Shown: positions 1 to 64,000 of the stretch, piece by piece
Numbering within the stretch: the stretch's first letter is position 1
How the letters are laid out: the number at the start of each line of letters is the position of its first letter
Virus record (IMG/VR): IMGVR_UViG_3300049001_000044
Coordinates: 1 to 64,000 of that record
Strand: one strand, 5' to 3'
DNA length: 64,000 bases
The notes under the pieces: generated by a model
Database searches by the model: none
What the model saw: only the letters and a program-made list of their open reading frames with translations
Told to the model about the DNA's origin: nothing
Program-made: the position numbers and the translations under genes

Positions 1-2
1 AG

Positions 3-188
3 ATCCTTCGCGATTGGATGGAGTTAAAGAAAGCTGACTTCCATTTCACTGCAGCGAAAGACGAACCTTCCCGCGTAAAGTTGTACGATAGAATGGTAAA
101 GCGGCTGAAGTTGGTTGATGGTTGGAACGTGGAAAGAGTAGTTGGGGTCGTAGACATCATCTACCACTTCACTAAAACCAATAAGTAG
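3..188 (+). CDS. 3' end of hypothetical protein (truncated by window start), paralog of 23289..23774
   Basis: Frame 3 reads ILRDWMELKKADFHFTAAKDEPSRVKLYDRMVKRL...TKTNK*; shares FxFxAxxxEPSRVKLY with the 23289..23774 product. Confidence 0.7.
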   Translation: MLRDWMELKKADFHFTAAKDEPSRVKLYDRMVKRLKLVDGWNVERVVGVVDIIYHFTKTNK

Positions 189-274
189 AAGTATGCAACT
201 CAACCTGAGCCAATTGCCATTGCCCCAATAACGATAACAGCGACCTCTCACACAGCGACACTCGTGACGTACGG

Positions 275-400
275 GTCCCGGAGGCCCCCAGAACTAACCT
301 CTGCAGAATAGGCCTCCGGAGGCACTGTTCCATATCTATTGCAGAATAGGTGCTTCCTGGAAGCACTCCAGAGGCACCTGCCCAGAGGTGCTTCCAGACA
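275..400. repeat. Degenerate copy of the dispersed GAGG..CAGAG..ACCTC inverted-repeat module
   Basis: GGAGGCCCCCAGA, CCAGAGGCACC and CCCAGAGGTGCT resemble the module arms seen at six other loci. Confidence 0.5.
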
Positions 401-448
401 CCTATTCTAACAAACTAATTCTAACCTTCCTACTAAGGAGATATTCAT

Positions 449-1303
449 ATGGGTGGAATATACAAAATCTCTTGTGCAGCAAACAGGCACCTCTACATTG
501 GGTCGGCAAAGGACTTCAACAAGAGGTGGGCTGAGCATCGCCAACTCCTTACCAAGAATAAGCACTATAACAGCGCCATGCAAACGGCATGGAATAGGTT
601 TGGTGATAGGCAGTTTGCCTTTGCCATTGTAGAGAATATAGGTGATGAGGATGTTGAGTATTACCTAGCGAGGGAAGCAAGCTACATCCACTCCTTTCGA
701 AGTAAGGGTGTGCAACTCTTTAATACCAAAGCGATGGGACCTGGTGGTAGGGTGTTTAGCCAAGATAAGATTAGCGCAAAGATCAGCAACACGCTAAAGT
801 ATAAAGCCCTCGACATGAGTAGCGAGGAAAGGAAAGCGGTATGGGGTAAGGGTAGATTAGGAAAGAAGTTGAGTGAAGAGCATAAGAGAAAAATGTCAAC
901 GCAACTTTGTGGTCAGCGAAGAAGTGTGGAGGTGAGGAGAAGGATGTCAGTTGGACAGAAGGAATCTTTCGCGAATAACTTGGAAAGGAAGGAAGCAATT
1001 AGGGTGATGGGTAAGCGGAATGCGGGTAGGATTCCAGCCAATGCGATTAGGTATGTGGTTGATGGAGTGGAGTACCCATCAGGGTCGAGTGCGATGAAGG
1101 CGTTGGGTATTACGTCTCAGGAATTATTCAGGATGGTTAGGTTTGGCAGGGCGAGTAGGAAGTTGAAAGTCGAGGTTGCCTCGTGCGTGAGGAATCCTCC
1201 TAAAGATAATCCTAAGGGAGACCCCTCGTGTGTGCAAGTACAACCTCCTCTCTATAATAGGGAGGATGGGGTGTGTGAGGATGGATTTGGCTTCTATATA
1301 TAG
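449..1303 (+). CDS. GIY-YIG homing endonuclease with NUMOD3-like basic repeats
   Basis: GIYKI...LYIGSAKDFNKRWAEHR motif; GKKLSEEHKRKMS and RSVEVRRRMS repeats; RBS AAGGAG. Confidence 0.9.
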   Translation: MGGIYKISCAANRHLYIGSAKDFNKRWAEHRQLLTKNKHYNSAMQTAWNRFGDRQFAFAIVENIGDEDVEYYLAREASYIHSFRSKGVQLFNTKAMGPGGRVFSQDKISAKISNTLKYKALDMSSEERKAVWGKGRLGKKLSEEHKRKMSTQLCGQRRSVEVRRRMSVGQKESFANNLERKEAIRVMGKRNAGRIPANAIRYVVDGVEYPSGSSAMKALGITSQELFRMVRFGRASRKLKVEVASCVRNPPKDNPKGDPSCVQVQPPLYNREDGVCEDGFGFYI

Positions 1304-1347
1304 CGCAAGTTCCGTGTAGGTATGTTTCCCACCAGAACTATCCCATC

Positions 1348-1410
1348 GTTACAACTGGTTACACTTTAACCTGTGTACTTTTTCCCAGCCCATGGTATTA
1401 TAACAACATC
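1348..1410 (+). promoter_or_regulatory. Early promoter cassette (GTTACA boxes, TGTGTAC -35 region, TGG-TATTAT extended -10)
   Basis: GTTACAACTGGTTACAC...TGTGTAC...CATGGTATTAT; matches six minus-strand copies. Confidence 0.7.
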
Positions 1411-1466
1411 GGCAGAACAACTACCGAAAAAACGAAAACTGAAAAACTTCTTAAAGGAGAAACACC

Positions 1467-1907
1467 ATGGCTAAGAACCCTACCATCGCTCAACTGATCG
1501 CTAAAGCAATCGAACTGAACGCCAACCTGACCGAAGACCAGGCCAAGGAAATCATCAAGGCCGCTGGTGCAAAATCCTACAAGAAAGTTGCCGAGGCGGT
1601 CGAAGCTGCAGCCAAGGCCTCCAAGAAGAAGCCCGCCACCCCCAAGGAAAACAAAGAAGTGAAGATCGTCGAACCTGGTCCTCGCGGCTTCCAGTTCGGT
1701 GCAACCTACGTCCAGTCCGTAATCGAGGCCAGCCGGATCGCGATGAAGGAAGCCAACAAGATGAAGCTGGTCGCCTTCGCAACTACCCTCGGCCTGGAAG
1801 GAATCACGATGAAGTCGGACATCGCTGAAGCGATCAAGTCGATGAAGGCAGCAGCCAAGAAATACCTGAAGGAAAACTTCGAAGTCGCTGAAGAAGCCGC
1901 AGCCTAA
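1467..1907 (+). CDS. Early protein of the GxRGFxFG paralog family
   Basis: Strong RBS; GPRGFQFGATYVQSV...EANKMKLVAFA domain shared with 57146..57436, 4387..4962 and 2360..2887. Confidence 0.9.
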   Translation: MAKNPTIAQLIAKAIELNANLTEDQAKEIIKAAGAKSYKKVAEAVEAAAKASKKKPATPKENKEVKIVEPGPRGFQFGATYVQSVIEASRIAMKEANKMKLVAFATTLGLEGITMKSDIAEAIKSMKAAAKKYLKENFEVAEEAAA

Positions 1908-1958
1908 ATCAAGCTGGGAGGATCTTCGGATCCTCCCCCTCCCCAAGCAAAAGGATTA

Positions 1959-2168
1959 ATGATGAGCAGCAATGAACCCCAAGTTGGCGATGAGTGCAAG
2001 GCGGACTTCGAGGAAGAAGGGAAGTTCGAATTTGGCAAGATCACCAAGATCGAAGATGGACTCGCCTACACGGACATGGACCTTGGCCTGTCCTCCCGCT
2101 TCGAAGCATTCGTGGGTGACACGCCTACCCGCAAGGAAGACGGAGTCTGGGTGTTCGACGCCTTTTAA
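1959..2168 (+). CDS. Hypothetical protein
   Basis: RBS AAGGA; follows the previous gene; acidic 69 aa. Confidence 0.75.
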   Translation: MMSSNEPQVGDECKADFEEEGKFEFGKITKIEDGLAYTDMDLGLSSRFEAFVGDTPTRKEDGVWVFDAF

Positions 2169-2271
2169 ATCCCGCCTGTAGTACGCAGAAGCCGCCTCGT
2201 GCGGCTTTCGTGTGCGTAGCAATCGGGTAGATACAAGAAAGGGAACCAATTGGTTCCCTTTGACATACGAA

Positions 2272-2353
2272 CTTACCAGAGGTGCTCAGTGGTGTTCGAA
2301 CTTTTGCAATGTAGTTGCTAGCATCGCGTATCGTCGAGGTCTCTGAGCACCTC
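2272..2353. repeat. Dispersed inverted-repeat module
   Basis: CTTACCAGAGGTGCTCAG ... GAGGTCTCTGAGCACCTC; GAGGTGCTCAG and CTGAGCACCTC are perfect inverted arms. Confidence 0.8.
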
Positions 2354-2359
2354 CTACTT

Positions 2360-2887
2360 TTACTCGCCGCCTTCCTCGTTCGACTCTTCCGCCGCTGCGT
2401 CTTCGTCCATTTTCACGACGATTGCTGCAGCCAACTCCTTTGCCGTCATCTCTTCAGGGTTGGCAACTCCCATGTGGGTACCGTGCATGTTCAATTTCTC
2501 GCGATTGTTCACATTCACTGCGATGCCCTTGCCGTTGCGGACCGACAGGCACCAAACTTCGCCGAAGGAGAACCTCACTCCACTCGCGGAGATGGCTTCG
2601 ATGCGTTTGCCTTTCATCACCGGCTTGATCTTGTAAACGCGCTCTTTTGGCTGTTGGGCTTCGACGAAGCCAGCAAAGAGTTGGTTGAAGGCGGTGCGGC
2701 CGATGACACTGATCTCTTCCTCGGCTTGCTCGACTTGCGTGAGGAAATCCACATCGCCCGGATTCGCCTGCACTTTTTGCGAGATGCGTTGGGCACGTTC
2801 GATCATGATGTGATTGTCTGCGTCCATGCCCAGCTGGTTGATGATCGCGTTGACTTTCAGGGAGAGCGAGGTGTTCATGTTCAGCAT
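2360..2887 (-). CDS. GxRGFxFG-family paralog (GVRFSFGEVWCLSVRN)
   Basis: C-terminal domain aligns with the 4387..4962 product (GFRFGEVWCNSVRNAEG...KLxxHxxxxGVA); start moved to an ATG with an RBS. Confidence 0.85.
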   Translation of the reverse strand: MLNMNTSLSLKVNAIINQLGMDADNHIMIERAQRISQKVQANPGDVDFLTQVEQAEEEISVIGRTAFNQLFAGFVEAQQPKERVYKIKPVMKGKRIEAISASGVRFSFGEVWCLSVRNGKGIAVNVNNREKLNMHGTHMGVANPEEMTAKELAAAIVVKMDEDAAAEESNEEGGE

Positions 2888-3411
2888 TTCATTTTCCTTC
2901 AACAAGGTTAAACAAATTTTGGGCGTGTTCTAAACGCGCCCGGGTTCAGGGCAAAAAGAGGCCTATGGAGGGCCGAGTCCGGAGCATAAGCTAACGCTCT
3001 CAGTCCGACGCGGACTTACACGACTGCTCTAAATTGTCTGCTTTGGGGGAATACGGATCCCTAAGCCAATCATCCGACCGCCAGTTAAGCGGTAAAGCTT
3101 ACTACTTTTTCCAGTACCGTTGGAATGTTCTCCAACTTTTTGTTCGTGTTCTTAACTGTGGGTGGATGTCGCGCTTGTGAATCCTTTAAACGGAAATGTC
3201 TCTTAACCAAATCGACGCAGGAATGCCCACGTGAAATGCCCTAGTATCCCTCGCGCATCATAGTATGCGAGGTATTCACGCTCATCGTTATGTGTGCGTG
3301 TTTGTATTTGAATAGCATCATATCCTATAGGAAATCTTGTGTACAATATTTTTTTCATACATGACATTTTTGTTACTCTGAAGATACAGTTCCATATCAA
3401 CAAGCCCTGAG

Positions 3412-3500
3412 CTTACCAGAGGACCCCAGAGGTGTTCGTACTGCTCGATGATAATACTCACATCTACAGTTTATAAACACTACTGAGCACCTCTGGTAAG
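3412..3500. repeat. Dispersed inverted-repeat module
   Basis: CTTACCAGAGG..CCAGAGGTGTTC ... CTGAGCACCTCTGGTAAG. Confidence 0.75.
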
Positions 3501-3532
3501 TCCCAGAATTTATTCAAAGTGAATAATGTTTG

Positions 3533-3576
3533 CTGTGTAGTCCTAGGACTACACAGGTTCGTAATCCTAGGATTAC
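3533..3576. repeat. Two perfect CCTAGG-centred palindromes (24 bp and 16 bp)
   Basis: CTGTGTAGTCCTAGGACTACACAG and GTAATCCTAGGATTAC. Confidence 0.85.
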
Positions 3577-3695
3577 AAAGTGACAATTTGAACTGTTGTC
3601 AGAGTGACAACAAATTTGGTAGAAGAAAGGCCCGTCAAGGGCGCGCACGAAAGCCCCTAAAGGGCTTCGGATAGGTAGGGTGCTGCAGGTGGGGA

Positions 3696-4310
3696 TTAGG
3701 GGGTCTTCCCCTCGAGTTGCGCAATGCGAAGCTGCAGTTGGGCGATCTCTTCGCGGTCAACTTCCTTCATCCGCATTTCGGCGGCCACACGGAGAATCGC
3801 GAGGGCTTCGTCCTCCTCCTTCGCCCAGTACTTCATGATGACTTGCCCATCCTCGTACCGCTTCATCACCCGCTTCTGCTCGAAGTCCACGACGATCCCG
3901 CACCGCTTGATGAGGAGGTAGCGGTCGCCATCGTTCGAGATCGCGTCGTACACACTCCCATCGTGCTTGCGATAGTAGACGATTTCGGGGGCGGTATCAC
4001 TCAGCTGCTCGCCATGGTATTCCTCACCGATTTTGGCCGCGAGGCAGGCGAGGCGAAGGACATCCCGCATCTGCATCTCCTCCACAGTCTCGCGAGGACC
4101 TGAATTGAAGACCAGGTTGGTCAACTTCTCCATCGCCAGCACTTTGTTGCGGTGTACGCCGCGTTCGGATTCCTCGGTCACGGTGAGGCCGGTGGGGATG
4201 TGCGTGATGCGCACTGCCGTATCTGGCGCGTTCACCCAGCCACTGCCACCAGAAGGGCGGTAGGTGTCCATGCGCAGGTCTTTCGGGTCCAGGTGCTGCT
4301 CCATTCTCAT
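3696..4310 (-). CDS. Class I release-factor (RF-1/ArfB-like) domain with degenerate GGQ, fused to an unknown domain
   Basis: DLRMDTYRPSGGSGWVNAPDTAVRITHIPTGLTVTEESERGVHRNK aligns with the RF GGQ domain; GGQ is replaced. Confidence 0.8.
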   Translation of the reverse strand: MRMEQHLDPKDLRMDTYRPSGGSGWVNAPDTAVRITHIPTGLTVTEESERGVHRNKVLAMEKLTNLVFNSGPRETVEEMQMRDVLRLACLAAKIGEEYHGEQLSDTAPEIVYYRKHDGSVYDAISNDGDRYLLIKRCGIVVDFEQKRVMKRYEDGQVIMKYWAKEEDEALAILRVAAEMRMKEVDREEIAQLQLRIAQLEGKTP

Positions 4311-4386
4311 TTTCTCCCAGGTTTTGTTGAGGAGGATGAGCCGCTTTCGCGGCCCATCTCTCGAGGAGTTCATGCTACCGCCAGCA

Positions 4387-4962
4387 TTATGCCTGGGCGG
4401 ATTCAGCAGCTTCCTGCTTGTCCAGCTTCAGGGTCAGGGACTTGGCGATCTTGACCGGGTCGTTCGACTCGATGACGCTGGCCGCAACACCGAGGGTTTG
4501 TGCGTGCTTGATCAGTTTCGGGCGGTTCGACTCGAGCATTGCCACACCTTCGGCATTGCGGACCGAGTTGCACCAGACTTCGCCGAAGCGGAAGCCGCGG
4601 GTACCTTCGGTCACGATCTTCACTTCACGGGGTTCCTTGCCTTTGCGTTCGAACTTCTTCTCGGCGGGCTTCTTGCCGTCGGTGTTCTTGGCCGCAGGTT
4701 TCTGCTTCGGTGCCGGCTTTTCCTTGGCGACTTCGGCGACCTTGGCGTTCGGCTTGCGGGGTGCGCCTTCCGGTGCCTTGCAGATTTCCGCGATTTCTTC
4801 GGCGGTCTTGCCGGTCAGGTGCTCGGCCAGGAGGGTCTCGAGCTTGGAGTTGGAGCGGATGTTGTGCATGCGGATGAAGCTGCGGGCGGTTTCGTTGTTG
4901 AGCAGATCGTTGATCTGCATTGCTTTGTGGGCCAGGTCTGCGACGGTCGGTTGGGTGGACAT
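4387..4962 (-). CDS. GxRGFxFG-family paralog with Lys/Ala/Pro linker
   Basis: RBS AAGGAG before MSTQPTV; GTRGFRFGEVWCNSVRN. Confidence 0.88.
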   Translation of the reverse strand: MSTQPTVADLAHKAMQINDLLNNETARSFIRMHNIRSNSKLETLLAEHLTGKTAEEIAEICKAPEGAPRKPNAKVAEVAKEKPAPKQKPAAKNTDGKKPAEKKFERKGKEPREVKIVTEGTRGFRFGEVWCNSVRNAEGVAMLESNRPKLIKHAQTLGVAASVIESNDPVKIAKSLTLKLDKQEAAESAQA

Positions 4963-5030
4963 CGTATTTCTCCTTAGAGGTTTATCATCGGGTTTAACTT
5001 CCAGCTTTTCGTTTGTTTCTGTTTGATCAG

Positions 5031-5115
5031 CTGATAAGGCTATATTACCATGGTCTTGGAATATGTACACAACTTTTGCAGGCTAAATTGTAACAGGTTT
5101 GGAATCCTGTTACAA
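5031..5115 (-). promoter_or_regulatory. Early promoter cassette
   Basis: Plus strand GATAAGGCTATATTACCATGG...TGTACAC...TTGTAACAGG-N8-CCTGTTACAA (10-bp inverted repeat). Confidence 0.75.
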
Positions 5116-5147
5116 ATTGAGTTCAAGGGGAACTACTCTATTATAGA

Positions 5148-5222
5148 GTGAGGCCCAGAGGTGTTCTAATATGTAGCATGTGGTAGCATATACATGCGTA
5201 TGCTTGAGGTCTCTGAGCATCA
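5148..5222. repeat. Dispersed inverted-repeat module
   Basis: GTGAGGCCCAGAGGTGTTC ... GAGGTCTCTGAGCATC. Confidence 0.75.
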
Positions 5223-5274
5223 CTAGACCCCTCACAGAGGAAAAGGGAGCTAAGGCTCCCTGACGTTCCTACTA

Positions 5275-5847
5275 CTATTTGTGTCCCACACTTGCCACGT
5301 ATTCCTCCCAACTTTGCAAGTGCATCTCGGCATCGATGTTGTTAACCTCGGAAGCGTGTACGATCAGTTCCCTCTGGTACGTGTGTATGTCCAGCTGTTT
5401 GGCCATTTCCTCGATCGTGTGCAAGGCCTCGCTGATCTCCTCACCTGCTTCCCCATCCAAGGACATCACTTGCTTGTCCTGTCCTTCCACCCACTGATCT
5501 TGGTAAGCCAACACGATTGTTTGGACTGCATGATGAAGGTTCTCGGCGATTTGATCGTCGTCGAAGTGGAGGTGGGCAAGCCTGCGGCCGAACATGACGC
5601 GTGAATACATTAAGGACATGTCGTCTTCGTCGCCCGCATGGATCCTCAGCCTAGTCAGTGAGACGGCCATCTTGTTGAGGGCGTTGGGATTTTCCTGGTT
5701 CTGCCCGAAGGAACGAGCCAAGATGGATGGGTGGATCGAAGGCTGCCCTACTGGCATGATCACCTTGACCCCTTGCATCCGCTTGGCCTGTTTGGCCACG
5801 TCCTTAGCCTCCCTCTTCAGTTTGCCCTTGTTGCGTTTTTCCTGCAT
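5275..5847 (-). CDS. Hypothetical protein
   Basis: ORF in a co-oriented overlapping run; 190 aa. Confidence 0.8.
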   Translation of the reverse strand: MQEKRNKGKLKREAKDVAKQAKRMQGVKVIMPVGQPSIHPSILARSFGQNQENPNALNKMAVSLTRLRIHAGDEDDMSLMYSRVMFGRRLAHLHFDDDQIAENLHHAVQTIVLAYQDQWVEGQDKQVMSLDGEAGEEISEALHTIEEMAKQLDIHTYQRELIVHASEVNNIDAEMHLQSWEEYVASVGHK

Positions 5848-6313
5848 GTGTTCCTCCCTTGAGTACTACTTCAGCGATTTGGGCAGGAGTCCAGGCAGTC
5901 CTACGATACCTACTGATTTTGATATCGCACTGCTTACAGATCAAAACGTGCTCCTCATCTGCAGGAATGCCTTTCAACTCTGTGCCGAAGTCCATCTGTG
6001 TCTTGCAGAATGGACAAGGTATCTCGTCGTTGGGTTCCTTCAAGAACGATTCCAACAACTCTTGTTCTTCAGGCGTGGCATGGATCGGTAACCAAAATTG
6101 CCGATGATTGCCATACTTCAACACATAGCCATCCCCACGCCAACCATCAGCGCGCAGTGCATGAGGGTCCCAATGGCATATCTTGAGATAGGCAATGAGT
6201 CCTGTAACGGTGGGTGGCTGCACCTCAGGCATGTGTTCCCATGGGTGGACCATCGCATCGTTCACCACCTTGCGGAAGTTCACAATTTGGGGGTCGCGCT
6301 GTCCTGGTTTCAT
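5804..6313 (-). CDS. Hypothetical protein with CPFC...CKQC zinc ribbon
   Basis: Two CxxC pairs; RBS GGAGGAG. Confidence 0.8.
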   Translation of the reverse strand: MKPGQRDPQIVNFRKVVNDAMVHPWEHMPEVQPPTVTGLIAYLKICHWDPHALRADGWRGDGYVLKYGNHRQFWLPIHATPEEQELLESFLKEPNDEIPCPFCKTQMDFGTELKGIPADEEHVLICKQCDIKISRYRRTAWTPAQIAEVVLKGGTHAGKTQQGQTEEGG

Positions 6314-6807
6314 TTCTCCTCCTTCAGTCCGAATTGAGGGATATGGTAGATGTGCAGCATTTGTTCCACGGACTCGTAGCTGGAGTCGTCGTCTGCGAGC
6401 GGCTTAGCACGCAGCATTTCCACGCGCTCGTCTTTTGAATATTCCACAACGTTGAATTCGATCTGCCTCAGCTGCTCATTGGCGATGCGTATTGCCTCTG
6501 TGATATGGTCACGCAGCCGGTCCGCCATCAACTTCTTTTCGATAGTGAGGGGTCCGCGCAGCTCCAAGATCTTCAGTACGCGGTCGAGCTCGCCAAAGTT
6601 GGCAGTAACTGGGTTGTCCTCAGGCAACTCCTCACCGTCCATGGGCGTCAACCTGTTGCACCATCCGTAGATGAAGCCGCCCTGCATCACGGACTGCTTG
6701 CAGGCGAAATCGTAGTGGAGCTTTCCCATCTCGGTCAGAAGGCGCACCTCTTCCAAGGTGACGTTCAGGTAAAAGCGTGGGTCGCAGCGGATCGTGATCT
6801 TGTTCAT
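6310..6807 (-). CDS. Hypothetical protein
   Basis: ATGA-type overlap with neighbours. Confidence 0.8.
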   Translation of the reverse strand: MNKITIRCDPRFYLNVTLEEVRLLTEMGKLHYDFACKQSVMQGGFIYGWCNRLTPMDGEELPEDNPVTANFGELDRVLKILELRGPLTIEKKLMADRLRDHITEAIRIANEQLRQIEFNVVEYSKDERVEMLRAKPLADDDSSYESVEQMLHIYHIPQFGLKEEK

Positions 6808-7223
6808 TTGAGTTGTCCCCTTGCCTCGTCAATGTGCCTACATGGTTTCCTGTGCTGCCCCGCAGGGCAATTGCAGATCCACATCTTCCCATCGAAGGTC
6901 ACCGAGTACTGGGCTCCCTTGGACCCTTCGATGGTAAAGGTCTGCTTGGTAAACACCTTGCCTTGTTTGAGGGCCACTCCATCAATGGCCAACACGTTGC
7001 GAATGTCAATGACGCGCAGCGGAACCATACTGCCCATTACCAACACTGAGAAGTTATTGGGGTCACGATCCGTCCTTGGCTTAGCAGCTATCTTACCCAC
7101 CACGTCGAAGGTGTCTGGGGTGACCACTGCCAACGGCCCCGTCTTCATGGGACTCTTCATGTTGCTGAGGGTGATGATGACGTCCTCACCCGCTTGAGGA
7201 AGTTTGTTGATGTTGGAGTTCAT
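6804..7223 (-). CDS. SWIM zinc-finger protein
   Basis: YSVTFDGKMWICNCPAGQHRKPCRHI (CxC-x-CxH). Confidence 0.85.
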   Translation of the reverse strand: MNSNINKLPQAGEDVIITLSNMKSPMKTGPLAVVTPDTFDVVGKIAAKPRTDRDPNNFSVLVMGSMVPLRVIDIRNVLAIDGVALKQGKVFTKQTFTIEGSKGAQYSVTFDGKMWICNCPAGQHRKPCRHIDEARGQLK

Positions 7224-7528
7224 TTCTTTACCCAGGAAAGTTGATCTCGAAGGGATGGCAAGCTCACCGTCACGCTGTCAAACCCCTCACGCTTCGTGCC
7301 CACTATCACGGCCTTACCCATGAACAAGTGCCCAAAGAGATAGAACCCTACCTCACTCTCAGGCTGTTCCGCGAACAGTAGCACATGCCGGGAATCGCAC
7401 TGCAGGTGCTCAACATAGTCCGCCTTGACCAACTGGTAGACGTGCTCGAGACTTCCATTCGACTCCACCACCGCTGCGACTCGCGTGTCTGGATCGATGA
7501 GGATAATCTCGATCGTGGGTTTACTCAT
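7220..7528 (-). CDS. Hypothetical protein (DUF3846-like)
   Basis: IILIDP...LEHVYQLVKADYVE...GKAVIVG pattern; family call tentative. Confidence 0.65.
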   Translation of the reverse strand: MSKPTIEIILIDPDTRVAAVVESNGSLEHVYQLVKADYVEHLQCDSRHVLLFAEQPESEVGFYLFGHLFMGKAVIVGTKREGFDSVTVSLPSLRDQLSWVKK

Positions 7529-7537
7529 GTGCCTCCC

Positions 7538-8164
7538 TCAAAAACTGTAGTTGCGATGGGGGATCCGGACCTTGACCTGCCATGCATTGTTGCTGGTCTG
7601 CTTCAGGCAGGGGTCGAGCTTGGCATTCATCTGCTTGAAGACCAATCCCTCGTCCTCAGGTTTTAGCTTTTTCCAAAGCTCCCGGAACCCGCTAGTGAAG
7701 ACCTTGGCCACGCTCACGTACTTGTGTACCCTAATCTGGTCTCCCTCATCCACGCCGCCTTTCCAAAGTCCGTGCAAAATTGCCTGACGTTCTTCGAAAG
7801 TTTTACCGACTAGCTGTACACCCTCGTGGACGATGATGTCGAAGATGTAGAGCTGGTCCTTGATGTGCGGGGTCTTGGAGTGCACGAGCTCGGCCACGTA
7901 CACGTTCCATTCCTTGCCCTTCGTCTCGAAGAACTTCTTGTGCTCTGGTTTCGGTACCCAGGACCGGTGGTTGCCCTCGTTGATGTCCAGGTGCCGCGTT
8001 TTGAAAATGACTTCCTTACTGCGAGCGAAGATCACCGTGCAAGTTCCGTTTTTCTTGATCTGTGCACCGAATTTCTTGGTGCCTTCCAAGAAGGTGATCG
8101 CGCTTTCCGGCATTGCCTTTTCCGGGCGTGGAGGCCAGAGGTAAGTAAATTCCGAGTAGTTCAT
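7538..8164 (-). CDS. Minimal ATP-dependent ligase-type nucleotidyltransferase domain
   Basis: Motif I QIKKNGT, III VAEL, IIIa YIFDI, IV EGLVFK, V WQVKVR; no OB domain. Confidence 0.8.
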   Translation of the reverse strand: MNYSEFTYLWPPRPEKAMPESAITFLEGTKKFGAQIKKNGTCTVIFARSKEVIFKTRHLDINEGNHRSWVPKPEHKKFFETKGKEWNVYVAELVHSKTPHIKDQLYIFDIIVHEGVQLVGKTFEERQAILHGLWKGGVDEGDQIRVHKYVSVAKVFTSGFRELWKKLKPEDEGLVFKQMNAKLDPCLKQTSNNAWQVKVRIPHRNYSF

Positions 8165-8345
8165 TTAGAAGTCCCATGCTCCGCAAATAAATCCCATCAT
8201 CAAACCAGTATCGGGAGTAAAGATGAAATTCCCGAAGTCGTCCATGAACCAGCACCTACTCGTTGCTTCGGCGAAATGTTCTCTCGAGTAAAATTCCATG
8301 CATTCTCCTAGGAGAGGTGTTTAGCCTCTCCGTCCGGTATCGTGA

Positions 8346-9077
8346 TTAGGCTTTCTTGGCTGCAGCTTTGCGTGCCGGCTTCTTCACTTCCTTGACTTCG
8401 GCCGGAGCTTCCGGTGCCGGGGCTTCTTCTTCCTGGGCGGTACCGAGGATTTCTTCCATCGTCTTGGCGAGATCGCCAGGTACCACCTTCTCAAGGGTAG
8501 GCTTGAAGGCCAGGGTGGTGGAGAGGCGGATGACGTCCTTGTCTTGGGAGCGGAGCGCCTTGTCCAGGGTTTCGTCGTCAACCACGTACTTGACCTTTTC
8601 TTCCTGCATCACGATGAAGTCGGCCGGCAATCCCAACTTCGCGAGAGCTTTCTCCACCTGTCCCAGCATCTGCTCGTTCTCGGCATATTCCGGGTTGATC
8701 GCGAAGAGTTGCGGGGTGATCACCTCTTTCTTGAACTTGATCCCCTTGGTTTCGAAGATCGCGCGTTCCTCTTCGTTGAGGGCCGAGTTGGCACCGCGTT
8801 TGCGGAGTTGGCAGTTGATCACTGCTTCACCCTCACGGGCATCGAAGCTTTCCGGCTTCATCCCGCCGGTGCGTTCGATTTCCTTCTCGAACTCTTCCCG
8901 GACCTCGTCCTGCACGAGGCTCTCCATCACTGCTTTCGCGGAGGTTGCTGCCTTGATGATTGCATCGAGGTGGGCCAACTTGCGAACTCCGCTGAGCAAG
9001 ATTGAGCGGCGTTCTTTCTTTTTGCCCTTGGTTTCAGCTTTGGCTTCGATTGCTTTTGCGTTCTTAAACATACTCAT
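8346..9077 (-). CDS. Hypothetical early protein
   Basis: 243 aa directly behind an early promoter cassette; RBS GGAG. Confidence 0.85.
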   Translation of the reverse strand: MSMFKNAKAIEAKAETKGKKKERRSILLSGVRKLAHLDAIIKAATSAKAVMESLVQDEVREEFEKEIERTGGMKPESFDAREGEAVINCQLRKRGANSALNEEERAIFETKGIKFKKEVITPQLFAINPEYAENEQMLGQVEKALAKLGLPADFIVMQEEKVKYVVDDETLDKALRSQDKDVIRLSTTLAFKPTLEKVVPGDLAKTMEEILGTAQEEEAPAPEAPAEVKEVKKPARKAAAKKA

Positions 9078-9106
9078 CGTTTTCTCCAGCAGGTTGTTTT
9101 GTTGTT

Positions 9107-9179
9107 GATAAGGCTATATTACCATGGAACCAGGACATGTACACAGTTTTTGCAGGCGAAATTGTAACCAACGTTACAA
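9107..9179 (-). promoter_or_regulatory. Early promoter cassette
   Basis: GATAAGGCTATATTACCATGG...TGTACAC...TTGTAAC-CAAC-GTTACAA. Confidence 0.75.
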
Positions 9180-9410
9180 GTTCTTCAAGGAAATTTATTT
9201 CCTGAAAGAAACAACGAAGGACCCGAAGGCCCTTATATTAGAGTAGTTCGCGAGGTTTTTTCCCCTTGTATTGTTTAGTGTATTTTCCTCGGGGTAAAAC
9301 GAATGGCATTCGGGCGAGGAAGCTGGATGGTTTCTCTTTTCGCACCCTCTGTCGACGATGATAACCAAATCCCTTACCAACGTACCACCCTTCTTCTATA
9401 TTTCGGCTCA

Positions 9411-9956
9411 TCATTTTCCTCCCCTCAGTTTCTTTGCGTTTTTAAAGGACTTGAATTTTGGAGTGGTGTCGAGTTGCTCAACCACCTCTTTCAATTGGGA
9501 TTTCCAAGCGGGTACCTCGTCCTTCGGCTGCAATCCCCTCTTGATGGCGTCCAACGCTGCAACGCAATCCTCCATCTCGAACATCCCAAAGTGGCATGAG
9601 GAGACGTGGATGTTCATCGCAGCTGCCAAGGACTGATAGGCCAAAGTCCTGCTCATCTTCCCGCTTTGCCAGATCGGATTGAAGAGGTTCTTCACTTCCA
9701 TCCGCAACTTCCTGAGCTTGTTGTTCGCGAGGATTCCCAGAGGGATATTGGTTTCGGGATGCATCCCGATGCAGGCACTGCACTTGAGGCAGACGAAGAT
9801 CCATGGGTACCCACCGTACGAGGTGCCGTTATAGATGAAGGAGTTGTTAGCCATGATGACTTCACCTTCACAATACCTGCACTTCGTCGGCGCGGGCAGC
9901 TTGTCCTTCACCTTCTCAATTGCCTTGGGGTTGGGGTGCCATGGATCGTACGTCAT
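9411..9956 (-). CDS. DUF3268-like zinc-finger protein
   Basis: PTKCRYCEGEV...WIFVCLKCSACIGMHPETNIPLGILAN...LFNPIW. Confidence 0.8.
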   Translation of the reverse strand: MTYDPWHPNPKAIEKVKDKLPAPTKCRYCEGEVIMANNSFIYNGTSYGGYPWIFVCLKCSACIGMHPETNIPLGILANNKLRKLRMEVKNLFNPIWQSGKMSRTLAYQSLAAAMNIHVSSCHFGMFEMEDCVAALDAIKRGLQPKDEVPAWKSQLKEVVEQLDTTPKFKSFKNAKKLRGGK

Positions 9957-9961
9957 ATCTC

Positions 9962-10393
9962 TTAACCTTCCGTTTTCGGAGTACCGTAGTTGTGAGGGGC
10001 GTTCTGCGGGTTAAGCCTATCCAATACCTTGTCCATATCTGCCATGAAGGCGATCCCCACGTCCATGTTCCCTCGACCTTTGCTCATGTCCACGGCTGTG
10101 TTCAAGAGGTTGTTCAGATCAAGGTCGTAGATCGTGTACTCAGGGGTTCGTTTGACGTTGGGATTCTCGAAGCCGTGGCGTTCGAGATATTGGACGAAGT
10201 GTTTGCCACTTGCCATGCCCGTGTTCGGGAACCCAGTGCCGATCGTGATGTCGCGGAATTGCTCGCACAGCTCGTAGGACCGGCGTTTCTCGGCACGGAG
10301 TTTGTCGAAGATCATGATGATCGCCAGTGCCATGAAGATGATCGTGATCGTGAACAGCATCACCCACGAAAGCCAATGAGAGTTGAGTTGCAT
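9962..10393 (-). CDS. Membrane-anchored hypothetical protein
   Basis: N-terminal hydrophobic helix. Confidence 0.75.
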   Translation of the reverse strand: MQLNSHWLSWVMLFTITIIFMALAIIMIFDKLRAEKRRSYELCEQFRDITIGTGFPNTGMASGKHFVQYLERHGFENPNVKRTPEYTIYDLDLNNLLNTAVDMSKGRGNMDVGIAFMADMDKVLDRLNPQNAPHNYGTPKTEG

Positions 10394-10416
10394 GTTTGCA
10401 CCTTTCTGGTCATCTC

Positions 10417-10492
10417 AGTGAGGCCCAGAGACCTCACTGCTTGTTGTATGTAAGCTGCATCACACTGCAGTGTGGAGGTCTCTGAGCACCTC
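10417..10492. repeat. Dispersed inverted-repeat module
   Basis: GTGAGGCCCAGAGACCTCAC ... GTGGAGGTCTCTGAGCACCTCA. Confidence 0.8.
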
Positions 10493-10808
10493 AGGTTTTA
10501 GGCACCCACTGTTTCTTCTGGAACATTCCCAAAGTCGTGACCATCCAGACCAGGGCTTGCGCGCGATTCATGTCAGGATTCACCTTCAGGATTTCCTCGA
10601 CCGCGAGTTTCTCAAGGCGTTTCGCTTCCTCGTCCTGGTCATTGACCCACGCGTGAAGGGTTTGGGTGACAAGGTTGAGGAGGTTGGTATTGATCTCCTT
10701 CTTCAGCACCTTGTCCGCGTTCACGTGGTGGACCGTGATCCGCATGTTCTCGAAGTCCTTGATGTCCTTCAACTTGCCGGTGCCACTGCCTTTTTTGGTT
10801 GCCATCAC
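10491..10808 (-). CDS. Hypothetical protein
   Basis: RBS GAAGGAGAAGAG; overlap with upstream gene. Confidence 0.75.
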   Translation of the reverse strand: MMATKKGSGTGKLKDIKDFENMRITVHHVNADKVLKKEINTNLLNLVTQTLHAWVNDQDEEAKRLEKLAVEEILKVNPDMNRAQALVWMVTTLGMFQKKQWVPKT

Positions 10809-11110
10809 TCTTCTCCTTCCATGTATTCACCCTTGACCCACGATTTCGCGAACTCGAGAGCAGTGTTCGGATCTTCGAAGGGCTTGGTCAGGGCAGGTTT
10901 TTCGTCCATGCACTCGATCGACTGGAACTCGTAGCAGATGGCGTTCCACGGCGATTGGCTCTCGAGGGTGGAGGTGATCAGCACTTGCTTCAACTCGCAG
11001 GTGACGAGGAAACCACCCTCGATCTTGTGCGCGGTAACCACCTTCACATCGTCGACTTCCGGCCTGTCCACTCGAATGCGGACGGTGTAGTCCTCAGGCT
11101 TGATTCCCAT
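10805..11110 (-). CDS. Hypothetical protein
   Basis: Start reassigned to MGIKPED after RBS AAGGGAG. Confidence 0.75.
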   Translation of the reverse strand: MGIKPEDYTVRIRVDRPEVDDVKVVTAHKIEGGFLVTCELKQVLITSTLESQSPWNAICYEFQSIECMDEKPALTKPFEDPNTALEFAKSWVKGEYMEGEE

Positions 11111-11121
11111 TTTTGCTCCCT

Positions 11122-11409
11122 TTATTCCGCGTTGATGGTGCCAGTGGAGACGTAGCGTTCGGCCATCTCGAGGGCGAGTTCCTTGCTCGAGGCCGGCTGC
11201 ACTTGATCGTTGTCTTCGTTTGCGGGGCCGTAGATGACGTTCCACGGTGCACCAACCTCGCTCATGTCCGGGGTAACCAGGGCCGCGCGGTAGTGGTTGA
11301 AGACGTACACTCCGCCGTATTCGCGGTCCTCCTTCGAGATCGTGTTTCGTGCGGCTTCGAGAGCCTTGCGGTGATTTTCATCGCCGTCAACGAGTACAAA
11401 TCCGATCAT
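11122..11409 (-). CDS. Hypothetical protein
   Basis: RBS AAGGAG; 95 aa. Confidence 0.75.
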   Translation of the reverse strand: MIGFVLVDGDENHRKALEAARNTISKEDREYGGVYVFNHYRAALVTPDMSEVGAPWNVIYGPANEDNDQVQPASSKELALEMAERYVSTGTINAE

Positions 11410-11462
11410 GATGTTCTCCTTTGAGAGGAGAGCTAGGGTTTCCCCTAGCTCGTGGATTTGGA

Positions 11463-12461
11463 TTAGTTCGAGGAAGTCAGCAGGTATTCTGCAGGGCGCT
11501 TCCAGTCATCGCCTTCAGCAACCACCTTTGTGACCGAGATCAGGGTGCGGAAGGAGAGTTCCCTTGCGACATCCTTCATTTCGCCGAGGAACTCGAGAGC
11601 TGCTTTCTTGTGCTCCATCTCGTACTCAGGCAGGAATTTCTCGCTCTTGATGATTTCGCCCATCCGCTCGATCTTCTGCGAGGCGTTCATCGAGAGGTCC
11701 ACGGGGATGGAGCGGCTGCGAACTGCTTGGTCGACCTTGTGCATCGGCAGGTTCGAGATGAAGATCACTCCGCCCTTGAACTCGAAGCTGCGAGGGAGAT
11801 CGTCGTCGCCGAAGGATTCAGCATTCCACGAGATGATCCGGCGTTCGTAGGAATCCAACGCTCCCTTGAGGAGGTTGAGAGAGACAGGATCGCGGAGGAC
11901 CGAGTCGCAGTCATCGAAGACGATAATGCGGTTGCGGTTTTCGTAGAGGGTCCGGTAGAGGCCCTTGGCAGTGGAGTAACCCTTGACCACGGTGTAGAGC
12001 TTCCGCGATTCCGAGGGGGAGAGAACCGAGTCGCTGCCCGTTCCCACTTCCACGCTCCCCATGTAATCGGTGGTGTTGATCAAGCCAGCCGCCCCGAGTG
12101 CTTCCGTGACCGTGAAGGTTTTACCCAGACCACCTTCGCCGGTAACCACGAGGGAAGGAGCAGTCCGCCTGGCAACCATCGTCACGAACTTGGTGAGGAA
12201 GTCGAAGCGCTCGTTAATCGTGAAGCGTTCTTCCGGCATTTCCATCACCACTCCCGAGGAATTCTCCCCCACCGTCATCGTGCCTTCCGGCTCGTACACT
12301 TGGGAAACCCCAGCGTCGTTTGCTTTGTTGCAGCGGCCGGAGGTGATCATCTCGATCACGTAGGCTTTCGAACGGGAGGCCGCGAGAATTTGACCGTTGT
12401 ACTTGGCTTCCCACTTGCCGGTGCGTTCATTCAGTTTCAGTTCAGCGATTTTGTTGCTCAT
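11463..12461 (-). CDS. AAA+ ATPase
   Basis: Walker A GEGGLGKT, Walker B IIVFDDCD, sensor IFISN. Confidence 0.9.
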   Translation of the reverse strand: MSNKIAELKLNERTGKWEAKYNGQILAASRSKAYVIEMITSGRCNKANDAGVSQVYEPEGTMTVGENSSGVVMEMPEERFTINERFDFLTKFVTMVARRTAPSLVVTGEGGLGKTFTVTEALGAAGLINTTDYMGSVEVGTGSDSVLSPSESRKLYTVVKGYSTAKGLYRTLYENRNRIIVFDDCDSVLRDPVSLNLLKGALDSYERRIISWNAESFGDDDLPRSFEFKGGVIFISNLPMHKVDQAVRSRSIPVDLSMNASQKIERMGEIIKSEKFLPEYEMEHKKAALEFLGEMKDVARELSFRTLISVTKVVAEGDDWKRPAEYLLTSSN

Positions 12462-12510
12462 CGTGGTTTCCTTCAGCTAGTTAAAGTTGTTGTTGCGTTG
12501 TTGTTTTGTC

Positions 12511-12582
12511 GATAAGGCTATAGTACCATGGTCTGGAGAAATGTACACACTTCTGGAGAAGAAAAGTGTAACAAATGTAACC
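12511..12582 (-). promoter_or_regulatory. Early promoter cassette
   Basis: GATAAGGCTATAGTACCATGG...TGTACAC...GTGTAACAAATGTAAC. Confidence 0.75.
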
Positions 12583-12657
12583 GCGCACCCCCAAAAGGCG
12601 CTATATATAGCGCCTGTTCTAGGATGTTACTAGTAGGAAACTGTTACTAGCAGGAAA

Positions 12658-13218
12658 TTACTGCAGGGAAACTCCCAAGTCTCGATACTCCTTCCTCACC
12701 ATCCCCACTATTTCCCGGAGATTCGCTTTGCCTTTGGGCAACTCCTTGTAGATTTGGATGGGATTTTGGGTTGCAACCCACACCATCTCCGCCATCGTCA
12801 TGTCGTTGCCTCGCTTCTCGTTGCACTTGGAACACGCGCATCGCCCGTTGATGGGGTTGTTCGAACCATCGTAGGACTTAGGGAGGATGTGGTCCCACGT
12901 AAGCATGCGATTGTTGGCGTAGAGGTTCAGTTGGAAGGGCATCACCCTGTCGTTGCGATGCTTCTCAACTTGGAAGTGAGTGGCCTCAACACCGCAGCGA
13001 AAGCACTTCAACTGGACGGAGGTCAGCACCGCAAATCGATCGAAGTCGCGCTTGACGATTTGCTCCATAATCCGCAGCTTCTCTACACCGCGACCGTGGT
13101 TGAGGACGTGGTTGAGAAGATCCAAACCCTCTTGCACTTCCATCTGCGCCAAGTACATCATTTGGACTTTGCTCTTCTTCCCCTTGCGTTCGCGATTGGT
13201 GAGAGGACGTGGGTACAT
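12658..13218 (-). CDS. HNH endonuclease family protein (start uncertain)
   Basis: CFRCG...TWDHILPKSYDGSNNPINGRCACSKCNEKRG. Confidence 0.85.
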   Translation of the reverse strand: MYPRPLTNRERKGKKSKVQMMYLAQMEVQEGLDLLNHVLNHGRGVEKLRIMEQIVKRDFDRFAVLTSVQLKCFRCGVEATHFQVEKHRNDRVMPFQLNLYANNRMLTWDHILPKSYDGSNNPINGRCACSKCNEKRGNDMTMAEMVWVATQNPIQIYKELPKGKANLREIVGMVRKEYRDLGVSLQ

Positions 13219-13225
13219 CGAGTAA

Positions 13226-13408
13226 TCAGTAGTCGTCATCGTGCAGTGCTCCATAATCCGGGTCATGCAAGGCTTCAAAGCTGTCGTCGTACACAGGGCC
13301 GTCAGGGTCGAAGGGTGCGCCTTCAGCGTTGGTGGGTTCGCAGTCGCTGAGGGCGCCGATGTAGGCGGCAGTAATTGCGAGTCCTGCGAGGGCAATAACC
13401 CAAATCAT
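13226..13408 (-). CDS. Small membrane or exported protein
   Basis: Hydrophobic N-terminus, acidic tail; overlaps the NUDIX gene stop. Confidence 0.65.
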   Translation of the reverse strand: MIWVIALAGLAITAAYIGALSDCEPTNAEGAPFDPDGPVYDDSFEALHDPDYGALHDDDY

Positions 13409-13992
13409 AGCAGCACCTTCAACAGATGGGGGATGAGGTCGATGTTGAATTCGCCGAAGGTCTTCACCATCACTTCACGGTAGGGAACCAGCGTTACCAA
13501 AATGCCTGGCTCGATCTCACGAGGATCGCAGCGGAATTCGTCACAGATCATTTTGGCTTCCACGCGATCGGTTACGATGTAGACGTGGATATCCCAGTCC
13601 TCTTCATCCTTGAAGCAACCTACGTAGTCAGGGACAGCAATGAGAGCACGGCCCGTCTCTTCCTGGAACTCGCGGAGTGCAGCATCGAGTGGAGCTTCGC
13701 CATCAGTCTTGCCACCGATAAAGCCCCAATCATCAGTGGTACCGCGACGAGTGGCTGCGAGAACATGACCAGTGACGGGGTCGAACACGACGATCACCAC
13801 CGCAATCTTGATCATCTCTCCGTTGCCGGTCTTCAGGTACTGCTGGATGCAGTCACGAACGCCAGCCGAGTAGCTGTCCTTCAAGTCTGCGTGATGACGA
13901 TAGATGCTGTTTGGATCTTCCCCTTTGTCGAGGAGGTCCTTCGTTACTGCCCAACCCTTGTTGTATTTGATTGCGTGATCGACTGCGCTCAT
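13405..13992 (-). CDS. NUDIX hydrolase with N-terminal extension
   Basis: Nudix box GGKTDGEAPLDAALREFQEETG. Confidence 0.9.
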   Translation of the reverse strand: MSAVDHAIKYNKGWAVTKDLLDKGEDPNSIYRHHADLKDSYSAGVRDCIQQYLKTGNGEMIKIAVVIVVFDPVTGHVLAATRRGTTDDWGFIGGKTDGEAPLDAALREFQEETGRALIAVPDYVGCFKDEEDWDIHVYIVTDRVEAKMICDEFRCDPREIEPGILVTLVPYREVMVKTFGEFNIDLIPHLLKVLL

Positions 13993-14195
13993 ACTTTCTC
14001 CAGTGCTTTGCGTGCGCCTTCATCGAATGGGTTGCGCCCATCAAAGAATTCGCCATTCTCGATTTGTGCTTCGATTACTTCTACACGAGTTCCCCTGCGT
14101 AGCTCTCCTTGCGCCCATGCATAGCCGCGTTCTTCATCTCGCTTAGCTTGCAACTCTTTCCGAGCAGCAATCCATCCCTTAATGAGGGCGATCAT
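13989..14195 (-). CDS. Hypothetical protein
   Basis: Overlap-coupled 68-aa ORF. Confidence 0.7.
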   Translation of the reverse strand: MIALIKGWIAARKELQAKRDEERGYAWAQGELRRGTRVEVIEAQIENGEFFDGRNPFDEGARKALEKV

Positions 14196-14197
14196 GA

Positions 14198-14539
14198 TTA
14201 GCCTCGCAGAATGAGTTCGTCGGTGGAGGGATCGTAGCCGAAGATTTGCATCGCTGGCCCCTTGATACGCCCGATGTAGCTACGCATTACCCAGCAGCCT
14301 TCACGGAACCAGCGCACGCAGCTCTTCTTGTTCCAAATACCTGCGCGAGGCATGCGAGTCCTTCGTTGCTCACGGATTTTCCAATCGAGGTAAGCGAGGT
14401 AAGGGGTGTTGCCATAGCCAAAGATGTAGAGGTCGTCGTGGCAGCGCCAACCTCCGCCATGGGTCTTCTGAATCGTCGGTTTGGCTGGGAGCCTGCGTTG
14501 AGTGTAGTGCATCGTGTTCCTTTCATCTGATAGGTACAT
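14198..14539 (-). CDS. Hypothetical protein
   Basis: ORF behind a TACAAT promoter; Trp/Arg-rich. Confidence 0.65.
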   Translation of the reverse strand: MYLSDERNTMHYTQRRLPAKPTIQKTHGGGWRCHDDLYIFGYGNTPYLAYLDWKIREQRRTRMPRAGIWNKKSCVRWFREGCWVMRSYIGRIKGPAMQIFGYDPSTDELILRG

Positions 14540-14618
14540 TGTACTCTACAATCTGTGACTCAAAAACTAGCGCGCACTAAAAAGGAGCCCGAAGGCTCCT
14601 GAGAAGAGGGAGAGGAGG

Positions 14619-14846
14619 TTACTTGATGCGAGTAACTTTGAATGTGTGGTTGGGTTGACCCATGGTAGGTTCTTCACTTACACCCGGACCACGAGTGTAG
14701 GAGTGCTTGCCCAACGTAAGTTTGGAAATCATCTCCCGATCGAAGTCGTTGAAGCCATTCTCGGGGGAGAAGTATTCAATCCCAACATTTTCTTGGGTCT
14801 CGTTTTTGCCCTTGAACTGTTTGAAGGTGATGGTGAATTTGGCCAT
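14619..14846 (-). CDS. Hypothetical protein
   Basis: RBS GGAG; TGTGTAC...TACAAT promoter upstream. Confidence 0.7.
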   Translation of the reverse strand: MAKFTITFKQFKGKNETQENVGIEYFSPENGFNDFDREMISKLTLGKHSYTRGPGVSEEPTMGQPNHTFKVTRIK

Positions 14847-14908
14847 GGGATCTCCACGTAGTTATGGTATTTCTGATTGTACCATAAAACGCAGAGAATG
14901 TACACATG

Positions 14909-15502
14909 TTAGCAGCTACAAGAGAAGAACGAGCCTCGATGATTCTCGTCCACTTTTTCTCCCATGACGATCTCATACTGGTTCCAGAATTCGTCTGAGA
15001 CGTATTCACCTTCCAGGAGACCGCCAAGAACCAGGTAGTCACCCCACTGGCCGTTGCGTTGCGAGCGAACCCAATCTTCAGCGTATTCCATCAGCATGTC
15101 AACGCTGAGAGGGAAGCTCATTGCATACTCGTGGATCCACTGCTTGGCCTTCTCCACTTCAGTCAGTACCTTCGCATCCTCAGCGACTTCCGCAACAACA
15201 GGAAAATCAGGGTGGGTCCAGACGTGGCGAAGGCTGGTGATCATTCGAGGGTAGACGACGAGCCAGAACTTCTCTCCCTTCTTAACCTTGCCTTTCAGGA
15301 ACGGATCAACGATGCCAACCGGGTTCTTGCACTTGCCAACACCACCTTCGACGAAGCCAACATCTTCGCCAGGGAGCAGGCTTTGAGCAGCGATGACAGG
15401 CTCAACAGCCAGGTGGATTGCATCGCGACGTTCGTTATCACCGATGATGGTGCCCAGGGTATCCAGTGCGTCGGTGTGAGGGGTACGTTTATCAGCGCTC
15501 AT
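14909..15502 (-). CDS. Conserved phage hypothetical protein (C-terminal FFSCSC)
   Basis: RDAIHLAVEPV...GIVDPFL...WLVVYPRMITSLRHVWTHPDF. Confidence 0.85.
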   Translation of the reverse strand: MSADKRTPHTDALDTLGTIIGDNERRDAIHLAVEPVIAAQSLLPGEDVGFVEGGVGKCKNPVGIVDPFLKGKVKKGEKFWLVVYPRMITSLRHVWTHPDFPVVAEVAEDAKVLTEVEKAKQWIHEYAMSFPLSVDMLMEYAEDWVRSQRNGQWGDYLVLGGLLEGEYVSDEFWNQYEIVMGEKVDENHRGSFFSCSC

Positions 15503-15565
15503 TCAAATTCCTTTCGTTCAAAAAGAAAGGAGCCCGAAGGCTCCCTTGTACTGCATTGGTTGGTA

Positions 15566-16192
15566 TTACAGCTTGGCGAATTTCTCGTTCGACATCTTCT
15601 GGAAGTAGCCGCCGACTGCGTTATAGATCGCGGTGCCGATGTCCTTGCAGATGTCTGCGATCAGGTACCATACCAGGTAAACCGGCCAGTAACCGATCCA
15701 CATGACGATCGATGCTTTGTTGTCGCTGGCTTTCGGTGCGATTGCAGCGTTGATGCCTGCCACGCTCATCACCTTCGGATACACGCCGCGGCCTGTCTTG
15801 TTACCCAGATATTCGGCGTAGTCAGCCAGGATTTTCTCGTCGGGGGTTTCGTTCGACTTGAAGTAATCGTTCGGCAGCTTGCGCGAGATCAGGAAGCCGT
15901 CACGGATGTTCGACAGACGTTCGAACTGCGTGCCCAGGAATCGCGACCATTTGAAGCGACCGACGAACAGACCGCCGATGACGTAGGCCAGAGCGATGCC
16001 GATCAGGAAGGTGGGGTTAGTCGCCAGCTCAGGATTTTGCGAGCCGACCAGGTAAACTGCAGCTGCGGTTGCGATGAAGGACAGGAAGCCTTTCTCCAGC
16101 ACAGCGCAGATGAACAGAATCAGGCCAATGACGCTGAGCACGATGTAGAATGCCAGCGGTGCAGCCAGGAAAGTTGCGATTTCAGTGATCAT
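15566..16192 (-). CDS. Multi-pass membrane protein
   Basis: Several hydrophobic segments. Confidence 0.85.
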   Translation of the reverse strand: MITEIATFLAAPLAFYIVLSVIGLILFICAVLEKGFLSFIATAAAVYLVGSQNPELATNPTFLIGIALAYVIGGLFVGRFKWSRFLGTQFERLSNIRDGFLISRKLPNDYFKSNETPDEKILADYAEYLGNKTGRGVYPKVMSVAGINAAIAPKASDNKASIVMWIGYWPVYLVWYLIADICKDIGTAIYNAVGGYFQKMSNEKFAKL

Positions 16193-16220
16193 GAAGTTTT
16201 TCTTTCTATGTAGGGTTGAA

Positions 16221-16655
16221 TTACTTGGCCAGTTCTGCTTGCAGTTGGCGCAGCAGTTGGACGATGCGCTGATCGCCCTCCGTCAGTTGAGCGTTCGGTT
16301 CCACTGCCTTCTTCTCGATGACATCGATGCTGGTCAGGAAGTGGTTGCCTGAATCCGACCGGCACAGAGTTGCGAACTCCGAGCTGTACGTGATCTTGAC
16401 TTCCTTCTGACCTTCCATGGCTTCCTTAACCTTCTTCGCCATGTCTTCGCTTTCTACAGTGAAGTGGAAGGAAGCACCATTCACGCCTGAGCCACCATTC
16501 AGGCCGCCGCGAACGATTTCGCCTTCGTAAGTGGGGCACATGACACCTTGCTTTGCGAGCTTGGTGACCATGCCGATCTTTTCGCCATCACCAGTTTTGA
16601 GGCAGCCAGTCAGCGTGGTTGCTGCAACGATGGCTGCCAGAATCATCTTCTTCAT
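16221..16655 (-). CDS. Lipoprotein
   Basis: Signal peptide with LTGC lipobox. Confidence 0.85.
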   Translation of the reverse strand: MKKMILAAIVAATTLTGCLKTGDGEKIGMVTKLAKQGVMCPTYEGEIVRGGLNGGSGVNGASFHFTVESEDMAKKVKEAMEGQKEVKITYSSEFATLCRSDSGNHFLTSIDVIEKKAVEPNAQLTEGDQRIVQLLRQLQAELAK

Positions 16656-16715
16656 ATTGAAGTCTTTCGTTGTTGAGGTATATGCATTTTATGCTGTGTG
16701 CCTCATAATAAAAAC

Positions 16716-16958
16716 TCACTTCACGCATTGCTTTGAATCTACTTGCTCGCCCTCATCCATGCAGACGTTGTAACCGGTATCACAGACATCCACAGTCGTG
16801 GGCATCATGTACATCATCGTACCTCCACTTCCATTTGGCATGGTCATCGGAATGAATCCACTCTCCAGATGGGAGGAGGTACAGACGAATTCTACATGAG
16901 GACCTTTAGGGGCGCACGAACCTATTAGCAAGGCTAGGGGTAGGATGCACCACTTCAT
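16716..16958 (-). CDS. Small Cys-containing lipoprotein
   Basis: LLIGSC lipobox-like motif; RBS AAGGAG. Confidence 0.7.
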   Translation of the reverse strand: MKWCILPLALLIGSCAPKGPHVEFVCTSSHLESGFIPMTMPNGSGGTMMYMMPTTVDVCDTGYNVCMDEGEQVDSKQCVK

Positions 16959-16967
16959 GTTCTCTCC

Positions 16968-17615
16968 TTACGCTGCTCTTCGTAGCTTGTCAACATTGTG
17001 AAGGATCGCCTTGAGGTTCTCAGATGGATGCGCATCGCCATTCAGCACCACATCCCAATGACACAGTTGGAACCAGTTCTTCTCCACAGTCAACATCGTC
17101 TCCAGCCTACTCAGTGATGCGAACTGCGCTTTGAACGTTGCTGCCTTCAATGCAGCGTAGTCCTCATGGTTTTGGATCACTGCCTTTTCCAAATCTTTTG
17201 CAGCGCGATCCTTGAAGCGTTGCAGACGAAGAGCGGGATCGACGCTCACATACGTCTTCAGATGCAATGCACCCACCTCAATGGCTGGAGCGGCGTAGTG
17301 TTCGATGCCGGACGGCTCAACAATGAGGAAGGCCACACCTTGTGCGAGCTTAGTGTGGAACTCCTGCTTGGTCACGCCATACCTCGCACCGTTAAATTTG
17401 GCCAGCTCAGCGAATTCACCTGCCTCTTCCAGTCGCAGAGACTCTTCCTCGCTGATGAAGAAGTAATCCACACCATCAACTTCACCGGCGCGAGGTGCAC
17501 GGGTGGTAGTACTGATCAGGCAAGGTAGTTTGGCCTCGTCACGAATGAAGTTGAAGAGGTAGGATTTACCGGCGCAGCTCGGCGCGGTCAGAGTTACGAG
17601 GACTTGCTTTTCCAT
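16968..17615 (-). CDS. Guanylate kinase-like NMP kinase
   Basis: P-loop APSCAGKS; STTTRAPRAGEVDGVDYFF signature; start reassigned to MEKQV. Confidence 0.9.
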   Translation of the reverse strand: MEKQVLVTLTAPSCAGKSYLFNFIRDEAKLPCLISTTTRAPRAGEVDGVDYFFISEEESLRLEEAGEFAELAKFNGARYGVTKQEFHTKLAQGVAFLIVEPSGIEHYAAPAIEVGALHLKTYVSVDPALRLQRFKDRAAKDLEKAVIQNHEDYAALKAATFKAQFASLSRLETMLTVEKNWFQLCHWDVVLNGDAHPSENLKAILHNVDKLRRAA

Positions 17616-18367
17616 TTGTCGTTGATTTCCTGTTGAATTTCTTTGACCTCTTCCACGGTGTTGAATGAAAGAGTTGGGTAATTGGTCTCGTACACAGTTG
17701 CTGGTCGACGCCTGTTGTAGAGATAGTGGAAGGCAAAGAGTAGAGATAGCTCTCCGCCAGGGGTGATGTAGCGACCATTTTTCCACAGTGCATGGTGCAG
17801 ATCCCAAAGAGCATCACCTAGAGTGTAGCGATGGAACCTAAACACCGACTGATCGTGGAAACCGGTTGGGTGGCTCTCACCATACTTCGAGAAGTCCGCC
17901 GAGATGATGCGAAGCTTGTCGTCAGAAAGTAGCGTGACGTAGGGATTATCCTTCATCACTGCTGGGATAATGCCTACTCCATTCTGAGGTTGAGCAAGCA
18001 GCTCATCGATGATCTCGCCGTGTGGGAAGAAGACGTCGCCCCATGCAATAACGATCTCGTGATGGATATAGTCTCTGGTGGCCATGAGAGCCTGCAGTAC
18101 GGCATGGCCATCACCCAACCCACTTTCAATTGGGACGTTCACGACGTTCTTGCTCAGCTCTGGATCAAGTTGATCGAAGTACGTAGTCCATTGGTCTTGG
18201 ATGTTGACGTTGGTGACGACGAAGACAGTGCTGAATTTGCTACCCACTTGCTTCAACGTCGTCGTGAGGTTTGGTTCGTCAGTGATGGGGACAAGTGCTT
18301 TTGGCACGTTGCCACCCATCCTTGAACCTTTACCTGCTGCAATGATGTAAAGGTCTGCTTTTGACAT
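17594..18367 (-). CDS. Sugar-phosphate nucleotidyltransferase (GlmU/MobA-like)
   Basis: IIAAGKGSRMGGNVPKAL; LGDGHAV; AWGD. Confidence 0.9.
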   Translation of the reverse strand: MSKADLYIIAAGKGSRMGGNVPKALVPITDEPNLTTTLKQVGSKFSTVFVVTNVNIQDQWTTYFDQLDPELSKNVVNVPIESGLGDGHAVLQALMATRDYIHHEIVIAWGDVFFPHGEIIDELLAQPQNGVGIIPAVMKDNPYVTLLSDDKLRIISADFSKYGESHPTGFHDQSVFRFHRYTLGDALWDLHHALWKNGRYITPGGELSLLFAFHYLYNRRRPATVYETNYPTLSFNTVEEVKEIQQEINDKWKSKSS

Positions 18368-20244
18368 TAGATTGAGAAACTAGGATTGGAGAAAGAGAAG
18401 AGAGCCAGAAGCAGTAGAGCGGTGTCTGCAGGATTCTTGACTTCATGGCAGACGATACGAGGGTTCTGTTTTGCCAGCTCTGCGACTGGTGCATCGTTGC
18501 CACTCTTGAGTTCATCACCAATATACACCACTTTGGCAATTGGCGAAACTCGCTTCAGCACTTCCATCACTGCTACATCTTTGCTGACTTCCTTCTTGTT
18601 GATCTCAATCGTGGTGCGACCAGTAGCTTTCACTTCAAAGGCAGAACCGCAAACATGCTTGACGAGGTTGGTGATAGCAAGCCGATATTCCGGATCGATC
18701 GGCTTGATCGACACCATCACATCTCCGCGGTTTTCGAACTTTGCGGCGGGGATGCCAGCAGCGCACAGACTCGTGGTAACGTTCTCGATTGAGTACGGGC
18801 CTTTTGAATCGAAGCGCGCTGCTTCGTCAAGGCATCGGACAAAGTGGAAGCGGCGCTGGTCTTCAGCAGCAGTGCCGAGAGGGTCGTACGAGTATTCATT
18901 AATGCCTCCATCTGCAAATACAGTGATTGGTAAAGTATCTTCGCCCGTCAGCCAGCTATCAACTTGTGGAAGATGAATAGCCTTGATGGTGTTGCCGGTG
19001 CAAATCATGAATTTCTTGTTCTTCAGACCGTGCGCGATCCTCGATACATTGAAGTTCGACGCGTCCTTGAACGTGTTGCCACGACCAACGAGAGTATCGT
19101 CGTAATCGAAAACGTACGCTTCAGCGTCGAGGACGTCCTTGTAGATCGTCTTCAGCACTGCTGCTGCGAGGTTCTCGGGGATGTGCTTGCTGTCCAGCTT
19201 CTCGCCCGTCAGAGGAGTGCGACCCAGACGGAAGTAGTTGACGGACTGCAGCAGCGGTTCCGCTTTCTCATCGATCGTCTTCATCATGTCGTGACCAGTG
19301 TAGTCCACGATTACGTTGACACGCTTCTCTGGGAAGTATTTTGGAACGATAGTTTGAACAATGTCGCTTGCGGTTTGGTTTGGTGCGTCCTTGTCTGGAA
19401 CTCGATTCATCACCATCAGCACCTTCGCCTTCGATGCTTCGATTGCTTCACGGAAACCAACCGATGCGTAGGTAGGAATGAGCGAAGACCATTGAGTACC
19501 GCTCGACATGATCACCACATCAGCTTCTTCGATTGCCTTCTTGCTTTCTTGGTTGAGATGAGGAACTGCTTCTACACCGTTGGCATCGACGAAGAAGACA
19601 TCGATGATTGGATCATCTGGGTTGTTCCAGGAAACGATGTCGCCTTCGTCTGTGATGCGCTTACCACTCTTCGTGATCGCACCCAGGAACAGAGACTTGT
19701 CATCGTTCACCAGCACGTTGTCAGGGATGCCAAGGAAGTCTGCCATCACCGACGCTGCAATACGTAGTGAGTTATTGTACTTTGCAGCAAGCCCAGCGTA
19801 AACGACGTTCGCAATGCTGAAGTCATCGTAGTCGATCAATTGGGAGCCAGGAGAAGCGAAGAAGAAGTTGATGCCGTCTTGGATGATGTCCATGCGACGG
19901 TCGGCTCGAGGAGAGCAAACCTTCCACATCTCATTCATCTTTTCCCAGCAGTATTGACGGGCTTTGTTGGCCTCAACAGTGAAGCGGTGATCGAGGAAGT
20001 TGTTGATGCAACTCTCTGCTCCACCCGCCAGCTTGTAGAGAGTGGTTTGGTTTTTGCGGACGTCGGATGGACCGAGGATTTTTCCACCCAGCGCTTTGCG
20101 AACGGCACCAGTCGAGAGACCATTGTCGTATGCGTTGACGATGACCTTCACGTCCACACCGCGAAATTCCTTGGTGATCAGAGTGTTGAGGCCGGTTTGC
20201 AGTGCGATAGAGCCGGTGCCACCGGCCAGAATAACGATGTTCAT
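18367..20244 (-). CDS. YvcK/CofD-like domain fused to a HAD IIB (Cof/PMM-type) domain
   Basis: N-terminal VILAGGTGS, IVNAYDNGLSTG, PSDVRK; C-terminal FDYDDTL, TGRTTIEI..SK, YIGD...ND. Confidence 0.85.
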   Translation of the reverse strand: MNIVILAGGTGSIALQTGLNTLITKEFRGVDVKVIVNAYDNGLSTGAVRKALGGKILGPSDVRKNQTTLYKLAGGAESCINNFLDHRFTVEANKARQYCWEKMNEMWKVCSPRADRRMDIIQDGINFFFASPGSQLIDYDDFSIANVVYAGLAAKYNNSLRIAASVMADFLGIPDNVLVNDDKSLFLGAITKSGKRITDEGDIVSWNNPDDPIIDVFFVDANGVEAVPHLNQESKKAIEEADVVIMSSGTQWSSLIPTYASVGFREAIEASKAKVLMVMNRVPDKDAPNQTASDIVQTIVPKYFPEKRVNVIVDYTGHDMMKTIDEKAEPLLQSVNYFRLGRTPLTGEKLDSKHIPENLAAAVLKTIYKDVLDAEAYVFDYDDTLVGRGNTFKDASNFNVSRIAHGLKNKKFMICTGNTIKAIHLPQVDSWLTGEDTLPITVFADGGINEYSYDPLGTAAEDQRRFHFVRCLDEAARFDSKGPYSIENVTTSLCAAGIPAAKFENRGDVMVSIKPIDPEYRLAITNLVKHVCGSAFEVKATGRTTIEINKKEVSKDVAVMEVLKRVSPIAKVVYIGDELKSGNDAPVAELAKQNPRIVCHEVKNPADTALLLLALFSFSNPSFSI

Positions 20245-20312
20245 GTTTGCTCCTTTAAAGTGGTTGGCCCATCAGCTTAGCTTCCGGGCCCGTGCACTTA
20301 TTTACGCCAAGT

Positions 20313-20927
20313 TCAATCTGCTTTTTTCTGATCGAAGTCGAATTCAGTCGCCACGAAGTTGAAGTAGGCACACAGCTCGCAGCTTACTGGATCAGCAAGG
20401 TTCTTACCCGCGTTGACGCGAACTTGGGCGCCTTGCAGAGTGTTGAGGACTGCTGCGGCAACTGGGTTCTCACTGATGAGATCGGTGATTTGACCAACAC
20501 GGTGAGGGAAGTACGCGTCGAATTCCAGCTCGTGCTTCGATCCAAACGCAGCGTAATCCAGCTTGGCGTGCCCAAAGGACAGCAGTTTGGTACCTTGCAG
20601 ATAGGTAGTGCGAAGGATGGTGTCCGCTCCATCCAAGATGTCGATCGCAACGATGAACGACTCCATCTCCTGCAGTTTAAGCAGACCTTTGAAGGCCACG
20701 TTGGTGACATCATCTTGGAAGTCGATGATAGTGCTATTCAACATGCCCATGTCCACCCTACGTTGTTCAAGTCCATCAACGCGGATGGCCTGTGCGGACA
20801 GTTGATCGCTCACGTCCAGCTTCTGCTTCTCCTCGTTGAGGAAGCGAACACGAAAACGATTCTTCAGATTGGGAGCACGAATGCCAACACCACCTATTCC
20901 TGGGATTGGATTACCGATTGACGCCAT
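20313..20927 (-). CDS. Tail-tube (gp19)-like protein, tentative
   Basis: LKNRFRVRF...QAIRVD...TIIDFQDD...LQG..L..F...LDY pattern resembles tube-like proteins of large myoviruses; start uncertain. Confidence 0.5.
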   Translation of the reverse strand: MASIGNPIPGIGGVGIRAPNLKNRFRVRFLNEEKQKLDVSDQLSAQAIRVDGLEQRRVDMGMLNSTIIDFQDDVTNVAFKGLLKLQEMESFIVAIDILDGADTILRTTYLQGTKLLSFGHAKLDYAAFGSKHELEFDAYFPHRVGQITDLISENPVAAAVLNTLQGAQVRVNAGKNLADPVSCELCAYFNFVATEFDFDQKKAD

Positions 20928-22050
20928 AGTTGACAGTGTCCTTGATGAGGTTAACAAATTGCGAGCAGTAAGTGTTGGCATCGAAGTTAATGGCCTTCAG
21001 CTGCGCAGAGAGAATTTCGTTGCGTAGGTTTGGATCAGTCTTCAAGAGCATGATCTTCTCGCTGACTTCTTTCCGCTCGCCCACGTACAGGAAGTCAGCG
21101 AGTTCTTTGTCCACGCCATACACGCGGCGTAGCTGGTCCAGATCCTTATCGATGAAGGTGACGACGTTCGACCAAATCGACTCATACGCTCGTTGGGCCA
21201 TGTCGTTGATTTGCTCGTAGTAGGGGTCACCAATCACGATGTGAGCCATTGCCTTGTTCATCTTTGGCAGCATCTCATCGTACTTGATGGGGCCTGTGAA
21301 GGTTGGAGTACGAGTCACGCCAAGCAAATGCTTCTCTTCGAAGTCTTCCAACTTGATCTTGCCGAACATCTCCACCGAGATTTCTTCTGGATGGTTGAAG
21401 TAGAACTTCACCATCTTCTTCGAGCGCTTGCCACCACGCATGGTTCCACCATACGAGAGATCGACTTCAGGGGTCGGATTGATGGGCAGCTGTTCATTAA
21501 GGCAGGGGAACTGCTCGAACGGGAAGTGGATCGCAGTCGATGGGGTGACTTCGTTCTTGCTCAGTTTCTCCAGCACCTTGTTCACGTCGTAGGGCTGGCT
21601 GAGATAGATGATGTCGTTACGGGTAATGTTCAAATCTTTCTCTGACCAATTACCAGCCCATGGCTTCCTACTTACTGACGGCCACACTTGCTTGAGAGTC
21701 AGGGATGGATCACAGTAGACGTAGAAGACTGGTCCTTTGAACTCGTTGATGATGACATAGTTCAGGAGCTGCTCAGGGTCTTCTGCTCCACCGAAGAAGT
21801 TGACGTTGCCGTTCAGCACAATAAGGGCCTGAGCACGAAGACCATCTGCGAGAGTAGCCGGATCGCTAAGATCGAACCACTCGTATTCAGGGAGTAGGTT
21901 ATCCTTCTTCAGGATTTTGGTGTAGATTTGGACTTTCGCTCCACCGCCCTGCAGCATTTTGATGATGCTTCGCGCTTCACCATTGCCGCCTGACGTATCG
22001 TTCGCATTGAACGAGATGCGCGAGCCCAGTTTAATTACTGCTACCTGCAT
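20911..22050 (-). CDS. bgt: T4 DNA beta-glucosyltransferase-like glycosyltransferase
   Basis: LIVLNGNVNFFGG, QVWPSVSRKPW, YGGTMRGGKRSKKM, PTFTG and IVIGD match remembered T4 BGT motifs (NFFGG, WPNVKNRPW, YGGSFRSGQR). Confidence 0.85.
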   Translation of the reverse strand: MQVAVIKLGSRISFNANDTSGGNGEARSIIKMLQGGGAKVQIYTKILKKDNLLPEYEWFDLSDPATLADGLRAQALIVLNGNVNFFGGAEDPEQLLNYVIINEFKGPVFYVYCDPSLTLKQVWPSVSRKPWAGNWSEKDLNITRNDIIYLSQPYDVNKVLEKLSKNEVTPSTAIHFPFEQFPCLNEQLPINPTPEVDLSYGGTMRGGKRSKKMVKFYFNHPEEISVEMFGKIKLEDFEEKHLLGVTRTPTFTGPIKYDEMLPKMNKAMAHIVIGDPYYEQINDMAQRAYESIWSNVVTFIDKDLDQLRRVYGVDKELADFLYVGERKEVSEKIMLLKTDPNLRNEILSAQLKAINFDANTYCSQFVNLIKDTVNYGVNR

Positions 22051-22258
22051 AGTTGTTCCTTATGATGAGGGTGAGCATCAGGATGATCGTCACCAAGTGA
22101 AGGAATGGAACACTTAGCAAGATGATCAAACTGATCATGATTGGGTTTTTGAAGTTGTACCCGAATTTTGGGTGATGAGGTCCGCGTAAGTCCTCCTTAA
22201 CGGCCAACATTGTCAGGCCAAGAAAGATTGTACCACAAATGAAGAGATAAGCAACCAT
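22031..22258 (-). CDS. Small membrane protein
   Basis: Two hydrophobic helices. Confidence 0.7.
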   Translation of the reverse strand: MVAYLFICGTIFLGLTMLAVKEDLRGPHHPKFGYNFKNPIMISLIILLSVPFLHLVTIILMLTLIIRNNYAGSSN

Positions 22259-22263
22259 AAATA
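22256..22263 (+). promoter_or_regulatory. T4-type late promoter-like CATAAATA
   Basis: TAAATA core 26 nt upstream of the 22289 gene; same core at 32483, 49566 (+) and 32446, 56979, 60712, 62807 (-). Confidence 0.55.
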
Positions 22264-22288
22264 TGGGATCAATATCCTGGAGATCATC

Positions 22289-22675
22289 ATGAAACTTTCC
22301 GAACTACTTGAATCAGACGACGATAACCTGCGCAAATTCCACAAGAGCCTAGGTGACGAGATCAGAGCAGGGGCCGCAGCCAGAAAGGCGACGCACGATG
22401 CGATGTTCAAAGACCACAAATGGAGATACGACGAAGGCGACATGATCATGTCGAACAAGACGGGTAAGGTCTACAAAATCACAGCACGGATTTCGCAATA
22501 CTATACGCCTAGGGACGAGAAGTTTAAACCCACCGGTCCCAAGCAGCTTGTTCCTGCCTACCGCTACAAAGCTGGTGAAGAGGAAGGCACGCTGCTTGAG
22601 CCAAAAATTACCGATGGGATGTTCACCCTTATGACTAAGGGTAAGAACGTCAAGACATCTCCTGACGAGGATTAA
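22289..22675 (+). CDS. Hypothetical protein with capsid-targeting-like N-terminus (MKLSELLES)
   Basis: Late promoter, RBS GGAG, L-x-E site. Confidence 0.8.
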   Translation: MKLSELLESDDDNLRKFHKSLGDEIRAGAAARKATHDAMFKDHKWRYDEGDMIMSNKTGKVYKITARISQYYTPRDEKFKPTGPKQLVPAYRYKAGEEEGTLLEPKITDGMFTLMTKGKNVKTSPDED

Positions 22676-23247
22676 TCCGCTGTTGCCTCCGCGAGGATGT
22701 CTTCTTTCGAACGGAAGCTGCCGTCCTCAGCAGTGACGCAGATGATCTTCTTGTCGGGGAATGCGGAGCGGTTGAATGCATCGATGAAGAGCAGTTGTTC
22801 TTGAGCTCGCTTCTCAACACTGCCCAGGCTCAGGCCATCATCGACGAAGTGCTTGCTCTTGGAGAAATCTTCGACTAGGAGAATCAGGCGGGTGTCGATG
22901 TCTTCTTCCACCCCATAGATTTCTTCAAGACCGAAGACATAGCTGCCGTCATAGCCGCGGTACATGGGAGCGTACACGCATTCACCAAGGTGAGCGCGAT
23001 CAAAGATTAATGGGGTCTCCATCCCAGCACCAAGCAGTTCGAACATGGCGACAAAGCCATCATACTGGTACAGGAATTCTGGTGACTGCTCCAGGCCGTC
23101 TTCTTCCTTGATTTGCACATAGGAATCCAAACGCTTTGGCTTGGAGTAGTGGATGACGGTGTGGAAACCTTCCTTGTGTTGGATGCCCTCGATGAGGGAG
23201 GACTTGCCAAGGCGATCAAGTCCTTCGATGATGTAGTTAAATGGCAT
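22672..23247 (-). CDS. dNMP (thymidylate-type) kinase
   Basis: IIEGLDRLGKSS P-loop; IFDRAHLGECVY. Confidence 0.88.
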   Translation of the reverse strand: MPFNYIIEGLDRLGKSSLIEGIQHKEGFHTVIHYSKPKRLDSYVQIKEEDGLEQSPEFLYQYDGFVAMFELLGAGMETPLIFDRAHLGECVYAPMYRGYDGSYVFGLEEIYGVEEDIDTRLILLVEDFSKSKHFVDDGLSLGSVEKRAQEQLLFIDAFNRSAFPDKKIICVTAEDGSFRSKEDILAEATAD

Positions 23248-23288
23248 ATGAGTATTATATACGGGCGAGACGTAAAAGTAATCTCAAA

Positions 23289-23774
23289 TCAGTCAAAGCT
23301 GTCTTTGACACCGAAGATGCTCTTTGACAGCTCAGATGGCTCAGGGGTATCCTTGTTAAGGAATGTCCACCTTGTCGCTGTTCCATAGGGGTGCGTCAGC
23401 TGGCCACGGTAGTGTTCACCATATTTTGACAGCATTGCCTTCGCAATGCGCTTGTAGAGCTTGACACGAGACGGCTCCTGGTTAACCGCAAGGAACGTGA
23501 ACGATGGCCAATCACCTTTAGCAGTGACTAGATGATTGATGATAGCGACGACAGTAGAGAACACTTCGATTGAATCACCAGTACCAAGAATCTCTTCGCT
23601 CTTACCACCCCAACCTTGGGCAAATCGAATATCAAAGGGGTCTCTCTTCGAGTCACGATCGGCCTTGAACCGATACTGTTTTCCATTGATTTCGAAATTA
23701 GCAGCAAATTCGAAATCCGAATAGTAGCTAACGTCAAAGTGGGAAGGCTTGTCAAAAATTTCGTCTATTCGCAT
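23289..23774 (-). CDS. Hypothetical protein (EPSRVKLY family)
   Basis: Paralog of the partial ORF at 3..188. Confidence 0.8.
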   Translation of the reverse strand: MRIDEIFDKPSHFDVSYYSDFEFAANFEINGKQYRFKADRDSKRDPFDIRFAQGWGGKSEEILGTGDSIEVFSTVVAIINHLVTAKGDWPSFTFLAVNQEPSRVKLYKRIAKAMLSKYGEHYRGQLTHPYGTATRWTFLNKDTPEPSELSKSIFGVKDSFD

Positions 23775-23792
23775 GTTTAAAAAGTACCTTGC

Positions 23793-24041
23793 TTAAAAAT
23801 CCTGCTCCATCCAATCGAAAGCATCCATTGGGATAATCGCTGGGTGGTCAGTGGGTGGCTCACGTAGCGCTCGGCTTTTCGCCTGAATTTCTGCGAGCTT
23901 AGACCGCGTTGCGGTCGATGGAGTATGACACTCGACGTGCTCGACAACCCATGCGTTGCCCACCTTCTCGCACACTCCTTCGTAGGCTGGCACTGTCACG
24001 TTACACTTCGCGCACTGCTTTGCGTACTTATTCTGCATCAT
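23793..24041 (-). CDS. Hypothetical zinc-binding protein
   Basis: NKYAKQCAKC...WVVEHVEC; RBS AAGGAG. Confidence 0.75.
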   Translation of the reverse strand: MMQNKYAKQCAKCNVTVPAYEGVCEKVGNAWVVEHVECHTPSTATRSKLAEIQAKSRALREPPTDHPAIIPMDAFDWMEQDF

Positions 24042-24047
24042 CTCTCC

Positions 24048-24392
24048 TTAAAATGGAATGTCATTGTCGATCAAATCAGAGATGTCCACTCCATTATCCA
24101 CACATCTCTTTTCTAACTTCTCCACCCTACTCTCCAAACTTTCAATCACGTTGTGAAGGTGGTGCCGGTAGTTCTTGCCATCGTCTGCCGGATTGAAGAC
24201 CTTCTCCCAGAGATTGGCGCGATCATAGAAGATCTTTGCGAACTTCGAATCATTAGTGATGAGGTCAGCGGCGTGGCGAAGATCATAGGCGCATCTCCTG
24301 CCCGCCTTTACTAACAGTTCGACCTGTTCTCTCTGCGCCGCCTCAGGTGAGTAGTCCTCCGGCTTAAAAACTCTGTTGACGTACCAGTTCAT
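24048..24392 (-). CDS. Hypothetical protein
   Basis: Overlap-coupled; ends DIPF. Confidence 0.75.
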   Translation of the reverse strand: MNWYVNRVFKPEDYSPEAAQREQVELLVKAGRRCAYDLRHAADLITNDSKFAKIFYDRANLWEKVFNPADDGKNYRHHLHNVIESLESRVEKLEKRCVDNGVDISDLIDNDIPF

Positions 24393-24820
24393 TTCACCAG
24401 CAGTTGCAGTTGGTTGCTATACTTCTTCACACGATAGGCGGAGTCGGCCATAATCGATTCGGTCAAGTTACAGAGGGTGTCATGGATCTTCACCTCCTTT
24501 GAGTAGTGATACTCCTTGACACGGTAGATGTAGGCGTCGTAGGCTTCGCCTTCCACCTTTGTCAGAGCCACCACAAACTTCGTGATGTCCTTACCCACTG
24601 CCGCCTTCAGTTCTTCTTCGGTCAGATCGGTGTCTTCCAAGATGTCATGAAGGATTGCGACAGCGAGGAGGGCTCGGTTGCCATCACCCCACTTTCGACG
24701 AATGGAATCAACCACTGCGCTGAGGTGGTACATGTAGGGATGGTCGCCATACATCTGGCCGGCGTGCCACTTCTCTGCTAGCGCATAGGCGATGTCAAAT
24801 ACATCACGAGGTTTGGACAT
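24389..24820 (-). CDS. Small HD-domain hydrolase (Mesh1/SpoT-hydrolase-like)
   Basis: AYALAEKWHAGQ..PYMYHL..V; AILHDILEDT; VKIHDTLCN. Confidence 0.88.
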   Translation of the reverse strand: MSKPRDVFDIAYALAEKWHAGQMYGDHPYMYHLSAVVDSIRRKWGDGNRALLAVAILHDILEDTDLTEEELKAAVGKDITKFVVALTKVEGEAYDAYIYRVKEYHYSKEVKIHDTLCNLTESIMADSAYRVKKYSNQLQLLVK

Positions 24821-24836
24821 GGTATGACTCCTTAGG

Positions 24837-26573
24837 TTAGAGGAACTTGGTGAAGCGCAGATTGAACTCGTCTTTCCAAATGTTGGTGTTGGAGTTGAAG
24901 ATGCGTTGAGCATTCAAATCCAGCACGTAGGTGGTGGCGAAGTCTTCAGCCGATCGGACACTTCGCCCAGCGCCCTGAACCATCTTCATACAGGTGATGG
25001 TGTTGTACAGGTCTGGGTGGTGATCGAGGATGAACTTCATTCGCTTATCGCCAAGCGATGGGAACGGAGCCTTCACCAGAATTTGGAAGCGGGACAGATC
25101 ACCTGGTAAGTCGACACCTTCAAACATGGCCGGTGAAATCAGAACAGCAGGGCCGCCAGTGTAGGCCTTGAACGCAGTCAGAACGTGCTCCAGCTTCTCA
25201 CCTTGGCGATGGTCGAAGAGACGCATCTTACCAGCCTTGACGAGTGGTTCCAGCTCCTGTACGATTTCTTCCGTCAATTTGAAGGAAGGAGTCAAGATGA
25301 TGCCACGCTCACCGTCTTGGATGTGGTGCTTGACGATCTTGGCCGCATTCTTGCGCAGCTTGGCGACGGTTGCTGGGTCCTTCAATGAGGTGAAGTTCAA
25401 AGAGAGCGGATCGAAGAAGACCACTTCCTTGTTCTCTTTCGGGAAGGTAGGATCCAACTTGATGAACTTGGTCCGCTTAGGATCCAGATTCATAGTCTTG
25501 GTGATGAAGGCTTCGGAGATGGTTGCGGACATGAACAGATTGTGGGCTGCGCATTCCAACGCTTCCATCATAGTACCCACGAAGACAGGCTTCACAGTCA
25601 CCGCCTTGTCCTCTTCCTTGTACTCAAAGACGTGAGCATAGCCGTACTTCTCGAAGTCATCGATCTTGCAACCCAAGCCTTCGTACTTCTTCGTGAAGCG
25701 GGACAGCTTGGTGAACTGACCATGATTGCCACTGCGCAGAGCTTTCTCCTGCATCACAGAGCCGCGGGTCTTGGCGTAGGTGTAGACCGAATGCAACGCT
25801 TTCAGGTACGCCTGGTAGTTGGTGTCGTTGATCTTGCCCTTCACACCAACATCAGTCGACAGCTGCTTCAACGTCTTGATAATGGACATGTCGGTGATTT
25901 GGACCATGTCAGCAATCTCTTGCGCCATCTTCTGGATTCCCTTTTGGGAGAAGTGGATGGCGTTGTGCTCGCTAAACAGATCATTGACGAGGTGTGCTTC
26001 GTCCCACACGATCAGATCACGGTCTTCAAACTTGCCCGTGTACATGCGATCGATGAAGTAGTAGGAGTAGTTCGTCGCGAGGTGACGAGCCGCGTTGCGC
26101 TTATCCTTGATGTGCTTGTACTCGCACTTGGCGCACTCGCTATCCAGAATGGATTGGAACTCGGATGCGTGCTGGACCATGGTGTACCAGGCACAGGCAT
26201 CGGCAGTCTCGGTCTGTTCTTCAGTGCTAAGAGCGGAACACTCGTAGTTGTTCGCACCCTTGATCATGATGAAGTCGTTCTTCAACCCACCGAAAGTTCC
26301 CTCATACTGCTTGGCGAGGACGTTCGTTGCAGTGAGGGAGATGCTGGACTTGGACTGCTCCAGATTGTTCTTCAGGGCAGATAGGGTGTCTGCTGTGACC
26401 GCACCGATGATCGACTTACCAGTACCAGTCGATGCGTTCAAGATGACATTCACCATCTTTTCGTCGATGAAAGCAACCAACACTTCGTTCACTGCTTCGA
26501 CTTGGCCAGCGCGAGGAGTGAATTTCAATCGCTCGAATGCCGCCAAAATTTGCTTTTCGTATTTCATTGCCAC
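24837..26573 (-). CDS. DinG/YoaA-like SF2 helicase
   Basis: ASTGTGKS, DEAH, FEGVDLPGDLSRFQILVKAPFP, QGAGRSVRS. Confidence 0.92.
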   Translation of the reverse strand: MAMKYEKQILAAFERLKFTPRAGQVEAVNEVLVAFIDEKMVNVILNASTGTGKSIIGAVTADTLSALKNNLEQSKSSISLTATNVLAKQYEGTFGGLKNDFIMIKGANNYECSALSTEEQTETADACAWYTMVQHASEFQSILDSECAKCEYKHIKDKRNAARHLATNYSYYFIDRMYTGKFEDRDLIVWDEAHLVNDLFSEHNAIHFSQKGIQKMAQEIADMVQITDMSIIKTLKQLSTDVGVKGKINDTNYQAYLKALHSVYTYAKTRGSVMQEKALRSGNHGQFTKLSRFTKKYEGLGCKIDDFEKYGYAHVFEYKEEDKAVTVKPVFVGTMMEALECAAHNLFMSATISEAFITKTMNLDPKRTKFIKLDPTFPKENKEVVFFDPLSLNFTSLKDPATVAKLRKNAAKIVKHHIQDGERGIILTPSFKLTEEIVQELEPLVKAGKMRLFDHRQGEKLEHVLTAFKAYTGGPAVLISPAMFEGVDLPGDLSRFQILVKAPFPSLGDKRMKFILDHHPDLYNTITCMKMVQGAGRSVRSAEDFATTYVLDLNAQRIFNSNTNIWKDEFNLRFTKFL

Positions 26574-27205
26574 CTTAGGAAGTATGCGTCAACGTCTTCG
26601 AGATGGTCATGCATCTCTTTGGCCTTTCGCTCGGCCTCTGCTGAAGTTTCAGCGATGACTTCGATCTCTTGGCTGAAGAGGGCAGCTAAGAATTCTTCTT
26701 CGCTCACGTCAATCAACTCTTCAACACCCCTAGACCAGCCATCGACTTTGACGATTGCAGTGCGTTCGATTTTAGGGAGGGTTTGTAAGTCTATTGTACT
26801 ACCAAAGTGCTTCGCAACAAAACTGCGCATCGCCGCTTCAGGACCTGTGTTACCATCGCACTCATGCAGAACATCGTCCCCATCATCGTCAGGGTAGTAG
26901 GCCCACGAATAGGGTTCTTCGCCATTCGACTTGTCGCTGTACATGACACAGATCCGTTCCTTCTCGATGATAGGTCCAGCAAGTTCCCAATCCTTGGTAG
27001 GTTGGTAAAAGCGGAACATGCAGCTATGATCAGATGGGAAGACGTTCGCTGGACCTTCAGGGGAGAAGGGCAAGCGCTGAGCGACGAACTCTTGCCCATC
27101 CCTACTCTTGTAAATCTCCACCTCAACGCCCTCCAGCTTTGCAACCAGAAGATCGATGTTTTGGTTTGTGAGTCGCTGAGTTTGCGCTTTCAATTCGGCT
27201 CCCAT
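26564..27205 (-). CDS. Phage protein with NinX/DUF2591 (ABA-sandwich)-like domain
   Basis: YQPTKDWELAGPIIEKERI...GNTGPEAAMRSFVA. Confidence 0.75.
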   Translation of the reverse strand: MGAELKAQTQRLTNQNIDLLVAKLEGVEVEIYKSRDGQEFVAQRLPFSPEGPANVFPSDHSCMFRFYQPTKDWELAGPIIEKERICVMYSDKSNGEEPYSWAYYPDDDGDDVLHECDGNTGPEAAMRSFVAKHFGSTIDLQTLPKIERTAIVKVDGWSRGVEELIDVSEEEFLAALFSQEIEVIAETSAEAERKAKEMHDHLEDVDAYFLRWQ

Positions 27206-27402
27206 CCTCTTTCGTCGTAGTCGTAGGTCACTAGCTTCGAGTGACGTGTTAGTCGCCAATCATAAGTAAGCAACATTTGGACGGCCTCTTCTACATCTCC
27301 CTTGCTGATGTAGAGGGCCTTCTTGCATTCCATCATGGGAGCATCGGTCCTTTCGCGGACTTGCTTCACCACTTCTGGTGTTACGAAAGGACCCTTCTCC
27401 AT
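27190..27402 (-). CDS. Stand-alone EF-Ts N-terminal (UBA-like) domain protein
   Basis: VKQVRERTDAPMMECKKALYISKGDVEEAVQML versus EF-Ts VKELRERTGAGMMDCKKAL...GD.E.A. Confidence 0.85.
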   Translation of the reverse strand: MEKGPFVTPEVVKQVRERTDAPMMECKKALYISKGDVEEAVQMLLTYDWRLTRHSKLVTYDYDERGWEPN

Positions 27403-27602
27403 TAGACGAGTTCCTCGACGACGTTCAGGTACTGCATGATCTGTTCGTAGCCCGCTTCTGGGTCTTCCAGATTGTCGAGCACGTGAATGACATCGTCAGT
27501 GACGACATTGAGATAGCCCTTGTTATCGATGTAGACTTGGGTGATCGCATCGATGCGAACAAGTTGGGTAGGGCCGAGCTTGATGAAGTCTGGTTGTTCC
27601 AT
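27402..27602 (-). CDS. Hypothetical protein
   Basis: Start reassigned to MEQPDF. Confidence 0.7.
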   Translation of the reverse strand: MEQPDFIKLGPTQLVRIDAITQVYIDNKGYLNVVTDDVIHVLDNLEDPEAGYEQIMQYLNVVEELV

Positions 27603-27722
27603 TTTATGCCTTTGATTTGGGAATGTAGTAGATGACGAAGCCATGAGGATGAACGCATTTGCGAAAGTCGTCCAGGTTCGCTGGCTCTTTTCGTAGTTCT
27701 TCTGCAGGAGGAATCTTGATGT

Positions 27723-28475
27723 TCACTTTGCGTGGCCCACGGGATCAACGAGGTGGTAGTGACGAGCGTAAACGTGGAGAGAACCGACTTGCCAGATCAG
27801 ATCACCAACCTCGACGTTCAGTTCTGCTGCGAGCTTCTCTTGCACGTGGCGTTGCCATGCACGATCGTTCTTGTAGCCGAAGACTGCGTCATTCGAGCGC
27901 ATGTTCACGATCGATATCAGCTTACCACCACGAATGAGGTACTGAACTGTGTTGGTGCACATGAAGTCAGAGCGGCCGTTCAGGTTGTAGTCCAGCCACA
28001 TCGAAGGACGAGTGTAGATGGCGATGGCACGGCGTGACTCTGGATTTTTCTTCAGCTCTTGAACGACTTGTTCATACTGCGAAGGGGCCAGAGACAGGAG
28101 ACGAGTGGAAGCGCTGGTCTCACGTGCTTCATACTCATTCATCATGAAGCCGTTCTCATGCGAGTAGAGGGTCCAGCCGTAGTTGGAGTTGATGAAGCCA
28201 TCTTTGTCAGCGACGGCTTTCCAAATCTGTGGAGCACCACCAGGGATGTCATTGACGTTCAGCGACATGGAGTTGTACCACGCCTCTTCACGTGCGACAT
28301 AGTCCCAGTTCACTTCACCGAAGATCGCTTCCTCATCAGCGAGAAACGTTGCACCGACAATTTCGATGGTGGTGTTGCCAGTCAGGGAAGTCATGCTACC
28401 TTCTCTGTTGACAGATGTGAACTGACCTGCTGCGAGCAGGTCTTCAAATTGCTTGCGGATATCTTTGGTTTGCAT
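27723..28475 (-). CDS. dCMP hydroxymethylase (T4 gp42-like; thymidylate synthase fold)
   Basis: SNYG, SRRA, DFMCT, MRSNDAVFGYKND; final Asp indicates dCMP specificity as in gp42. Confidence 0.85.
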   Translation of the reverse strand: MQTKDIRKQFEDLLAAGQFTSVNREGSMTSLTGNTTIEIVGATFLADEEAIFGEVNWDYVAREEAWYNSMSLNVNDIPGGAPQIWKAVADKDGFINSNYGWTLYSHENGFMMNEYEARETSASTRLLSLAPSQYEQVVQELKKNPESRRAIAIYTRPSMWLDYNLNGRSDFMCTNTVQYLIRGGKLISIVNMRSNDAVFGYKNDRAWQRHVQEKLAAELNVEVGDLIWQVGSLHVYARHYHLVDPVGHAK

Positions 28476-28548
28476 TTTTGAGAATGGAATTGAAAGAGAT
28501 ACTTATGAAGCGTTCCATTCATCGTGGTGGCCCAGGACGGGCCAGTCA

Positions 28549-28767
28549 TCAGAGACGTTTGAGTTCGTCGGAGTGAACGCACCCCTGCACAATGACGGAG
28601 GGGTCAGTAGTGCATTTTAACTCGATGTGATCGTAGTGGTAAACTCCTACCACTTCAAAGTGATGACCCTTGTAGGCGTCGTAGTATGGAGTGTAGGGTG
28701 CTTCGAACACTTTGGATCGGAAGCACACATTCATCCCCACACCAATGTGTGGAGTAGCGGAGTTCAT
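28549..28767 (-). CDS. Hypothetical protein
   Basis: Overlap-coupled run. Confidence 0.65.
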   Translation of the reverse strand: MNSATPHIGVGMNVCFRSKVFEAPYTPYYDAYKGHHFEVVGVYHYDHIELKCTTDPSVIVQGCVHSDELKRL

Positions 28768-29003
28768 GAGTCTGGAGTTGTGTAGAAAGGAGGGACGAAG
28801 CGGGCGTTGAATGCTACGATTGCTGCATCAGCGACTTGGGTTGCGACATAGCTGTCCCGGCCGTGGTTGACCGCCGCGGTGAATGTGTTCGCCCACAAAT
28901 CCTGTTGCGTCTTCTGTAGCTCACTCATCGAGCGGGTCTGGCCATTGAAGTTGGGATGGCTGAGAAATTTTGCTTGATCAATCATCTTGTAATCCCATCC
29001 CAA
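28764..29003 (-). CDS. Hypothetical protein
   Basis: Overlap-coupled run. Confidence 0.65.
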   Translation of the reverse strand: MGWDYKMIDQAKFLSHPNFNGQTRSMSELQKTQQDLWANTFTAAVNHGRDSYVATQVADAAIVAFNARFVPPFYTTPDS

Positions 29004-29176
29004 TCATCGCCGTTCGGCGCGCGGCAAAGACTGTTGAAAACCCCATACATCACGAAGATAATCAGGGCGAGCAGGAGACCAACAGCGATGAACTTAATGG
29101 CCGTGAACCCAACCCAAGCAATGCAGATCAGGGCGAAGACGATCACGAGGGAAGCGATGATGGACTTTAGCCGCAC
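28982..29176 (-). CDS. Small membrane protein
   Basis: Two hydrophobic helices. Confidence 0.7.
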   Translation of the reverse strand: MRLKSIIASLVIVFALICIAWVGFTAIKFIAVGLLLALIIFVMYGVFNSLCRAPNGDDWDGITR

Positions 29177-29463
29177 TTCTTCACCTCTTTAACCTTCGTC
29201 ACCGACTTCTTCGTCGGATTGAAGCTGCCTTGGTAGAAGCGCGTGTTGGATTCCAGCACTTTGCCTTCTACCGCATCTTCCTTGGCGAGGATCTGGGTGG
29301 AGCAGGTTTCTCCCAGCTTGTCCTTGATATGGGACCACGGCGAGAGCGACCAGCGGGAGAGCTTGTTGCAGACCTTCACTTCGCAATAGCCAGGTGGCGG
29401 AGTTGCAGCGAAGGTCTGAGTGGAGATGAGAGTTGCGATCAGCAGCAGAATGGTCTTCTTCAT
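29167..29463 (-). CDS. Secreted Cys-containing protein
   Basis: Signal peptide MKKTILLLIATLISTQTFA; four Cys. Confidence 0.8.
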   Translation of the reverse strand: MKKTILLLIATLISTQTFAATPPPGYCEVKVCNKLSRWSLSPWSHIKDKLGETCSTQILAKEDAVEGKVLESNTRFYQGSFNPTKKSVTKVKEVKKCG

Positions 29464-29518
29464 AAGCACCTCAAGTTAGAGTAAGTATATTCTAACTTGA
29501 GGTGCATCTCAGTAAAAC

Positions 29519-30535
29519 TTAGACCTCTACTTTCTTGCTTAGCTCGTGGTCCTTCTGCACTTTGTCACGGAGGATGGTGAGGAACTTGACAAGCTTGTCC
29601 TCATTGAAGTCGAGAAGATCATAGCGCTTGATTGCGATGTATGGGCCTTCGAACCAAATTTCGTTGTTGCTATCTGCATCAGGATCAACGGGTAGGTTCT
29701 GAAGTGTATGAGCAGATGCTTCGAAGTCTGCAGGTTTGATGTCGTCGAGGAACTCTCCAACTAGTGAATAGCCTTGGCTTTCCACTTCCTCATAGAGTCG
29801 ATCAAACATCTGATGAACTGGCCAGCCGATATCACCAGCCTTCATGCCAATCTTATTCATTCGCTTTGCGAATGTGTCAGAAAAGCGGACAGCCATCTCG
29901 AAGGACCCACCATTCAATCTGTCCGTCACTGGCTCTTTGAGTAGAGCGAGCGTGTTGGTTTGAGTTGCGACTTCGATGAAAGTGTTGCGCAATTTACTGC
30001 TCTCGTTCCCATCTTGGTAGTGCTCGCGAGCATTCGAAATCGACGCATAAAGTAAGGTACCAACAGAGCGAAGATTCTGTTCGGTTCTAAATGCTTTCGA
30101 GCCAATGTCTGCTTCATTCACGTCGTAGGGCATGTAACCGAAAAGGTTAGGATGATCAGCCGGAATAATCAGAGCGGAGTCACTGCCGAATTTTCCAATG
30201 TGATTTCTACTTTGAGTGGCGAAGTAGCTTCGCTTGCGATTTGGGAAACCTTTCCACTTCGAGATGACATTCAGAATAGTGCTATCCCCCGTTACTGATT
30301 CACGGTCAGAAGTACGGCCAGCGAAATGATATAAGCCGACGTCATAGCGATCAGCGATGGTGAAGTCGTCCTCGTCGCTCTCAAATTCGACGAATGAATT
30401 TCCAAGCTTCTTGCCGTCTTGGAAGTACATGCCTCTCCACAGGAATAGCTTACGCTCAATCATAGTGTTTAAACTGTGGAGAAAACCGTCGAAGGTGATG
30501 CCGTTGTTCTCCATCAGGTATTGTTTAAATCTCAT
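29519..30535 (-). CDS. Putative internal virion protein, paralog of 30532..31536
   Basis: MRFKQYLME; LWRGM, FPNRKRSYFATQ, IIPAD, EIWFEG shared with the neighbour. Confidence 0.8.
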   Translation of the reverse strand: MRFKQYLMENNGITFDGFLHSLNTMIERKLFLWRGMYFQDGKKLGNSFVEFESDEDDFTIADRYDVGLYHFAGRTSDRESVTGDSTILNVISKWKGFPNRKRSYFATQSRNHIGKFGSDSALIIPADHPNLFGYMPYDVNEADIGSKAFRTEQNLRSVGTLLYASISNAREHYQDGNESSKLRNTFIEVATQTNTLALLKEPVTDRLNGGSFEMAVRFSDTFAKRMNKIGMKAGDIGWPVHQMFDRLYEEVESQGYSLVGEFLDDIKPADFEASAHTLQNLPVDPDADSNNEIWFEGPYIAIKRYDLLDFNEDKLVKFLTILRDKVQKDHELSKKVEV

Positions 30536-31536
30536 GCTTTGTTTCTCAATTCTTTCAATACCGTGACGACGTCTGCTCTATCAAAGTGACGACCGCTTAA
30601 AGGCATTTCCACGAAGAGGAAGTCGCCAACAAACCAAATCTCAGACGCAGTATCTTTCACAGGGATTTGTTCAAGCGAGGTGAAGGCCTTTGCCTTGTAC
30701 TTTTCAGGTGACACACTCTTGAAGACGTCTACGATACTGGCCAAACCTTCTGCCTCCATGTGCTCCTTCAGTGCTGCAATGCTATCAAGTAGTCGGTCAG
30801 AATAGATGGTATCTCTTTCCATCTTTTTCAGCTTGTCGTAATAGCGTATGGCCCAATCAACAAGTTCGGCCACGTTCATTACCTTCTTACCGAAGTTCAT
30901 TCGATAGACTGCAAGACTGTCAATCTCTTCTACACCATAATCCGTTTTGGCGTCGAGAAGGCGAAGCCTAAACTCATTGCTCTTCTCCATGTTAGCGATT
31001 GCCATTGTGAAGTCAGACAGAAGGTTCTGTACGCCTGCCATGACCTTTTCTACTTTGGCGCGATGCTGAGCGGGTGCGCTTTTTGCTTTGCTCTCGTTGA
31101 AGTCAGTGGGTGAGTAGCCGTACAAGTCTACATTGTCGGCGGGAATGACGGCACCGAACTTACCAAACATATCTGTATGGGCGGTCTTTTGGGTAGTAAA
31201 GGTTGACAGTCGTCTGTTTGGGAATCCCTCCCACATTGATCCCAAGTCCAAGAAGACGTTCGAACCGATCTTCGACATGCGAGGTTCTTTACGAGCAGGA
31301 TAATCAAAGACCGACACATCAAACGTCCAGCCCTTTTGTTCGATAGGGTTTCCAGTGGTGATATCGACTGGCCCGCCTGTAGTAGGGATGGTGACGCGAT
31401 AATCGCCAACCTTAAATTTGTCTTCTGTTCGCATACCCCTAAACAGGGCAAGATTGCGCTCGATCATAAGGTCGAGATTCTTGCGGTACTTGGCAAGAGG
31501 GTTGCTTGATTCCGTCAGATAGGTTTTGAATCTCAT
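30532..31536 (-). CDS. Putative internal virion protein, paralog of 29519..30535
   Basis: MRFKTYLTE; LFRGM, FPNRRLSTFTTQ, VIPAD, EIWFVG. Confidence 0.8.
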   Translation of the reverse strand: MRFKTYLTESSNPLAKYRKNLDLMIERNLALFRGMRTEDKFKVGDYRVTIPTTGGPVDITTGNPIEQKGWTFDVSVFDYPARKEPRMSKIGSNVFLDLGSMWEGFPNRRLSTFTTQKTAHTDMFGKFGAVIPADNVDLYGYSPTDFNESKAKSAPAQHRAKVEKVMAGVQNLLSDFTMAIANMEKSNEFRLRLLDAKTDYGVEEIDSLAVYRMNFGKKVMNVAELVDWAIRYYDKLKKMERDTIYSDRLLDSIAALKEHMEAEGLASIVDVFKSVSPEKYKAKAFTSLEQIPVKDTASEIWFVGDFLFVEMPLSGRHFDRADVVTVLKELRNKA

Positions 31537-32420
31537 AGCTCTGTTGGGATAGGAAGGTTGGAATTAGCGAGGTCTTCCTTCGCTGCCTTGATTACCTCAG
31601 CGGCGTTGGGTAGCTTCTTGATCTTTGCCGCGACTTGTTCGGCTGTCATGAGGTCGCTTGCTTTCGTACCTTTACCAAAGATGAAGCTTGCCACTTGATC
31701 AGGGTCGGAAATGATCTCTGCGTCGTGGGAGAACTGGACAGGTTTACCAACCAACTTATTAACTTCCTTTTGAAGGTGAGTGGGTGAAACTTTGTTGCTG
31801 GCTGTTCTACTCCATTCACCAGTCCTCTTGCTCTTACCAGCCATTTTGAAGAGACGTTCAAGTCCAACATCCAGCTTTAGTGCGCGAGATGCACGGGCGA
31901 TTACCTTGTCGCCATCTTTGACGATGAGGTCTTTACCTGCTTCCTGCTTGTAGCGAACTGCAGCCATCAGCATGATGTTACGAACAGCGCCAGGATATTT
32001 GCTACCCACACCTTGCGCAGAGTGGTAGATGAACTTGGCCCATTGCTTGTCTTGTACAAACATCAGGTCGACTTGGACCTTCTTACCGCCTACGTCCACC
32101 GCGTAGGAACCAATCTTCGTTCCCTTGTTCATGCTGCCCTCATTGTTGCAGAGAGCGAGCATCCGCTTGTCAGCTTCGTCAGGATCAATCTGCTCGGTAG
32201 ACATGGCAATGTCTATGTCGCCAGAATCTTTCTTCTTGCCAGCCAGCGTGACTTCGGTGGAGCCAAGAAGAGATGCTTGAATGGTTTGCTTGTCAATGCC
32301 GAGAGCTTTGGATACCAGCTCGATCGCTTTGACGATGTCTTGCTTCGTGGCTCTCTGCACGTTGTACTTTGCCGTTGCAGCACCACCTTCCATGAGGAGG
32401 AATGTTTTGAAATTTATCAT
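31533..32420 (-). CDS. Pol-beta-superfamily nucleotidyltransferase with capsid-targeting-like N-terminus
   Basis: LLGS...DSGDIDIA...VQVDLM catalytic pattern; MINFKTFLLME; late promoter upstream. Confidence 0.8.
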   Translation of the reverse strand: MINFKTFLLMEGGAATAKYNVQRATKQDIVKAIELVSKALGIDKQTIQASLLGSTEVTLAGKKKDSGDIDIAMSTEQIDPDEADKRMLALCNNEGSMNKGTKIGSYAVDVGGKKVQVDLMFVQDKQWAKFIYHSAQGVGSKYPGAVRNIMLMAAVRYKQEAGKDLIVKDGDKVIARASRALKLDVGLERLFKMAGKSKRTGEWSRTASNKVSPTHLQKEVNKLVGKPVQFSHDAEIISDPDQVASFIFGKGTKASDLMTAEQVAAKIKKLPNAAEVIKAAKEDLANSNLPIPTEL

Positions 32421-32482
32421 GATGCGATCATGTAGTAGGATCCACTATTTATGAATGTCAGTTCGATCATTCAGGAGAAGAG

Positions 32483-32490
32483 GATAAATA
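32483..32490 (+). promoter_or_regulatory. Late promoter-like GATAAATA, divergent from CATAAATA at 32446-32453 (-)
   Basis: Directly upstream of the tail-fibre gene. Confidence 0.6.
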
Positions 32491-32516
32491 TGGAGATCAC
32501 TTAAGGAGATTCCCAC

Positions 32517-35363
32517 ATGCTATTCCAAGGCATAACACTTGTTGAAGGTTCAGAGCGTCAAAACCTGACGGTAGACGCCGGCGCGACTCTGCCTTCTACA
32601 GCAATCAAAGGTCAGCTGTTCTATATGGTGAATGGCACGAGCACCGGTCTGTACTTCTACAGTGGTAGCGCGTGGATTCTTATCAAGGATCAGAACAACG
32701 ACCTAAAATATACCCCAGTGAACAAGGCCGGCGACACCATGTCCGGTAAGCTCACTCTTGCAGTCGACCCTGGCGCACCAATGGACGCAGTAACGAAGCG
32801 CTACGTCGACAACTATCAATTCACGTGGGACAACGTAGGGATGAAACCTACGACCATCGCAGGATTTGGCATCAAGGATGCTCAGCCACTGAATGGTAAT
32901 CTCACATCCATTTCTGCGGTGACTGGAACCGGCTTCCTCACTCGCACAGGTCTGAATACGTACGCTGTCCGTTCATTGACCGGAACAGCAAGTCGAATCA
33001 ACGTCACGAATGCAGATGGTTTGAATGGTGCACCTACGATCGACTTGGCACCGACCGGTCTGCCATCTGGCACCTATGTACGAGTAACCACCGATGAATT
33101 CGGTAGAGTGCTAAATGGCGTCAACACTCTTCCATGGGATTCGATCTCGTCTACCCCAACAACTCTCGCTGGTTATGGCATTGCTGATGCGCAGGCCAAG
33201 AGCATTGACTTGAATGCCATCGCTGCTCTTTCGTCAGGTTATGGTCTGTTGAAAAGAAACAGCGACGGTACATGGGCTCTTGACAGCACCAGCTACGCGC
33301 TGCTTAACTCGCCAGATTTCTTTGGAGTTCCTAAGGCTCCTACTGCACCTAATGGAACCAGCACGACTCAGATCGCAACCACTGCGTTCGTAATGAACAC
33401 AGCATCTGCTCTGCAATCTTCGGTGCAGGGCGGTTCAGTGGCGTCGGCAAACAAGTGGACAACCGCTAGAACCCTGTCACTGGGCGGTGATGGTACTATG
33501 TCGATGGTTGTGGATGGTTCAGGTGATGTCAACGCCACCCTCACCTTTGCGAACGTCAACGCTAACGTAGGTTCCTACGGCACTGCGTCAAGTGTTGCGA
33601 GCTTTACAGTTAATGCGAAAGGTCTTGTCACTGCAGCAAGCAACACTCCAATCGCAATCGCTACCTCACAAGTTACGTCGGGTACTTTAGCTGACGCACG
33701 CATTGCCCAAAGCAACGTTACCCAATATCAAGCAGCCCTGTCGATTGCTGAAAGCCAGATCCCTGATGCAGGCATTCTTGCTCGTGTTGCAAGCGCCGAG
33801 ACTGTTACTGGTGCATGGACCTTCACCACTCCTATCGTTGGTGTTGATCCTACCCTCGCAACGCATCTCGTTACGAAGCAGTATGTGGATAACATCACGA
33901 CTGGTCTGGATTTTAAAGCATCGGTAAAAGCAGCGACGACTGCGAATATTGCGGCTCTGTCCGGTGAGCAGACGATTGACGGCGTGGCGTTGGTTGCTGG
34001 TGACCGTGTCCTCGTCAAAGATCAATCCACTGCTTCCCAAAACGGTATCTACGTCGTGGCCGTTGGCGTATGGAGCAGATCGTCTGATGCTGACAATACT
34101 CCTGGTATTGAGATCACCGCAGGCATGTACTGCTTCGTGGAGCAGGGTACGACGAACGCTGATAGTGGATGGGTGCTCACTACTGACGGCCCAATCACGC
34201 TCGGTACTACCTCACTAGCCTTTGCGCAATTCACCGGTCTCGGTCAAGTAACTGCTGGCAGTGGCCTCACGAAGAATGGCTCAACCATCTCCGTAGCCAC
34301 TGCAGCAGCTTCACGCATTGCTGTTAGTTCTGGTGGTGTTGATTTGGCAACAGTCAGTGACAATGGTTCAGGCGCGTTCAAGAAGGTAAGCGTTGATGCG
34401 TACGGTAGAGTTGTCGGTACGACCCCAGTAGTGACATCTGATCTCTCCTCGCTTCTCACCTCTACGAACATCGCTGAAGGAACGAACCTCTACTACACTG
34501 ATACCCGTGCTCGCACCGCGCTCAGCGTCAGTGGTACCGGTCTTTCATACAACGCATCAACCGGTGTCATTTCATCAAATGCAACTAACGCGAATACCGC
34601 TTCAACACCGGTTGCGCGCGATGCATCTGGTAACTTTAGTGCCGGTACAATCACCGCAACTTTGTCAGGTAGCTTAACCGTTCAACAAACAAATGAAATG
34701 GACCTAGCTAATGGTTTTGCTGGTGGTACTTTGTGGTTGAACTATCGTGGCACCAGCGCGGCGATTACTCAGGTGAATATCGCCAACGGTTTGTCCACTG
34801 GTGCTCTTGCCGCAATCAACGCATCAAACATTAGCGCCGGTGGTAATGTAACTGGTACAGCGACTAACGTCACCGGTACTGTTGCCATTGCTAATGGCGG
34901 TACTGGCGCAACCACTGCCGCCCAAGCAGTTAAAAACCTTGGTGCTGTCGCTGTTGATGGTAGCACCGAAATGAGCGGCAAGCTAGCAATCCAAAAGAAC
35001 AACGCTGCCATTAGTAGCAACTCGTATTCCGGCGGTCATATCGAATTGCGTACCGTGGATGGTTCATACCCAGTGTTGGGCTTCCATCGTGCTGGCTCCA
35101 GCGCGGTAGCTTTGTACCACGATAGCATTAGTTCACTACGCTTGAAAGATGTAAATGGCGGCGATTTTCAAATGTTCCATAGCGGAAATTTGACAAATCT
35201 AAACCAGCTATCGAATGGTCCAGGATATGCAACAGCGGCAAGCGTCCCCGCAGTTAATCCAAGTACTCCAAAAGACGGCGACGTTCAAGTGGCGGCGGGC
35301 CCAACCATTTCAATCTACGCAGCAGGTGCGTGGAGGCAGATCTTCCCAGCGGTGTACTCGTAA
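32517..35363 (+). CDS. Long tail-fibre protein
   Basis: Thr/Ser/Ala/Gly-rich 948 aa; YTPVNKAGDTMSG, PTTLAGYGIAD, PKAPT...STTQIATTAFV repeats. Confidence 0.88.
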   Translation: MLFQGITLVEGSERQNLTVDAGATLPSTAIKGQLFYMVNGTSTGLYFYSGSAWILIKDQNNDLKYTPVNKAGDTMSGKLTLAVDPGAPMDAVTKRYVDNYQFTWDNVGMKPTTIAGFGIKDAQPLNGNLTSISAVTGTGFLTRTGLNTYAVRSLTGTASRINVTNADGLNGAPTIDLAPTGLPSGTYVRVTTDEFGRVLNGVNTLPWDSISSTPTTLAGYGIADAQAKSIDLNAIAALSSGYGLLKRNSDGTWALDSTSYALLNSPDFFGVPKAPTAPNGTSTTQIATTAFVMNTASALQSSVQGGSVASANKWTTARTLSLGGDGTMSMVVDGSGDVNATLTFANVNANVGSYGTASSVASFTVNAKGLVTAASNTPIAIATSQVTSGTLADARIAQSNVTQYQAALSIAESQIPDAGILARVASAETVTGAWTFTTPIVGVDPTLATHLVTKQYVDNITTGLDFKASVKAATTANIAALSGEQTIDGVALVAGDRVLVKDQSTASQNGIYVVAVGVWSRSSDADNTPGIEITAGMYCFVEQGTTNADSGWVLTTDGPITLGTTSLAFAQFTGLGQVTAGSGLTKNGSTISVATAAASRIAVSSGGVDLATVSDNGSGAFKKVSVDAYGRVVGTTPVVTSDLSSLLTSTNIAEGTNLYYTDTRARTALSVSGTGLSYNASTGVISSNATNANTASTPVARDASGNFSAGTITATLSGSLTVQQTNEMDLANGFAGGTLWLNYRGTSAAITQVNIANGLSTGALAAINASNISAGGNVTGTATNVTGTVAIANGGTGATTAAQAVKNLGAVAVDGSTEMSGKLAIQKNNAAISSNSYSGGHIELRTVDGSYPVLGFHRAGSSAVALYHDSISSLRLKDVNGGDFQMFHSGNLTNLNQLSNGPGYATAASVPAVNPSTPKDGDVQVAAGPTISIYAAGAWRQIFPAVYS

Positions 35364-35378
35364 TAGGAAACAATAATA

Positions 35379-37022
35379 ATGACATACGCAAAAGGCAACA
35401 GTATCCTAGCGACGGACTTTAACTCTCTTGCTGGTACGATTAATGCTTTCACGCCGTATGCTTCATCCGCTGCTGCGACTCAAAAGGTCGCAGCACTTTG
35501 GGGTGTAGGATATGGAGATCGAGGCTACGGGCAAACTTCACCTGCTTTGACTAAGAAGACAGTAGGGCGCACTAACGAACTACTGTGGCTGTGCTCTCCA
35601 TCTGGAGACGGTGATGGAGATGGCGGTTGGAACACGAACGCATTCCCAATTGATCGCACGAAGAAGTACCGTTCAACGGTATGGATCAAAGTACTGAATG
35701 GAAGTGGTAGTGCGTATCACGGTCCTGGTCCTTTCGGTGATACGCAGGTGTGCAACTTGGATGGATCCACCAATACGAACCCGTATTGGTTTTCTAATAG
35801 CGCAAGCATCATGCAACCGGGACAATGGTATCTGAGCGTGGGTATTCTTCATGAGTCCTCCTATGCTGGCGGCTACTCAGGAATCTCAGGACTGTACGAC
35901 ATTCATGGCAACAAGATTTTCCAGTACGTTGAGTACAAGAGTTCGCCGACTGCCACATACTGTGTTCATCGTGCATATCACTACTACGATAGTGACTCTA
36001 CCCAACGTCAGTGGTTTGCAAGACCTCGTTTTGAGGCAATCACCGGCTCTGAGCCTTCAGTTGCATCCCTAATTGCGGCAAGCGTCGATGCGTACCCTCT
36101 TGACACCCTCATTACTCCAAGCGCATGGACTGTTGGTAATGTTGGTTCTCAGGGTGGCATTGGAACGTTTGGCTTGAACCAAACCAACACCAATGAGAAC
36201 AGCATCGTGCTTGCGAATGGCGACGGCCCAACCGGATCGATGGTGAAAGCCCAAGACTTTCTGGACTTGAGAAGCGCCATCGCCAGCATTGCATCGTATC
36301 AAGGAACGGCAACCACGCTGCTTCCTCCAACGACGGAGTTTGCTGCAGGTGGATTGATTAAGGCGGAAGTTCCTGCTACGACCACCTACGATTTTCCTAC
36401 GATGATCGCTAACATCGACAACAACCGTCTAATTGCAGCTCCTGCGAATATGTCGGTTGTGGTTAACTCGTTGAACGTAACCAGATCGACTACATGGGGC
36501 GGTGCTAGTACGGGTATCGTTTGCGAAGTCACTGCTGCATTTGCCTCAGAAGATGCGGCTAGATACTTCTTCAATTCAGGTGGAACGATTAACTTGACGT
36601 TGTCTCACTCGACAACTACCACTCCACAGAACTCGAACTGGAACTCTATCCTCAGCGCGTTGGGTGTTATCAAGGTGGGTGCACGAGCAACGACAAGAAC
36701 CGGTTCAGGTGGAACTCCCGCAGCAATCGGTTACTACAACTTAACCACCGCATATCAGGCTGTCTTTAATGGAACGAACATCGGTGCTGGCGCGTATGTA
36801 GCGAATGACGTGCTAGTTGAAGCGATGGCAGTGTCGGTTGCTGGGGTGAATGGTGGTAATGGAACTACTGTCAAGATACGAATCACTCTATCTGACCAAC
36901 ACACCAACTCGTTCTCAGATATCGTGGCGGCTGGAACTGTTGCATCGTTCGGCTACACTAAGGCCGCACTAGTCCTAGCGGGAATTCCTTCACCCACATT
37001 CACAACGATCACCAACTTCTAA
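35379..37022 (+). CDS. Tail or fibre-associated structural protein with an inserted beta-sandwich domain
   Basis: Co-transcribed with the fibre gene; FASEDAARYFFNSGG motif; aromatic-rich internal domain. Confidence 0.75.
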   Translation: MTYAKGNSILATDFNSLAGTINAFTPYASSAAATQKVAALWGVGYGDRGYGQTSPALTKKTVGRTNELLWLCSPSGDGDGDGGWNTNAFPIDRTKKYRSTVWIKVLNGSGSAYHGPGPFGDTQVCNLDGSTNTNPYWFSNSASIMQPGQWYLSVGILHESSYAGGYSGISGLYDIHGNKIFQYVEYKSSPTATYCVHRAYHYYDSDSTQRQWFARPRFEAITGSEPSVASLIAASVDAYPLDTLITPSAWTVGNVGSQGGIGTFGLNQTNTNENSIVLANGDGPTGSMVKAQDFLDLRSAIASIASYQGTATTLLPPTTEFAAGGLIKAEVPATTTYDFPTMIANIDNNRLIAAPANMSVVVNSLNVTRSTTWGGASTGIVCEVTAAFASEDAARYFFNSGGTINLTLSHSTTTTPQNSNWNSILSALGVIKVGARATTRTGSGGTPAAIGYYNLTTAYQAVFNGTNIGAGAYVANDVLVEAMAVSVAGVNGGNGTTVKIRITLSDQHTNSFSDIVAAGTVASFGYTKAALVLAGIPSPTFTTITNF

Positions 37023-37030
37023 GCAAAAGA

Positions 37031-37052
37031 AAAGGGAGCCTAGGCTCCCTTT
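37031..37052. terminator. Bidirectional intrinsic terminator
   Basis: AAAGGGAGCC-TA-GGCTCCCTTT between convergent genes. Confidence 0.75.
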
Positions 37053-37068
37053 GTTATGTGCGGTCAAC

Positions 37069-37656
37069 TTACTTACCCGCTAATCCCTCTTCCACCACTT
37101 TCATCATCGCCTTGTAGCCGCGAAGGTTCGCTTTAGCATCGCTCAGTGCGTGATGTTGGATTTCACCGGTATCCTTGAAGTACTGGTAGAATTCTTCATC
37201 ATACATAAACTTTGCACGAGTTGCGATCTCACTGTAGATGACATCAGGTGGGTCGATGCGAAGTGCGGCCAGTCGCTGGTGATTTTGCAACAACAGAGCA
37301 GGCGGGGTTTCGATGTGGACTGGATGCTTCTCGATTTTGGGATGCTTCTCGTGGCCGAACAATTCACCCAGTAGTTCCCAGTCGCCGCGATAGTCGATAA
37401 TGATTTCAATCTTCTCATCGCCAGCAACTTCATTCAGCCATTCCCAAACATTCGCACCCAGCGCAGCTCGGGTGTACCCATGCTTGGCGAAGTTGCAAAG
37501 TGGTAGCACGACTTCCTTCACGAACTGTGAACAGGCTTTCTTGTCGTATTCGTAATTCTCGCCGTAAAACTCCCTGCCATCTTCAGTCACCAGACCGATG
37601 GAGATGAGATCACGGTCGCGAAAGTCGGTAAATTCAGTGTCAATGAATACTTTCAA
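37069..37656 (-). CDS. DEDDh 3'-5' exonuclease
   Basis: FIDTEFT (Exo I), HHALSDA (Exo III). Confidence 0.9.
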   Translation of the reverse strand: MKVFIDTEFTDFRDRDLISIGLVTEDGREFYGENYEYDKKACSQFVKEVVLPLCNFAKHGYTRAALGANVWEWLNEVAGDEKIEIIIDYRGDWELLGELFGHEKHPKIEKHPVHIETPPALLLQNHQRLAALRIDPPDVIYSEIATRAKFMYDEEFYQYFKDTGEIQHHALSDAKANLRGYKAMMKVVEEGLAGK

Positions 37657-37949
37657 TCGTTTCCTTTCTTGGCCATCGCAACGGCCAGTTTGAGTGTTTC
37701 AATACGCTGCGGATCGCCCTTTGGCCACCACTCCTGCAGGTTCTTCAGGTTCTCGCTGACATGACTGGGCTTGAACGTCATCCATACTTTCATGGCCTTG
37801 CTGACGACATTGTTCGCACCAGTATCCCAGCGGATTTGGGTCTCCACGTCTTGGATTGCAGCGCAGGCAAACTTCTGCTCGCCGCTCTCAATTAAGGCAA
37901 GTGCCTTGGTGAGAACTTCAGACGACTTTACCTTTAGCGTTCCGCTCAT
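37653..37949 (-). CDS. Hypothetical protein
   Basis: Overlap-coupled run. Confidence 0.7.
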   Translation of the reverse strand: MSGTLKVKSSEVLTKALALIESGEQKFACAAIQDVETQIRWDTGANNVVSKAMKVWMTFKPSHVSENLKNLQEWWPKGDPQRIETLKLAVAMAKKGND

Positions 37950-38238
37950 TATCAATCCTTTCATCTTCGGCTGTTCTACGCCATTTTTCGCTGTATTCCG
38001 CCTGCAACACCTTCATCGGTTTGGCCTTGGGATTTTTGCTCCCACCTGCCTTAACCCAGTGCGGCTCGAGGTCATTGGAGTAGGCCACGTACGCCTCGTC
38101 AATTAGCTCGCAATACTCAGAGTGCGTGATTTCTCCAGCGCAATACCGCTTCCAGTGTGGAGCCCTCGCCTCAGCATACACCTTAGAAAGGGCTTCCTTC
38201 GCGGCGAGATATTCAGGCGTTTGTTTGGGAAAAGTCAT
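37918..38238 (-). CDS. Hypothetical protein
   Basis: Overlap-coupled run. Confidence 0.7.
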   Translation of the reverse strand: MTFPKQTPEYLAAKEALSKVYAEARAPHWKRYCAGEITHSEYCELIDEAYVAYSNDLEPHWVKAGGSKNPKAKPMKVLQAEYSEKWRRTAEDERIDNERNAKGKVV

Positions 38239-38420
38239 TCAAACCTTTCATCGATTTTCGTGCTTATGAAGTTGTAGACATGCCACACGCAGTAGAGGCC
38301 GATGGCAGCCAACACATCATCGCCCAGACTGGGATGTGCAATGCGATTATAAGACGCTTCGATGATGGTGATTGGCAGGATGGCAAACATGAACATCATA
38401 AACTTTATCAGCGTTTTCAT
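38235..38420 (-). CDS. Small membrane protein
   Basis: Two hydrophobic segments. Confidence 0.65.
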   Translation of the reverse strand: MKTLIKFMMFMFAILPITIIEASYNRIAHPSLGDDVLAAIGLYCVWHVYNFISTKIDERFE

Positions 38421-38421
38421 C

Positions 38422-38946
38422 TCACGTCCTCACGAAGGTTTTCATGGTGGCTGAGTAGCCGTTTTCTTCCATCGAAGTTGCGTTGGTTGCGATGTAGGGG
38501 TGACCCTCGACGGAGATGACGTCGCTGTAGAGCATGTCTTCACCAGAGATTGGGAAGTGCACATCACCTTTCGGGTTGGTTTCGACGATGGTGATGTAGA
38601 GATGCTTGGGACGGAACGCCAGGCAGTCTTCGTAGATTTGCCCGCCACCGATCACCATCACATTGTCTTCCTTGCGAAGGGCTTCAATGAGGCTAGCGTA
38701 TTGGGCGTCAGCACCCATGAAGCCAGTCTCTTGGCGCGAGATGACGACGTTCCTTCGGCCTTTCAGGGGATGGACAGGTAGGGATGCCCAGGTACGGGAA
38801 CCCATGACGATGGTCTTGCCCAAGGTCATCTGCTTGAAGTGCTGCAGATCACGGGGGAGATACCAGGGAATGGAATTGTCGACGGAGTTACCGATGATGC
38901 CGTTCAAGCCCACGGCAACGATCAGATCGAAGTCTTTGTCGTGCAT
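38422..38946 (-). CDS. frd: Dihydrofolate reductase
   Basis: NGIIG...IPWYLPRDLQHFKQMTLGKTIVMGSRTW...PLKGRRNVVISR; VIGGGQIY. Confidence 0.95.
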   Translation of the reverse strand: MHDKDFDLIVAVGLNGIIGNSVDNSIPWYLPRDLQHFKQMTLGKTIVMGSRTWASLPVHPLKGRRNVVISRQETGFMGADAQYASLIEALRKEDNVMVIGGGQIYEDCLAFRPKHLYITIVETNPKGDVHFPISGEDMLYSDVISVEGHPYIATNATSMEENGYSATMKTFVRT

Positions 38947-39016
38947 AGAATCCTCTCATGTAAGGATTCTATTGTACTTTTTATTGCTTCGAAGTAAAAC
39001 TAAGCATATCCTGGAG

Positions 39017-39098
39017 CTTACCAGAGAGGCCCAGAGCACCTCAGCTTAGCATGACATAGACTTTTACATACAAACGATAGGAGGTCTCTGAGCACCTC
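39017..39098. repeat. Dispersed inverted-repeat module
   Basis: CTTACCAGAGAGGCCCAGAGCACCTCAG ... GAGGTCTCTGAGCACCTC. Confidence 0.8.
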
Positions 39099-39174
39099 TA
39101 AAGAAAAAGGAGGTCCAAAGACCTCCTCCTGTTATACAAGCACGCAACCTTTACAAGGTTGCGTGCTTACTGCA

Positions 39175-39519
39175 TTACCCGTACTTCTCCTCGAGTTCCT
39201 TGGCAAGTTTGCTGGCCTTTTCGAGCATGGGTTCGATGGCCGCATCGTTGTCGTGGATTACGGTCCAGCCTTCGTTGCCGTACGTGAATTCGACGATGCC
39301 CACGTACTTGCCGTTCTCGTCATAGACCTCAAAGCCGTCCATGTCCGTACTGCCCACGCCCTCGAGCAGCTTGGCTTTGTCCCGGGATTTCTTGATGGGC
39401 CTTGCTTCACCGTCGTTCAGGGTGATCGTGTAGCCCCCGCGCTCAAGGATGCCATCAATCACCGCGCCGATGATCTGCTTCTCCATGTCCTCGCGTTGTT
39501 CTTGTGTTGTTGCTGCCAT
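39175..39519 (-). CDS. Hypothetical protein
   Basis: RBS AGGAG. Confidence 0.8.
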   Translation of the reverse strand: MAATTQEQREDMEKQIIGAVIDGILERGGYTITLNDGEARPIKKSRDKAKLLEGVGSTDMDGFEVYDENGKYVGIVEFTYGNEGWTVIHDNDAAIEPMLEKASKLAKELEEKYG

Positions 39520-39520
39520 G

Positions 39521-39703
39521 TCAGTCTCCTATAGGTTGGTCTTTTTGGTCCTTGTAATACCCACGCATGCCGCCCTTGATCCGACGTTTCAACTTGCCGA
39601 TCTTCTTGCTAGGGCGCTCACGCATGGTCTTCTTGGTGGGGAACTTTCCTACCCATTGCTCGGGAATCTCCACCACCTTCCCACGTCGAACACGTGTAGC
39701 CAT
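39521..39703 (-). CDS. Small basic protein
   Basis: MATRVRRGKVVEIPEQW...; the longer ORF call overlaps other genes. Confidence 0.65.
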   Translation of the reverse strand: MATRVRRGKVVEIPEQWVGKFPTKKTMRERPSKKIGKLKRRIKGGMRGYYKDQKDQPIGD

Positions 39704-39813
39704 CAGTGGAAGAACTTCCAGATCAGGTGGATGTTCGGGATACCCCAGACCGCCAGCACGCAGACGGAGAGGAATGCGATGGTCGTGCCAACTTTTTGTG
39801 CGAGAGTTTCCAT
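39703..39813 (-). CDS. 36-aa membrane peptide
   Basis: METLAQKVGTTIAFLSVCVLAVWGIPNIHLIWKFFH*, coupled to both neighbours. Confidence 0.55.
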   Translation of the reverse strand: METLAQKVGTTIAFLSVCVLAVWGIPNIHLIWKFFH

Positions 39814-40184
39814 TAGTCGAAGAGCCTTCCCAGTTCGTATTGATCATAGTCCGGCAGGACAGTCGCCCACGCCGGGTTAACCACCCACTTGCCCGACCGT
39901 TTAATGGACGTGCACATGAGGAGGGTGGTAAAGGTTTCCGCGCCCACGAACTTGATGAAGGCCGGGGTTTCCAACATGATCCGCTGGCACACGGCCACGG
40001 CTTCGGGGATTTGGTAGATGCGGCGGGGATCGTCGTTGTACCCGTCGAACATGAGTTGATGACGGGGTTGCCCACCAGCCTGGATGATCAGCTCGATGCT
40101 CTTGAAAACATCCTGCATTTTCTCCTTGTTCCCCAGGTCCTGCTTGGGCAGGATGAGGAACACTGCGTCGTTGGGTTGAATCAT
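39813..40184 (-). CDS. Hypothetical protein
   Basis: Start MIQPND after GGAG; FDGYNDDPRRIYQIPE motif. Confidence 0.75.
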   Translation of the reverse strand: MIQPNDAVFLILPKQDLGNKEKMQDVFKSIELIIQAGGQPRHQLMFDGYNDDPRRIYQIPEAVAVCQRIMLETPAFIKFVGAETFTTLLMCTSIKRSGKWVVNPAWATVLPDYDQYELGRLFD

Positions 40185-40185
40185 G

Positions 40186-40683
40186 TTACGCTCCAATCGT
40201 GAGGTAGTAGCCGTTGGCCTTGACGTGGACTTTTCCTTCGCCGGCCTTCGTAATGGTGGGAACGCTGCCCGTGAAGTAGATGACCGCTTCACGCAAGCAC
40301 ACGAGATTTTCTGCGCCCGGATCGTCGATGATCTTGTCGATTGGGTTCTTCCAGTCGGTGGCGTCTTGCACGTTCTCGAACGCAACCTTCAGCTGTTCGT
40401 GGGTGAATTTGCCGAGTGCCATAAGTTTTTGCTCCACAATCTTCAGCATTCCCTGGTACTTGTCCCGCTGCTTGCAGGCATGCGCGTACGCCCAGGGGGT
40501 GGGCCGAGTCCAAACATTTTCCTTCTCATCCTTCCACGTCTCGGTGAGGACCTCGTGGTTGGTGCGAAGGGCCTTGATGATTCTGACAATTCCTTGTTCT
40601 GAGGGATCCTTCTCCAGGCGCTTCAGGAACCGCCCGAGTTCCTTGAGCTCGCTCTCCTCGATGTGGTGCTGAATTGCTGCCAT
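40186..40683 (-). CDS. Hypothetical protein
   Basis: RBS AAGGAG; 165 aa. Confidence 0.8.
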   Translation of the reverse strand: MAAIQHHIEESELKELGRFLKRLEKDPSEQGIVRIIKALRTNHEVLTETWKDEKENVWTRPTPWAYAHACKQRDKYQGMLKIVEQKLMALGKFTHEQLKVAFENVQDATDWKNPIDKIIDDPGAENLVCLREAVIYFTGSVPTITKAGEGKVHVKANGYYLTIGA

Positions 40684-40695
40684 GAAGATTCTCCT

Positions 40696-41004
40696 TTAGA
40701 TTTTTTCAAACCCCATCATCGCGACGACGTACAGCTCGCCGTCCTTTTCCATGATGTCGCCCATGGATGTGCTGCGGGCACCTTTGACCCCCTTGACCTC
40801 GACCAGGTTGAAGGTCTCCAGGATCATGGCATTTTTCACCCACAGATCTTCGATGTTGTTCGTCTGCTCGTAGGCGACGTTGAGGTCGTCAGTATTCACG
40901 ACCGCGATTTTCTGGTACGCACCGCCGGCATTCCACAGCTGGCGGGCCTTCACTGCATTCCCACTGAAGGTGGGATCGATTGCGTGGTGGACGATGATCG
41001 TCAT
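40696..41004 (-). CDS. Hypothetical protein
   Basis: RSTSMGDIM...YVVAMMGFEKI; RBS AAGGAG. Confidence 0.8.
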   Translation of the reverse strand: MTIIVHHAIDPTFSGNAVKARQLWNAGGAYQKIAVVNTDDLNVAYEQTNNIEDLWVKNAMILETFNLVEVKGVKGARSTSMGDIMEKDGELYVVAMMGFEKI

Positions 41005-41049
41005 TGCCTTCTCCTTTTCCAGTAAGGGAGGGGAAACCCTCCCATCCGA

Positions 41050-42642
41050 TTACTTCTTGTCTGCGTTGTAAGGTACGTCGATCATTTCCTCGATTGCGCG
41101 GGTGATTGCGACGTATTCAAGGTTGCGTTCCTGCTCCAGCTGCCAGTCTTTCTTGGCGTAGGGAGAAGGCATGAAGCGTTGGCGACCGAGGATGTAGACG
41201 CGCTTCCATTCGCGGCCTTTCGACTTATGGACTGTGGAGAGTACCAGCACTTCCGGCGGGGTACCTTCCTTCGTGTTACCGAACATCACGTTGATGTCGT
41301 TGACCATCTCGTCGATCGTGTACTTCTTCAGGGTGAGCTGGCGGTTGATGATAACCCGCAAGCATTCCACCTGATCAACCAGCTTGTCGACGAGGTCCTG
41401 CCGATTCTTGGACATGTGCTTCGCGGTTTCCCGCTCTTCGTAGTCCTGCAGTTTGTCCAGGAGGTCGCTCAACTGGGTCAACTTCCAGCGCCGAGCCAGC
41501 TTGATTAGCCCTTGGCCGATCTCACGACCTTCAACCCGGCATGGTACCCCTTTCGCCAACAGCATGTAGGCGGTTTGAACCAGGGGTGCAGTGTTCCGGC
41601 AGAGGATTGCATCCGTCTTGGTGAGTTTCTCCAGGTGCAGATTCTCGTATTCGAGGGTACGAACCTTGCCTTCGGGGTTGTCCTTGTATGCGACGAAGTC
41701 CGGTACCAGTTTCTTGGCTTCCTCGACCACCGCTTTCGGGCAGCGCCTGGTCACGTTCAGCACCAAGGTCTTCGCGTTCGTCTGCTTCTTGATCTGCTCC
41801 ATCGCGTCGTTGTCGGCACCTGCGAATCCGTTGATCGCCTGCTTGTCGTCGCCGACGAAGATGAGGCGGCCAGTGCGGGGCTTCAGCATCGCGAGGGCGA
41901 GAGCCCGGCGGGCGGGGTTGGTATCCTGCGATTCGTCGATGAGGATCCAATCCTTCGGCCAGAACTTCGCCCGGAAGTAGAGAGGAGCGAGGATCATGTC
42001 GTCGAAGTCGATCGTTTCCCGGCACTGATCGAGGGAGATTTTGTACACCTTCTTGGCGCACTGGATGATCTCGTCCGGGGAGTAATTCTCCGTGGTGTCG
42101 TTGTCGAGATCATGGTGGTCCCAGATGTCCATCCAGACGTTGGGATCCTCGAGGTGGCAGAGGTGGCCGATGGCACGTTGTTTCCCAAGGGAAACCAGCC
42201 GGTCAATTACACCCATGCAATCGACCCAGATGTTCGGGGATTTGTGGTGGGTATCTGCGAAGGAGCGGATAATCCGGATCACCTTGTCGTCCACCAGCTT
42301 CGCGTTGGGGGCGGCCTTGCGCCAGACGTTGAAGCCGAAGGAGTGAGAGGTTCCCGCCTGGGCGATCCGCCAGTCGTATTTCGCGGCCTCGAGTTTCGCC
42401 TTGATCTCACCGGCGATCGATTTGTTGAAGGCCATCAACGCGACATCACCGAGGTTGAATTCGACGATCGCCTCCACCACCTGCATGAGGGTGAACGTTT
42501 TTCCGCAACCTGCCCGAGCCATCAGCTCGAGGTTACCGGTATCGTCGAGAACCCACTTGATCACCGCTTGTTGCTGATCCGAGAGTTTCGACCAACGCTT
42601 CTTCGAGAAGCGGGATTTTGCTGCTGCGGGACGTTCTACCAT
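41050..42642 (-). CDS. UvrD/Rep-like SF1 helicase
   Basis: ARAGCGKT, IDESQD, VGDDKQAI, STVHKSKGREW, YVAITRA. Confidence 0.93.
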   Translation of the reverse strand: MVERPAAAKSRFSKKRWSKLSDQQQAVIKWVLDDTGNLELMARAGCGKTFTLMQVVEAIVEFNLGDVALMAFNKSIAGEIKAKLEAAKYDWRIAQAGTSHSFGFNVWRKAAPNAKLVDDKVIRIIRSFADTHHKSPNIWVDCMGVIDRLVSLGKQRAIGHLCHLEDPNVWMDIWDHHDLDNDTTENYSPDEIIQCAKKVYKISLDQCRETIDFDDMILAPLYFRAKFWPKDWILIDESQDTNPARRALALAMLKPRTGRLIFVGDDKQAINGFAGADNDAMEQIKKQTNAKTLVLNVTRRCPKAVVEEAKKLVPDFVAYKDNPEGKVRTLEYENLHLEKLTKTDAILCRNTAPLVQTAYMLLAKGVPCRVEGREIGQGLIKLARRWKLTQLSDLLDKLQDYEERETAKHMSKNRQDLVDKLVDQVECLRVIINRQLTLKKYTIDEMVNDINVMFGNTKEGTPPEVLVLSTVHKSKGREWKRVYILGRQRFMPSPYAKKDWQLEQERNLEYVAITRAIEEMIDVPYNADKK

Positions 42643-42669
42643 TTTTGCTACCTCCGCTGTTTTTCTGTT

Positions 42670-42744
42670 GATAAGGCTATAATATCATGATCCTGAAAAA
42701 AGTACACAGGCAAAATTGTAACAAGCCTACAGAAATTGTAACAG
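42670..42744 (-). promoter_or_regulatory. Early promoter cassette
   Basis: GATAAGGCTATAATATCATG...AGTACAC...TTGTAACA twice. Confidence 0.75.
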
Positions 42745-42807
42745 GGCCATGTTTCCTGAAAGAAACAATGGCCCCTGGGAGGCGCTATATAATAGCGCTA
42801 ACCCTGA

Positions 42808-43305
42808 TTACGAAGGTTGACCTTCCGAGGTACCAGGTTGGGCAGCGGCCGCGTCGGCTTCCATCTTGGCGAGGAGCTCGTCCTTCAGCTGCTGGGTGAT
42901 CGACTCAATCGTTGCCTGGACGGCGCCGATGCCGTGGACGTTGAAGGCCTTCTCTTCCTCCTTGCGGCTGTCCTTGACCACCAGGGTGAAGTCCTGGTCG
43001 CCCTCTTCTTCAGTGCCATAGGCGGAGAAGTTGATGAAGATGGGTTCACCCTTGTACATCATGATGCAGGAGTGGAGCTCGACCAACTGCTTGCCATCGC
43101 GGGTCGGGTTTTCCAGCAGCTTGATGCTCTGGTCCAGGGCGGTGCGTTCTGCGTAGGCCGTCTTCAGTGCCAGTGCGGTGGCATCTGCGAGGCTGGGCTT
43201 TTCGCCGTCAAGGCAGTGGCCGCAGAAGCATTCACCTGCACGACGTTGGCCGAGTGCGCCCATGAACAGAGCTGCGAGAGCTGCGACGGATGGATTGCGA
43301 ATCAT
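42808..43305 (-). CDS. Hypothetical protein
   Basis: Start MIRNP after GAAAGGA; CFCGHC. Confidence 0.75.
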   Translation of the reverse strand: MIRNPSVAALAALFMGALGQRRAGECFCGHCLDGEKPSLADATALALKTAYAERTALDQSIKLLENPTRDGKQLVELHSCIMMYKGEPIFINFSAYGTEEEGDQDFTLVVKDSRKEEEKAFNVHGIGAVQATIESITQQLKDELLAKMEADAAAAQPGTSEGQPS

Positions 43306-43364
43306 GGTGTTTCCTTTCATCTCTATATCATCGTAAAAGCCGGGTTTGCCCCTCGGCGATGGGC

Positions 43365-43790
43365 TCAAGTGGAGCTGCTCGCCCCATTGATCATTGCGGA
43401 CAGGCTGGATACTTTCAATCCACCCTGCACCTTTGCATCCTTGACGCGGACCACCGCACCTTCCTCGTGCTTGGCCTTCATGTGGGCTTTCAGGCCGGTG
43501 GTCTCACCTACTTTCTTGCCACACACCGGACACGGCACCTTGTTCTCCATGTTCTTGTAGTACCAGAACGTGGCCGGCTGGGGCGGCGGCTTCGGGTTGA
43601 AGGTCTCGTAAATCTCATCGAAGCGAGCACGATCCTTCTCAGTGCATTCCCGTTCCCAGGCATCGCCTTGGCAGTAGGACATCACACCGCTCGCGACCTC
43701 CAAACCTTCCTTCGCCAGCGCCAACTGTTCTTCCAAGTCGGCAACTTTCTTCTTCAACTCTTCCACTTCATCCATGGACTTTCTCCCCAT
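43365..43790 (-). CDS. C2H2 zinc-finger protein
   Basis: CPVCGKKVGETTGLKAHMKAKH. Confidence 0.8.
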   Translation of the reverse strand: MGRKSMDEVEELKKKVADLEEQLALAKEGLEVASGVMSYCQGDAWERECTEKDRARFDEIYETFNPKPPPQPATFWYYKNMENKVPCPVCGKKVGETTGLKAHMKAKHEEGAVVRVKDAKVQGGLKVSSLSAMINGASSST

Positions 43791-44286
43791 GCAATTGCGT
43801 GAACATCTTTTCCAGGTCTTTCGGCGAGGGGATGCGGAGGGTGGGCATGCTCACGAAGCGGTACTGCACGCCATCCTCGTCCTCGACAATCCGCTCCCCA
43901 TACCGTACTGGATTCAGGGTAGGCTCCCTTCCATTCTTGGCCCGCAGGTAATCATGAAGAGCGCCTGCAGTGCACGACTTGATCTCGTAGATCGGTTCCC
44001 ACTCGGAGTGGAGGGTCGGACTCAGCGAAATCCTGTTCTCCACATAATGCGTGGGAGTGGTTTGCTCTTCTCGCGGCCAACCACGGCAGATGGGAATCTG
44101 CGCCGTGTCGTGGATGAACCACGCCTTAGTCCACACCTCGATCGGGAGGAATCTGGAGAGCTTAGCCGACTCACGCTCTTTCCTATCTTCCAGCGCCATG
44201 CGCAGGGCGTGGGCACGTGCGATTGCTTGACGCGAGGCCTCGACATTCAAGACTGCTTCCAGGTATTCGAGCGGGTAGCGGATCAT
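43768..44286 (-). CDS. Hypothetical protein
   Basis: Co-oriented run. Confidence 0.75.
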   Translation of the reverse strand: MIRYPLEYLEAVLNVEASRQAIARAHALRMALEDRKERESAKLSRFLPIEVWTKAWFIHDTAQIPICRGWPREEQTTPTHYVENRISLSPTLHSEWEPIYEIKSCTAGALHDYLRAKNGREPTLNPVRYGERIVEDEDGVQYRFVSMPTLRIPSPKDLEKMFTQLHGEKVHG

Positions 44287-44289
44287 TTC

Positions 44290-44682
44290 TTATCCCTCGA
44301 TCTTGCCTTCGGTTTCGGCCCACGAGCCGAATTCGGTATTGCCGCACTCAGTGCACGCACCCTCAGGGGTCTGCGTGTGAGCATGGCACTTTGTGCAGTG
44401 GGGCAACCCCGTGGTATCGTAGGGATCGTAGGGATCGTACTTGCCCAGGAAGATGAACGGGTTCTTCAAACCGATGTTCACGATCTCCGCGATCCCCAAC
44501 TTCACCAGCTGCTCAGCAGTTCGAGGGTCGATCCCCGAGATGATGCGACTCACTTCGATGCCGCGATCGTCCCTGCTAAGCCGCTCGCCCTTGTCGTGGC
44601 GGGTTCTCCACCAGCGATCCACCTCGATGAGGCGCTTGAGAAGTTCCAACGCTTTCGGGGTCATATCATGTTCTCCCTGCAA
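44290..44682 (-). CDS. Hypothetical protein with C-terminal zinc ribbon
   Basis: CTKC...CTECG. Confidence 0.75.
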   Translation of the reverse strand: MQGEHDMTPKALELLKRLIEVDRWWRTRHDKGERLSRDDRGIEVSRIISGIDPRTAEQLVKLGIAEIVNIGLKNPFIFLGKYDPYDPYDTTGLPHCTKCHAHTQTPEGACTECGNTEFGSWAETEGKIEG

Positions 44683-44983
44683 AATAATCCAACATGAAGC
44701 GGATTATGGTCTGTGGTTTCTCGGAGTAGTGGAAGGTCTTCACCTCGTCACCACCCTCGTCTTTCAACGTCATGAACTCCTTGCTCCGTCCGTTGTGGTG
44801 GACGTAAGCCTTGAGCATCTTCCCCTGCGAGCGGATGTAGATCACTGACCTACCAACCTCGATGGTGCACGTCCGCTTGATCTCGCGATCGTCGAAGACC
44901 GTCTTGGCAGTCTCGAAGAACAGGTGGGAAGACCACCCTCTCGCCTCGAGATACTCGTCGATGGATTTCGTCAGCCTGCTCAC
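44666..44983 (-). CDS. Hypothetical protein
   Basis: GTG start after GGAGGTGA, overlapping the upstream stop. Confidence 0.7.
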   Translation of the reverse strand: MSRLTKSIDEYLEARGWSSHLFFETAKTVFDDREIKRTCTIEVGRSVIYIRSQGKMLKAYVHHNGRSKEFMTLKDEGGDEVKTFHYSEKPQTIIRFMLDYFAGRT

Positions 44984-45267
44984 AGCTTCACCTCCTTGGG
45001 GGTCCTGCTCGCGCCACCGGCTTTCACCCACGCCTCGATGACCACGTCTTTCACAAGCATGCCCGCTGCATTAGTTTCCGGCAGCGCCACATAGGTTTTG
45101 GCCTTCGTGGGATGAACGTAGAATCGGACGAAAGCACCGCTCTCCTTGTCCTCGTAGGAGTAGGCAACCACGTGTTTCAGGTTCTTGCCCCTGCCAACCG
45201 TGATATTTGCCTGCCCCTTCAATTTGAAGGTTGCATCGGTGATCAAATCTTTCATCTTGCTCATCAT
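44980..45267 (-). CDS. Hypothetical early protein
   Basis: First gene after a promoter cassette; RBS AGGAG. Confidence 0.8.
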   Translation of the reverse strand: MMSKMKDLITDATFKLKGQANITVGRGKNLKHVVAYSYEDKESGAFVRFYVHPTKAKTYVALPETNAAGMLVKDVVIEAWVKAGGASRTPKEVKL

Positions 45268-45291
45268 CTACTCCTGTGTGTTACTGCATTC

Positions 45292-45366
45292 GATAAGGCT
45301 ATATTAACACTGACTGGCCGAAAGTACACAGGCAAAATTGTAACGAACACACCTTTGCTGTTACAA
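45292..45366 (-). promoter_or_regulatory. Early promoter cassette
   Basis: GATAAGGCTATATTAACAC...AGTACAC...TTGTAAC...GTTACAA. Confidence 0.75.
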
Positions 45367-45427
45367 TTACTCCGAGGAAATAAAAAGGGACCCGAAGGCC
45401 CCTTTATATAGAGGAGGAAATTTCTCC

Positions 45428-46021
45428 TCAATCCTGCCGTATGAAAGTGATGTCGATATCGTTCCTGCACACGCGATCATTTTCCGGACGAACTGCGCCG
45501 CAAATAGGGGCAGTGAAGTCGTACTTACCTTCTGCTTCAATGTGCTTCACGATTTCCTTCGGCATATCCGCGCGACACCAGAAAGTCAACGCCACTTCCA
45601 CCTCGTACAATCCGTACTTGTCGTCGTAGAAGTCCTTCACCTCGTCAAACGCGTACACATCGAGGGAGATGAATTTCGACTTTAGGAAAGGCGTGTTCTC
45701 GAAGATGTAATTGAGCATTGCGTTGCCAATCCACTCTTTATTTTCTTCATCGATTTCGAAGTCGATGAATCCCACTTGCCGTTCCGGCCATGCGTTGAAG
45801 GAAAGGACGAGGGTTTCTTCCCGATATCCCATCAACTCCAAGATGACCAAGTCCAATTCGTCAGGCGTTACCTTCTCAATGTAAGTGGTACCGTTCTTGA
45901 GATGGACTTCCAACTCTTTATCGTTGAGTTGGCGGACCAGCTGTACTGGGTCTGTGTCCTTCACCGCGCTGATGATGAAGCGGTTACGGGACTTGCGTGC
46001 AACAATCGGTTCTTTCAGCAT
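45428..46021 (-). CDS. Hypothetical protein
   Basis: 197 aa; RBS GAGG. Confidence 0.8.
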   Translation of the reverse strand: MLKEPIVARKSRNRFIISAVKDTDPVQLVRQLNDKELEVHLKNGTTYIEKVTPDELDLVILELMGYREETLVLSFNAWPERQVGFIDFEIDEENKEWIGNAMLNYIFENTPFLKSKFISLDVYAFDEVKDFYDDKYGLYEVEVALTFWCRADMPKEIVKHIEAEGKYDFTAPICGAVRPENDRVCRNDIDITFIRQD

Positions 46022-46040
46022 GTTCCTCTTTCAGAAAAGA

Positions 46041-46061
46041 AAAGGGAGTCCGAAGACTCCC
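46041..46061 (-). terminator. Intrinsic terminator after the Ro60 gene
   Basis: GGGAGTC-TTCG-GACTCCC followed by TTTTCTTTT on the minus strand. Confidence 0.8.
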
Positions 46062-46069
46062 AAGTTCGA

Positions 46070-47680
46070 TTAGAACTCTTGGATCAGCTGCGGAGCCGAG
46101 CTGTCGAAGCCAACAATGTCCAGCATACCCGGATCTTTCGGATCCGCGATGGTGAAGTTGGTGACCGAAGTACCGCACACGATCAGCTTGGACTGACGGT
46201 TGTACTGCTGACGGTAGTCGCGCAGTGCCTGGACGGGCTGCTGACGACCAGCGTAGGTTTCGTTGTCAGTGATGACCACGAACTTGTCTACACCCGACAT
46301 CTTGTGCTCGATTGCGTGGCGCATCGGCAGGGAGCAGTCGGTGGAACCCCAGCTAAAGCGCTGCATGACAGCGAGGACTTGGTCCAGGCGCATGGACGGG
46401 GAAATCTTCAGTTCACCCATGCGGGAGTTGAAGCCACCGATCCAGTAGTTGGGCTCACGCTTTGCAACTGCCAAAGCCATGACTGCTGCAACTTCAGCAG
46501 CGGTGAGGTTAGGTGCGCCGGTGACGCGAGATCCCCACATCGAACCCGAGCAGTCAACGCCGATCAGGTGGCCCTGGCCGGTGGTGTCGACGTAGTTGAA
46601 CGATTCGTAGAACGCGTCGTTCAGTGCATCGAGGATTCGCTGGTCCGGACGCCAGCTCAGGCTACCTTTGTCGCCATGACCTTGCTTGTACTGGTTGAAG
46701 GCGTTGAGGATCGTGATCGGGTGAACACGTCCACGCTTGATCGCTTCCACGTCCGTCAGCTTGGCGATTGCCAGCTTCGAACCTTCCGACAGATTGCCGA
46801 TCACACCGACGTTGGTCAGTTGACCCAGCTTTCGGATCAGAGCGGTCATGCCCATGTTCGGAAGCAGAGCATTCCAAACGTCGACATCACGCTGCAGTTC
46901 GGTTGGGATCATCTCCCACGACAGATCACGGTTGGACTCGATCAGCTGGATGGCCAGCTTCTTGTCCGCGCCGGCACGCTTCAGGGTTTCGAAGTCGACC
47001 AGCAGTTGTGGTACTTGCGCACCAGCTGCGATCGCCTCTGCACCTTTCGTTGCGTAGCGGAACATTGCGTTCTGCAGCTCGTTCTGCGGCTTAGCGTGAG
47101 CCAGACGGAGAACGTCGCGGTGAGACCAGCCATCACGCTGTTGGTACTTCAGCATCTGCAGGGCCAGCTTGTCTTCACGGCGGTTGGTGTACCACGCAGA
47201 GATACCGCGCTTTGCAGCAGCGTTCCACTTGCCCATCGAGTCGATGGCGGAGACGAACTGGAACAGCATGGTGCCAGTACGAGCGACTTTCGGCAGAGCT
47301 GCGTAAGCAGCCGAGACAGTGTCAGGGTTGCCGTTGATAGCGGCGAGAGCCAGAGCGAAGACCGCAGGGTCATTCTTCGGCGCACGGCCTGCTTCGGAGA
47401 TTTCGACGATGCGATTGACGGTACGGATACCATCGTTCTTGATGCAGTCGATGACGTTCTTAGCCGCCTTAATGGTCAGCTCTTTCTTGCCCGCGTAGTA
47501 CGAAGGCGTGTCAGAACCCAGGATCAGAAAGCGATCGAGGTAGCCCCACATGTCCAGTTGGAACGTGAAGCCGCCTGCGCTGTTACGCACCATCTCACTC
47601 TCACGACCAGGGATCGGAGCAGTTTGTGGGGTTGCGCGGGTGTTAACCTTCGGTGCGAGGATATCAGTGTAAGACGACAT
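46070..47680 (-). CDS. rsr: Ro60 / TROVE-domain RNA-binding protein (Rsr ortholog)
   Basis: RNSAGGFTF...RFLILGS...YYA; KYQQRDGWSHRDVLRLAH; LPNMGMTALIRKLG; vWA MIDAS VDCSGSM; ITDNET; LDIVGFDS. Confidence 0.95.
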   Translation of the reverse strand: MSSYTDILAPKVNTRATPQTAPIPGRESEMVRNSAGGFTFQLDMWGYLDRFLILGSDTPSYYAGKKELTIKAAKNVIDCIKNDGIRTVNRIVEISEAGRAPKNDPAVFALALAAINGNPDTVSAAYAALPKVARTGTMLFQFVSAIDSMGKWNAAAKRGISAWYTNRREDKLALQMLKYQQRDGWSHRDVLRLAHAKPQNELQNAMFRYATKGAEAIAAGAQVPQLLVDFETLKRAGADKKLAIQLIESNRDLSWEMIPTELQRDVDVWNALLPNMGMTALIRKLGQLTNVGVIGNLSEGSKLAIAKLTDVEAIKRGRVHPITILNAFNQYKQGHGDKGSLSWRPDQRILDALNDAFYESFNYVDTTGQGHLIGVDCSGSMWGSRVTGAPNLTAAEVAAVMALAVAKREPNYWIGGFNSRMGELKISPSMRLDQVLAVMQRFSWGSTDCSLPMRHAIEHKMSGVDKFVVITDNETYAGRQQPVQALRDYRQQYNRQSKLIVCGTSVTNFTIADPKDPGMLDIVGFDSSAPQLIQEF

Positions 47681-47736
47681 TAGTAATTCTCCTTAAAAAG
47701 CGGCTGCGTCCGCAGCAAATGGCAACGAAAAAGAAA

Positions 47737-48089
47737 TTCAGTGAGGCTAGCAAAGGGTGTTGTCGGAGATTTCAGCTGCTCTTCATCTCTTTCGAGTCTT
47801 GCGAAGGGCAACCTACACTTCAAAATTCCGTTAAGATAGAGTTGAAGTTCTCACGGCCTGTTTCATGGCTTATTCAGTTTGACGACGCTGACAAACGCTC
47901 ATGGATAACGTTCACATGAGAGGACGACCACCGATTGGGCGAGGACAACGATGATAGCCTCCGACCATGCCTAACTTAGTGAGCTCGAACGGTGATAAGC
48001 ACCTTGCTCCTAAGGTTTACACAATCGAAACCGCTTACAGTTCACTTGGCTATTTTAGGTAACCAACAACTACGGCTAGCTCGACTGAA
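47737..48089 (-). ncRNA. ~350-nt Y-RNA-like element directly upstream of Ro60
   Basis: Ends pair as GCUAG[C]CGU-A-GUUGUUGG-UUACCU with CCGACAAC-ACCCU-UUG-CUAGC, extended by UUCAGU-GAG/CUC-ACUGAA; TACAAT -10 just upstream; U-rich 3' flank. Confidence 0.75.
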
Positions 48090-48177
48090 ATTAAATTGTA
48101 CAACAGGGGGAGTATTGAAAAAACTGCAACCAGAACAGTTGCAGTTTCAGAAGTAGAAAAGTATATATTGGTGGGCG

Positions 48178-48750
48178 TTAACCTGCCGCGTTCTCTTCTT
48201 TGACTTCCTCGTCTTCTGGGAACTCCAGACGGAAGAGGATGCCAGGCGGGATCAGCATGTGACCATCAGGAATTGCGTAGGTGGCCATCTGCTTGGGGTT
48301 GATCGTGTCTTCAAAGTAGGCAGTGACCAAGTTGCCTTGAGGACTGCGTACTTTGATCCATTCGTAAATCTCCGCATCGTAGTAATGGCCGATGGGAGCA
48401 GGTGGGAGTTCCTCGATAGTGAACTCCATCTGCATTGCGGGATTTTCAGTTGGCTCTGGCTCTTCGACTTTCGCCATCCTCTTCTGTTGCTGTGCGATGA
48501 CGTTTTGAGCATCATCGTACATGAGTTGCGGATTGAAGCCGTAGACGACCCAAACAATTGCAACCTCTAGCAACTTGAAGAGGAAGAAGACACCAAGAGC
48601 TGACACCACGGCGAGGATAATCCATTCAAAAGCGGTACCATGCGGAAGCCAGTTGTACACTCCGAAAGGAACACCGAAAAGAGTGAGAAGGGCTGCAAGT
48701 CTACGCAGTGCAACTACCTTCTTCAGGCGTGGAGTCAGTTCATATTCCAT
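48178..48750 (-). CDS. Membrane protein
   Basis: Two N-terminal hydrophobic helices. Confidence 0.8.
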   Translation of the reverse strand: MEYELTPRLKKVVALRRLAALLTLFGVPFGVYNWLPHGTAFEWIILAVVSALGVFFLFKLLEVAIVWVVYGFNPQLMYDDAQNVIAQQQKRMAKVEEPEPTENPAMQMEFTIEELPPAPIGHYYDAEIYEWIKVRSPQGNLVTAYFEDTINPKQMATYAIPDGHMLIPPGILFRLEFPEDEEVKEENAAG

Positions 48751-49322
48751 TAAGTGAGATCCTTTTTGATGCGGCTGTTGTCAGGGAGGAAGTCGATTAA
48801 GAAGTCCATCTGGTCTTTCAAGATGTTTCTGTTTGCCAAGATCAAGTGCTCTGCACGGGTAGGAACGTATGGCACGTAAAGCAGTTCCATCCGAGCTTCC
48901 TTCAAGGACTTGTCGTCCTTGTACTGGTTGCAACGACGGCAGCAGGTCACCACGTTCATCCAAGTATCCTTACCACCCTTCGATCTTGGAACGATGTGGT
49001 CACGGGTAAGGTTCGTATCGGTGAAGACACCACCGCAGTAACCACACAGATGGCGGTCACGACGGAACAACTCGCGGTTGCTCAGTGATGGTGGACGATT
49101 GCGACGCTTACCGGCTGCTCCCTTCAGAGCAATGATCGACGAAGTCTTGATGATCGACGTACGACCCGTGACCGCATTTTCGCCACCACGGAATTCGAAT
49201 TCAACTTCACCAAGTGACCATGCAATCAGATCCTTCGCCTGGTAGACGACGGCATCTTGCCATGTGATCCATTTGTTTGGTTGACCTTGTGAGTCAAGCT
49301 GCAGAATTTGTGGGTAGCTCAT
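48750..49322 (-). CDS. HNH endonuclease
   Basis: LFRRDRHLCGYCG...TRDHIVPRSKGGKDTWMNVVTCCRRCN. Confidence 0.92.
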   Translation of the reverse strand: MSYPQILQLDSQGQPNKWITWQDAVVYQAKDLIAWSLGEVEFEFRGGENAVTGRTSIIKTSSIIALKGAAGKRRNRPPSLSNRELFRRDRHLCGYCGGVFTDTNLTRDHIVPRSKGGKDTWMNVVTCCRRCNQYKDDKSLKEARMELLYVPYVPTRAEHLILANRNILKDQMDFLIDFLPDNSRIKKDLT

Positions 49323-49596
49323 TTTGTTTTCTCTTTATGGTAGGTTCGGTTGACCTCTAGAAGTGCACGACGAAGCGTAAGAATGCGAAGTCAACAACAA
49401 GGGCACGAGGGATATCCTCGTCGGGGAAAGGATGGATGTACTCCACCCCAAATGACAAACCTAGGATTAGATCGATTTCGAAGTCCATTGCGGTCCCAGA
49501 ATATTTGCGATCTACGTTTATTGTAAGTGTTGTAACACCTCACGAAAACTTCGACCACGAAAGTTGTAAATAGACAGACAACATACAAGGATCACC

Positions 49597-50283
49597 ATGA
49601 AGAAAATCATCCTAGGCTCTGCCGTCTTTCTATTTACTGCCTCATCGTTCGCAAAAAGTGGATGTGAGGACTTCACTTACAACGGGGTGTTTCCAACCAC
49701 TAGGGACAAGGTCACCATCCTTTGCAAGAACGGCTTCGCTGTTGGTTACTCCACCGAGAAGAAGACTCTGTTGTGGGTAGTAGAGAGGATTGACCCTAAC
49801 GCCAAGTACACCATCAAGCATCGCCCATCCTTCCACAAAGACGACGCGCTTCCTCATGACGTTCAATCCAGTAATCAGGACTTCGTCGGTACAGGTTACG
49901 ACAAGGGCCACATGGTTCCATTTGAGGACATGTCCTACAGCAGGGAGTCCGCTTACGATAGCATGAGCCTAACCAATATCGTGCCACAGAACTTTGCGAA
50001 CAATAGAGGCGGATGGAAATCGCTGGAAATGTACGCGCGAAAAAGTGCGAGCTATGGAGTTGTGTACGTGGTGAGTGGCCCTATCTTCGAAGGCAAAATG
50101 GACTATCTCAACAAGCGCGTCCCTATCCCTACCTCGCTCTTTAAGGTCATCATCAATCCCAAGACAAAAAAGACCGAGGCATGGGTCCTACCTAATACGC
50201 CAATCTCCAGCTACGAGGTAGACCACTTCAAAACTACCCCTCAAGCAATTGGGAAGCTAGGAGTGCAAATCACCACCCCATGA
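49597..50283 (+). CDS. Secreted DNA/RNA non-specific endonuclease (NucA family)
   Basis: Signal peptide; GYDKGHM, TNIVPQ...NNRGGW; late promoter GTAAATA upstream. Confidence 0.9.
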   Translation: MKKIILGSAVFLFTASSFAKSGCEDFTYNGVFPTTRDKVTILCKNGFAVGYSTEKKTLLWVVERIDPNAKYTIKHRPSFHKDDALPHDVQSSNQDFVGTGYDKGHMVPFEDMSYSRESAYDSMSLTNIVPQNFANNRGGWKSLEMYARKSASYGVVYVVSGPIFEGKMDYLNKRVPIPTSLFKVIINPKTKKTEAWVLPNTPISSYEVDHFKTTPQAIGKLGVQITTP

Positions 50284-50322
50284 GTTGACGCCCGTCATAG
50301 TTGACAGGTTTCAATGCTGCAG

Positions 50323-50351
50323 AAAAAGGGCTCCACGAGGGAGCCCTTTTT
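50323..50351. terminator. Bidirectional intrinsic terminator
   Basis: AAAAAGGGCTCC-ACGA-GGGAGCCCTTTTT. Confidence 0.75.
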
Positions 50352-50368
50352 CTTTCGAGTTACAGAGG

Positions 50369-51184
50369 TTACGGTGTTACCGGCAATGCACGCTTGTGGA
50401 TTGTCTTCGAGAACTGGTCGATGATGCGCTGCTCTGAGGTCGAGCTGATCTCCTTGCCCTCTAGGTAATCGTCGATCTCGTCGTATGTCACCCCATAGGC
50501 CACTTCGTCTGGCTTGCCTGGGTCCAGATTCTCTAGGTCAGCAGTTGGGGTCTTGTTCACCAACTTATCTGGTGCGCCCAGCGCTTTTCCAATGGCCTTC
50601 ACCTGTCGTTTCGTCAGGCCAGCCAGAGGCATGATGTCAGCAAACCCATCACCGCCTTTCGTGAAGAAGCCCATCACTGCTTCGGCCGCATGGTCAGTAC
50701 CAATCACCAAGCCACCAGTTGCCCCAGCGATTGCATACTGCATGATCATCCGCTGTCGAGCCTTGATATTGCCCATCACGAAGTCTTCATGCTCAATGCT
50801 GTTGAACTTGACTTCGTTGTGGACTTCAAACAGGACAGCTTCGCTTGCACGTCCGATGTTGCAGGTCAACGTGATATCTGGCTGGATGAAGTTGAGAGCT
50901 GCCTGCGCATCCGCTTCGTCACGTTGAGTATGGTAAGGCAGACGGACAGCGATGAACTCTGCATCGTAGCCTTCCGACTTTAGTTTATAGATGGCAAGTT
51001 GTGCGAGCTTACCAGCAGTTGTCGAGTCGACACCACCAGAAATGCCCAGCGTGTAGGTGCGCTGGCCAGATTTCCGCAGATAGTCGGCGAGGAAGTCAAC
51101 ACGACGGTTGATCTCTTGGTCAACATCAATAACTGGTTTAACGTTCAACTCACGAATGATTGCGTCTTGGACTACTTTAAACAT
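50369..51184 (-). CDS. nadE: NH3-dependent NAD+ synthetase
   Basis: LGISGGVDST, GNIKARQRM, IGTDHAAE, GFFTKGGDG, KTPTADLE. Confidence 0.95.
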   Translation of the reverse strand: MFKVVQDAIIRELNVKPVIDVDQEINRRVDFLADYLRKSGQRTYTLGISGGVDSTTAGKLAQLAIYKLKSEGYDAEFIAVRLPYHTQRDEADAQAALNFIQPDITLTCNIGRASEAVLFEVHNEVKFNSIEHEDFVMGNIKARQRMIMQYAIAGATGGLVIGTDHAAEAVMGFFTKGGDGFADIMPLAGLTKRQVKAIGKALGAPDKLVNKTPTADLENLDPGKPDEVAYGVTYDEIDDYLEGKEISSTSEQRIIDQFSKTIHKRALPVTP

Positions 51185-51470
51185 TCTCTTGTTCCTTTTC
51201 AATTTGATTGGCGCATTGACGCATCAGATAGATGGCGTCGACAAAATCCCATTTGTTCCTGGGTAGTCTTGGGAGGGTGAAGCGAACACTCAATGCCCAG
51301 CGGTCGAAGTCAGCGATTTTGGCACCGACTTGGAACTCGCCGTACATGTTCACTCTCCACCTTCGCCCTTTACCAACGAGGTAGAACCAACGGGACTGGC
51401 GCTGTCCACTGCTCTCAGGCTTGAGGCCCGCCTTCTTGCACCAATCTGCCCATTGCTTAGGTAGCTTCAT
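51177..51470 (-). CDS. Hypothetical protein
   Basis: Overlap-coupled to nadE. Confidence 0.7.
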   Translation of the reverse strand: MKLPKQWADWCKKAGLKPESSGQRQSRWFYLVGKGRRWRVNMYGEFQVGAKIADFDRWALSVRFTLPRLPRNKWDFVDAIYLMRQCANQIEKEQENV

Positions 51471-51633
51471 CTCGAATCAGCTCTTTCAGAAGATCCATCC
51501 CACTGTCGTAGTCGCCTTCGTTGAATTCGATGACTGCAGCGCGGATGATGTTGGTGGTTTGGGTGAGGGACATCGTCAGCAACTTCACCTGCTCTTCCAG
51601 TTGCTGGATTTTGAGTTGGTCACCGATGCTCAT
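51457..51633 (-). CDS. Small hypothetical protein (58 aa)
   Basis: MSIGDQLKIQQLEEQVKLL...; fills the gap and overlaps both neighbours. Confidence 0.55.
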   Translation of the reverse strand: MSIGDQLKIQQLEEQVKLLTMSLTQTTNIIRAAVIEFNEGDYDSGMDLLKELIRDEAT

Positions 51634-51800
51634 CGCTTTAGCTTCTCGTATGCTGCCATCGCTGCTTGGGCTTCTTCAACGATGTTCTTAGTCAGGGACG
51701 CCAGGCCCCATCCACCACTTCGTGAGATGTTGCCAGTGAGAGAGGCAGCAATGAACTGCGCAATCTTCTCATTGTACTCGCTAATTGGAATGTGGCTCAC
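51630..51800 (-). CDS. Small hypothetical protein (56 aa)
   Basis: GTG start overlapping the upstream stop. Confidence 0.5.
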   Translation of the reverse strand: MSHIPISEYNEKIAQFIAASLTGNISRSGGWGLASLTKNIVEEAQAAMAAYEKLKR

Positions 51801-52342
51801 GAAGTAAGTTCCTTCAGAATGCGGATGGTGCGTTCACCATCGTTCGTGTCGTGTAAGATGCCGATACCACCCGCAGCAATCCATTCCTGGATATTGTCGT
51901 GGCGGTCATCGATGAGGATGTCACCCTTGTTCTTCACGTGCTTCCACTTGTCACGAGAGTAGGGACCAATCACGACAGGAATTTCGATGTGTGGGAAGCG
52001 GTCTGCCATCCAGTCGATCTTGTCTTTCTCTGCTGAGGGGACAGACGCACGACGAGGAATTGCAGTCAGCATCCTACGTGCTTTAGCTGGGGTCGCCATC
52101 ACCGCCTGCAGCAAGTCTTCTGCATACGGGGTGGTTGGCAGTTCGAAATACAGGCGATCCCACTTTGACAGGAACGACCACATTTCTGCGTCAGCGCCTG
52201 GACCGGCTTGGTGGGAGAAGGTTCGACCCATGTGAATGAAGACGAACGCGTCGAAGTCGGCAACGACGCCGTCCATATCGACGTTGATCTCATTTACGTT
52301 GGGATCAAACGTGGTGATTACTTGGGTTAGTAGATGTTCCAT
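51797..52342 (-). CDS. 5'(3')-deoxyribonucleotidase-like HAD phosphatase
   Basis: VDMDGVVADF, LTA, K, ILIDD. Confidence 0.9.
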   Translation of the reverse strand: MEHLLTQVITTFDPNVNEINVDMDGVVADFDAFVFIHMGRTFSHQAGPGADAEMWSFLSKWDRLYFELPTTPYAEDLLQAVMATPAKARRMLTAIPRRASVPSAEKDKIDWMADRFPHIEIPVVIGPYSRDKWKHVKNKGDILIDDRHDNIQEWIAAGGIGILHDTNDGERTIRILKELTS

Positions 52343-52443
52343 AGGCTCCTCTTGTTATGAGTTATTGTACGTCGCCATCACTCAATAAAAATCTGCGACC
52401 AGATCCGGAGCAAAAGAAAGCCCGACGAATCGGGCTTGTGTCT

Positions 52444-52519
52444 TGGTGCTGTAGAAGGGAATCGAACCCATGACCTCTTCCTTACCAAGAAAGTGCTCTA
52501 CCGACTGAGCTACTACAGC
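52444..52519 (-). tRNA. tRNA-Thr(GGT)
   Basis: Canonical cloverleaf, CCA. Confidence 0.95.
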
Positions 52520-52525
52520 ATGAGA

Positions 52526-52906
52526 TTATTTATGGGCTTCCATCCGTTCCCGGATATCAGCAAACGCTACCTCGAATTCATGCTCCGCTTTGAAGTATTC
52601 ATCTGCATAGTCCGCATATCCCACGGCGATATTGCTCGTACTACTTAATACACCAAATCGGTTCTTCACGATGCGAGCGAGTTGGCAGAGACGGTCGAGG
52701 TCCTCCACCGTCACCTTTGTCAGGACACGCGGTGGTTGCTCATTGCTCAAGAAGGCGTGCTCGTATTTCCAAGTAGCACGCGGCCACGCCTTCGCCTGGT
52801 TAGGATGCAGGATCTTGGGACCGAACTCCACGTGCCCATCCTCGATGTGGTTGTGCTCGAAGACGCCCTTGTCGTTCTTGCGAGTCCAAATGGTAATGGG
52901 CGTCAT
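52526..52906 (-). CDS. Hypothetical protein
   Basis: Overlap-coupled. Confidence 0.75.
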   Translation of the reverse strand: MTPITIWTRKNDKGVFEHNHIEDGHVEFGPKILHPNQAKAWPRATWKYEHAFLSNEQPPRVLTKVTVEDLDRLCQLARIVKNRFGVLSSTSNIAVGYADYADEYFKAEHEFEVAFADIRERMEAHK

Positions 52907-53637
52907 TCCTCCACCTCTTGAAAATCGGAGAGGTCCACATCTACTGACTTCTCTTTGTAGCCCAGCACCTTCGCGATTTGGATGAAGGCCTGCTTCACCA
53001 GCTCTTTGTGCGCCTCACGGCCACCATTCATGAACTGCTCAGCAGTCATCCAAACCACAGCACCGGTTTCGAAGTGCGGTTGGTTGAAGTCGAACTCATC
53101 CTTCACCTCGACAGCATAAAGAGCGAAGGTGTATTCCTTCTCGTCTTGAATCGTACCCTTCAGCACGTTGTAGACGGATTGTTCCTGGTATGTGGTGTTG
53201 TCCAGCTTCAGACCCAGCTCTTCTTCACCCTCACGAATTGCTGCGTGCTTTGAGGATTTGTCGGTAGGATCAACATACCCCTTGCTGATTTGCGGAAGAG
53301 GACCACCATATTTCGGGTCAGACGAAATCATGAACATCATACGCAGCTCCCTGCCATCGTGACGGTAAGGGATGATGCCTGCCTTCTCGACAGGTGGATG
53401 CCAAGTCCAGCAGCCACAGTACTTGCAACCCACTGGGTCCCAGTTCTCGTATCCATCGAAGTGACGGTAGTATGCGTGACCACAGTCGCATTTCGCATCG
53501 TCAGGGAAGTCAGGATTCATGCGCAGCTCGGTGCGCTCTACCATCACCTTCGTGCGAAGATATGGACCCGTGGTGTCAGCATCCGGCTCGGACGACAACA
53601 CCTTGTCTTGGTTTATGCAGTTGAAAATTCTTGCCAT
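52903..53637 (-). CDS. NUDIX hydrolase with N-terminal Cys/His zinc-binding domain
   Basis: CDCGHAYYRHF...CKYCGC, then KAGIIPY...KGYVD...AAIREGEEELGL. Confidence 0.88.
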   Translation of the reverse strand: MARIFNCINQDKVLSSEPDADTTGPYLRTKVMVERTELRMNPDFPDDAKCDCGHAYYRHFDGYENWDPVGCKYCGCWTWHPPVEKAGIIPYRHDGRELRMMFMISSDPKYGGPLPQISKGYVDPTDKSSKHAAIREGEEELGLKLDNTTYQEQSVYNVLKGTIQDEKEYTFALYAVEVKDEFDFNQPHFETGAVVWMTAEQFMNGGREAHKELVKQAFIQIAKVLGYKEKSVDVDLSDFQEVEE

Positions 53638-53687
53638 CGTTCCTCCTTTGTACTTGTTATTGTACAACGATGGCGATCGTGTTGAAA

Positions 53688-54608
53688 CTAAGTCCTGGTC
53701 TCCAACACTTTGGGATGTAAGCTGATTACGTTATCGACGTATTTCACTTGTCTTGTAAATCGATATCGATGCAAGATGTCGAATACCCTCTTGCTGGGGT
53801 ATTTGCCAAACTCAAGTCTGTCTCTTTGCGTTACGAGCTCAGACTTCTCATCGTATATTTCCTTCACTCGTTCGAAGCCGGTCATCTTGAACTTTTGTGG
53901 GATGACGTCGAACCCCGCTCTAGAGTACAAGTCGCATTTATTGGCGTACCCAGTCGAGGAACATCGTGCCGTCCTGAAGAATCTACGGAATGAACCGACT
54001 AACTCAGGATCATGTATGAAGAAGAATGGGATGATACTTCTTTGGGTATTTGTCGCGTAGCGAAGTAAACCCAAAATCGTGTAATTGACATTTGGACCTT
54101 CTGAGTAACAGTTACCGCTAAAGATGACGGTACCCTCAGTTACCAGCTCACTCATCTTCATGTGCGTGCAGATTTGCGGACTAGTACAGCTATGCGTTAA
54201 GACGTAGGACTCAAGCTCCCGTTCTATGAAGTCAATGATCTTGAAGTCTTTGAACTCAACCGCCAATCCATTCATGTCTACGAAAGTCTTCAGCGTTTCC
54301 AAGTCTTCAACATTGAGTACCTCACCGTCATCAGTCACATACTGCACCGACATTAGCTTGAATGGAACACCTGACTTCATCCAAGCGCAAACCATCGCTT
54401 GACTATCGACCCCTCCTGATACCATTAGAGTGAATGGTGCGGGATACTTATCAGCGATCCTTCTTACAGAATTAACGGCAGCCGTCAGTGGTGGTAGATC
54501 ATTCTCATCTACCACACTAAAGTCCATCACGTATGGGATAGATCGACTGGGCGTCTGAGATAACTTAAGGCCCCATCCCTTTTTCACCCAATCCAAAATC
54601 ACCCCCAT
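53688..54608 (-). CDS. PP-loop (adenine-nucleotide alpha-hydrolase) protein, start uncertain
   Basis: LMVSGGVDSQ PP-loop. Confidence 0.75.
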   Translation of the reverse strand: MGVILDWVKKGWGLKLSQTPSRSIPYVMDFSVVDENDLPPLTAAVNSVRRIADKYPAPFTLMVSGGVDSQAMVCAWMKSGVPFKLMSVQYVTDDGEVLNVEDLETLKTFVDMNGLAVEFKDFKIIDFIERELESYVLTHSCTSPQICTHMKMSELVTEGTVIFSGNCYSEGPNVNYTILGLLRYATNTQRSIIPFFFIHDPELVGSFRRFFRTARCSSTGYANKCDLYSRAGFDVIPQKFKMTGFERVKEIYDEKSELVTQRDRLEFGKYPSKRVFDILHRYRFTRQVKYVDNVISLHPKVLETRT

Positions 54609-54612
54609 ATCG

Positions 54613-56208
54613 TTACATGCACGCAACACCGGTGCAATAGCAGTCCATCTGTTTTGCGCTACCACAGTTGTGGCAAGCGGTACAGCCGTTCGTTGCGCAT
54701 GTTGTGACATTACAAGTACCGCCGGTCGCGTAAGGCGTGATCTTCAACTGTGGATCAACAGTTGGGTCGCTCTCGTCTAGCGTATCAGCAACAACCCACA
54801 TTCTAACTTGGTAGGGGACTTCTCCGCCTTCACGAAGGGAGAGAGTGAAATTGATGTCGAAGTATTTCCAAGTCGAACCATCTGTGATGTCGATCTTACC
54901 AAGTAGCAGGCCGTTGTCAAATGTCATGCCTTCAGGCAAGCCGTCGCAAGTTGCACTTGACACCGTTAGTCTGTTGAAGAGGTCGAAGCCCCACTCTTGC
55001 CCACTCTTGACCTTTAGCTCAGCCAGGGCGCCAACACCGACATCATATGGCTTGGTCTTGAATGTAGTGACTAGGTTAACGGACGAGGAGTATTTTGGAT
55101 CATCCAGATGAATCAAATTTCTGCGGTAGAAGCCCACTGTGCCAACGAAGGTTTGCACAAACGTATCTTCACTGATCGATTTGATAGCAATTTGCCCGTC
55201 GCTAGTAACAGCAGTGGCGAGATTATACGCAGTTGCTGCAGTATGGATCGCAGCTGCGATAGATGTTCCGGATACCAATCCATATCCACCACCAACCAGC
55301 GCGACGTAGATGTCTTCACCTGGTGCCCAGCCATCTAGCTGTCCACCATTCGTAGCGCCAGTAGTCAAGCTGGTCGCTGACGAGTAATTGGAGAAATCTG
55401 ATGGCATGAAATCCTGGCTATAAGAGCCGATCGTGGTCACCATATCCATGCCAGCAGGGGTCACATCGCCGATCTCAACTCCACTGTTACCTGCAGCGGC
55501 GACAGCGTAGACGCCGGCTTCGATAAGCTTGGCGATTTTGGATTCGATGAATGTGTTCTTAGCAATACCCCAGCTCATGTTCACGACAGAGGCGGTCTTT
55601 CCATTTGCCACAAAGTCAGAGATGATGGCATCGAATGCGTCAAGCAAATCACTCTGCAGAGTCTCGACGGAATTGTCGAACACCTTAACCACCTTGACAC
55701 TTGCAGACGTCATGCCGCATGTCTTACCAGCGATGACGCTTGCGAGAGATGTGCCGTGACCAGTGGTGTCAGTGAAGTCACTCGTGAACGAGTGCATGGT
55801 TTGAATCTTCGCATCCGCAAATTCAGGGTGTGTCAAGTCAATACCACTGTCCATGATATAGATGGTGACATTATTACCCAAGATAGGGTAGGTCTCTACA
55901 TCGGTGGAAAAGTCTGGGGTCATGATACTAGCGACCTTCCACCAATCCTTCGAGTCGGTATTTGAGAACTGTCCGTATTGGAAATCTGTACCTAGATCGA
56001 AACTTACACCCATCAGATTGATTGGGTTCGATTCGTTCTTAATAGCTGTCTCCACGATGTCAGTGACAGGCGGCTCAATGTCGGTGTCTACCAGATAAAC
56101 TTCTTCATAGTTCTGGTACTGCTTCACCACATTGCAGTTGTTTGCCTGGAGGTAAGCTTGGATATCTGCAAGGGTAGCGTCTTGCTTAAAGTCGACTAGG
56201 AATTTCAT
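54613..56208 (-). CDS. Subtilisin-family (S8) protease with Cys-rich C-terminal tail
   Basis: IYIMDSGID, GHGT, AAGNSG, SGTSIAA; C-terminal segment with 8 Cys. Confidence 0.92.
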   Translation of the reverse strand: MKFLVDFKQDATLADIQAYLQANNCNVVKQYQNYEEVYLVDTDIEPPVTDIVETAIKNESNPINLMGVSFDLGTDFQYGQFSNTDSKDWWKVASIMTPDFSTDVETYPILGNNVTIYIMDSGIDLTHPEFADAKIQTMHSFTSDFTDTTGHGTSLASVIAGKTCGMTSASVKVVKVFDNSVETLQSDLLDAFDAIISDFVANGKTASVVNMSWGIAKNTFIESKIAKLIEAGVYAVAAAGNSGVEIGDVTPAGMDMVTTIGSYSQDFMPSDFSNYSSATSLTTGATNGGQLDGWAPGEDIYVALVGGGYGLVSGTSIAAAIHTAATAYNLATAVTSDGQIAIKSISEDTFVQTFVGTVGFYRRNLIHLDDPKYSSSVNLVTTFKTKPYDVGVGALAELKVKSGQEWGFDLFNRLTVSSATCDGLPEGMTFDNGLLLGKIDITDGSTWKYFDINFTLSLREGGEVPYQVRMWVVADTLDESDPTVDPQLKITPYATGGTCNVTTCATNGCTACHNCGSAKQMDCYCTGVACM

Positions 56209-56225
56209 GGTGTCCTTATTTTGGT

Positions 56226-56453
56226 TTACCACTTGTTAAGTGGGCACTCAACGTTCAATAGCTTTGTCTTTGCCGTCATAAAGCACCCGCACTCCTTGCA
56301 AGTCTTCGTGAGCTTGATAAGTGAGGGGCACTCGACACAAATCTCGATGCGCTTCTTCGCGACATCTGTTGGTGCAAGCTGGCCTTGGACGCGTTCAGCA
56401 ACTTCTTCAGCAACTTCCTGCACTCTAGCCTTTAGTTTGTCTGCGAATGACAT
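56226..56453 (-). CDS. Small Cys-rich protein (DUF6171-like)
   Basis: RIEICVEC...CKECGCFMTAKT...CPLNKW. Confidence 0.85.
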   Translation of the reverse strand: MSFADKLKARVQEVAEEVAERVQGQLAPTDVAKKRIEICVECPSLIKLTKTCKECGCFMTAKTKLLNVECPLNKW

Positions 56454-56481
56454 GTTAAGCCTTCTATGGTTGATGGGATAT

Positions 56482-56949
56482 TTATTGGGCTAGCTTTCGA
56501 ATCTTCTCCGCACACGCGGACACGATGTGACGTTGGGAACGTCGACCCTTCTTGTTGAATTCCGCTTCAGTGAACCAAACAACTTCCTTGGTCTCATAGT
56601 GCGGTTTGCCGAAGTCGCGAACGTCATCGACCCGGCAGATCATGACAGTAAAAGGATACTTGGCGTCTAGCCCTTCCAACTCGCCCGTCCATCCCGTGGT
56701 TAGGGTACCATCCACGATGTTCGAACGACGAAGTCCAAGTTCTTCTTCGGCTTCCCTAACACCTGCAACTTCCTCAGTCTCTCCTGGGTCAATGCCACCC
56801 TTAGCAATCATGGGGTCTGGACCACCATAGGCCGCGTCGGACGAGATCATGAAAGCCATGCGAGGTTCGCCATTGGCTTCCAATACGTAGGGAATGCATC
56901 CTGCTTTCCCACGCTTCTTGGGTGCTTCGAAAAGTTGATGTAGTTTCAT
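56482..56949 (-). CDS. NUDIX hydrolase with capsid-targeting-like N-terminus
   Basis: MKLHQLFEA; KGGIDPGETEEVAGVREAEEELGL; late promoter at 56979. Confidence 0.9.
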   Translation of the reverse strand: MKLHQLFEAPKKRGKAGCIPYVLEANGEPRMAFMISSDAAYGGPDPMIAKGGIDPGETEEVAGVREAEEELGLRRSNIVDGTLTTGWTGELEGLDAKYPFTVMICRVDDVRDFGKPHYETKEVVWFTEAEFNKKGRRSQRHIVSACAEKIRKLAQ

Positions 56950-57003
56950 GTTGGGATGAGTGTAAGTGATAGTGAAGCTATTTATCCAGCGCATAGCTCA
57001 GGA

Positions 57004-57083
57004 CTTACCAGTGAGGCCCAGAGACCTCCACCACGTCACGATGTAGAAGCCCATAGACAACGAAGGGACCTCTCTGGGCCCCT
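57004..57083. repeat. Dispersed inverted-repeat module
   Basis: CTTACCAGTGAGGCCCAGAGACCTCC ... GGACCTCTCTGGGCCCC. Confidence 0.7.
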
Positions 57084-57145
57084 TGGAAAATGCGAACGCA
57101 AAAAGGCCCCTCCTCGAGAGGGGCCGGCTGGAGAAGGCCGCCGGA

Positions 57146-57436
57146 TTAGTGGACGGTCGGGGCTTCCCAGTGGGTGTTGCGGAACTTCGTGGCCGCCTTC
57201 TTCATCGACTTCAGGGCCGTCTCGATGTCCGTTTTCATGGTGACACCCTCAACGCCGATTTCTTTTGCGAAGGCAACCAGCTTGGCCTTGTTCGCTTCCT
57301 TCGAGGCGATCGGGCCGGCGTCGATGACGGACTGAACGTAGGTGTAACCGAAGCGGAAACCGCGGGGACCCGGTTGGACGTGGTTCGCGGCGGCGTTTTT
57401 CTTGGTGTTCTTCGATGCGGTAGCTGCGTTTGCCAT
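57146..57436 (-). CDS. GxRGFxFG-family paralog (domain only)
   Basis: GPRGFRFGYTYVQSVIDAG...EANKAKLVAFA, close to the 1467..1907 C-terminus. Confidence 0.9.
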   Translation of the reverse strand: MANAATASKNTKKNAAANHVQPGPRGFRFGYTYVQSVIDAGPIASKEANKAKLVAFAKEIGVEGVTMKTDIETALKSMKKAATKFRNTHWEAPTVH

Positions 57437-57495
57437 GGTCGTTCTCCTTTGAAAATTTCAGTTTACTTTCGGGTTTTACTTCGTTTGTTTCTGTT

Positions 57496-57571
57496 GATGA
57501 GGCTATAGTACCACAACCTGGGTGGATGTACACAGTAATTTGTGTAAAAGTTGTAACAGGTAGTTGTTACC
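57496..57571 (-). promoter_or_regulatory. Early promoter cassette
   Basis: GATGAGGCTATAGTACCAC...TGTACAC...TTGTAACAGGTAGTTGTTAC. Confidence 0.75.
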
Positions 57572-57689
57572 GCTAGGAAACATACGAACCGAAACGACCT
57601 CTATTATAGAAGGGACCTCCTCTATATAAGGAGCGCAGAAACGACAAGAGGAACCCGAAGGTTCCTCTCATTGATATGAATCACAAAAC

Positions 57690-58022
57690 TTACGCAGCTT
57701 TGTCGGGATACTGAGCGTCCAGCATCTCGATATAGCCATGGGGAGAAGTTCCTGGCTCAAGGTTGTGGACCTTGTTGAAGCCATTCTCCAGAGAGATCAT
57801 GCTTTCTGCTGGGGTTATTCCACCGGTATACTTACCGTCCCCTTTCTTGTGCATGAGCTCCTTTTCGCCAGGGTTGATGGAACCCCAGTTACCGTCGCGA
57901 GGGGTTCCACGTTCCATCACTGGCTCAACGAAGTATCGTTTGCCAGTGCGAAGGGAGCTCACGATGAATCTGCCTGTCTCATCAGTATTGGTGAGGAACT
58001 TCTTGGTGAAGTCAGCGTCCAT
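57690..58022 (-). CDS. Hypothetical protein
   Basis: RBS AAGGAG; 110 aa. Confidence 0.8.
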   Translation of the reverse strand: MDADFTKKFLTNTDETGRFIVSSLRTGKRYFVEPVMERGTPRDGNWGSINPGEKELMHKKGDGKYTGGITPAESMISLENGFNKVHNLEPGTSPHGYIEMLDAQYPDKAA

Positions 58023-58038
58023 GTGGTGCTCCTTGTGT

Positions 58039-58112
58039 TGGTACTCCCTAGTGGAATCGAACCACTGTGTCTGTCGAGTCAGGACAGTGCTCTACCATTG
58101 AGCTAAGGGAGT
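58039..58112 (-). tRNA. tRNA-Val(GAC)-like, atypical (A1-U72, U37)
   Basis: Cloverleaf; anticodon loop CUGACUC. Confidence 0.75.
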
Positions 58113-58125
58113 AGGGTTGAGAAAA

Positions 58126-58323
58126 TTATTTGGACTTCCTTACGTGCTTCTTACAGGAAGTGCGGTCAACGCATTCTAACTTTGACGCGTTGTGATGAAT
58201 TACTGCTTCGATGTTGAGAACGCTTTCGCTGGGAGTGCGACCACATCGTACACACGATCTGTTTTTCCAGAGAGGTGATTTGCCGTTGTGGACATTCCAC
58301 GAAGTGTCGGTGTCATTGATCAT
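58126..58323 (-). CDS. Small Cys-containing hypothetical protein
   Basis: CVRC...C....C. Confidence 0.6.
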   Translation of the reverse strand: MINDTDTSWNVHNGKSPLWKNRSCVRCGRTPSESVLNIEAVIHHNASKLECVDRTSCKKHVRKSK

Positions 58324-58400
58324 GGTAGGCCAAGTCGGATTCGAACCGACGATCTCGCGATTATGAGTCGCTTGCTTTAGGCCATCTAAGCTATTGGCCC
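58323..58400 (-). tRNA. tRNA-Ile2(CAT)
   Basis: GCGACUCAUAAUCGC anticodon arm as in bacterial Ile2. Confidence 0.85.
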
Positions 58401-58407
58401 CGTTGTT

Positions 58408-58590
58408 TGGTGTCTCCTGTGGGAATTGAACCCACTCTATTCATTCTTAGTAAATGACAGTGCCCTAAACCATCTCCACTCCACCCTCGCGGATGAGTAT
58501 CGGCCGATTCCAACAACCGAAATGATGAAGCTTTGAAAGGTTTAGTCCCGCTCTGCTCTAGAATCAGAGCAAGCCTTACACTAAGGAGAC
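58408..58590 (-). ncRNA. tRNA-like RNA with a 114-nt structured D-loop
   Basis: GUCUCCU/AGGAGAC acceptor plus ACCA, GUGU/GCAC D stem, UUCAAUU T loop; insertion 58464-58577. Confidence 0.75.
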
Positions 58591-58598
58591 GATGTTCT

Positions 58599-58728
58599 TG
58601 GCGCCGATGGATAGGATTCGAACCTACCGACCACCCTCGAGATAGGAGATAACCATCCACGGGCGGTTGCAATACAACAAAGATTGCGGACGATGTTTTA
58701 GGTGCTCTAACCACTGAGCTACATCGGC
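58599..58728 (-). ncRNA. tRNA-Y RNA chimera: tRNA acceptor, D and T arms with a permuted Y module replacing the anticodon arm
   Basis: GCCGAUG/CAUCGGC-G-CCA; insert AUCGUCCGC-AAUCU-UUG-UUGU-AUU-GCAA[C]CGC-CC-GUGGAUGGU-UAUCU. Confidence 0.75.
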
Positions 58729-58779
58729 ATTTTGGAAGTGATGAGTAATTATACTCTGTAGTGCATGCTACTAAAACTG

Positions 58780-58855
58780 TGGTGGTGAGAGTGGGAATCG
58801 AACCCACCTGTTCTTCCTTATGAGGGAAGTGCATAAACCTCTCTGCCATCTCACC
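58780..58855 (-). tRNA. tRNA-Met(CAT)
   Basis: Cloverleaf, loop CUCAUAA; Met versus Ile2 not certain. Confidence 0.8.
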
Positions 58856-58860
58856 ATGCT

Positions 58861-58935
58861 TGGACCCTCCGATTGGATTCGAACCAACGTCTGTCGCTTT
58901 AGAAGAGCGATGCATTTCCGCTATGCTACAGAGGG
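58861..58935 (-). tRNA. tRNA-Arg(TCT)
   Basis: Cloverleaf, loop CUUCUAA. Confidence 0.9.
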
Positions 58936-58941
58936 ATTGTT

Positions 58942-59013
58942 TGGAGCCTCGAACTGGAGTCGAACCAGTCATTTGACCTTCGGACGGTCAATGCTAAGTC
59001 CCTTAGTCGAGAC
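58942..59013 (-). tRNA. Compact atypical tRNA, anticodon CCG (Arg)
   Basis: 7-bp acceptor, no 8/9 linker, 4-bp D stem with 5-nt loop, 6-bp anticodon stem, 3-nt variable loop. Confidence 0.6.
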
Positions 59014-59173
59014 AAACTTCTTCGAACTTACCTGCCTCGATGGCGTCAAGCGCGCGGTTAATCGCGGCGGCTATCTGTTCAGGGGTTGCGTTTGGATTGG
59101 TGCCAGGAAAGATGTTGAATTTCCTAACGTCCATCTCAACCAAACGCGCATGCAGTTTAGTAAGTTCGGTCAT
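59003..59173 (-). CDS. Small hypothetical protein (56 aa)
   Basis: MTELTKLHARLVEMDVRKFNIFPG...; stop lies inside the 5' end of the compact tRNA. Confidence 0.55.
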   Translation of the reverse strand: MTELTKLHARLVEMDVRKFNIFPGTNPNATPEQIAAAINRALDAIEAGKFEEVCLD

Positions 59174-59199
59174 TTAAAGTTCCAAAGTAAGAAAGGAGA

Positions 59200-59272
59200 G
59201 CCAACAAAAGAGTGGTAGACGGGATTGGGTTTGAGTAAAAGTCAAAGATAACCATCGTACCTGTCGGTTGGC
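59200..59272 (-). ncRNA. Minimal 73-nt Y RNA
   Basis: GCCAA[C]CGA-CA-GGUA-C-GAUGG-UUAUCU, pyrimidine-rich loop, then CCGUC-UACC-ACUCUU-UUG-UUGGC. Confidence 0.78.
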
Positions 59273-59277
59273 AAACT

Positions 59278-59351
59278 TGGTGCCCAATGTAGGAATCGAA
59301 CCTACGCCTGTTGATTACGAAACAACTAGACTACCACTATCCTAAGTGGGC
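59278..59351 (-). tRNA. tRNA-Thr(CGT)
   Basis: Cloverleaf, loop UUCGUAA. Confidence 0.85.
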
Positions 59352-59356
59352 AAATC

Positions 59357-59429
59357 TGGTACCGCGTGAAGGAGTCGAACCTTCTTAATCGGGCTTCGTA
59401 GACCCAACACCGGTTCCGCCGGCCGCGGT
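59357..59429 (-). tRNA. Compact atypical tRNA, anticodon ACG (Arg)
   Basis: Same architecture as 58942..59013: CCGG/CCGG D stem with 5-nt loop, 6-bp anticodon stem. Confidence 0.6.
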
Positions 59430-59612
59430 ATTGTCTTGTGTATCCAGTTCATCCACACCGTTAAAGAGCCACTCACTGCAGTCTTCGCTTAAGTGCATGC
59501 CTGGGATTTCTACTGCTGTTCTGTTGTCGTCATCATCTACGTGAATGATGACGATTGGTCCTGCAATTCCTACGATACCTAGTTCGAACATTCTAGTCAT
59601 GCCACTCACCAT
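59385..59612 (-). CDS. Hypothetical protein (3' end overlaps the compact tRNA)
   Basis: Acidic ORF filling the gap; start uncertain. Confidence 0.45.
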   Translation of the reverse strand: MVSGMTRMFELGIVGIAGPIVIIHVDDDDNRTAVEIPGMHLSEDCSEWLFNGVDELDTQDNTAAGGTGVGSTKPD

Positions 59613-59904
59613 AACGGCAGTGCCACAGTTCGTGACCTATAATCGAAAGGCGTTGTTCATCGTACATGAAGCGTTGTGGCATAACGTAGATAACGCACTT
59701 CTTCTCAACTGGATAGAAGGCGTTGCAGCCATTTGCTTCGTACTGTACACCAAGCTTGTTGCATGTCTCGGTGATTTTGTTGTCAGGAACGATCACGATC
59801 TCAGTCGTGAAGTTAGGATCATCCCTCGTATGCATCAGTGGCTTTGGCGAATTGTCGCAAGCGGACAGTGCTAGGAAGGAGAGAAGAATTGCAAGTCGTT
59901 TCAT
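59593..59904 (-). CDS. Lipoprotein
   Basis: LSAC lipobox; HELWHC motif. Confidence 0.85.
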   Translation of the reverse strand: MKRLAILLSFLALSACDNSPKPLMHTRDDPNFTTEIVIVPDNKITETCNKLGVQYEANGCNAFYPVEKKCVIYVMPQRFMYDEQRLSIIGHELWHCRYGEWHD

Positions 59905-59949
59905 GATGACCTCCAGGTTTGTGAAGGTATTTATCAGGCCGACTGATTG

Positions 59950-60023
59950 TGGAGTCCCAGGCAGGAATCGAACCCGCGTCTGTGAGGTTGCAGCTCACCG
60001 TCTTACCATTGGACCACTGGGAC
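59950..60023 (-). tRNA. tRNA-Cys(GCA)
   Basis: Cloverleaf, U73. Confidence 0.92.
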
Positions 60024-60029
60024 ATTGTT

Positions 60030-60105
60030 TGGTACACGAGGTCGGACTCGAACCGACGATAGCCCACTTGTAAGGAGGGTGATTTAGCCGCTAATCTACT
60101 CGTGC
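60030..60105 (-). tRNA. tRNA-Val(TAC)
   Basis: Cloverleaf, loop CUUACAA. Confidence 0.9.
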
Positions 60106-60113
60106 ATTGTGAT

Positions 60114-60189
60114 TGGACCCGCGGAGAGGGTTCGAACCTCCGACCTCTACGTTCGTAGCGTAGTGCTCTTCCAACTGAGCTACCGCGAG
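60114..60189 (-). tRNA. tRNA-Arg(ACG), canonical
   Basis: Cloverleaf, loop CUACGAA. Confidence 0.92.
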
Positions 60190-60195
60190 TTAGTT

Positions 60196-60268
60196 TGGCA
60201 ACGGTGTAGAGAGTCGAACTCTATCCGATCTGGGTCAGAGCCAGACGTGCATTCCAATGCTCACCGCA
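60196..60268 (-). tRNA. tRNA-Gln(CTG)
   Basis: Cloverleaf, loop CUCUGAC. Confidence 0.88.
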
Positions 60269-60275
60269 ATTGTTC

Positions 60276-60686
60276 TTAAATTATCTTTTTCCATTCATCA
60301 TCGAAATCTCCGACTTCGATAATTCGTGGATTTGGAAATGATTTATCAAATTGACGCGCTGTAAAGTCCACAACATACATGCCAACTTGAACAGCTGTAT
60401 GGCCATCACCTTCGCCATACTCTTTAGGAATGTCATTCCATTTTCTATTTGTTGCTGCTTCACCAGTGATAAACGTCGAGTGAATGCCTCTGTCATTTAA
60501 CCAATCAATGAAAGTATTCGACACCATCGAGCATGTTCCATTTTCATCTTCTAGCTCTCTTAAAGGAGCGCCCCATTCTTTACGGCCTTTCTCACCATCA
60601 AATTCTTTTTTGAATTCATTGGCAAGTTTTACTAACTCTTGGTAAGTCGGACTATGAGAAGATTCAAAGAGCTCTCTAATTTTCAT
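60276..60686 (-). CDS. AT-rich hypothetical protein with capsid-targeting-like N-terminus
   Basis: MKIRELFES; GTCSMVS...GDGHTAV...VVDFTARQF; late promoter at 60712. Confidence 0.85.
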   Translation of the reverse strand: MKIRELFESSHSPTYQELVKLANEFKKEFDGEKGRKEWGAPLRELEDENGTCSMVSNTFIDWLNDRGIHSTFITGEAATNRKWNDIPKEYGEGDGHTAVQVGMYVVDFTARQFDKSFPNPRIIEVGDFDDEWKKII

Positions 60687-60720
60687 GCTTATACTCCTAA
60701 TTTTGATGGAGTATTTATGT

Positions 60721-60793
60721 TGGCAACGGTGTAGAGAATCGAACTCTATCCAGTCTGGTTCAAAGCCAGATGTACCTACCTAGGTTCACCGCA
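60721..60793 (-). tRNA. tRNA-Gln(TTG)
   Basis: Near-duplicate of 60196..60268; loop CUUUGAA. Confidence 0.88.
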
Positions 60794-60922
60794 ATTGTTC
60801 TTTTAAGAAATTTACTTTCAGAAACTGTATTGAATGCTGTCAAGCCGCGGGTTCCTATTAACGAGGATCAAACGACGTGAATTTTTTAAGCATACAATTG
60901 AACTTATCTACAGGACGATGCT

Positions 60923-61084
60923 ATGAACAAACCCTTGACCGATGAGCTTCTAGATGAGCTGGAAAGCAAACTCACCGAGCTTCTTACGGCGGAACTCGAT
61001 CATTTTGAGCTGATACCCATCGATGAATTCTCAAACGAGTTCATCATGTCACATGACACCGATTATAGATGTAAGGAGGAGTAA
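60923..61084 (+). CDS. Small acidic protein antisense to the tRNA array
   Basis: MNKPLTDELLDELESKL...; AGGA RBS and TACAAT upstream. Confidence 0.5.
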   Translation: MNKPLTDELLDELESKLTELLTAELDHFELIPIDEFSNEFIMSHDTDYRCKEE

Positions 61085-61085
61085 A

Positions 61086-61161
61086 TGGTGGATCCTCAGG
61101 GAATCGAACCCTGCAATGTCTGGTTAAAAGCCAGGTGCCTAAACCGATCGGCCTAAGATCC
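61086..61161 (-). tRNA. tRNA-Lys(TTT)
   Basis: Cloverleaf, loop CUUUUAA. Confidence 0.9.
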
Positions 61162-61166
61162 ATGTT

Positions 61167-61245
61167 TGGTAGAGGGTCTCGGAATCGAACCGAGTTCTTA
61201 TGCTCTTCAGGCATACGCTGGAATGACCACACTAGCTCACCCTCC
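61167..61245 (-). tRNA. tRNA-Phe(GAA)
   Basis: Cloverleaf, loop CUGAAGA. Confidence 0.85.
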
Positions 61246-61254
61246 ATTGAATTT

Positions 61255-61330
61255 TGGTGCCGCCAACTGGTAACGATCCAGTCTCTCCTGTTTTTCAGAC
61301 AAGCGCTTTCACCTGATTAGCTTTAGCGGC
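61255..61330 (-). tRNA. tRNA-Phe(GAA), second copy with atypical T loop
   Basis: Loop CUGAAAA; T loop AUCGUUA. Confidence 0.85.
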
Positions 61331-61332
61331 AT

Positions 61333-61415
61333 TGGTCCTTGAGGTAGGAATTGAACCTACGTTGTCTTTCGACCCGCCTTATCAAGACGGTGCCTAACCA
61401 TTCGGCCACCCAAGG
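61333..61415 (-). tRNA. Long-variable-arm tRNA with anticodon GAT
   Basis: 3-bp D stem, GUC-GAAA-GAC variable hairpin, loop UUGAUAA. Confidence 0.8.
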
Positions 61416-61424
61416 AATGAAATC

Positions 61425-61500
61425 TGGCGGAACTGACGGGTTTCGATCCCGCTTCCTCACCCGTGACAGGGGTGCGCTCTCCCGATTGAGCTACAGCTCC
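61425..61500 (-). tRNA. tRNA-Asp(GTC)
   Basis: Cloverleaf, G73. Confidence 0.92.
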
Positions 61501-61501
61501 A

Positions 61502-61577
61502 TGGTCCCTGCAGCTGGATTCGAACCAACGACCTAAGCGTTATCAACACTTTGCTCTACCGACTGAGCTATGCAGGG
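61502..61577 (-). tRNA. tRNA-Ile(GAT), canonical
   Basis: Cloverleaf, loop UUGAUAA. Confidence 0.92.
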
Positions 61578-61584
61578 AATGTTT

Positions 61585-61659
61585 TGGCGATCCATACGAG
61601 AATCGAACTCGTTTCTCCGGTTAGACAGACCAGAATAATAACCAATATAAGAATGGACC
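61585..61659 (-). tRNA. tRNA-Asp(GTC)-like, atypical (U37, AU-rich D arm)
   Basis: Loop CUGUCUA; G73. Confidence 0.75.
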
Positions 61660-61665
61660 AATGTT

Positions 61666-61740
61666 TGGCATCGCGTACGGGAGTCGAACCCGTCTGAACT
61701 GGTTGAAAGCCAGGTGACCTCACCCGAAGTCGAACGCGAT
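61666..61740 (-). tRNA. tRNA-Glu(TTC)
   Basis: Loop CUUUCAA. Confidence 0.88.
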
Positions 61741-61746
61741 AATGTT

Positions 61747-61822
61747 TGGCGGTGCCGTGAAGGAATCGAACCCTCGATTTGAAGTTTGGAGCTTCATGTG
61801 TTACCAACTACACTAACGACCC
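61747..61822 (-). tRNA. tRNA-Trp(CCA)
   Basis: Loop CUCCAAA; one bulged A in the acceptor stem. Confidence 0.85.
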
Positions 61823-61829
61823 GTTGATT

Positions 61830-61905
61830 TGGTGCTGACGACAGGATTCGAACCTGCAACCTATTCCATACCAAGGAATTGCACAGCCAGTTGTGCTACG
61901 TCAGC
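61830..61905 (-). tRNA. tRNA-Thr(GGT), second copy
   Basis: Loop UUGGUAU. Confidence 0.88.
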
Positions 61906-61912
61906 AATGTTT

Positions 61913-61988
61913 TGGCTCCCCAGGCTGGACTCGAACCAACGACCATCTGATTAACAGTCAGACACTCTACCAACTGAGCTACTGGGGA
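61913..61988 (-). tRNA. tRNA-Asn(GTT)
   Basis: Canonical cloverleaf. Confidence 0.93.
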
Positions 61989-61995
61989 ATTGTTT

Positions 61996-62073
61996 TGGCT
62001 CCGTACCCTGGAGTCGAACCAGGCTCTATACTGATTAACAGTCAGTCGCATACACCACGCTTGCTCGTACGGA
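61996..62073 (-). tRNA. tRNA-Asn(GTT), second divergent copy
   Basis: Loop CUGUUAA. Confidence 0.88.
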
Positions 62074-62080
62074 ATTGATT

Positions 62081-62155
62081 TGGTGGGGGCAGTGAGAATC
62101 GAACTCACCTCTCTCCGGTTAAGAGCCGGGACTTCGCCAGCAAAGTTTCACCCCC
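62081..62155 (-). tRNA. tRNA-Lys(CTT)
   Basis: Loop CUCUUAA. Confidence 0.88.
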
Positions 62156-62162
62156 AATGTTT

Positions 62163-62237
62163 TGGCATCGCCGAGGAGAGTCGAACTCCCGTCTCCAGAT
62201 TGAAAGTCTAGCGTCCTAACCATTAGACGACGGCGAT
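62163..62237 (-). tRNA. tRNA-Glu(TTC), second copy
   Basis: Canonical cloverleaf. Confidence 0.9.
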
Positions 62238-62246
62238 ATTGAATTT

Positions 62247-62320
62247 TGGTGTGACGTCGGGTTTCGATCCCTATCTCCAAGTTTCACAGACTTGAGTGCT
62301 CCCATTACACTATCGTCACC
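62247..62320 (-). tRNA. tRNA-His(GTG)
   Basis: Loop CUGUGAA; acceptor/T junction slightly irregular. Confidence 0.82.
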
Positions 62321-62324
62321 ACTG

Positions 62325-62800
62325 AATTTTTCCATTTGTAAGAGCACTAACGTTTCAACCATTCTTAGAAGACGGGGTATTGCAACCGTTCTCATTAGAA
62401 CTCTAACAAATGGAAGCTGCGCGATTTCTCTAGCAGCATACTTCCATTGCCAAATTCATTTTGCCTTTGTCGCACTCGTCTATCTGAAGGCTACTCGATA
62501 GGTTCATCGCGGTCCGGGTTTGTTAGCTCGGATACCCTGTCCGAGGATCGCTGTTTCCCAACAGCTAAAAACAAAGAAGGGATAATCTTTCGATTATCCC
62601 TTAGTGTTTGCTTGGATTTAGTCTTCGACTTAACAGTCTGGACGTTTATCCCCTACACTAAGGGTGGTGCTAATATTCTCGACGCGTTCAAAGCGCACGG
62701 TATCGCGTTGGCAATCATGCTGCCAATTTTGATTCGTGTGTTTAAACATTGCGTTGATCATATCAAGCTCCAGAATTTTCCAATGCAACAATTTGCATTG
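62325..62800 (-). ncRNA. Candidate structured ncRNA, unidentified
   Basis: No convincing ORF; perfect TATAAATA at 62807-62814; several strong hairpins with GNRA loops. Confidence 0.4.
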
Positions 62801-62897
62801 TGAAGTTATTTATAGGGATGCCGAAAAATTCAGCAACCTGAAGAACGAAGATGTTGTTGCATCGTCGTTGTGAAGTTATTTACGTGGGGTTTTAACC

Positions 62898-63027
62898 TGG
62901 TCGGGAATGATGGAATCGAACCATGGTTTCTTCTGTCCAACCGAAGAGTCCTAACACAAGTCGGTGTGTTACTAACTTGCTGAAAGTATCTTCGGCCAGG
63001 AGCGTTCTGCCATTGAACTAATTCCCG
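62898..63027 (-). tRNA. tRNA-Pro(TGG) with a ~56-nt hairpin insertion in the anticodon loop
   Basis: CGGGAAU/AUUCCCG-A-CCA (C1-G72, A73); insert closed by CCGAAGA/UCUUCGG, followed by U-UGG-AC. Confidence 0.75.
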
Positions 63028-63158
63028 ATAACTCGTAGTAGAGTTGATGGAGTAATTATAGCTTATTTTGTAAGCAACAAAAACTGCATTTTGGTTTGTT
63101 GCAACTGCAAGAGCAGCAGCGACAATGAAATTATAGCTTAAGGGCACGCCAACAAAAA

Positions 63159-63437
63159 CTACTTTTGTGCGCCAACGTATTTGTCGTAGAGTAGATCGAA
63201 CCCTTTCAATCTACCTCGTGGCACGTTCAGCGCCAACTCAAACTGGCTAACAGCACGAGAGCCGTTCCCCGCCATCCTCTTCAATGTCCTACTGTAGCGA
63301 AGGAGCAAGTCACCGCTAGAAATCTTCAGCTCGCCAGCAATGCGAACAATCTCCCGCCTCGCTCTCGCTGCTTCTAGTCCAGGCGTCTCTATCTTCTCAA
63401 CCAAATCCATCTCTTTGAGGTACTCTTTCAGTCTCAT
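63159..63437 (-). CDS. Hypothetical protein with capsid-targeting-like N-terminus
   Basis: MRLKEYLKE. Confidence 0.8.
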   Translation of the reverse strand: MRLKEYLKEMDLVEKIETPGLEAARARREIVRIAGELKISSGDLLLRYSRTLKRMAGNGSRAVSQFELALNVPRGRLKGFDLLYDKYVGAQK

Positions 63438-64000
63438 GATACCACCGCCGGAATTGTCTTGTACCCTGCTTGATCGAGGAGGAAGATGCGGTGGTGACCG
63501 TCCTGTAGATGGTAGGAGTCGTCGGGTAGCTTGATCACTTTCGCAGGATGCTTCTTCATGAAGGCTAGCAGGTTAGCTTGAGCCGACTTATCTCTCTTGA
63601 ACTCATCGACGAGGGTGCGCATATCCGCTTTAGGATCCACGCCCATCTTGCAGACGTTGATAAGAACGCCGGCGACTTGCGTGCTAGATACTCCCTGTGT
63701 TCCAATGGCGCCATTCTTTCTCTTGACGTTAGCGATTGGGAAGTCAACGATACCGGCGTCCTCATCCAACTTTGGCTTGCGGAATTTGTTCAGTACTTGA
63801 CCCGCCGCAGCGTGAGACTTACTAAAATCGCGTGTAGCCTTCTTCGCCCCTTGATGCGTTACCGTGAAGACTGCTTTGCTGTCAAGCATGACGTTGATTT
63901 GGACTTGTCTGAACTTGCAGTCGATAATGTCTTGGTTGTCGTGGATTAGTCCAACGTACTTACCGTTCTCAGCGCGTGAGAAGGTGACTGCGATATTCCT
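63434..64000 (-). CDS. ParB/Srx-like N-terminal-domain protein (5' end outside the window)
   Basis: VIKLPDDSYHLQDGHHRIFLL; frame stays open to the window end. Confidence 0.8.
   Translation of the reverse strand, partial: RNIAVTFSRAENGKYVGLIHDNQDIIDCKFRQVQINVMLDSKAVFTVTHQGAKKATRDFSKSHAAAGQVLNKFRKPKLDEDAGIVDFPIANVKRKNGAIGTQGVSSTQVAGVLINVCKMGVDPKADMRTLVDEFKRDKSAQANLLAFMKKHPAKVIKLPDDSYHLQDGHHRIFLLDQAGYKTIPAVVS

What the first reader, a model, noticed from the sequence alone, without database searches (positions are those of the whole stretch)
58408..58590. tRNA-like RNA with a 114-nt D-loop, possibly a second Y-module carrier
Perfect 7-bp acceptor, ACCA end, D stem and T arm, but the D loop holds a multibranched insert (GCUCUG/UAGAGC, CUAAACC/GGUUUAG, ACUC-AUCC/GGGU-GGAGU). 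The insert contains UUG-UUG-GAAU-CGG[C]CGA, which can fold like the capped Ro helix of 58599..58728, though a non-bulged fold is also possible. The anticodon hairpin loop UACUAAG has a central CUA but lacks U33.
Basis: partly seen in the sequence, partly recalled or inferred. Interest (0 to 1): 0.75.

Follow-up and report, generated by a model that had tools for sequence, protein, structure and literature searches.

The report
Phage tRNA-like RNA with grafted domain
A 183-base RNA gene in a giant soil phage's tRNA cluster has the full tRNA cloverleaf plus a conserved 114-base folded domain in its D loop; it recurs in two other phage sequences with many compensating base changes, so it is a real and so far undescribed kind of tRNA mimic whose job is unknown.

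Summary
Window 58408-58590 (- strand) encodes a 183-nt RNA with these parts:
- a perfect 7-bp acceptor stem and an ACCA end
- U8, A9 and a D stem GUGU/GCAC
- a T arm
- an anticodon-like hairpin
- exactly 114 nt between the D-stem strands

It sits in a tRNA array of a 343-kb phage, with tRNA-like 7-8-nt spacers on both sides.

I found two independent orthologs: one in a 350-kb phage (G006) and one on a metagenome contig (L062). Across the three, 96% of pair cells are paired. 24-25 of about 60 pairs carry compensatory changes, in the acceptor stem, the T stem and three insert helices. Four parts do not vary: the D stem, a 3-way-junction core (UCGGYUG/CGGCCGA, then CUC-AUCCGC-GAG), the anticodon-like arm, and a CUAG-centred 6-nt palindrome.

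The "anticodon" CUA is conserved, but position 33 is A or C, never U. Positions 32 and 38 co-vary (U.G to C:G), which gives a 6-bp stem with a 5-nt loop. It is therefore probably not a decoder, an intron-bearing tRNA or a pseudogene.

The Ro/Y-RNA reading is only weakly supported:
- It has GGCCGA but not the GNCGAA motif.
- It is not near the Ro60 gene.
- It is absent from four complete or near-complete Ro60-positive relatives.
- Its module does not match the neighbouring RNA.

The best reading is a non-decoding tRNA-scaffolded RNA that presents protein-binding modules.

The parts
58408..58590 (-). Whole 183-nt tRNA-like RNA gene (the 5' end is at 58590, the encoded ACCA at 58408-58411)
   Evidence: Sequence; own-model hit of 227.6 bits; orthologs score 94.7 and 76 bits with the single-sequence model
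58584..58590 (-). Acceptor stem, 5' strand GUCUCCU; pairs with 58412-58418 AGGAGAC
   Evidence: 5 of 7 pairs change on both sides among the three members
58578..58581 (-). D stem, 5' strand GUGU, preceded by U8 A9 and followed by AAGG (A14, G18, G19 equivalents, 58574-58577); pairs with 58460-58463 GCAC
   Evidence: Invariant in all three members
58464..58577 (-). 114 nt between the two D-stem strands (the D-loop insert)
   Evidence: unique in the genome, not a repeat
58547..58573 (-). Hairpin Pa; its loop carries the palindrome UCUAGA (GCUAGC in G006, ACUAGU in L062)
   Evidence: Stem covaries (helix 3); palindrome seen
58465..58545 (-). Long-range helix Pb (CUAAACC 58539-58545 with GGUUUAG 58465-58471, plus an extension) that encloses the 3-way junction
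   Evidence: 8 of 11 pairs change on both sides (helix 4)
58479..58530 (-). 3-way-junction module: P3 (CUUCAUC/GGUGGAG), P4 hairpin 58500-58520 (UCGGUUG-loop-CGGCCGA), junction UA, P5 hairpin 58486-58497 (CUC-AUCCGC-GAG)
   Evidence: P3 covaries in 5 pairs; P4, the junction and P5 are nearly invariant; model R3 finds it only in this family
58441..58457 (-). Anticodon-like hairpin UCAUU-UACUAAG-AAUGA; effectively a 6-bp stem with the pentaloop NCUAA
   Evidence: Stem invariant; positions 32:38 are U.G here and C:G in both orthologs
58419..58435 (-). T arm GUGGG-UUCAAUU-CCCAC
   Evidence: 3 of 5 pairs change on both sides; UUC.A loop is kept
58748..58778 (-). Promoter-like AGUUUUA-N15-GAGUAUAAU, 20 nt upstream of the neighbouring tRNA-like RNA (58599-58728); this would make that RNA, this RNA and the next tRNA-Met one transcription unit
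   Evidence: The same composite motif occurs at only two other places in the genome, upstream of the amber-suppressor tRNA pair and upstream of a gene whose product I read by eye as gp32-like SSB, no family search run. This is inference, not a measurement.

Best explanation
This is a gene for a stable, non-decoding tRNA-like RNA.

It is probably transcribed with its neighbours in the tRNA array. Because it keeps a 7-bp acceptor stem, the elbow nucleotides (U8, A14, G18, G19, the UUC.A T loop, G53:C61) and tRNA-like spacers, it is most likely cut out and finished by the ordinary tRNA maturation enzymes (RNase P, 3' trimming, CCA). That step is inferred.

The tRNA body then serves as a stable scaffold. 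From the variable part of the D loop, just after G18-G19, it projects a roughly 110-nt domain. The scaffold helices of that domain drift with compensation, while its 3-way-junction core (helix GGCCGA/UCGGYU, junction UA(A), hairpin CUC-AUCCGC-GAG) is held constant in sequence. A second constant surface is the anticodon-like hairpin, a 6-bp stem with an NCUAA pentaloop.

Sequence-invariant helices next to freely covarying ones are the signature of sites read by proteins or other RNAs. I therefore propose that the RNA works as the RNA subunit, decoy or tether of a ribonucleoprotein. The phage Ro60 ortholog is the leading named candidate partner, but it is unproven. The covarying 6-nt palindrome N-CUAG-N' in the first hairpin loop suggests the RNA may also pair with itself as a kissing dimer.

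Shown here: the structure, its conservation and covariation, and its patchy distribution. Inferred: processing, non-decoding status, protein binding and dimerisation.
For: - Three independent members share the architecture: window 58408-58590; G006:343500-343675 (= L020:1437-1612); L062:636-811.
- 96% of pair cells are paired, and 25 of 62 pairs change on both sides. 0 of 500 shuffles reach this, and slid controls reach at most 48% paired.
- RNAalifold run on that model-fitted alignment finds 24 of 57 pairs compensatory.
- The separate single-sequence MFE folds of the window and G006 copies show the acceptor, D-stem closure, P3-P4-P5 junction, 6-bp hairpin and T arm. L062 shows the same junction, hairpin, acceptor and T arm, but its MFE forms a local GUGUA/UGCAC hairpin instead of the long-range D stem.
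- Spacers to the neighbouring tRNA genes are 3-8 nt in all three contexts. No - strand terminator-like site was found between the tRNA-His gene at 62320 and the 57600 end of the scanned region.
- U33 is absent in all three members (A, C, C), and positions 32:38 covary as a pair.
- The Rfam tRNA model and default ARAGORN do not call it.
- The insert is single-copy.
- The phage encodes a full Ro60 (TROVE plus Ro60 vWA domains) and a CCA-adding-type enzyme.
Against: - There is no transcript evidence. Only the source metagenome holds the element, and no RNA run covers it.
- There are only three members, and the alignment used for pair counts was fitted to the structure.
- No partner protein is identified. 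The complex prediction was not run by the tool.
- The conserved CUA at the anticodon position, in phages that also carry canonical CUA suppressor tRNAs, could mean that a decoding-related role survives.
- In L062 a local GUGUA/UGCAC hairpin competes with the long-range D stem, and the palindrome there is not in a clean hairpin loop.
Confidence: 0.65

Rival explanations
1. It is a Y RNA: the GGCCGA/UCGGUU helix (P4) binds the phage Ro60 ring, and the tRNA-like body is the effector module, as in bacterial YrlA but with a different connectivity.
For: - The phage has a complete Ro60 ortholog on the same strand.
- Both genomes that carry the RNA are Ro60-positive.
- The invariant GGCCGA resembles the animal GGUCCGA site, and it fits the G7, G8, C9, G11, A12 positions that Rsr protects in D. 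radiodurans Yrn1 (PMC4201824).
- The same GGCCGA/UCGGUU helix occurs in the tRNA-like RNA at 62898-63027, which carries a perfect GCCGAAG.
- Topologically, the GA end of the helix leads into the rest of the RNA, as in Y RNAs.
Against: - The motif GNCGAAN0-1G (or CGAA) is not met: the sequence is GCCGAUA in all three members.
- The bulged register is not conserved.
- The RNA's 5' and 3' ends form an acceptor stem, not the Ro stem.
- The gene is 11 kb from Ro60 in G000 and about 70 kb away in G006, against the <=4 kb typical of YrlA (PMC4201824).
- Complete or near-complete Ro60-positive relatives G005, G007, G014 and G019 lack it.
- Co-occurrence in 2 of 2 genomes is not significant.
Confidence: 0.2
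2. It is a working, possibly low-efficiency or regulated, amber-suppressor tRNA that tolerates an extra domain.
For: - CUA occupies the anticodon position in all three members.
- A37, the acceptor stem, the T arm and a CCA end are present.
- These phages use canonical CUA tRNAs.
- An engineered 183-nt aptamer-tRNA(CUA) fusion is active in translation (PMC5397188).
Against: - There is no U33 (A or C instead).
- G38 pairs with position 32 and this pair covaries, giving a 5-nt loop.
- The discriminator and the 1:72 pair differ among members, and G006 ends in CAA.
- 15:48 is not a Levitt pair.
- TAG is an ordinary stop in this genome, and canonical suppressors already exist.
- The engineered D-loop aptamer fusion was not stable in E. 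coli (PMC5397188).
Confidence: 0.08
3. It is a tRNA gene interrupted by an intron that is removed to give a normal-sized tRNA.
For: ARAGORN in intron mode calls a tRNA here. The insert is a self-contained folded domain closed by the D stem.
Against: - ARAGORN's intron calls differ in each ortholog (Val-UAC, Leu-GAG, Ala-AGC, at different positions), so they are artefacts.
- No group I intron or ribozyme family matches at E <= 10.
- 114 nt is smaller than the group I introns I know of (from my own knowledge, not tested here).
- There is no bulge-helix-bulge at the borders.
- The genome has no splicing endonuclease and no RtcB.
- The 'mature' product would still lack a normal anticodon loop.
Confidence: 0.04
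4. It is a decoy or regulator aimed at a tRNA-directed factor. For example, it could soak up a host anticodon nuclease or another tRNA-targeting defence, or act on the amber-suppression / release-factor balance, using the invariant anticodon-like hairpin as bait.
For: - The anticodon-like arm is invariant in sequence while other stems drift.
- The element lies in a phage tRNA array.
- Its distribution is patchy and accessory, as expected for a counter-defence item. It is absent from G014, the complete genome with the most similar Ro60 found (76%), and probably from a strain about 90% identical.
Against: No target is identified. No host tRNA with this arm was found; the only two genome hits to the arm pattern are chance matches. 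It does not explain the conserved 3-way junction.
Confidence: 0.12
5. It is a dead tRNA gene carrying an insertion scar.
For: These arrays do contain broken tRNA genes next to endonuclease-like ORFs (L007:4347-4597). An HNH gene lies upstream of the G006 copy.
Against: The element is conserved over large divergence, with about 25 compensatory pairs and an invariant core. The insert is not repeated in the genome.
Confidence: 0.02

Closest known systems
YrlA-type bacterial and phage Y RNAs (Chen et al. 2014, PMC4201824; Thermus phage Yrl1/2, PMC12135203)
   Same: A non-coding RNA with a tRNA-like D arm, T arm and acceptor stem, in a genome that encodes Ro60. It also has a short GGCCGA-type helix reminiscent of the Ro60 site.
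   Different: - In YrlA the ends form the Ro stem, the acceptor is a closed stem-loop and there is no anticodon arm. Here the ends form a normal acceptor with CCA, all four arms are present, and the extra domain sits in the D loop.
- The GNCGAA/CGAA motif is absent.
- The gene is not adjacent to Ro60.
tmRNA
   Same: A tRNA-like acceptor and T-arm body carrying a large extra structured domain, processed by tRNA enzymes.
   Different: - tmRNA replaces the anticodon arm with a roughly 300-nt pseudoknotted domain that holds a tag ORF, and its D arm is degenerate.
- Here there is no ORF, the insert is in the D loop, and neither ARAGORN nor Rfam calls a tmRNA.
Engineered tRNA scaffolds and aptamer-tRNA fusions (e.g. 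Spinach-tRNA, PMC5397188)
   Same: A folded RNA module grafted into a tRNA so that the tRNA body gives processing and stability. Even the total length (183 nt) matches.
   Different: - Those are artificial, with the module in the variable loop, and in other designs that I recall from my own knowledge in the anticodon stem.
- The tested D-loop graft (between positions 16 and 18) was unstable.
- The natural RNA inserts after G18-G19 and keeps the elbow nucleotides.
Intron-containing tRNAs (bacterial group I introns in the anticodon loop; archaeal bulge-helix-bulge introns, some in the D loop)
   Same: Extra sequence inside a tRNA gene. Archaeal examples can lie in the D loop.
   Different: No ribozyme features, no bulge-helix-bulge, no splicing enzymes in the genome, and no sensible mature tRNA.
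Neighbouring tRNA-like RNAs of the same window (58599-58728 and 62898-63027)
   Same: They lie in the same arrays, have perfect acceptor, D and T arms and encoded CCA, and carry an extra domain. 62898-63027 shares the GGCCGA/UCGGUU helix.
   Different: Their extra domain replaces the anticodon arm. The module model R3 does not match them. The 58599-58728 family has its own orthologs (L012, L019).

Membership tests
Canonical (decoding) tRNA / amber suppressor | Recognised by tRNA models (Rfam RF00005 at or above 29 bits; default ARAGORN) | tested here: not met
   No RF00005 match even at E <= 10; no call by default ARAGORN
Canonical (decoding) tRNA / amber suppressor | 7-bp acceptor stem, T arm with the UUC.A loop, U8, A14, G18-G19 | tested here: met
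   Sequence and three-way alignment
Canonical (decoding) tRNA / amber suppressor | D loop of about 7-11 nt | tested here: not met
   114 nt here, and a similar-sized insert (about 107 nt by my count) in both orthologs
Canonical (decoding) tRNA / amber suppressor | 7-nt anticodon loop with U33, and positions 32/38 not Watson-Crick paired | tested here: not met
   Position 33 is A, C, C; 32:38 is U.G, C:G, C:G
Canonical (decoding) tRNA / amber suppressor | Aminoacylation and decoding of UAG | not testable with these tools
   Needs charging assays and a reporter
YrlA / Y RNA | GNCGAAN0-1G (CGAA) motif in the Ro60-binding module | tested here: not met
   GCCGAUA(A/C) in all three members; motif definition from PMC4201824 and PMC12135203
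YrlA / Y RNA | Encoded within about 4 kb of the Ro60 gene, on the same strand | tested here: not met
   Same strand, but 11 kb away in G000 and about 70 kb away in G006
YrlA / Y RNA | The RNA's 5' and 3' ends pair to form the Ro60-binding stem; the tRNA-like domain has a closed 'acceptor' and no anticodon arm | tested here: not met
   The ends form an open acceptor stem with ACCA, and an anticodon-like arm is present
YrlA / Y RNA | tRNA-like D and T arms with tertiary-pair nucleotides | tested here: met
YrlA / Y RNA | Physical binding to Ro60 | not testable with these tools
YrlA / Y RNA | Phyletic co-occurrence with Ro60 | tested here: inconclusive
   Present in 2 Ro60-positive genomes and in none of the Ro60-negative records searched; absent from complete or near-complete Ro60-positive G005, G007, G014, G019
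Intron-containing tRNA | Group I / ribozyme core, or a bulge-helix-bulge with a splicing endonuclease and ligase | tested here: not met
   No Rfam intron or ribozyme hit; PF01974 and RtcB absent; ARAGORN intron calls inconsistent between orthologs
tmRNA | tRNA-like domain plus a tag-peptide reading frame | tested here: not met
   No ARAGORN or Rfam tmRNA call on this element

The most novel reading that the evidence does not exclude
This is a previously undescribed class of phage non-coding RNA: a complete tRNA cloverleaf used by nature as a scaffold, with a conserved 3-way-junction ligand- or protein-binding domain grafted into the D loop after G18-G19, and a self-complementary loop that lets two copies pair. 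It would work as the RNA core of a phage ribonucleoprotein, with Ro60 or another tRNA-directed factor. It is not a decoder, a Y RNA of the known type, or a tmRNA.
Probability: 0.45. Interest if true: 0.75.

Novelty: new variant of a known kind. Interest (0 to 1): 0.66.

Why it matters
- Natural tRNAs are not known to carry a folded domain of about 100 nt in the D loop. An engineered D-loop graft was unstable (PMC5397188).
- A conserved natural example shows where the tRNA fold tolerates a large module. It also gives a ready-made design for tRNA-scaffolded RNAs.
- It adds a third layout to the short list of tRNA mimics with extra domains (tmRNA, YrlA).
- If its partner is Ro60 or a tRNA-targeting host factor, it would open a testable route into what the large tRNA arrays and Ro60 genes of giant phages are for.

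Tried and rejected
- **Close copies.** Exact and degenerate DNA pattern scans of IMG/VR found only G006.
- **Metagenome scan.** It returned 74 hits. 60 were the same unrelated stretch from gut metagenome contigs, 12 were scattered chance matches, and two were true: L062 and L089, whose element sequences are identical.
- **Bacterial and archaeal genome scan** with the anticodon-arm pattern gave two chance hits with no tRNA.
- **blastn of the element** against the 17 syntenic loci matched only T arms.
- **Full-length model R2** over 33 related phage records found no further member.
- **Module model R3** found no occurrence outside the family. One weak hit (E 0.04) lies antisense in the G006 Ro60 gene and is taken as chance.
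- **Mobile-element idea.** The insert is single-copy in the genome.
- **TAG recoding.** Stop-codon statistics look standard.
- **Donor tRNA.** The core is not specially close to any tRNA, including the CUA suppressors.
- **Canonical Y RNA next to Ro60.** No consistent GNCGAA or GGNCCGA motif lies upstream of Ro60 in 22 phages, and there are no Rfam hits.
- **Loose regex for the GGCCGA/UCGGYU helix** gave too many chance matches to be useful.
- **BLAST for orthologs of 62898-63027** only matched two adjacent normal tRNAs.
- **Conserved neighbouring small ORFs.** None found.
- **Ro60-RNA complex prediction.** The job was counted but not folded, so it is no evidence either way.
- **Read laying.** No RNA coverage of the element.

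Full report
**Context**

The window is the first 64 kb of a 343,229-bp virus record with direct terminal repeats, from a soil metagenome. It carries 52 ARAGORN tRNA genes in two arrays, all on the - strand. It also carries a full Ro60 ortholog at 46070-47680 (-), with TROVE and Ro60-type vWA domains.

The finding lies inside the first array. In RNA order the neighbourhood reads:
- tRNA-Met (58855-58780)
- a 130-nt tRNA-like RNA (58728-58599)
- an 8-nt spacer
- the finding (58590-58408)
- a 7-nt spacer
- tRNA-Met (58400-58323)

**The observation**

- acceptor GUCUCCU/AGGAGAC and ACCA
- U8 and A9
- D stem GUGU/GCAC
- T arm GUGGG-UUCAAUU-CCCAC
- hairpin UCAUU-UACUAAG-AAUGA
- exactly 114 nt between the D-stem strands

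The RNA folds far better than shuffles: -67.5 kcal/mol, z = -4.0, 0 of 200. Standard detectors miss it. Default ARAGORN makes no call, and there is no Rfam tRNA match even at E <= 10.

**Relatives**

A flanking 110-aa ORF led to 17 loci from phages mostly in the 100-385-kb range, several only short fragments, all with large tRNA arrays. blastn found no copy of the element there.

Searching the whole records found one ortholog in G006, a 350-kb phage with terminal repeats, at 343500-343675 (= L020:1437-1612). A degenerate pattern from the conserved core then found a third member on two metagenome contigs whose element sequences are identical, L062:636-811 and L089.

All three members sit 3-8 nt from ordinary tRNA genes.

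**Structure and covariation**

I built a single-sequence covariance model (R1) and used it to align the three members. The results on that alignment:
- 96% of pair cells form standard pairs.
- 25 of 62 pairs change on both sides.
- 0 of 500 column shuffles reach any of the observed measures.
- Sliding the partners by 1-3 columns drops pairing to 38-48%.

RNAalifold run on the same model-fitted alignment gives essentially the same structure, with 24 of 57 pairs compensatory. The separate MFE folds of the window and G006 copies show it too. L062 agrees except that a local GUGUA/UGCAC hairpin replaces the long-range D stem. The caveats are that there are only three sequences and that the alignment is fitted to the model.

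Helices that drift with compensation:
- the acceptor stem (5 of 7 pairs)
- the T stem (3 of 5)
- the first insert hairpin Pa (4 of 9)
- the long-range helix Pb (8 of 11)
- P3 (5 of 8)

Parts constant in sequence:
- the D stem
- P4 (UCGGYUG/CGGCCGA, with one U.G to C:G change)
- the UA(A) junction
- P5 (CUC-AUCCGC-GAG)
- the whole anticodon-like arm

The helix ACUC-AUCC/GGGU-GGAGU is not kept in G006; it is replaced by P3 plus P5. The bulged 'Ro' register of P4 needs a second UUG that both orthologs lack.

**The tRNA frame**

U8, A9, A14, G18-G19 (AAGG, AAAGG, ACGG), the UUC.A T loop and G53:C61 are kept, so the elbow can form. The insert starts right after G19, in the naturally variable part of the D loop. 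I infer from general tRNA structure, not from a model built here, that a domain there can project from the body without breaking the D-loop/T-loop contact.

The 'anticodon' CUA is conserved. However, position 33 is A, C, C, and positions 32:38 are U.G, C:G, C:G. The arm is therefore a 6-bp stem with the pentaloop NCUAA. The discriminator (A, A, G), the 1:72 pair and the 3' end (CCA, CAA, CCA) vary. 15:48 is not a Levitt pair.

**What it is not**

- **Pseudogene or insertion scar:** contradicted by the covariation, and the insert is single-copy.
- **Intron-bearing tRNA.** ARAGORN's intron mode gives a different amino acid and intron site in each ortholog. There is no intron or ribozyme family hit. 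The genome has no splicing endonuclease and no RtcB.
- **Recoding tRNA.** TAG behaves as a normal stop (48 of 292 long ORFs end in TAG, and read-through lengths match those of TAA and TGA). Canonical CUA tRNAs already exist at 195112-195264 and in G006.

Size alone would not exclude decoding, because an engineered 183-nt aptamer-tRNA(CUA) works in vivo (PMC5397188). The loop features argue against it.

**The Ro / Y-RNA idea**

Points in favour:
- Ro60 is encoded in both genomes that have the RNA.
- The invariant GGCCGA resembles GGUCCGA and fits the G7, G8, C9, G11, A12 positions that Rsr protects in Yrn1 (PMC4201824).
- Another tRNA-like RNA of the window (62898-63027) has the same GGCCGA/UCGGUU helix, extended to a perfect GCCGAAG.

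Points against:
- The defining GNCGAA/CGAA motif is not met.
- The topology differs from YrlA.
- The gene is 11 kb from Ro60 here and about 70 kb away in G006.
- Model R2 finds no copy in 33 related records, including complete or near-complete Ro60-positive G005, G007, G014 and G019.
- Module model R3 matches neither the neighbouring RNA at 58599-58728 nor anything else.
- No canonical Y-RNA motif lies upstream of Ro60 in 22 phages either, so the Ro60 partner in this clade is simply unknown.

**Distribution**

The RNA is patchy. G014, the complete genome with the most similar Ro60 found (76% identity), lacks it, while the more distant G006 has it. In a sediment run holding a strain about 90% identical, a contig follows the window up to the 5' end of tRNA-Met (58400) and then continues with unlike sequence. 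This suggests the element is absent there, although these are low-coverage contigs. An HNH endonuclease gene lies just upstream of the G006 copy. This looks like an accessory cassette of the array.

**Extra features**

The loop of the first insert hairpin holds a 6-nt palindrome whose outer bases covary: UCUAGA, GCUAGC, ACUAGU. It cannot pair within one loop, so a loop-loop dimer is a reasonable reading. In L062 its structural context is less clean.

A composite promoter-like motif (AGTTTT[TA], a 15-16-nt spacer, GAGTATAAT) lies 20 nt upstream of the neighbouring RNA. It occurs at only two other places in the genome: upstream of the CUA tRNA pair and upstream of a gene whose product I read by eye as gp32-like SSB, with no family search run.

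**Verdict**

This is a real, conserved, structured tRNA-like RNA gene of a layout I could not find described. It has all four tRNA arms plus a conserved 3-way-junction domain in the D loop.

The most likely mode of action is a non-decoding RNA that is processed like a tRNA and presents two sequence-constant surfaces to a partner (confidence 0.65). Ro60 is the leading named candidate partner (about 0.2). A decoy for a tRNA-directed factor (about 0.12) and a residual suppressor function (about 0.08) remain open.

There is no expression evidence.

Noticed in passing
window 58599-58728 (-): The neighbouring 130-nt tRNA-like RNA (normal acceptor, D and T arms and CCA, with the anticodon arm replaced by about 75 nt) has clear orthologs at L012:6866-6992 and L019:7212-7336. 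A wastewater metatranscriptome contig is identical to it over 58611-58736, while adjacent tRNAs in that run are diverged.
   Followed up: partly
window 62898-63027 (-): Another tRNA-like RNA (Rfam tRNA 36.3 bits, with 69 nt in place of the anticodon loop region). Its long helix carries GCCGAAG, a perfect match to the YrlA Ro60-site motif, on a GGCCGA/UCGGUU helix identical to P4 of the finding. BLAST found no orthologs.
   Followed up: partly
window 58945-59013 (-): A 69-nt tRNA-like element with a perfect acceptor stem and T arm, a D hairpin with a 3-nt loop, and an anticodon-position loop GUCCGAA (the animal Y-RNA-like GUCCGAAGG string). ARAGORN does not call it.
   Followed up: no
G000:195112-195264 (-), outside the window; also L127:5215-5287 in G006: Canonical amber-suppressor tRNAs (loop CUCUAAA): two tandem copies in this phage and one in G006. 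Even so, stop-codon statistics show no TAG recoding in this phage; G006 was not examined for recoding.
   Followed up: partly
window 58748-58778 (-); G000:146652 (-) and 195296 (-): A shared composite promoter-like motif, AGTTTT[TA]-N15-16-GAGTATAAT, occurs at only three places. They lie upstream of the two odd tRNA-like RNAs, upstream of the suppressor tRNA pair, and upstream of a gene whose product I read by eye as gp32-like single-strand-binding protein.
   Followed up: partly
window 61333-61415 (-); L003:5707-5891, 6577-6923, 7859-7945; L019:1925-2019; L012:3667-3760: Many class-I tRNAs of this phage clade (Ile, Asn, Glu, Asp, Lys) are 83-95 nt long. The one I inspected (tRNA-Ile, 83 nt) has a 12-nt variable region.
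   Followed up: partly
L007/L008:4347-4597: A tRNA 3' half (T arm, acceptor strand, GCCA) directly follows what I read by eye as a small endonuclease-like reading frame. It looks like a tRNA gene disrupted by a homing-endonuclease insertion.
   Followed up: no
L020:1613-1700 (G006), right after the ortholog: Another odd tRNA-like element (acceptor GUAGUUG/CAACUAC and a normal T arm, with a non-tRNA interior). An HNH endonuclease ORF (L127:3998-4420) lies just upstream of the tRNA-Asp that precedes the ortholog.
   Followed up: no
window 47681-48177 (-): A roughly 500-nt gene-free stretch upstream of the Ro60 gene, after a terminator-like hairpin. It has no Rfam hit and no canonical Y-RNA motif. 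It could hold an undescribed RNA.
   Followed up: partly
window 58393-58606, sediment run X2: A strain about 90% identical covers the flanking tRNAs and ORFs but not the finding. Its contig leaves the window sequence exactly at the 5' end of tRNA-Met (58400).
   Followed up: partly

What the first reader, a model, noticed from the sequence alone, without database searches (positions are those of the whole stretch)
59200..59272. Minimal Y RNA resembling the vertebrate type inside the tRNA array
CCGACAGGUACGAUGGUUAUCU closely parallels human Y1/Y4 (CCGAAGGUAGUGAGUUAUCU, recalled). It has the bulged-C helix, an upper stem and a pyrimidine-rich loop, with no tRNA-like module. It begins 5 nt after a tRNA CCA, so it could be released by tRNA processing.
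Basis: partly seen in the sequence, partly recalled or inferred. Interest (0 to 1): 0.75.

Follow-up and report, generated by a model that had tools for sequence, protein, structure and literature searches.

The report
Phage Y RNA inside tRNA array
A 73-base gene sitting between transfer-RNA genes of a giant soil phage is very probably a small "Y RNA", the partner of the Ro60 protein that the same phage encodes. It is one of about ten related copies, which shows that phages can carry Y RNA genes as cassettes inside tRNA gene arrays.

Summary
It starts 5 nt after the CCA of tRNA-Thr(CGU).

It is a conserved RNA, not chance. A covariance model built from it and nine homologues finds 45 members in related uncultivated jumbo phages. 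In these, 95.7% of pair cells are paired, 11 of 14 pairs show compensatory changes, and no shuffle of 500 matches that.

The 343-kb phage encodes a full Ro60/Rsr orthologue 11.5 kb away on the same strand. In 14 related phages the same model hits just upstream of rsr, where Y RNA genes normally lie. Its signature (CCG(A), about 8-10 nt, GG|UUAUC) recurs in RNAs upstream of Ro genes in Mycobacterium, Gordonia and Streptomyces phages, and in the 5' part of human Y1 and Y4.

Rfam Y_RNA and YrlA do not match, and no RNA-seq or binding evidence was obtained.

Verdict: a divergent, YrlB-like minimal Y RNA. It is one of nine module copies, all confined to the phage's two tRNA arrays. Three of them are tRNA-shaped forms that are circular permutations of YrlA. 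This is a new variant of a known kind.

The parts
59200..59272 (-). Minimal Y-like RNA ('type A'), 73 nt: the finding itself
   Evidence: Fold z = -3.13. R1 score 57.2 bits, E about 1e-10. Consensus structure with covariation.
59267..59272 (-). 5' strand of the terminal stem (GCCAAC). The AAC is invariant and the three outer pairs covary.
59264..59266 (-). Bulged C7 followed by G8 A9. C7 and G8 are invariant in all 45 members. This is the putative Ro60 contact, equivalent to CCGA of vertebrate GGUCCGA and to the CGAA motif of phage and bacterial Y RNAs.
   Evidence: Motif definitions come from PMC4201824 and PMC12135203.
59247..59256 (-). GAUGG (5' strand of the upper helix) plus the invariant UUAUC at the start of the loop.
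   Evidence: The same GG|UUAUC junction occurs in Catera, BearBQ and Watermoore Ro-linked RNAs and in hY1 and hY4.
59218..59222 (-). CCGUC, the 3' strand of the upper helix.
   Evidence: Compensatory variants GAAGG/CCUUC, GUUGG/CCGAC and UACGG/CCGUG occur in homologues.
59200..59209 (-). UUUU plus GUUGGC: the invariant U-run and the 3' strand of the terminal stem.
59273..59277 (-). 5-nt spacer (AGUUU) between the tRNA CCA and the element.
59278..59351 (-). tRNA-Thr(CGU), the upstream neighbour in the same transcription direction.
58599..58728 (-). tRNA-shaped paralogue ('type B'). It has a 7-bp acceptor stem, D arm, T arm and encoded CCA. The anticodon arm is replaced by the same Y module (YCGUC/GAUGG helix plus UUGUUG-loop-CAAC-C-G stem) closed by a loop.
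   Evidence: A contig 100% identical over 58611-58736 is present in an RNA-seq run.
46070..47680 (-). rsr: Ro60 orthologue, 536 aa (TROVE plus Ro60 vWA domains), the presumed protein partner.
   Evidence: PDB matches to D. radiodurans Rsr (E = 9e-104) and vertebrate Ro60 (E about 1e-101 and 1e-95).
47738..48082 (-). About 345-nt RNA candidate immediately upstream of rsr. It has the same terminal module (GCUAGC-C-GU...GUUGG|UUACC...CCGACA...UUUGCUAGC) and a large variable insert.
   Evidence: The ends are conserved and the terminal stem covaries with phage G001. The overall fold is not significant (z = -1.36).

Best explanation
The element is a gene for a small Y RNA of the minimal, YrlB/Yrn2-like kind: a long hairpin with a pyrimidine-rich loop and no tRNA module. 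It belongs to a divergent Y RNA family of uncultivated soil and environmental jumbo phages that encode their own Ro60/Rsr.

Proposed mechanism:
- It is transcribed with the tRNA array on the minus strand (inferred).
- Its 5' end is set by 3' maturation of the tRNA-Thr lying 5 nt upstream. In paralogues the 3' end is set by RNase P cleavage at the tRNA that follows 5-11 nt downstream (inferred from spacing).
- It folds into a stem, bulged-C, stem structure (shown by covariation).
- The invariant AAC-C-G / UUU-GUU bulged helix docks on the outer surface of the phage Rsr ring, as the CCGA/CGAA motif does in Xenopus, Deinococcus and Thermus-phage complexes (inferred by analogy).
- The invariant GG|UUAUC junction and the U/C-rich loop either gate the Rsr cavity or tether Rsr to a host exoribonuclease such as PNPase. 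The phage has no PNPase of its own (inferred).

The nine array paralogues, plus the larger RNA candidate upstream of rsr, carry different loop domains: plain, T-arm-bearing, a whole tRNA body, and a 280-nt insert. They would give one Rsr several adaptors, plausibly for surveillance or protection of tRNAs and other structured RNAs during infection.
For: (1) Real structure. In 10 homologues the three outer pairs of the terminal stem covary with none broken. In 45 model hits, 95.7% of cells are paired, 11 of 14 pairs have double changes and 173 cells are compensatory, against 55 +/- 6 in shuffles (0 of 500). Slid controls pair only 29-54%.

(2) Unpaired invariants point to sequence-specific recognition: C7, G8, UUAUC and UUU.

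(3) A partner is present. Rsr has TROVE plus Ro60-vWA domains, 11.5 kb away on the same strand.

(4) Genomic linkage. The model was built only from array copies, yet it hits about 400-900 nt upstream of rsr, on the same strand, in 14 distinct related loci.

(5) Shared signature with accepted Y RNAs. Mycobacteriophage Catera has an Rfam YrlA hit (36 bits, E = 1.3e-5), and its neighbour RNAs carry CCGA...GUCGG|UUA(U/C)C. Gordonia phage BearBQ and Streptomyces phage Watermoore show the same upstream of their Ro genes. BearBQ's second RNA has the same architecture as this element.

(6) Strand and location bias. AACCG-N3-12-GGTTAYC occurs 9 times in the genome, all on the tRNA strand and all inside the two tRNA arrays, with none elsewhere.

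(7) Similarity to the hY1 5' arm is beyond chance.

(8) There is precedent for phage Ro60, Y RNA and host PNPase complexes (PMC12135203) and for second, non-tRNA-like Y RNAs with pyrimidine-rich loops (PMC4201824).
Against: - Rfam Y_RNA (RF00019) gives no hit in the whole phage, and YrlA (RF02553) none in the array, even at E <= 10.
- The bacterial GNCGAAN0-1G motif is only partly matched (AACCGACAG), and the base after CCG varies in the family.
- This copy is 11.5 kb from rsr, not within the usual 2 kb, and no R1 hit lies next to rsr in this genome.
- No RNA run with the element was listed. An RNA-seq run that holds the neighbouring type B RNA shows no contig over 59200-59272; contigs cannot prove absence.
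- Four large but incomplete relatives (45-80% complete) carry family members but no TROVE gene in the available sequence.
- The 3' end of this copy is undefined: it has no downstream tRNA and no terminator.
Confidence: 0.78

Rival explanations
1. It is a conserved structured RNA of phage tRNA arrays that works with a partner other than Ro60, for example a tRNA-processing or modification enzyme, or as a decoy for a host tRNA-targeting nuclease. On this reading the Y-like look is shared ancestry or convergence without Rsr binding.
For: All nine module copies sit inside tRNA arrays rather than next to rsr. Several large partial relatives carry copies but no TROVE gene in the available sequence. 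The invariant GG|UUAUC is not part of the Ro60-binding sites named in the papers read here (GGUCCGA, GNCGAA/CGAA).
Against: The same model hits immediately upstream of rsr in 14 relatives. The same module ends the RNA candidate upstream of this phage's own rsr. The motif pair is present in Ro-linked RNAs of three actinophage lineages. The relatives that lack TROVE are only 45-80% complete.
Confidence: 0.12
2. It is a cis-acting element of the array transcript with no trans-acting product: a processing spacer, an attenuator, or the 5' leader of the 56-aa ORF at 59003-59173.
For: It lies 26 nt upstream of an ATG-initiated small ORF, and its own 3' end is undefined.
Against: Homologues are followed by tRNAs, not by this ORF. 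There is no terminator-like U tract. The conservation pattern (invariant loop bases, covarying stems, multi-copy, also next to rsr) is that of a stable RNA gene.
Confidence: 0.05
3. It is a decayed remnant of a tRNA or of a tRNA-shaped (type B) gene, or a chance hairpin, without function.
For: The array holds several aberrant tRNA-like sequences that ARAGORN does not call.
Against: There are 45 homologues with 95.7% pairing and compensatory changes. The motifs are invariant across phages whose Rsr proteins are only 54-76% identical.
Confidence: 0.03

Closest known systems
Second, non-tRNA-like bacterial/phage Y RNAs (S. Typhimurium and M. smegmatis YrlB, D. radiodurans Yrn2; the second RNA upstream of Ro in phages Catera and BearBQ)
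   Same: A long hairpin formed by the 5' and 3' ends, an internal loop or bulge carrying CG(A/G)A, an upper helix ending in GG followed by UUAUC, and a small pyrimidine-rich loop. The genome encodes Ro60 (PMC4201824).
   Different: It lies in a tRNA array 11.5 kb from rsr rather than between YrlA and rsr. Its terminal stem is short (6 bp) with an invariant AAC/GUU. It is one of nine module copies per genome. BLAST and the R1 model do not find the actinophage RNAs.
YrlA (Rfam RF02553), the tRNA-like bacterial and phage Y RNA
   Same: The same Rsr-binding-type stem and GG|UUAYC junction. The window's type B paralogue has the same modules (V hairpin, T arm, acceptor, D arm, UAAAC linker). After circular permutation it aligns to Catera YrlA at about 7 sd above shuffles.
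   Different: The finding itself has no tRNA module. Type B has its ends at the acceptor stem (with CCA) and the Y stem closed by a loop, which is the reverse of YrlA. No Rfam hit.
Vertebrate Y RNAs (Rfam RF00019; hY1, hY4)
   Same: A terminal stem with a bulged C in CCGA, an upper stem, a loop beginning UUAUC and a pyrimidine-rich loop. 19 of 23 columns are identical to the hY1 5' arm. The phage Ro60 is about as similar to vertebrate Ro60 as to Deinococcus Rsr.
   Different: No covariance-model match. No 3' oligo-U/La site. The transcription and processing context is bacterial (tRNA operon), not Pol III.
Thermus phage phiLo Yrl1/Yrl2 (PMC12135203)
   Same: Phage-encoded stem-bulge-stem RNAs with a C-G-A motif at positions about 7-10. 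They were shown to bind phage Ro60 and, with it, host PNPase.
   Different: Those lie directly upstream of the Ro60 gene, their Ro60 is very divergent (E = 3e-10 to this one), and they are not in tRNA arrays.

Membership tests
Vertebrate-type Y RNA (Rfam RF00019) | Scores at or above the family covariance model's threshold (38 bits) | tested here: not met
   No match at E <= 10 in the 96-nt stretch, in the array region or in the whole 343-kb genome.
Vertebrate-type Y RNA (Rfam RF00019) | 5' and 3' ends form a stem with a bulged C inside a conserved CCGA / UUG helix | tested here: met
   GCCAAC-C-GA ... UUUUGUUGGC. C7 and G8 are invariant and the stem covaries. The alignment to hY1 is significant.
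Vertebrate-type Y RNA (Rfam RF00019) | Pol III transcript ending in an oligo-U tail bound by La | tested here: not met
   The RNA ends in GUUGGC with no terminal U tract. It lies in a bacterial-type tRNA array.
Any Y RNA | Bound by Ro60/Rsr | not testable with these tools
Only indirect evidence exists: Rsr is encoded and homologues are linked to rsr.
Any Y RNA | Accumulates as a discrete small RNA | tested here: inconclusive
   No RNA run was listed for the element. There is no contig over it in RNA run X12, which does hold the type B paralogue. Contigs cannot show absence.
Bacterial/phage YrlA (Rfam RF02553) | Covariance-model match and a tRNA-like domain (T arm, D arm, acceptor-like stem) in the loop | tested here: not met
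   No YrlA hit. The loop of 29 nt has no T or D arm. The positive control, Catera, gives 36 bits.
Bacterial/phage YrlA and YrlB | GNCGAAN0-1G (CGAA) motif near the 5' end | tested here: inconclusive
   This copy has AACCGACAG, so C-G-A is present but the first G and second A are not. In the family CCG is invariant and the next base is A in about a third of members.
Bacterial/phage YrlA and YrlB | Encoded within about 2 kb of rsr on the same strand | tested here: not met
   This copy is on the same strand but 11.5 kb away. The feature is met by homologues in 14 related phages.
YrlB/Yrn2-type minimal Y RNA | [quoted passage not shown] | tested here: met
   (loop 69% pyrimidine). The definition is from PMC4201824.

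The most novel reading that the evidence does not exclude
A clade of Ro60-encoding jumbo phages has turned Y RNAs into tRNA-array cassettes, matured by the tRNA processing machinery. It has diversified them into about ten adaptors per genome. These include single-piece tRNA-shaped Y RNAs with a genuine acceptor end and CCA (the reverse permutation of YrlA), which could be charged, modified or mistaken for tRNA. On this reading the phage Ro60 RNP is a dedicated tRNA-guarding or tRNA-decoy system in the conflict with host tRNA-cleaving defences. In addition, the GG|UUAUC helix-loop junction, shared from these phages through actinophages to human Y1 and Y4, would be a universal Y RNA element not named as a Ro60-binding determinant in the literature consulted here.
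Probability: 0.3. Interest if true: 0.85.

Novelty: new variant of a known kind. Interest (0 to 1): 0.66.

Why it matters
Y RNAs are hard to find by homology, and Rfam misses this family entirely. In bacteria and phages they have been sought only next to the Ro60 gene.

This case shows a Y RNA family that lives inside tRNA arrays, tens of kilobases from rsr, at about ten copies per genome. It comes with a covariance model that recovers 45 members.

It also links three topologies of one module: an open hairpin, YrlA, and a tRNA-shaped form with the Y stem closed. That bears on how Y RNAs arose from tRNAs.

It gives a concrete, testable system for what phage Ro60 RNPs do, for example co-opting host PNPase or tRNA surveillance during infection. 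It also highlights a junction motif (GG|UUAUC) shared with human Y RNAs that could be tested for a role in Ro60 or partner binding.

Tried and rejected
- Rfam at gathering and at E <= 10 on the window, the 96-nt stretch, the rsr region and three relatives' rsr loci returned only tRNAs. There was no Y_RNA or YrlA hit.
- Megablast and blastn of the region and of the element against 50,697 cultured phage records found no true homologue. All short hits lie in coding sequence.
- The first exact-pattern scan of viral contigs (CCGNNNGGTNNGATGGTTATCT) returned only coding-sequence chance matches, such as pgsA-like genes. The looser pattern returned mostly chance hits and had to be filtered by structure.
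- Complex prediction (Rsr plus RNA) was not folded and gives no evidence either way.
- Sequencing runs: the source is a soil metagenome. No RNA run was listed for the element, and contigs laid on the region gave no transcript ends.
- The genome-contig scan with Rsr found only one 2.3-kb contig, binned with a cyanobacterial MAG and probably phage, so there is no host clue.
- The promoter and terminator scan was at chance level.
- The terminator, ORF-leader and tRNA-pseudogene readings were considered and rejected (see rivals).

Full report
**Context.** The window is the first 64 kb of a 343,229-bp virus record with direct terminal repeats, estimated 100% complete. A soil metagenome run holds it whole. 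It carries 52 tRNA genes, nearly all in two minus-strand arrays at 58-62 kb and 206-214 kb. No cultured phage is similar at the DNA level.

**1. The observation.**
- On the minus strand, tRNA-Thr(CGU) occupies 59351-59278 and ends in CCA. After five bases (AGUUU) comes the 73-nt sequence GCCAACCGACAGGUACGAUGGUUAUCUUUGACUUUUACUCAAACCCAAUCCCGUCUACCACUCUUUUGUUGGC.
- It folds at -18.2 kcal/mol (z = -3.13). The fold has a 6-bp terminal stem, a bulged C, GA/UC, GGUA/UACC, a second bulged C, GAUGG/CCGUC and a 29-nt loop that is 69% pyrimidine. It has no tRNA-like arm.
Both 5' strings occur verbatim in papers.
- The candidate aligns to hY1 with 19 of 23 columns identical, and 0 of 2000 shuffles reach that score. 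For hY4 the count is 7 of 2000.

**2. Is it real?**
- A related 358-kb phage (G001, Rsr 76% identical) has a homologue in its own tRNA array with compensatory changes in both helices.
- Pattern scans of IMG/VR followed by filtering for structure gave ten clear homologues.
- RNAalifold recovers the two helices. The three outer pairs of the terminal stem covary (GC/UA; AU/CG/GC; CG/GC) with none broken.
- A covariance model (R1) then found 45 distinct members at E <= 0.001 in 31 loci.
- On that alignment 95.7% of cells are paired, 11 of 14 pairs show double changes, and 173 cells are compensatory against 55 +/- 6 in shuffles (0 of 500). Sliding the partners by 1-3 columns drops pairing to 29-54%. 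The alignment was fitted to the model and so leans towards the structure, but the size of the effect and the independent MAFFT result make the structure secure.
- The invariant positions include unpaired ones: the bulged C7, G8, UUAUC at the loop start, and UUU before the 3' stem strand. That pattern suggests sequence-specific recognition.

**3. What is it? The link to Ro60.**
- The phage encodes a 536-aa protein at 46070-47680 (minus strand) with TROVE and Ro60-vWA domains.
- It matches D. radiodurans Rsr at E = 9e-104 and vertebrate Ro60 at about 1e-101 and 1e-95.
- 23 related Rsr loci were fetched from IMG/VR. R1 was built only from array-borne copies. It hits 400-900 nt upstream of rsr, on the same strand, in 14 distinct relatives, including a 2.3-kb contig from a MAG. 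Their consensus is UGGAAC-C-GAUCGG-NNNGG-UUAUC ... CCNNN-CC-ACUCUUUGUUCC, and the upper helix covaries freely. That is the classical position of Y RNA genes (PMC4201824; PMC12135203).
- In this phage R1 finds nothing next to rsr. However, the 500-nt gap upstream of rsr holds a candidate RNA of about 345 nt whose ends carry the same module (GCUAGC-C-GU...GUUGG|UUACC ... CCGACA...UUUGCUAGC). Those ends are conserved, with terminal-stem covariation, in G001. The whole-molecule fold is not significant, so this part is tentative.

**4. Comparison with accepted Y RNAs.**
- In mycobacteriophage Catera, Rfam YrlA hits upstream of the Ro gene (36 bits, E = 1.3e-5). That RNA carries ...GCCGAGAGUUUGUCGG|UUACCUC..., and a neighbouring hairpin without a tRNA module carries GGCCGAAGGCUCGUCGG|UUAUC.
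- Gordonia phage BearBQ has the same pair upstream of its Ro gene. Its second RNA is GGACUGCGGGC-CGGAU-UCCAGUCGG|UUAUC...CCGGUUGGA-...-GCCCGCAGUCC, which is the architecture of the present element.
- Streptomyces phage Watermoore has GGUCGAAAG...GUCGG|UUAUC followed by a T arm.
- So the two invariant motifs of the new family, C-G-(A) after the terminal stem and GG|UUAUC at the helix-loop junction, are the signature of Ro-linked RNAs in three other phage lineages, and of the hY1 and hY4 5' arm.
- Chen et al. [quoted passage not shown] The present element fits that class.

**5. The family in this genome.**
- AACCG-N3-12-GGTTAYC occurs nine times in 343 kb. All are on the minus (tRNA) strand and all lie within the two arrays, with none on the other strand. 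About 0.4 per strand is expected by chance.
- Three are minimal: this one, plus 210961-211025 and 211306-211372.
- Three have longer loops, some with a T-arm-like hairpin: 211421-211533, 212966-213082 and 213392-213513.
- Three are tRNA-shaped ('type B'): window 58599-58728 and two near 211.6 and 211.8 kb.
- Spacers to flanking tRNAs are 5-11 nt, as between tRNAs, which suggests co-transcription and release by tRNA-processing enzymes.
- The present copy is followed by a 56-aa ORF rather than a tRNA, so its 3' end is undefined.

**6. Type B.**
- Twelve homologues all have perfect but different 7-bp acceptor stems, D and T arms, and often an encoded CCA.
- In place of the anticodon arm they have YCGUC/GAUGG, then UUGUUG-loop-CAAC-C-G. 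The module order is the circular permutation of YrlA.
- The permuted sequence aligns to Catera YrlA at about 7 sd above shuffles, whereas the native order scores at null level.
- M. smegmatis YrlA is cleaved by RNase P in its acceptor loop and receives CCA in vivo (PMC4201824). Type B is a one-piece version of that processed form.
- A 151-nt contig from a wastewater RNA-seq run is 100% identical over 58611-58736, while the flanks are uncovered. This hints at expression of type B.

**7. Mechanism.** See Best explanation for the full proposal.
- Shown: the structure, its conservation, the presence of Rsr, the linkage of homologues to rsr, and motif sharing with Ro-linked RNAs.
- Inferred: transcription, processing, Rsr binding, and the effector.
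- The phage lacks PNPase and RtcB but has two Rnl2-type RNA ligases. A role with host PNPase (as in Thermus phage phiLo) or in RNA repair or surveillance is therefore plausible but untested.

**8. Evidence against and limits.**
- Rfam does not recognise the element.
- There is no expression or binding evidence for this copy.
- The GNCGAA motif is only partly matched.
- Four partial relatives (45-80% complete) have members but no TROVE gene in the available sequence.
- E-values from R1 are rough because calibration was short.

**Verdict.** The element is a divergent minimal Y RNA in a tRNA array. It resembles the vertebrate type because it keeps features common to Y RNAs generally. It is best classed as a new variant of a known kind: a new subfamily, with a new genomic context, high copy number, and a new tRNA-shaped topology among its paralogues.

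Noticed in passing
window 58599-58728 (-); also genome about 211.6 kb and 211.8 kb (-); homologues L179, L172, L045, L082, L097, L169, L171, L173, L175: tRNA-shaped RNA with a perfect covarying acceptor stem, D and T arms and often CCA. Its anticodon arm is replaced by the Y module closed by a loop, which is the circular permutation of YrlA. ARAGORN and Rfam tRNA do not call it. An RNA-seq contig is 100% identical over 58611-58736.
   Followed up: partly
window about 47738-48082 (-), between rsr and the ORF at 48178-48750: Candidate RNA of about 345 nt directly upstream of rsr. Its ends form the same bulged-C stem and GUUGG|UUACC / CCGAC helix, around a 280-nt variable insert. The ends are conserved with covariation in phage G001 (L004 9548-9915). 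The overall fold is not significant.
   Followed up: partly
genome 206-214 kb (outside the window; loci L182, L184): A second tRNA array (23 tRNAs) containing eight of the nine Y-module copies, interleaved with tRNAs at 5-11-nt spacing. Some long-loop copies carry a T-arm-like hairpin (GGUUCGAAUCC).
   Followed up: partly
window 58410-58592 (-): 183-nt tRNA-like sequence: acceptor GUCUCCU/AGGAGAC plus ACCA, a T arm, and an anticodon-like hairpin with CUA in the loop (it would read amber). An insertion of about 105 nt sits where the D loop should be. It folds strongly (z = -4.66) and is not called by ARAGORN or Rfam.
   Followed up: no
window 62898-63030 (-): tRNA-shaped RNA (Rfam tRNA 36 bits, with a large insertion) whose anticodon arm is a long hairpin of about 65 nt containing GGCCGAAGA, a match to the GNCGAAN0-1G Y RNA motif. 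It may be a further kind of tRNA/Y hybrid or an intron-bearing tRNA.
   Followed up: no
window 59360-59430 (-): tRNA-like sequence with a CCA end between tRNA-Thr and an ORF. It is seen only as a weak Rfam tRNA-Sec hit (26 bits) and is not called by ARAGORN. It may be an atypical tRNA-Arg(ACG)-like gene.
   Followed up: no
L181 (Catera) 3575-3660, 3690-3847, 3866-3945; L190 (BearBQ) 1235-1375, 1385-1470; L192 (Watermoore) about 600-700: Actinophage Ro loci carry two or three RNAs upstream of Ro that all share (G/A)UCGG|UUA(U/C)C about 10 nt after a CG(A/G)A motif. The GG|UUAUC junction is also in hY1 and hY4. The papers read here name only GGUCCGA and GNCGAA/CGAA as the Ro60-binding motif.
   Followed up: partly
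window 48753-49322 (-); genome 70084-70551 (-) and 305954-306466 (-): An HNH endonuclease ORF lies two genes upstream of rsr. The phage has two Rnl2-type RNA ligase genes, one about 8 kb beyond the first tRNA array, but no RtcB and no PNPase.
   Followed up: no
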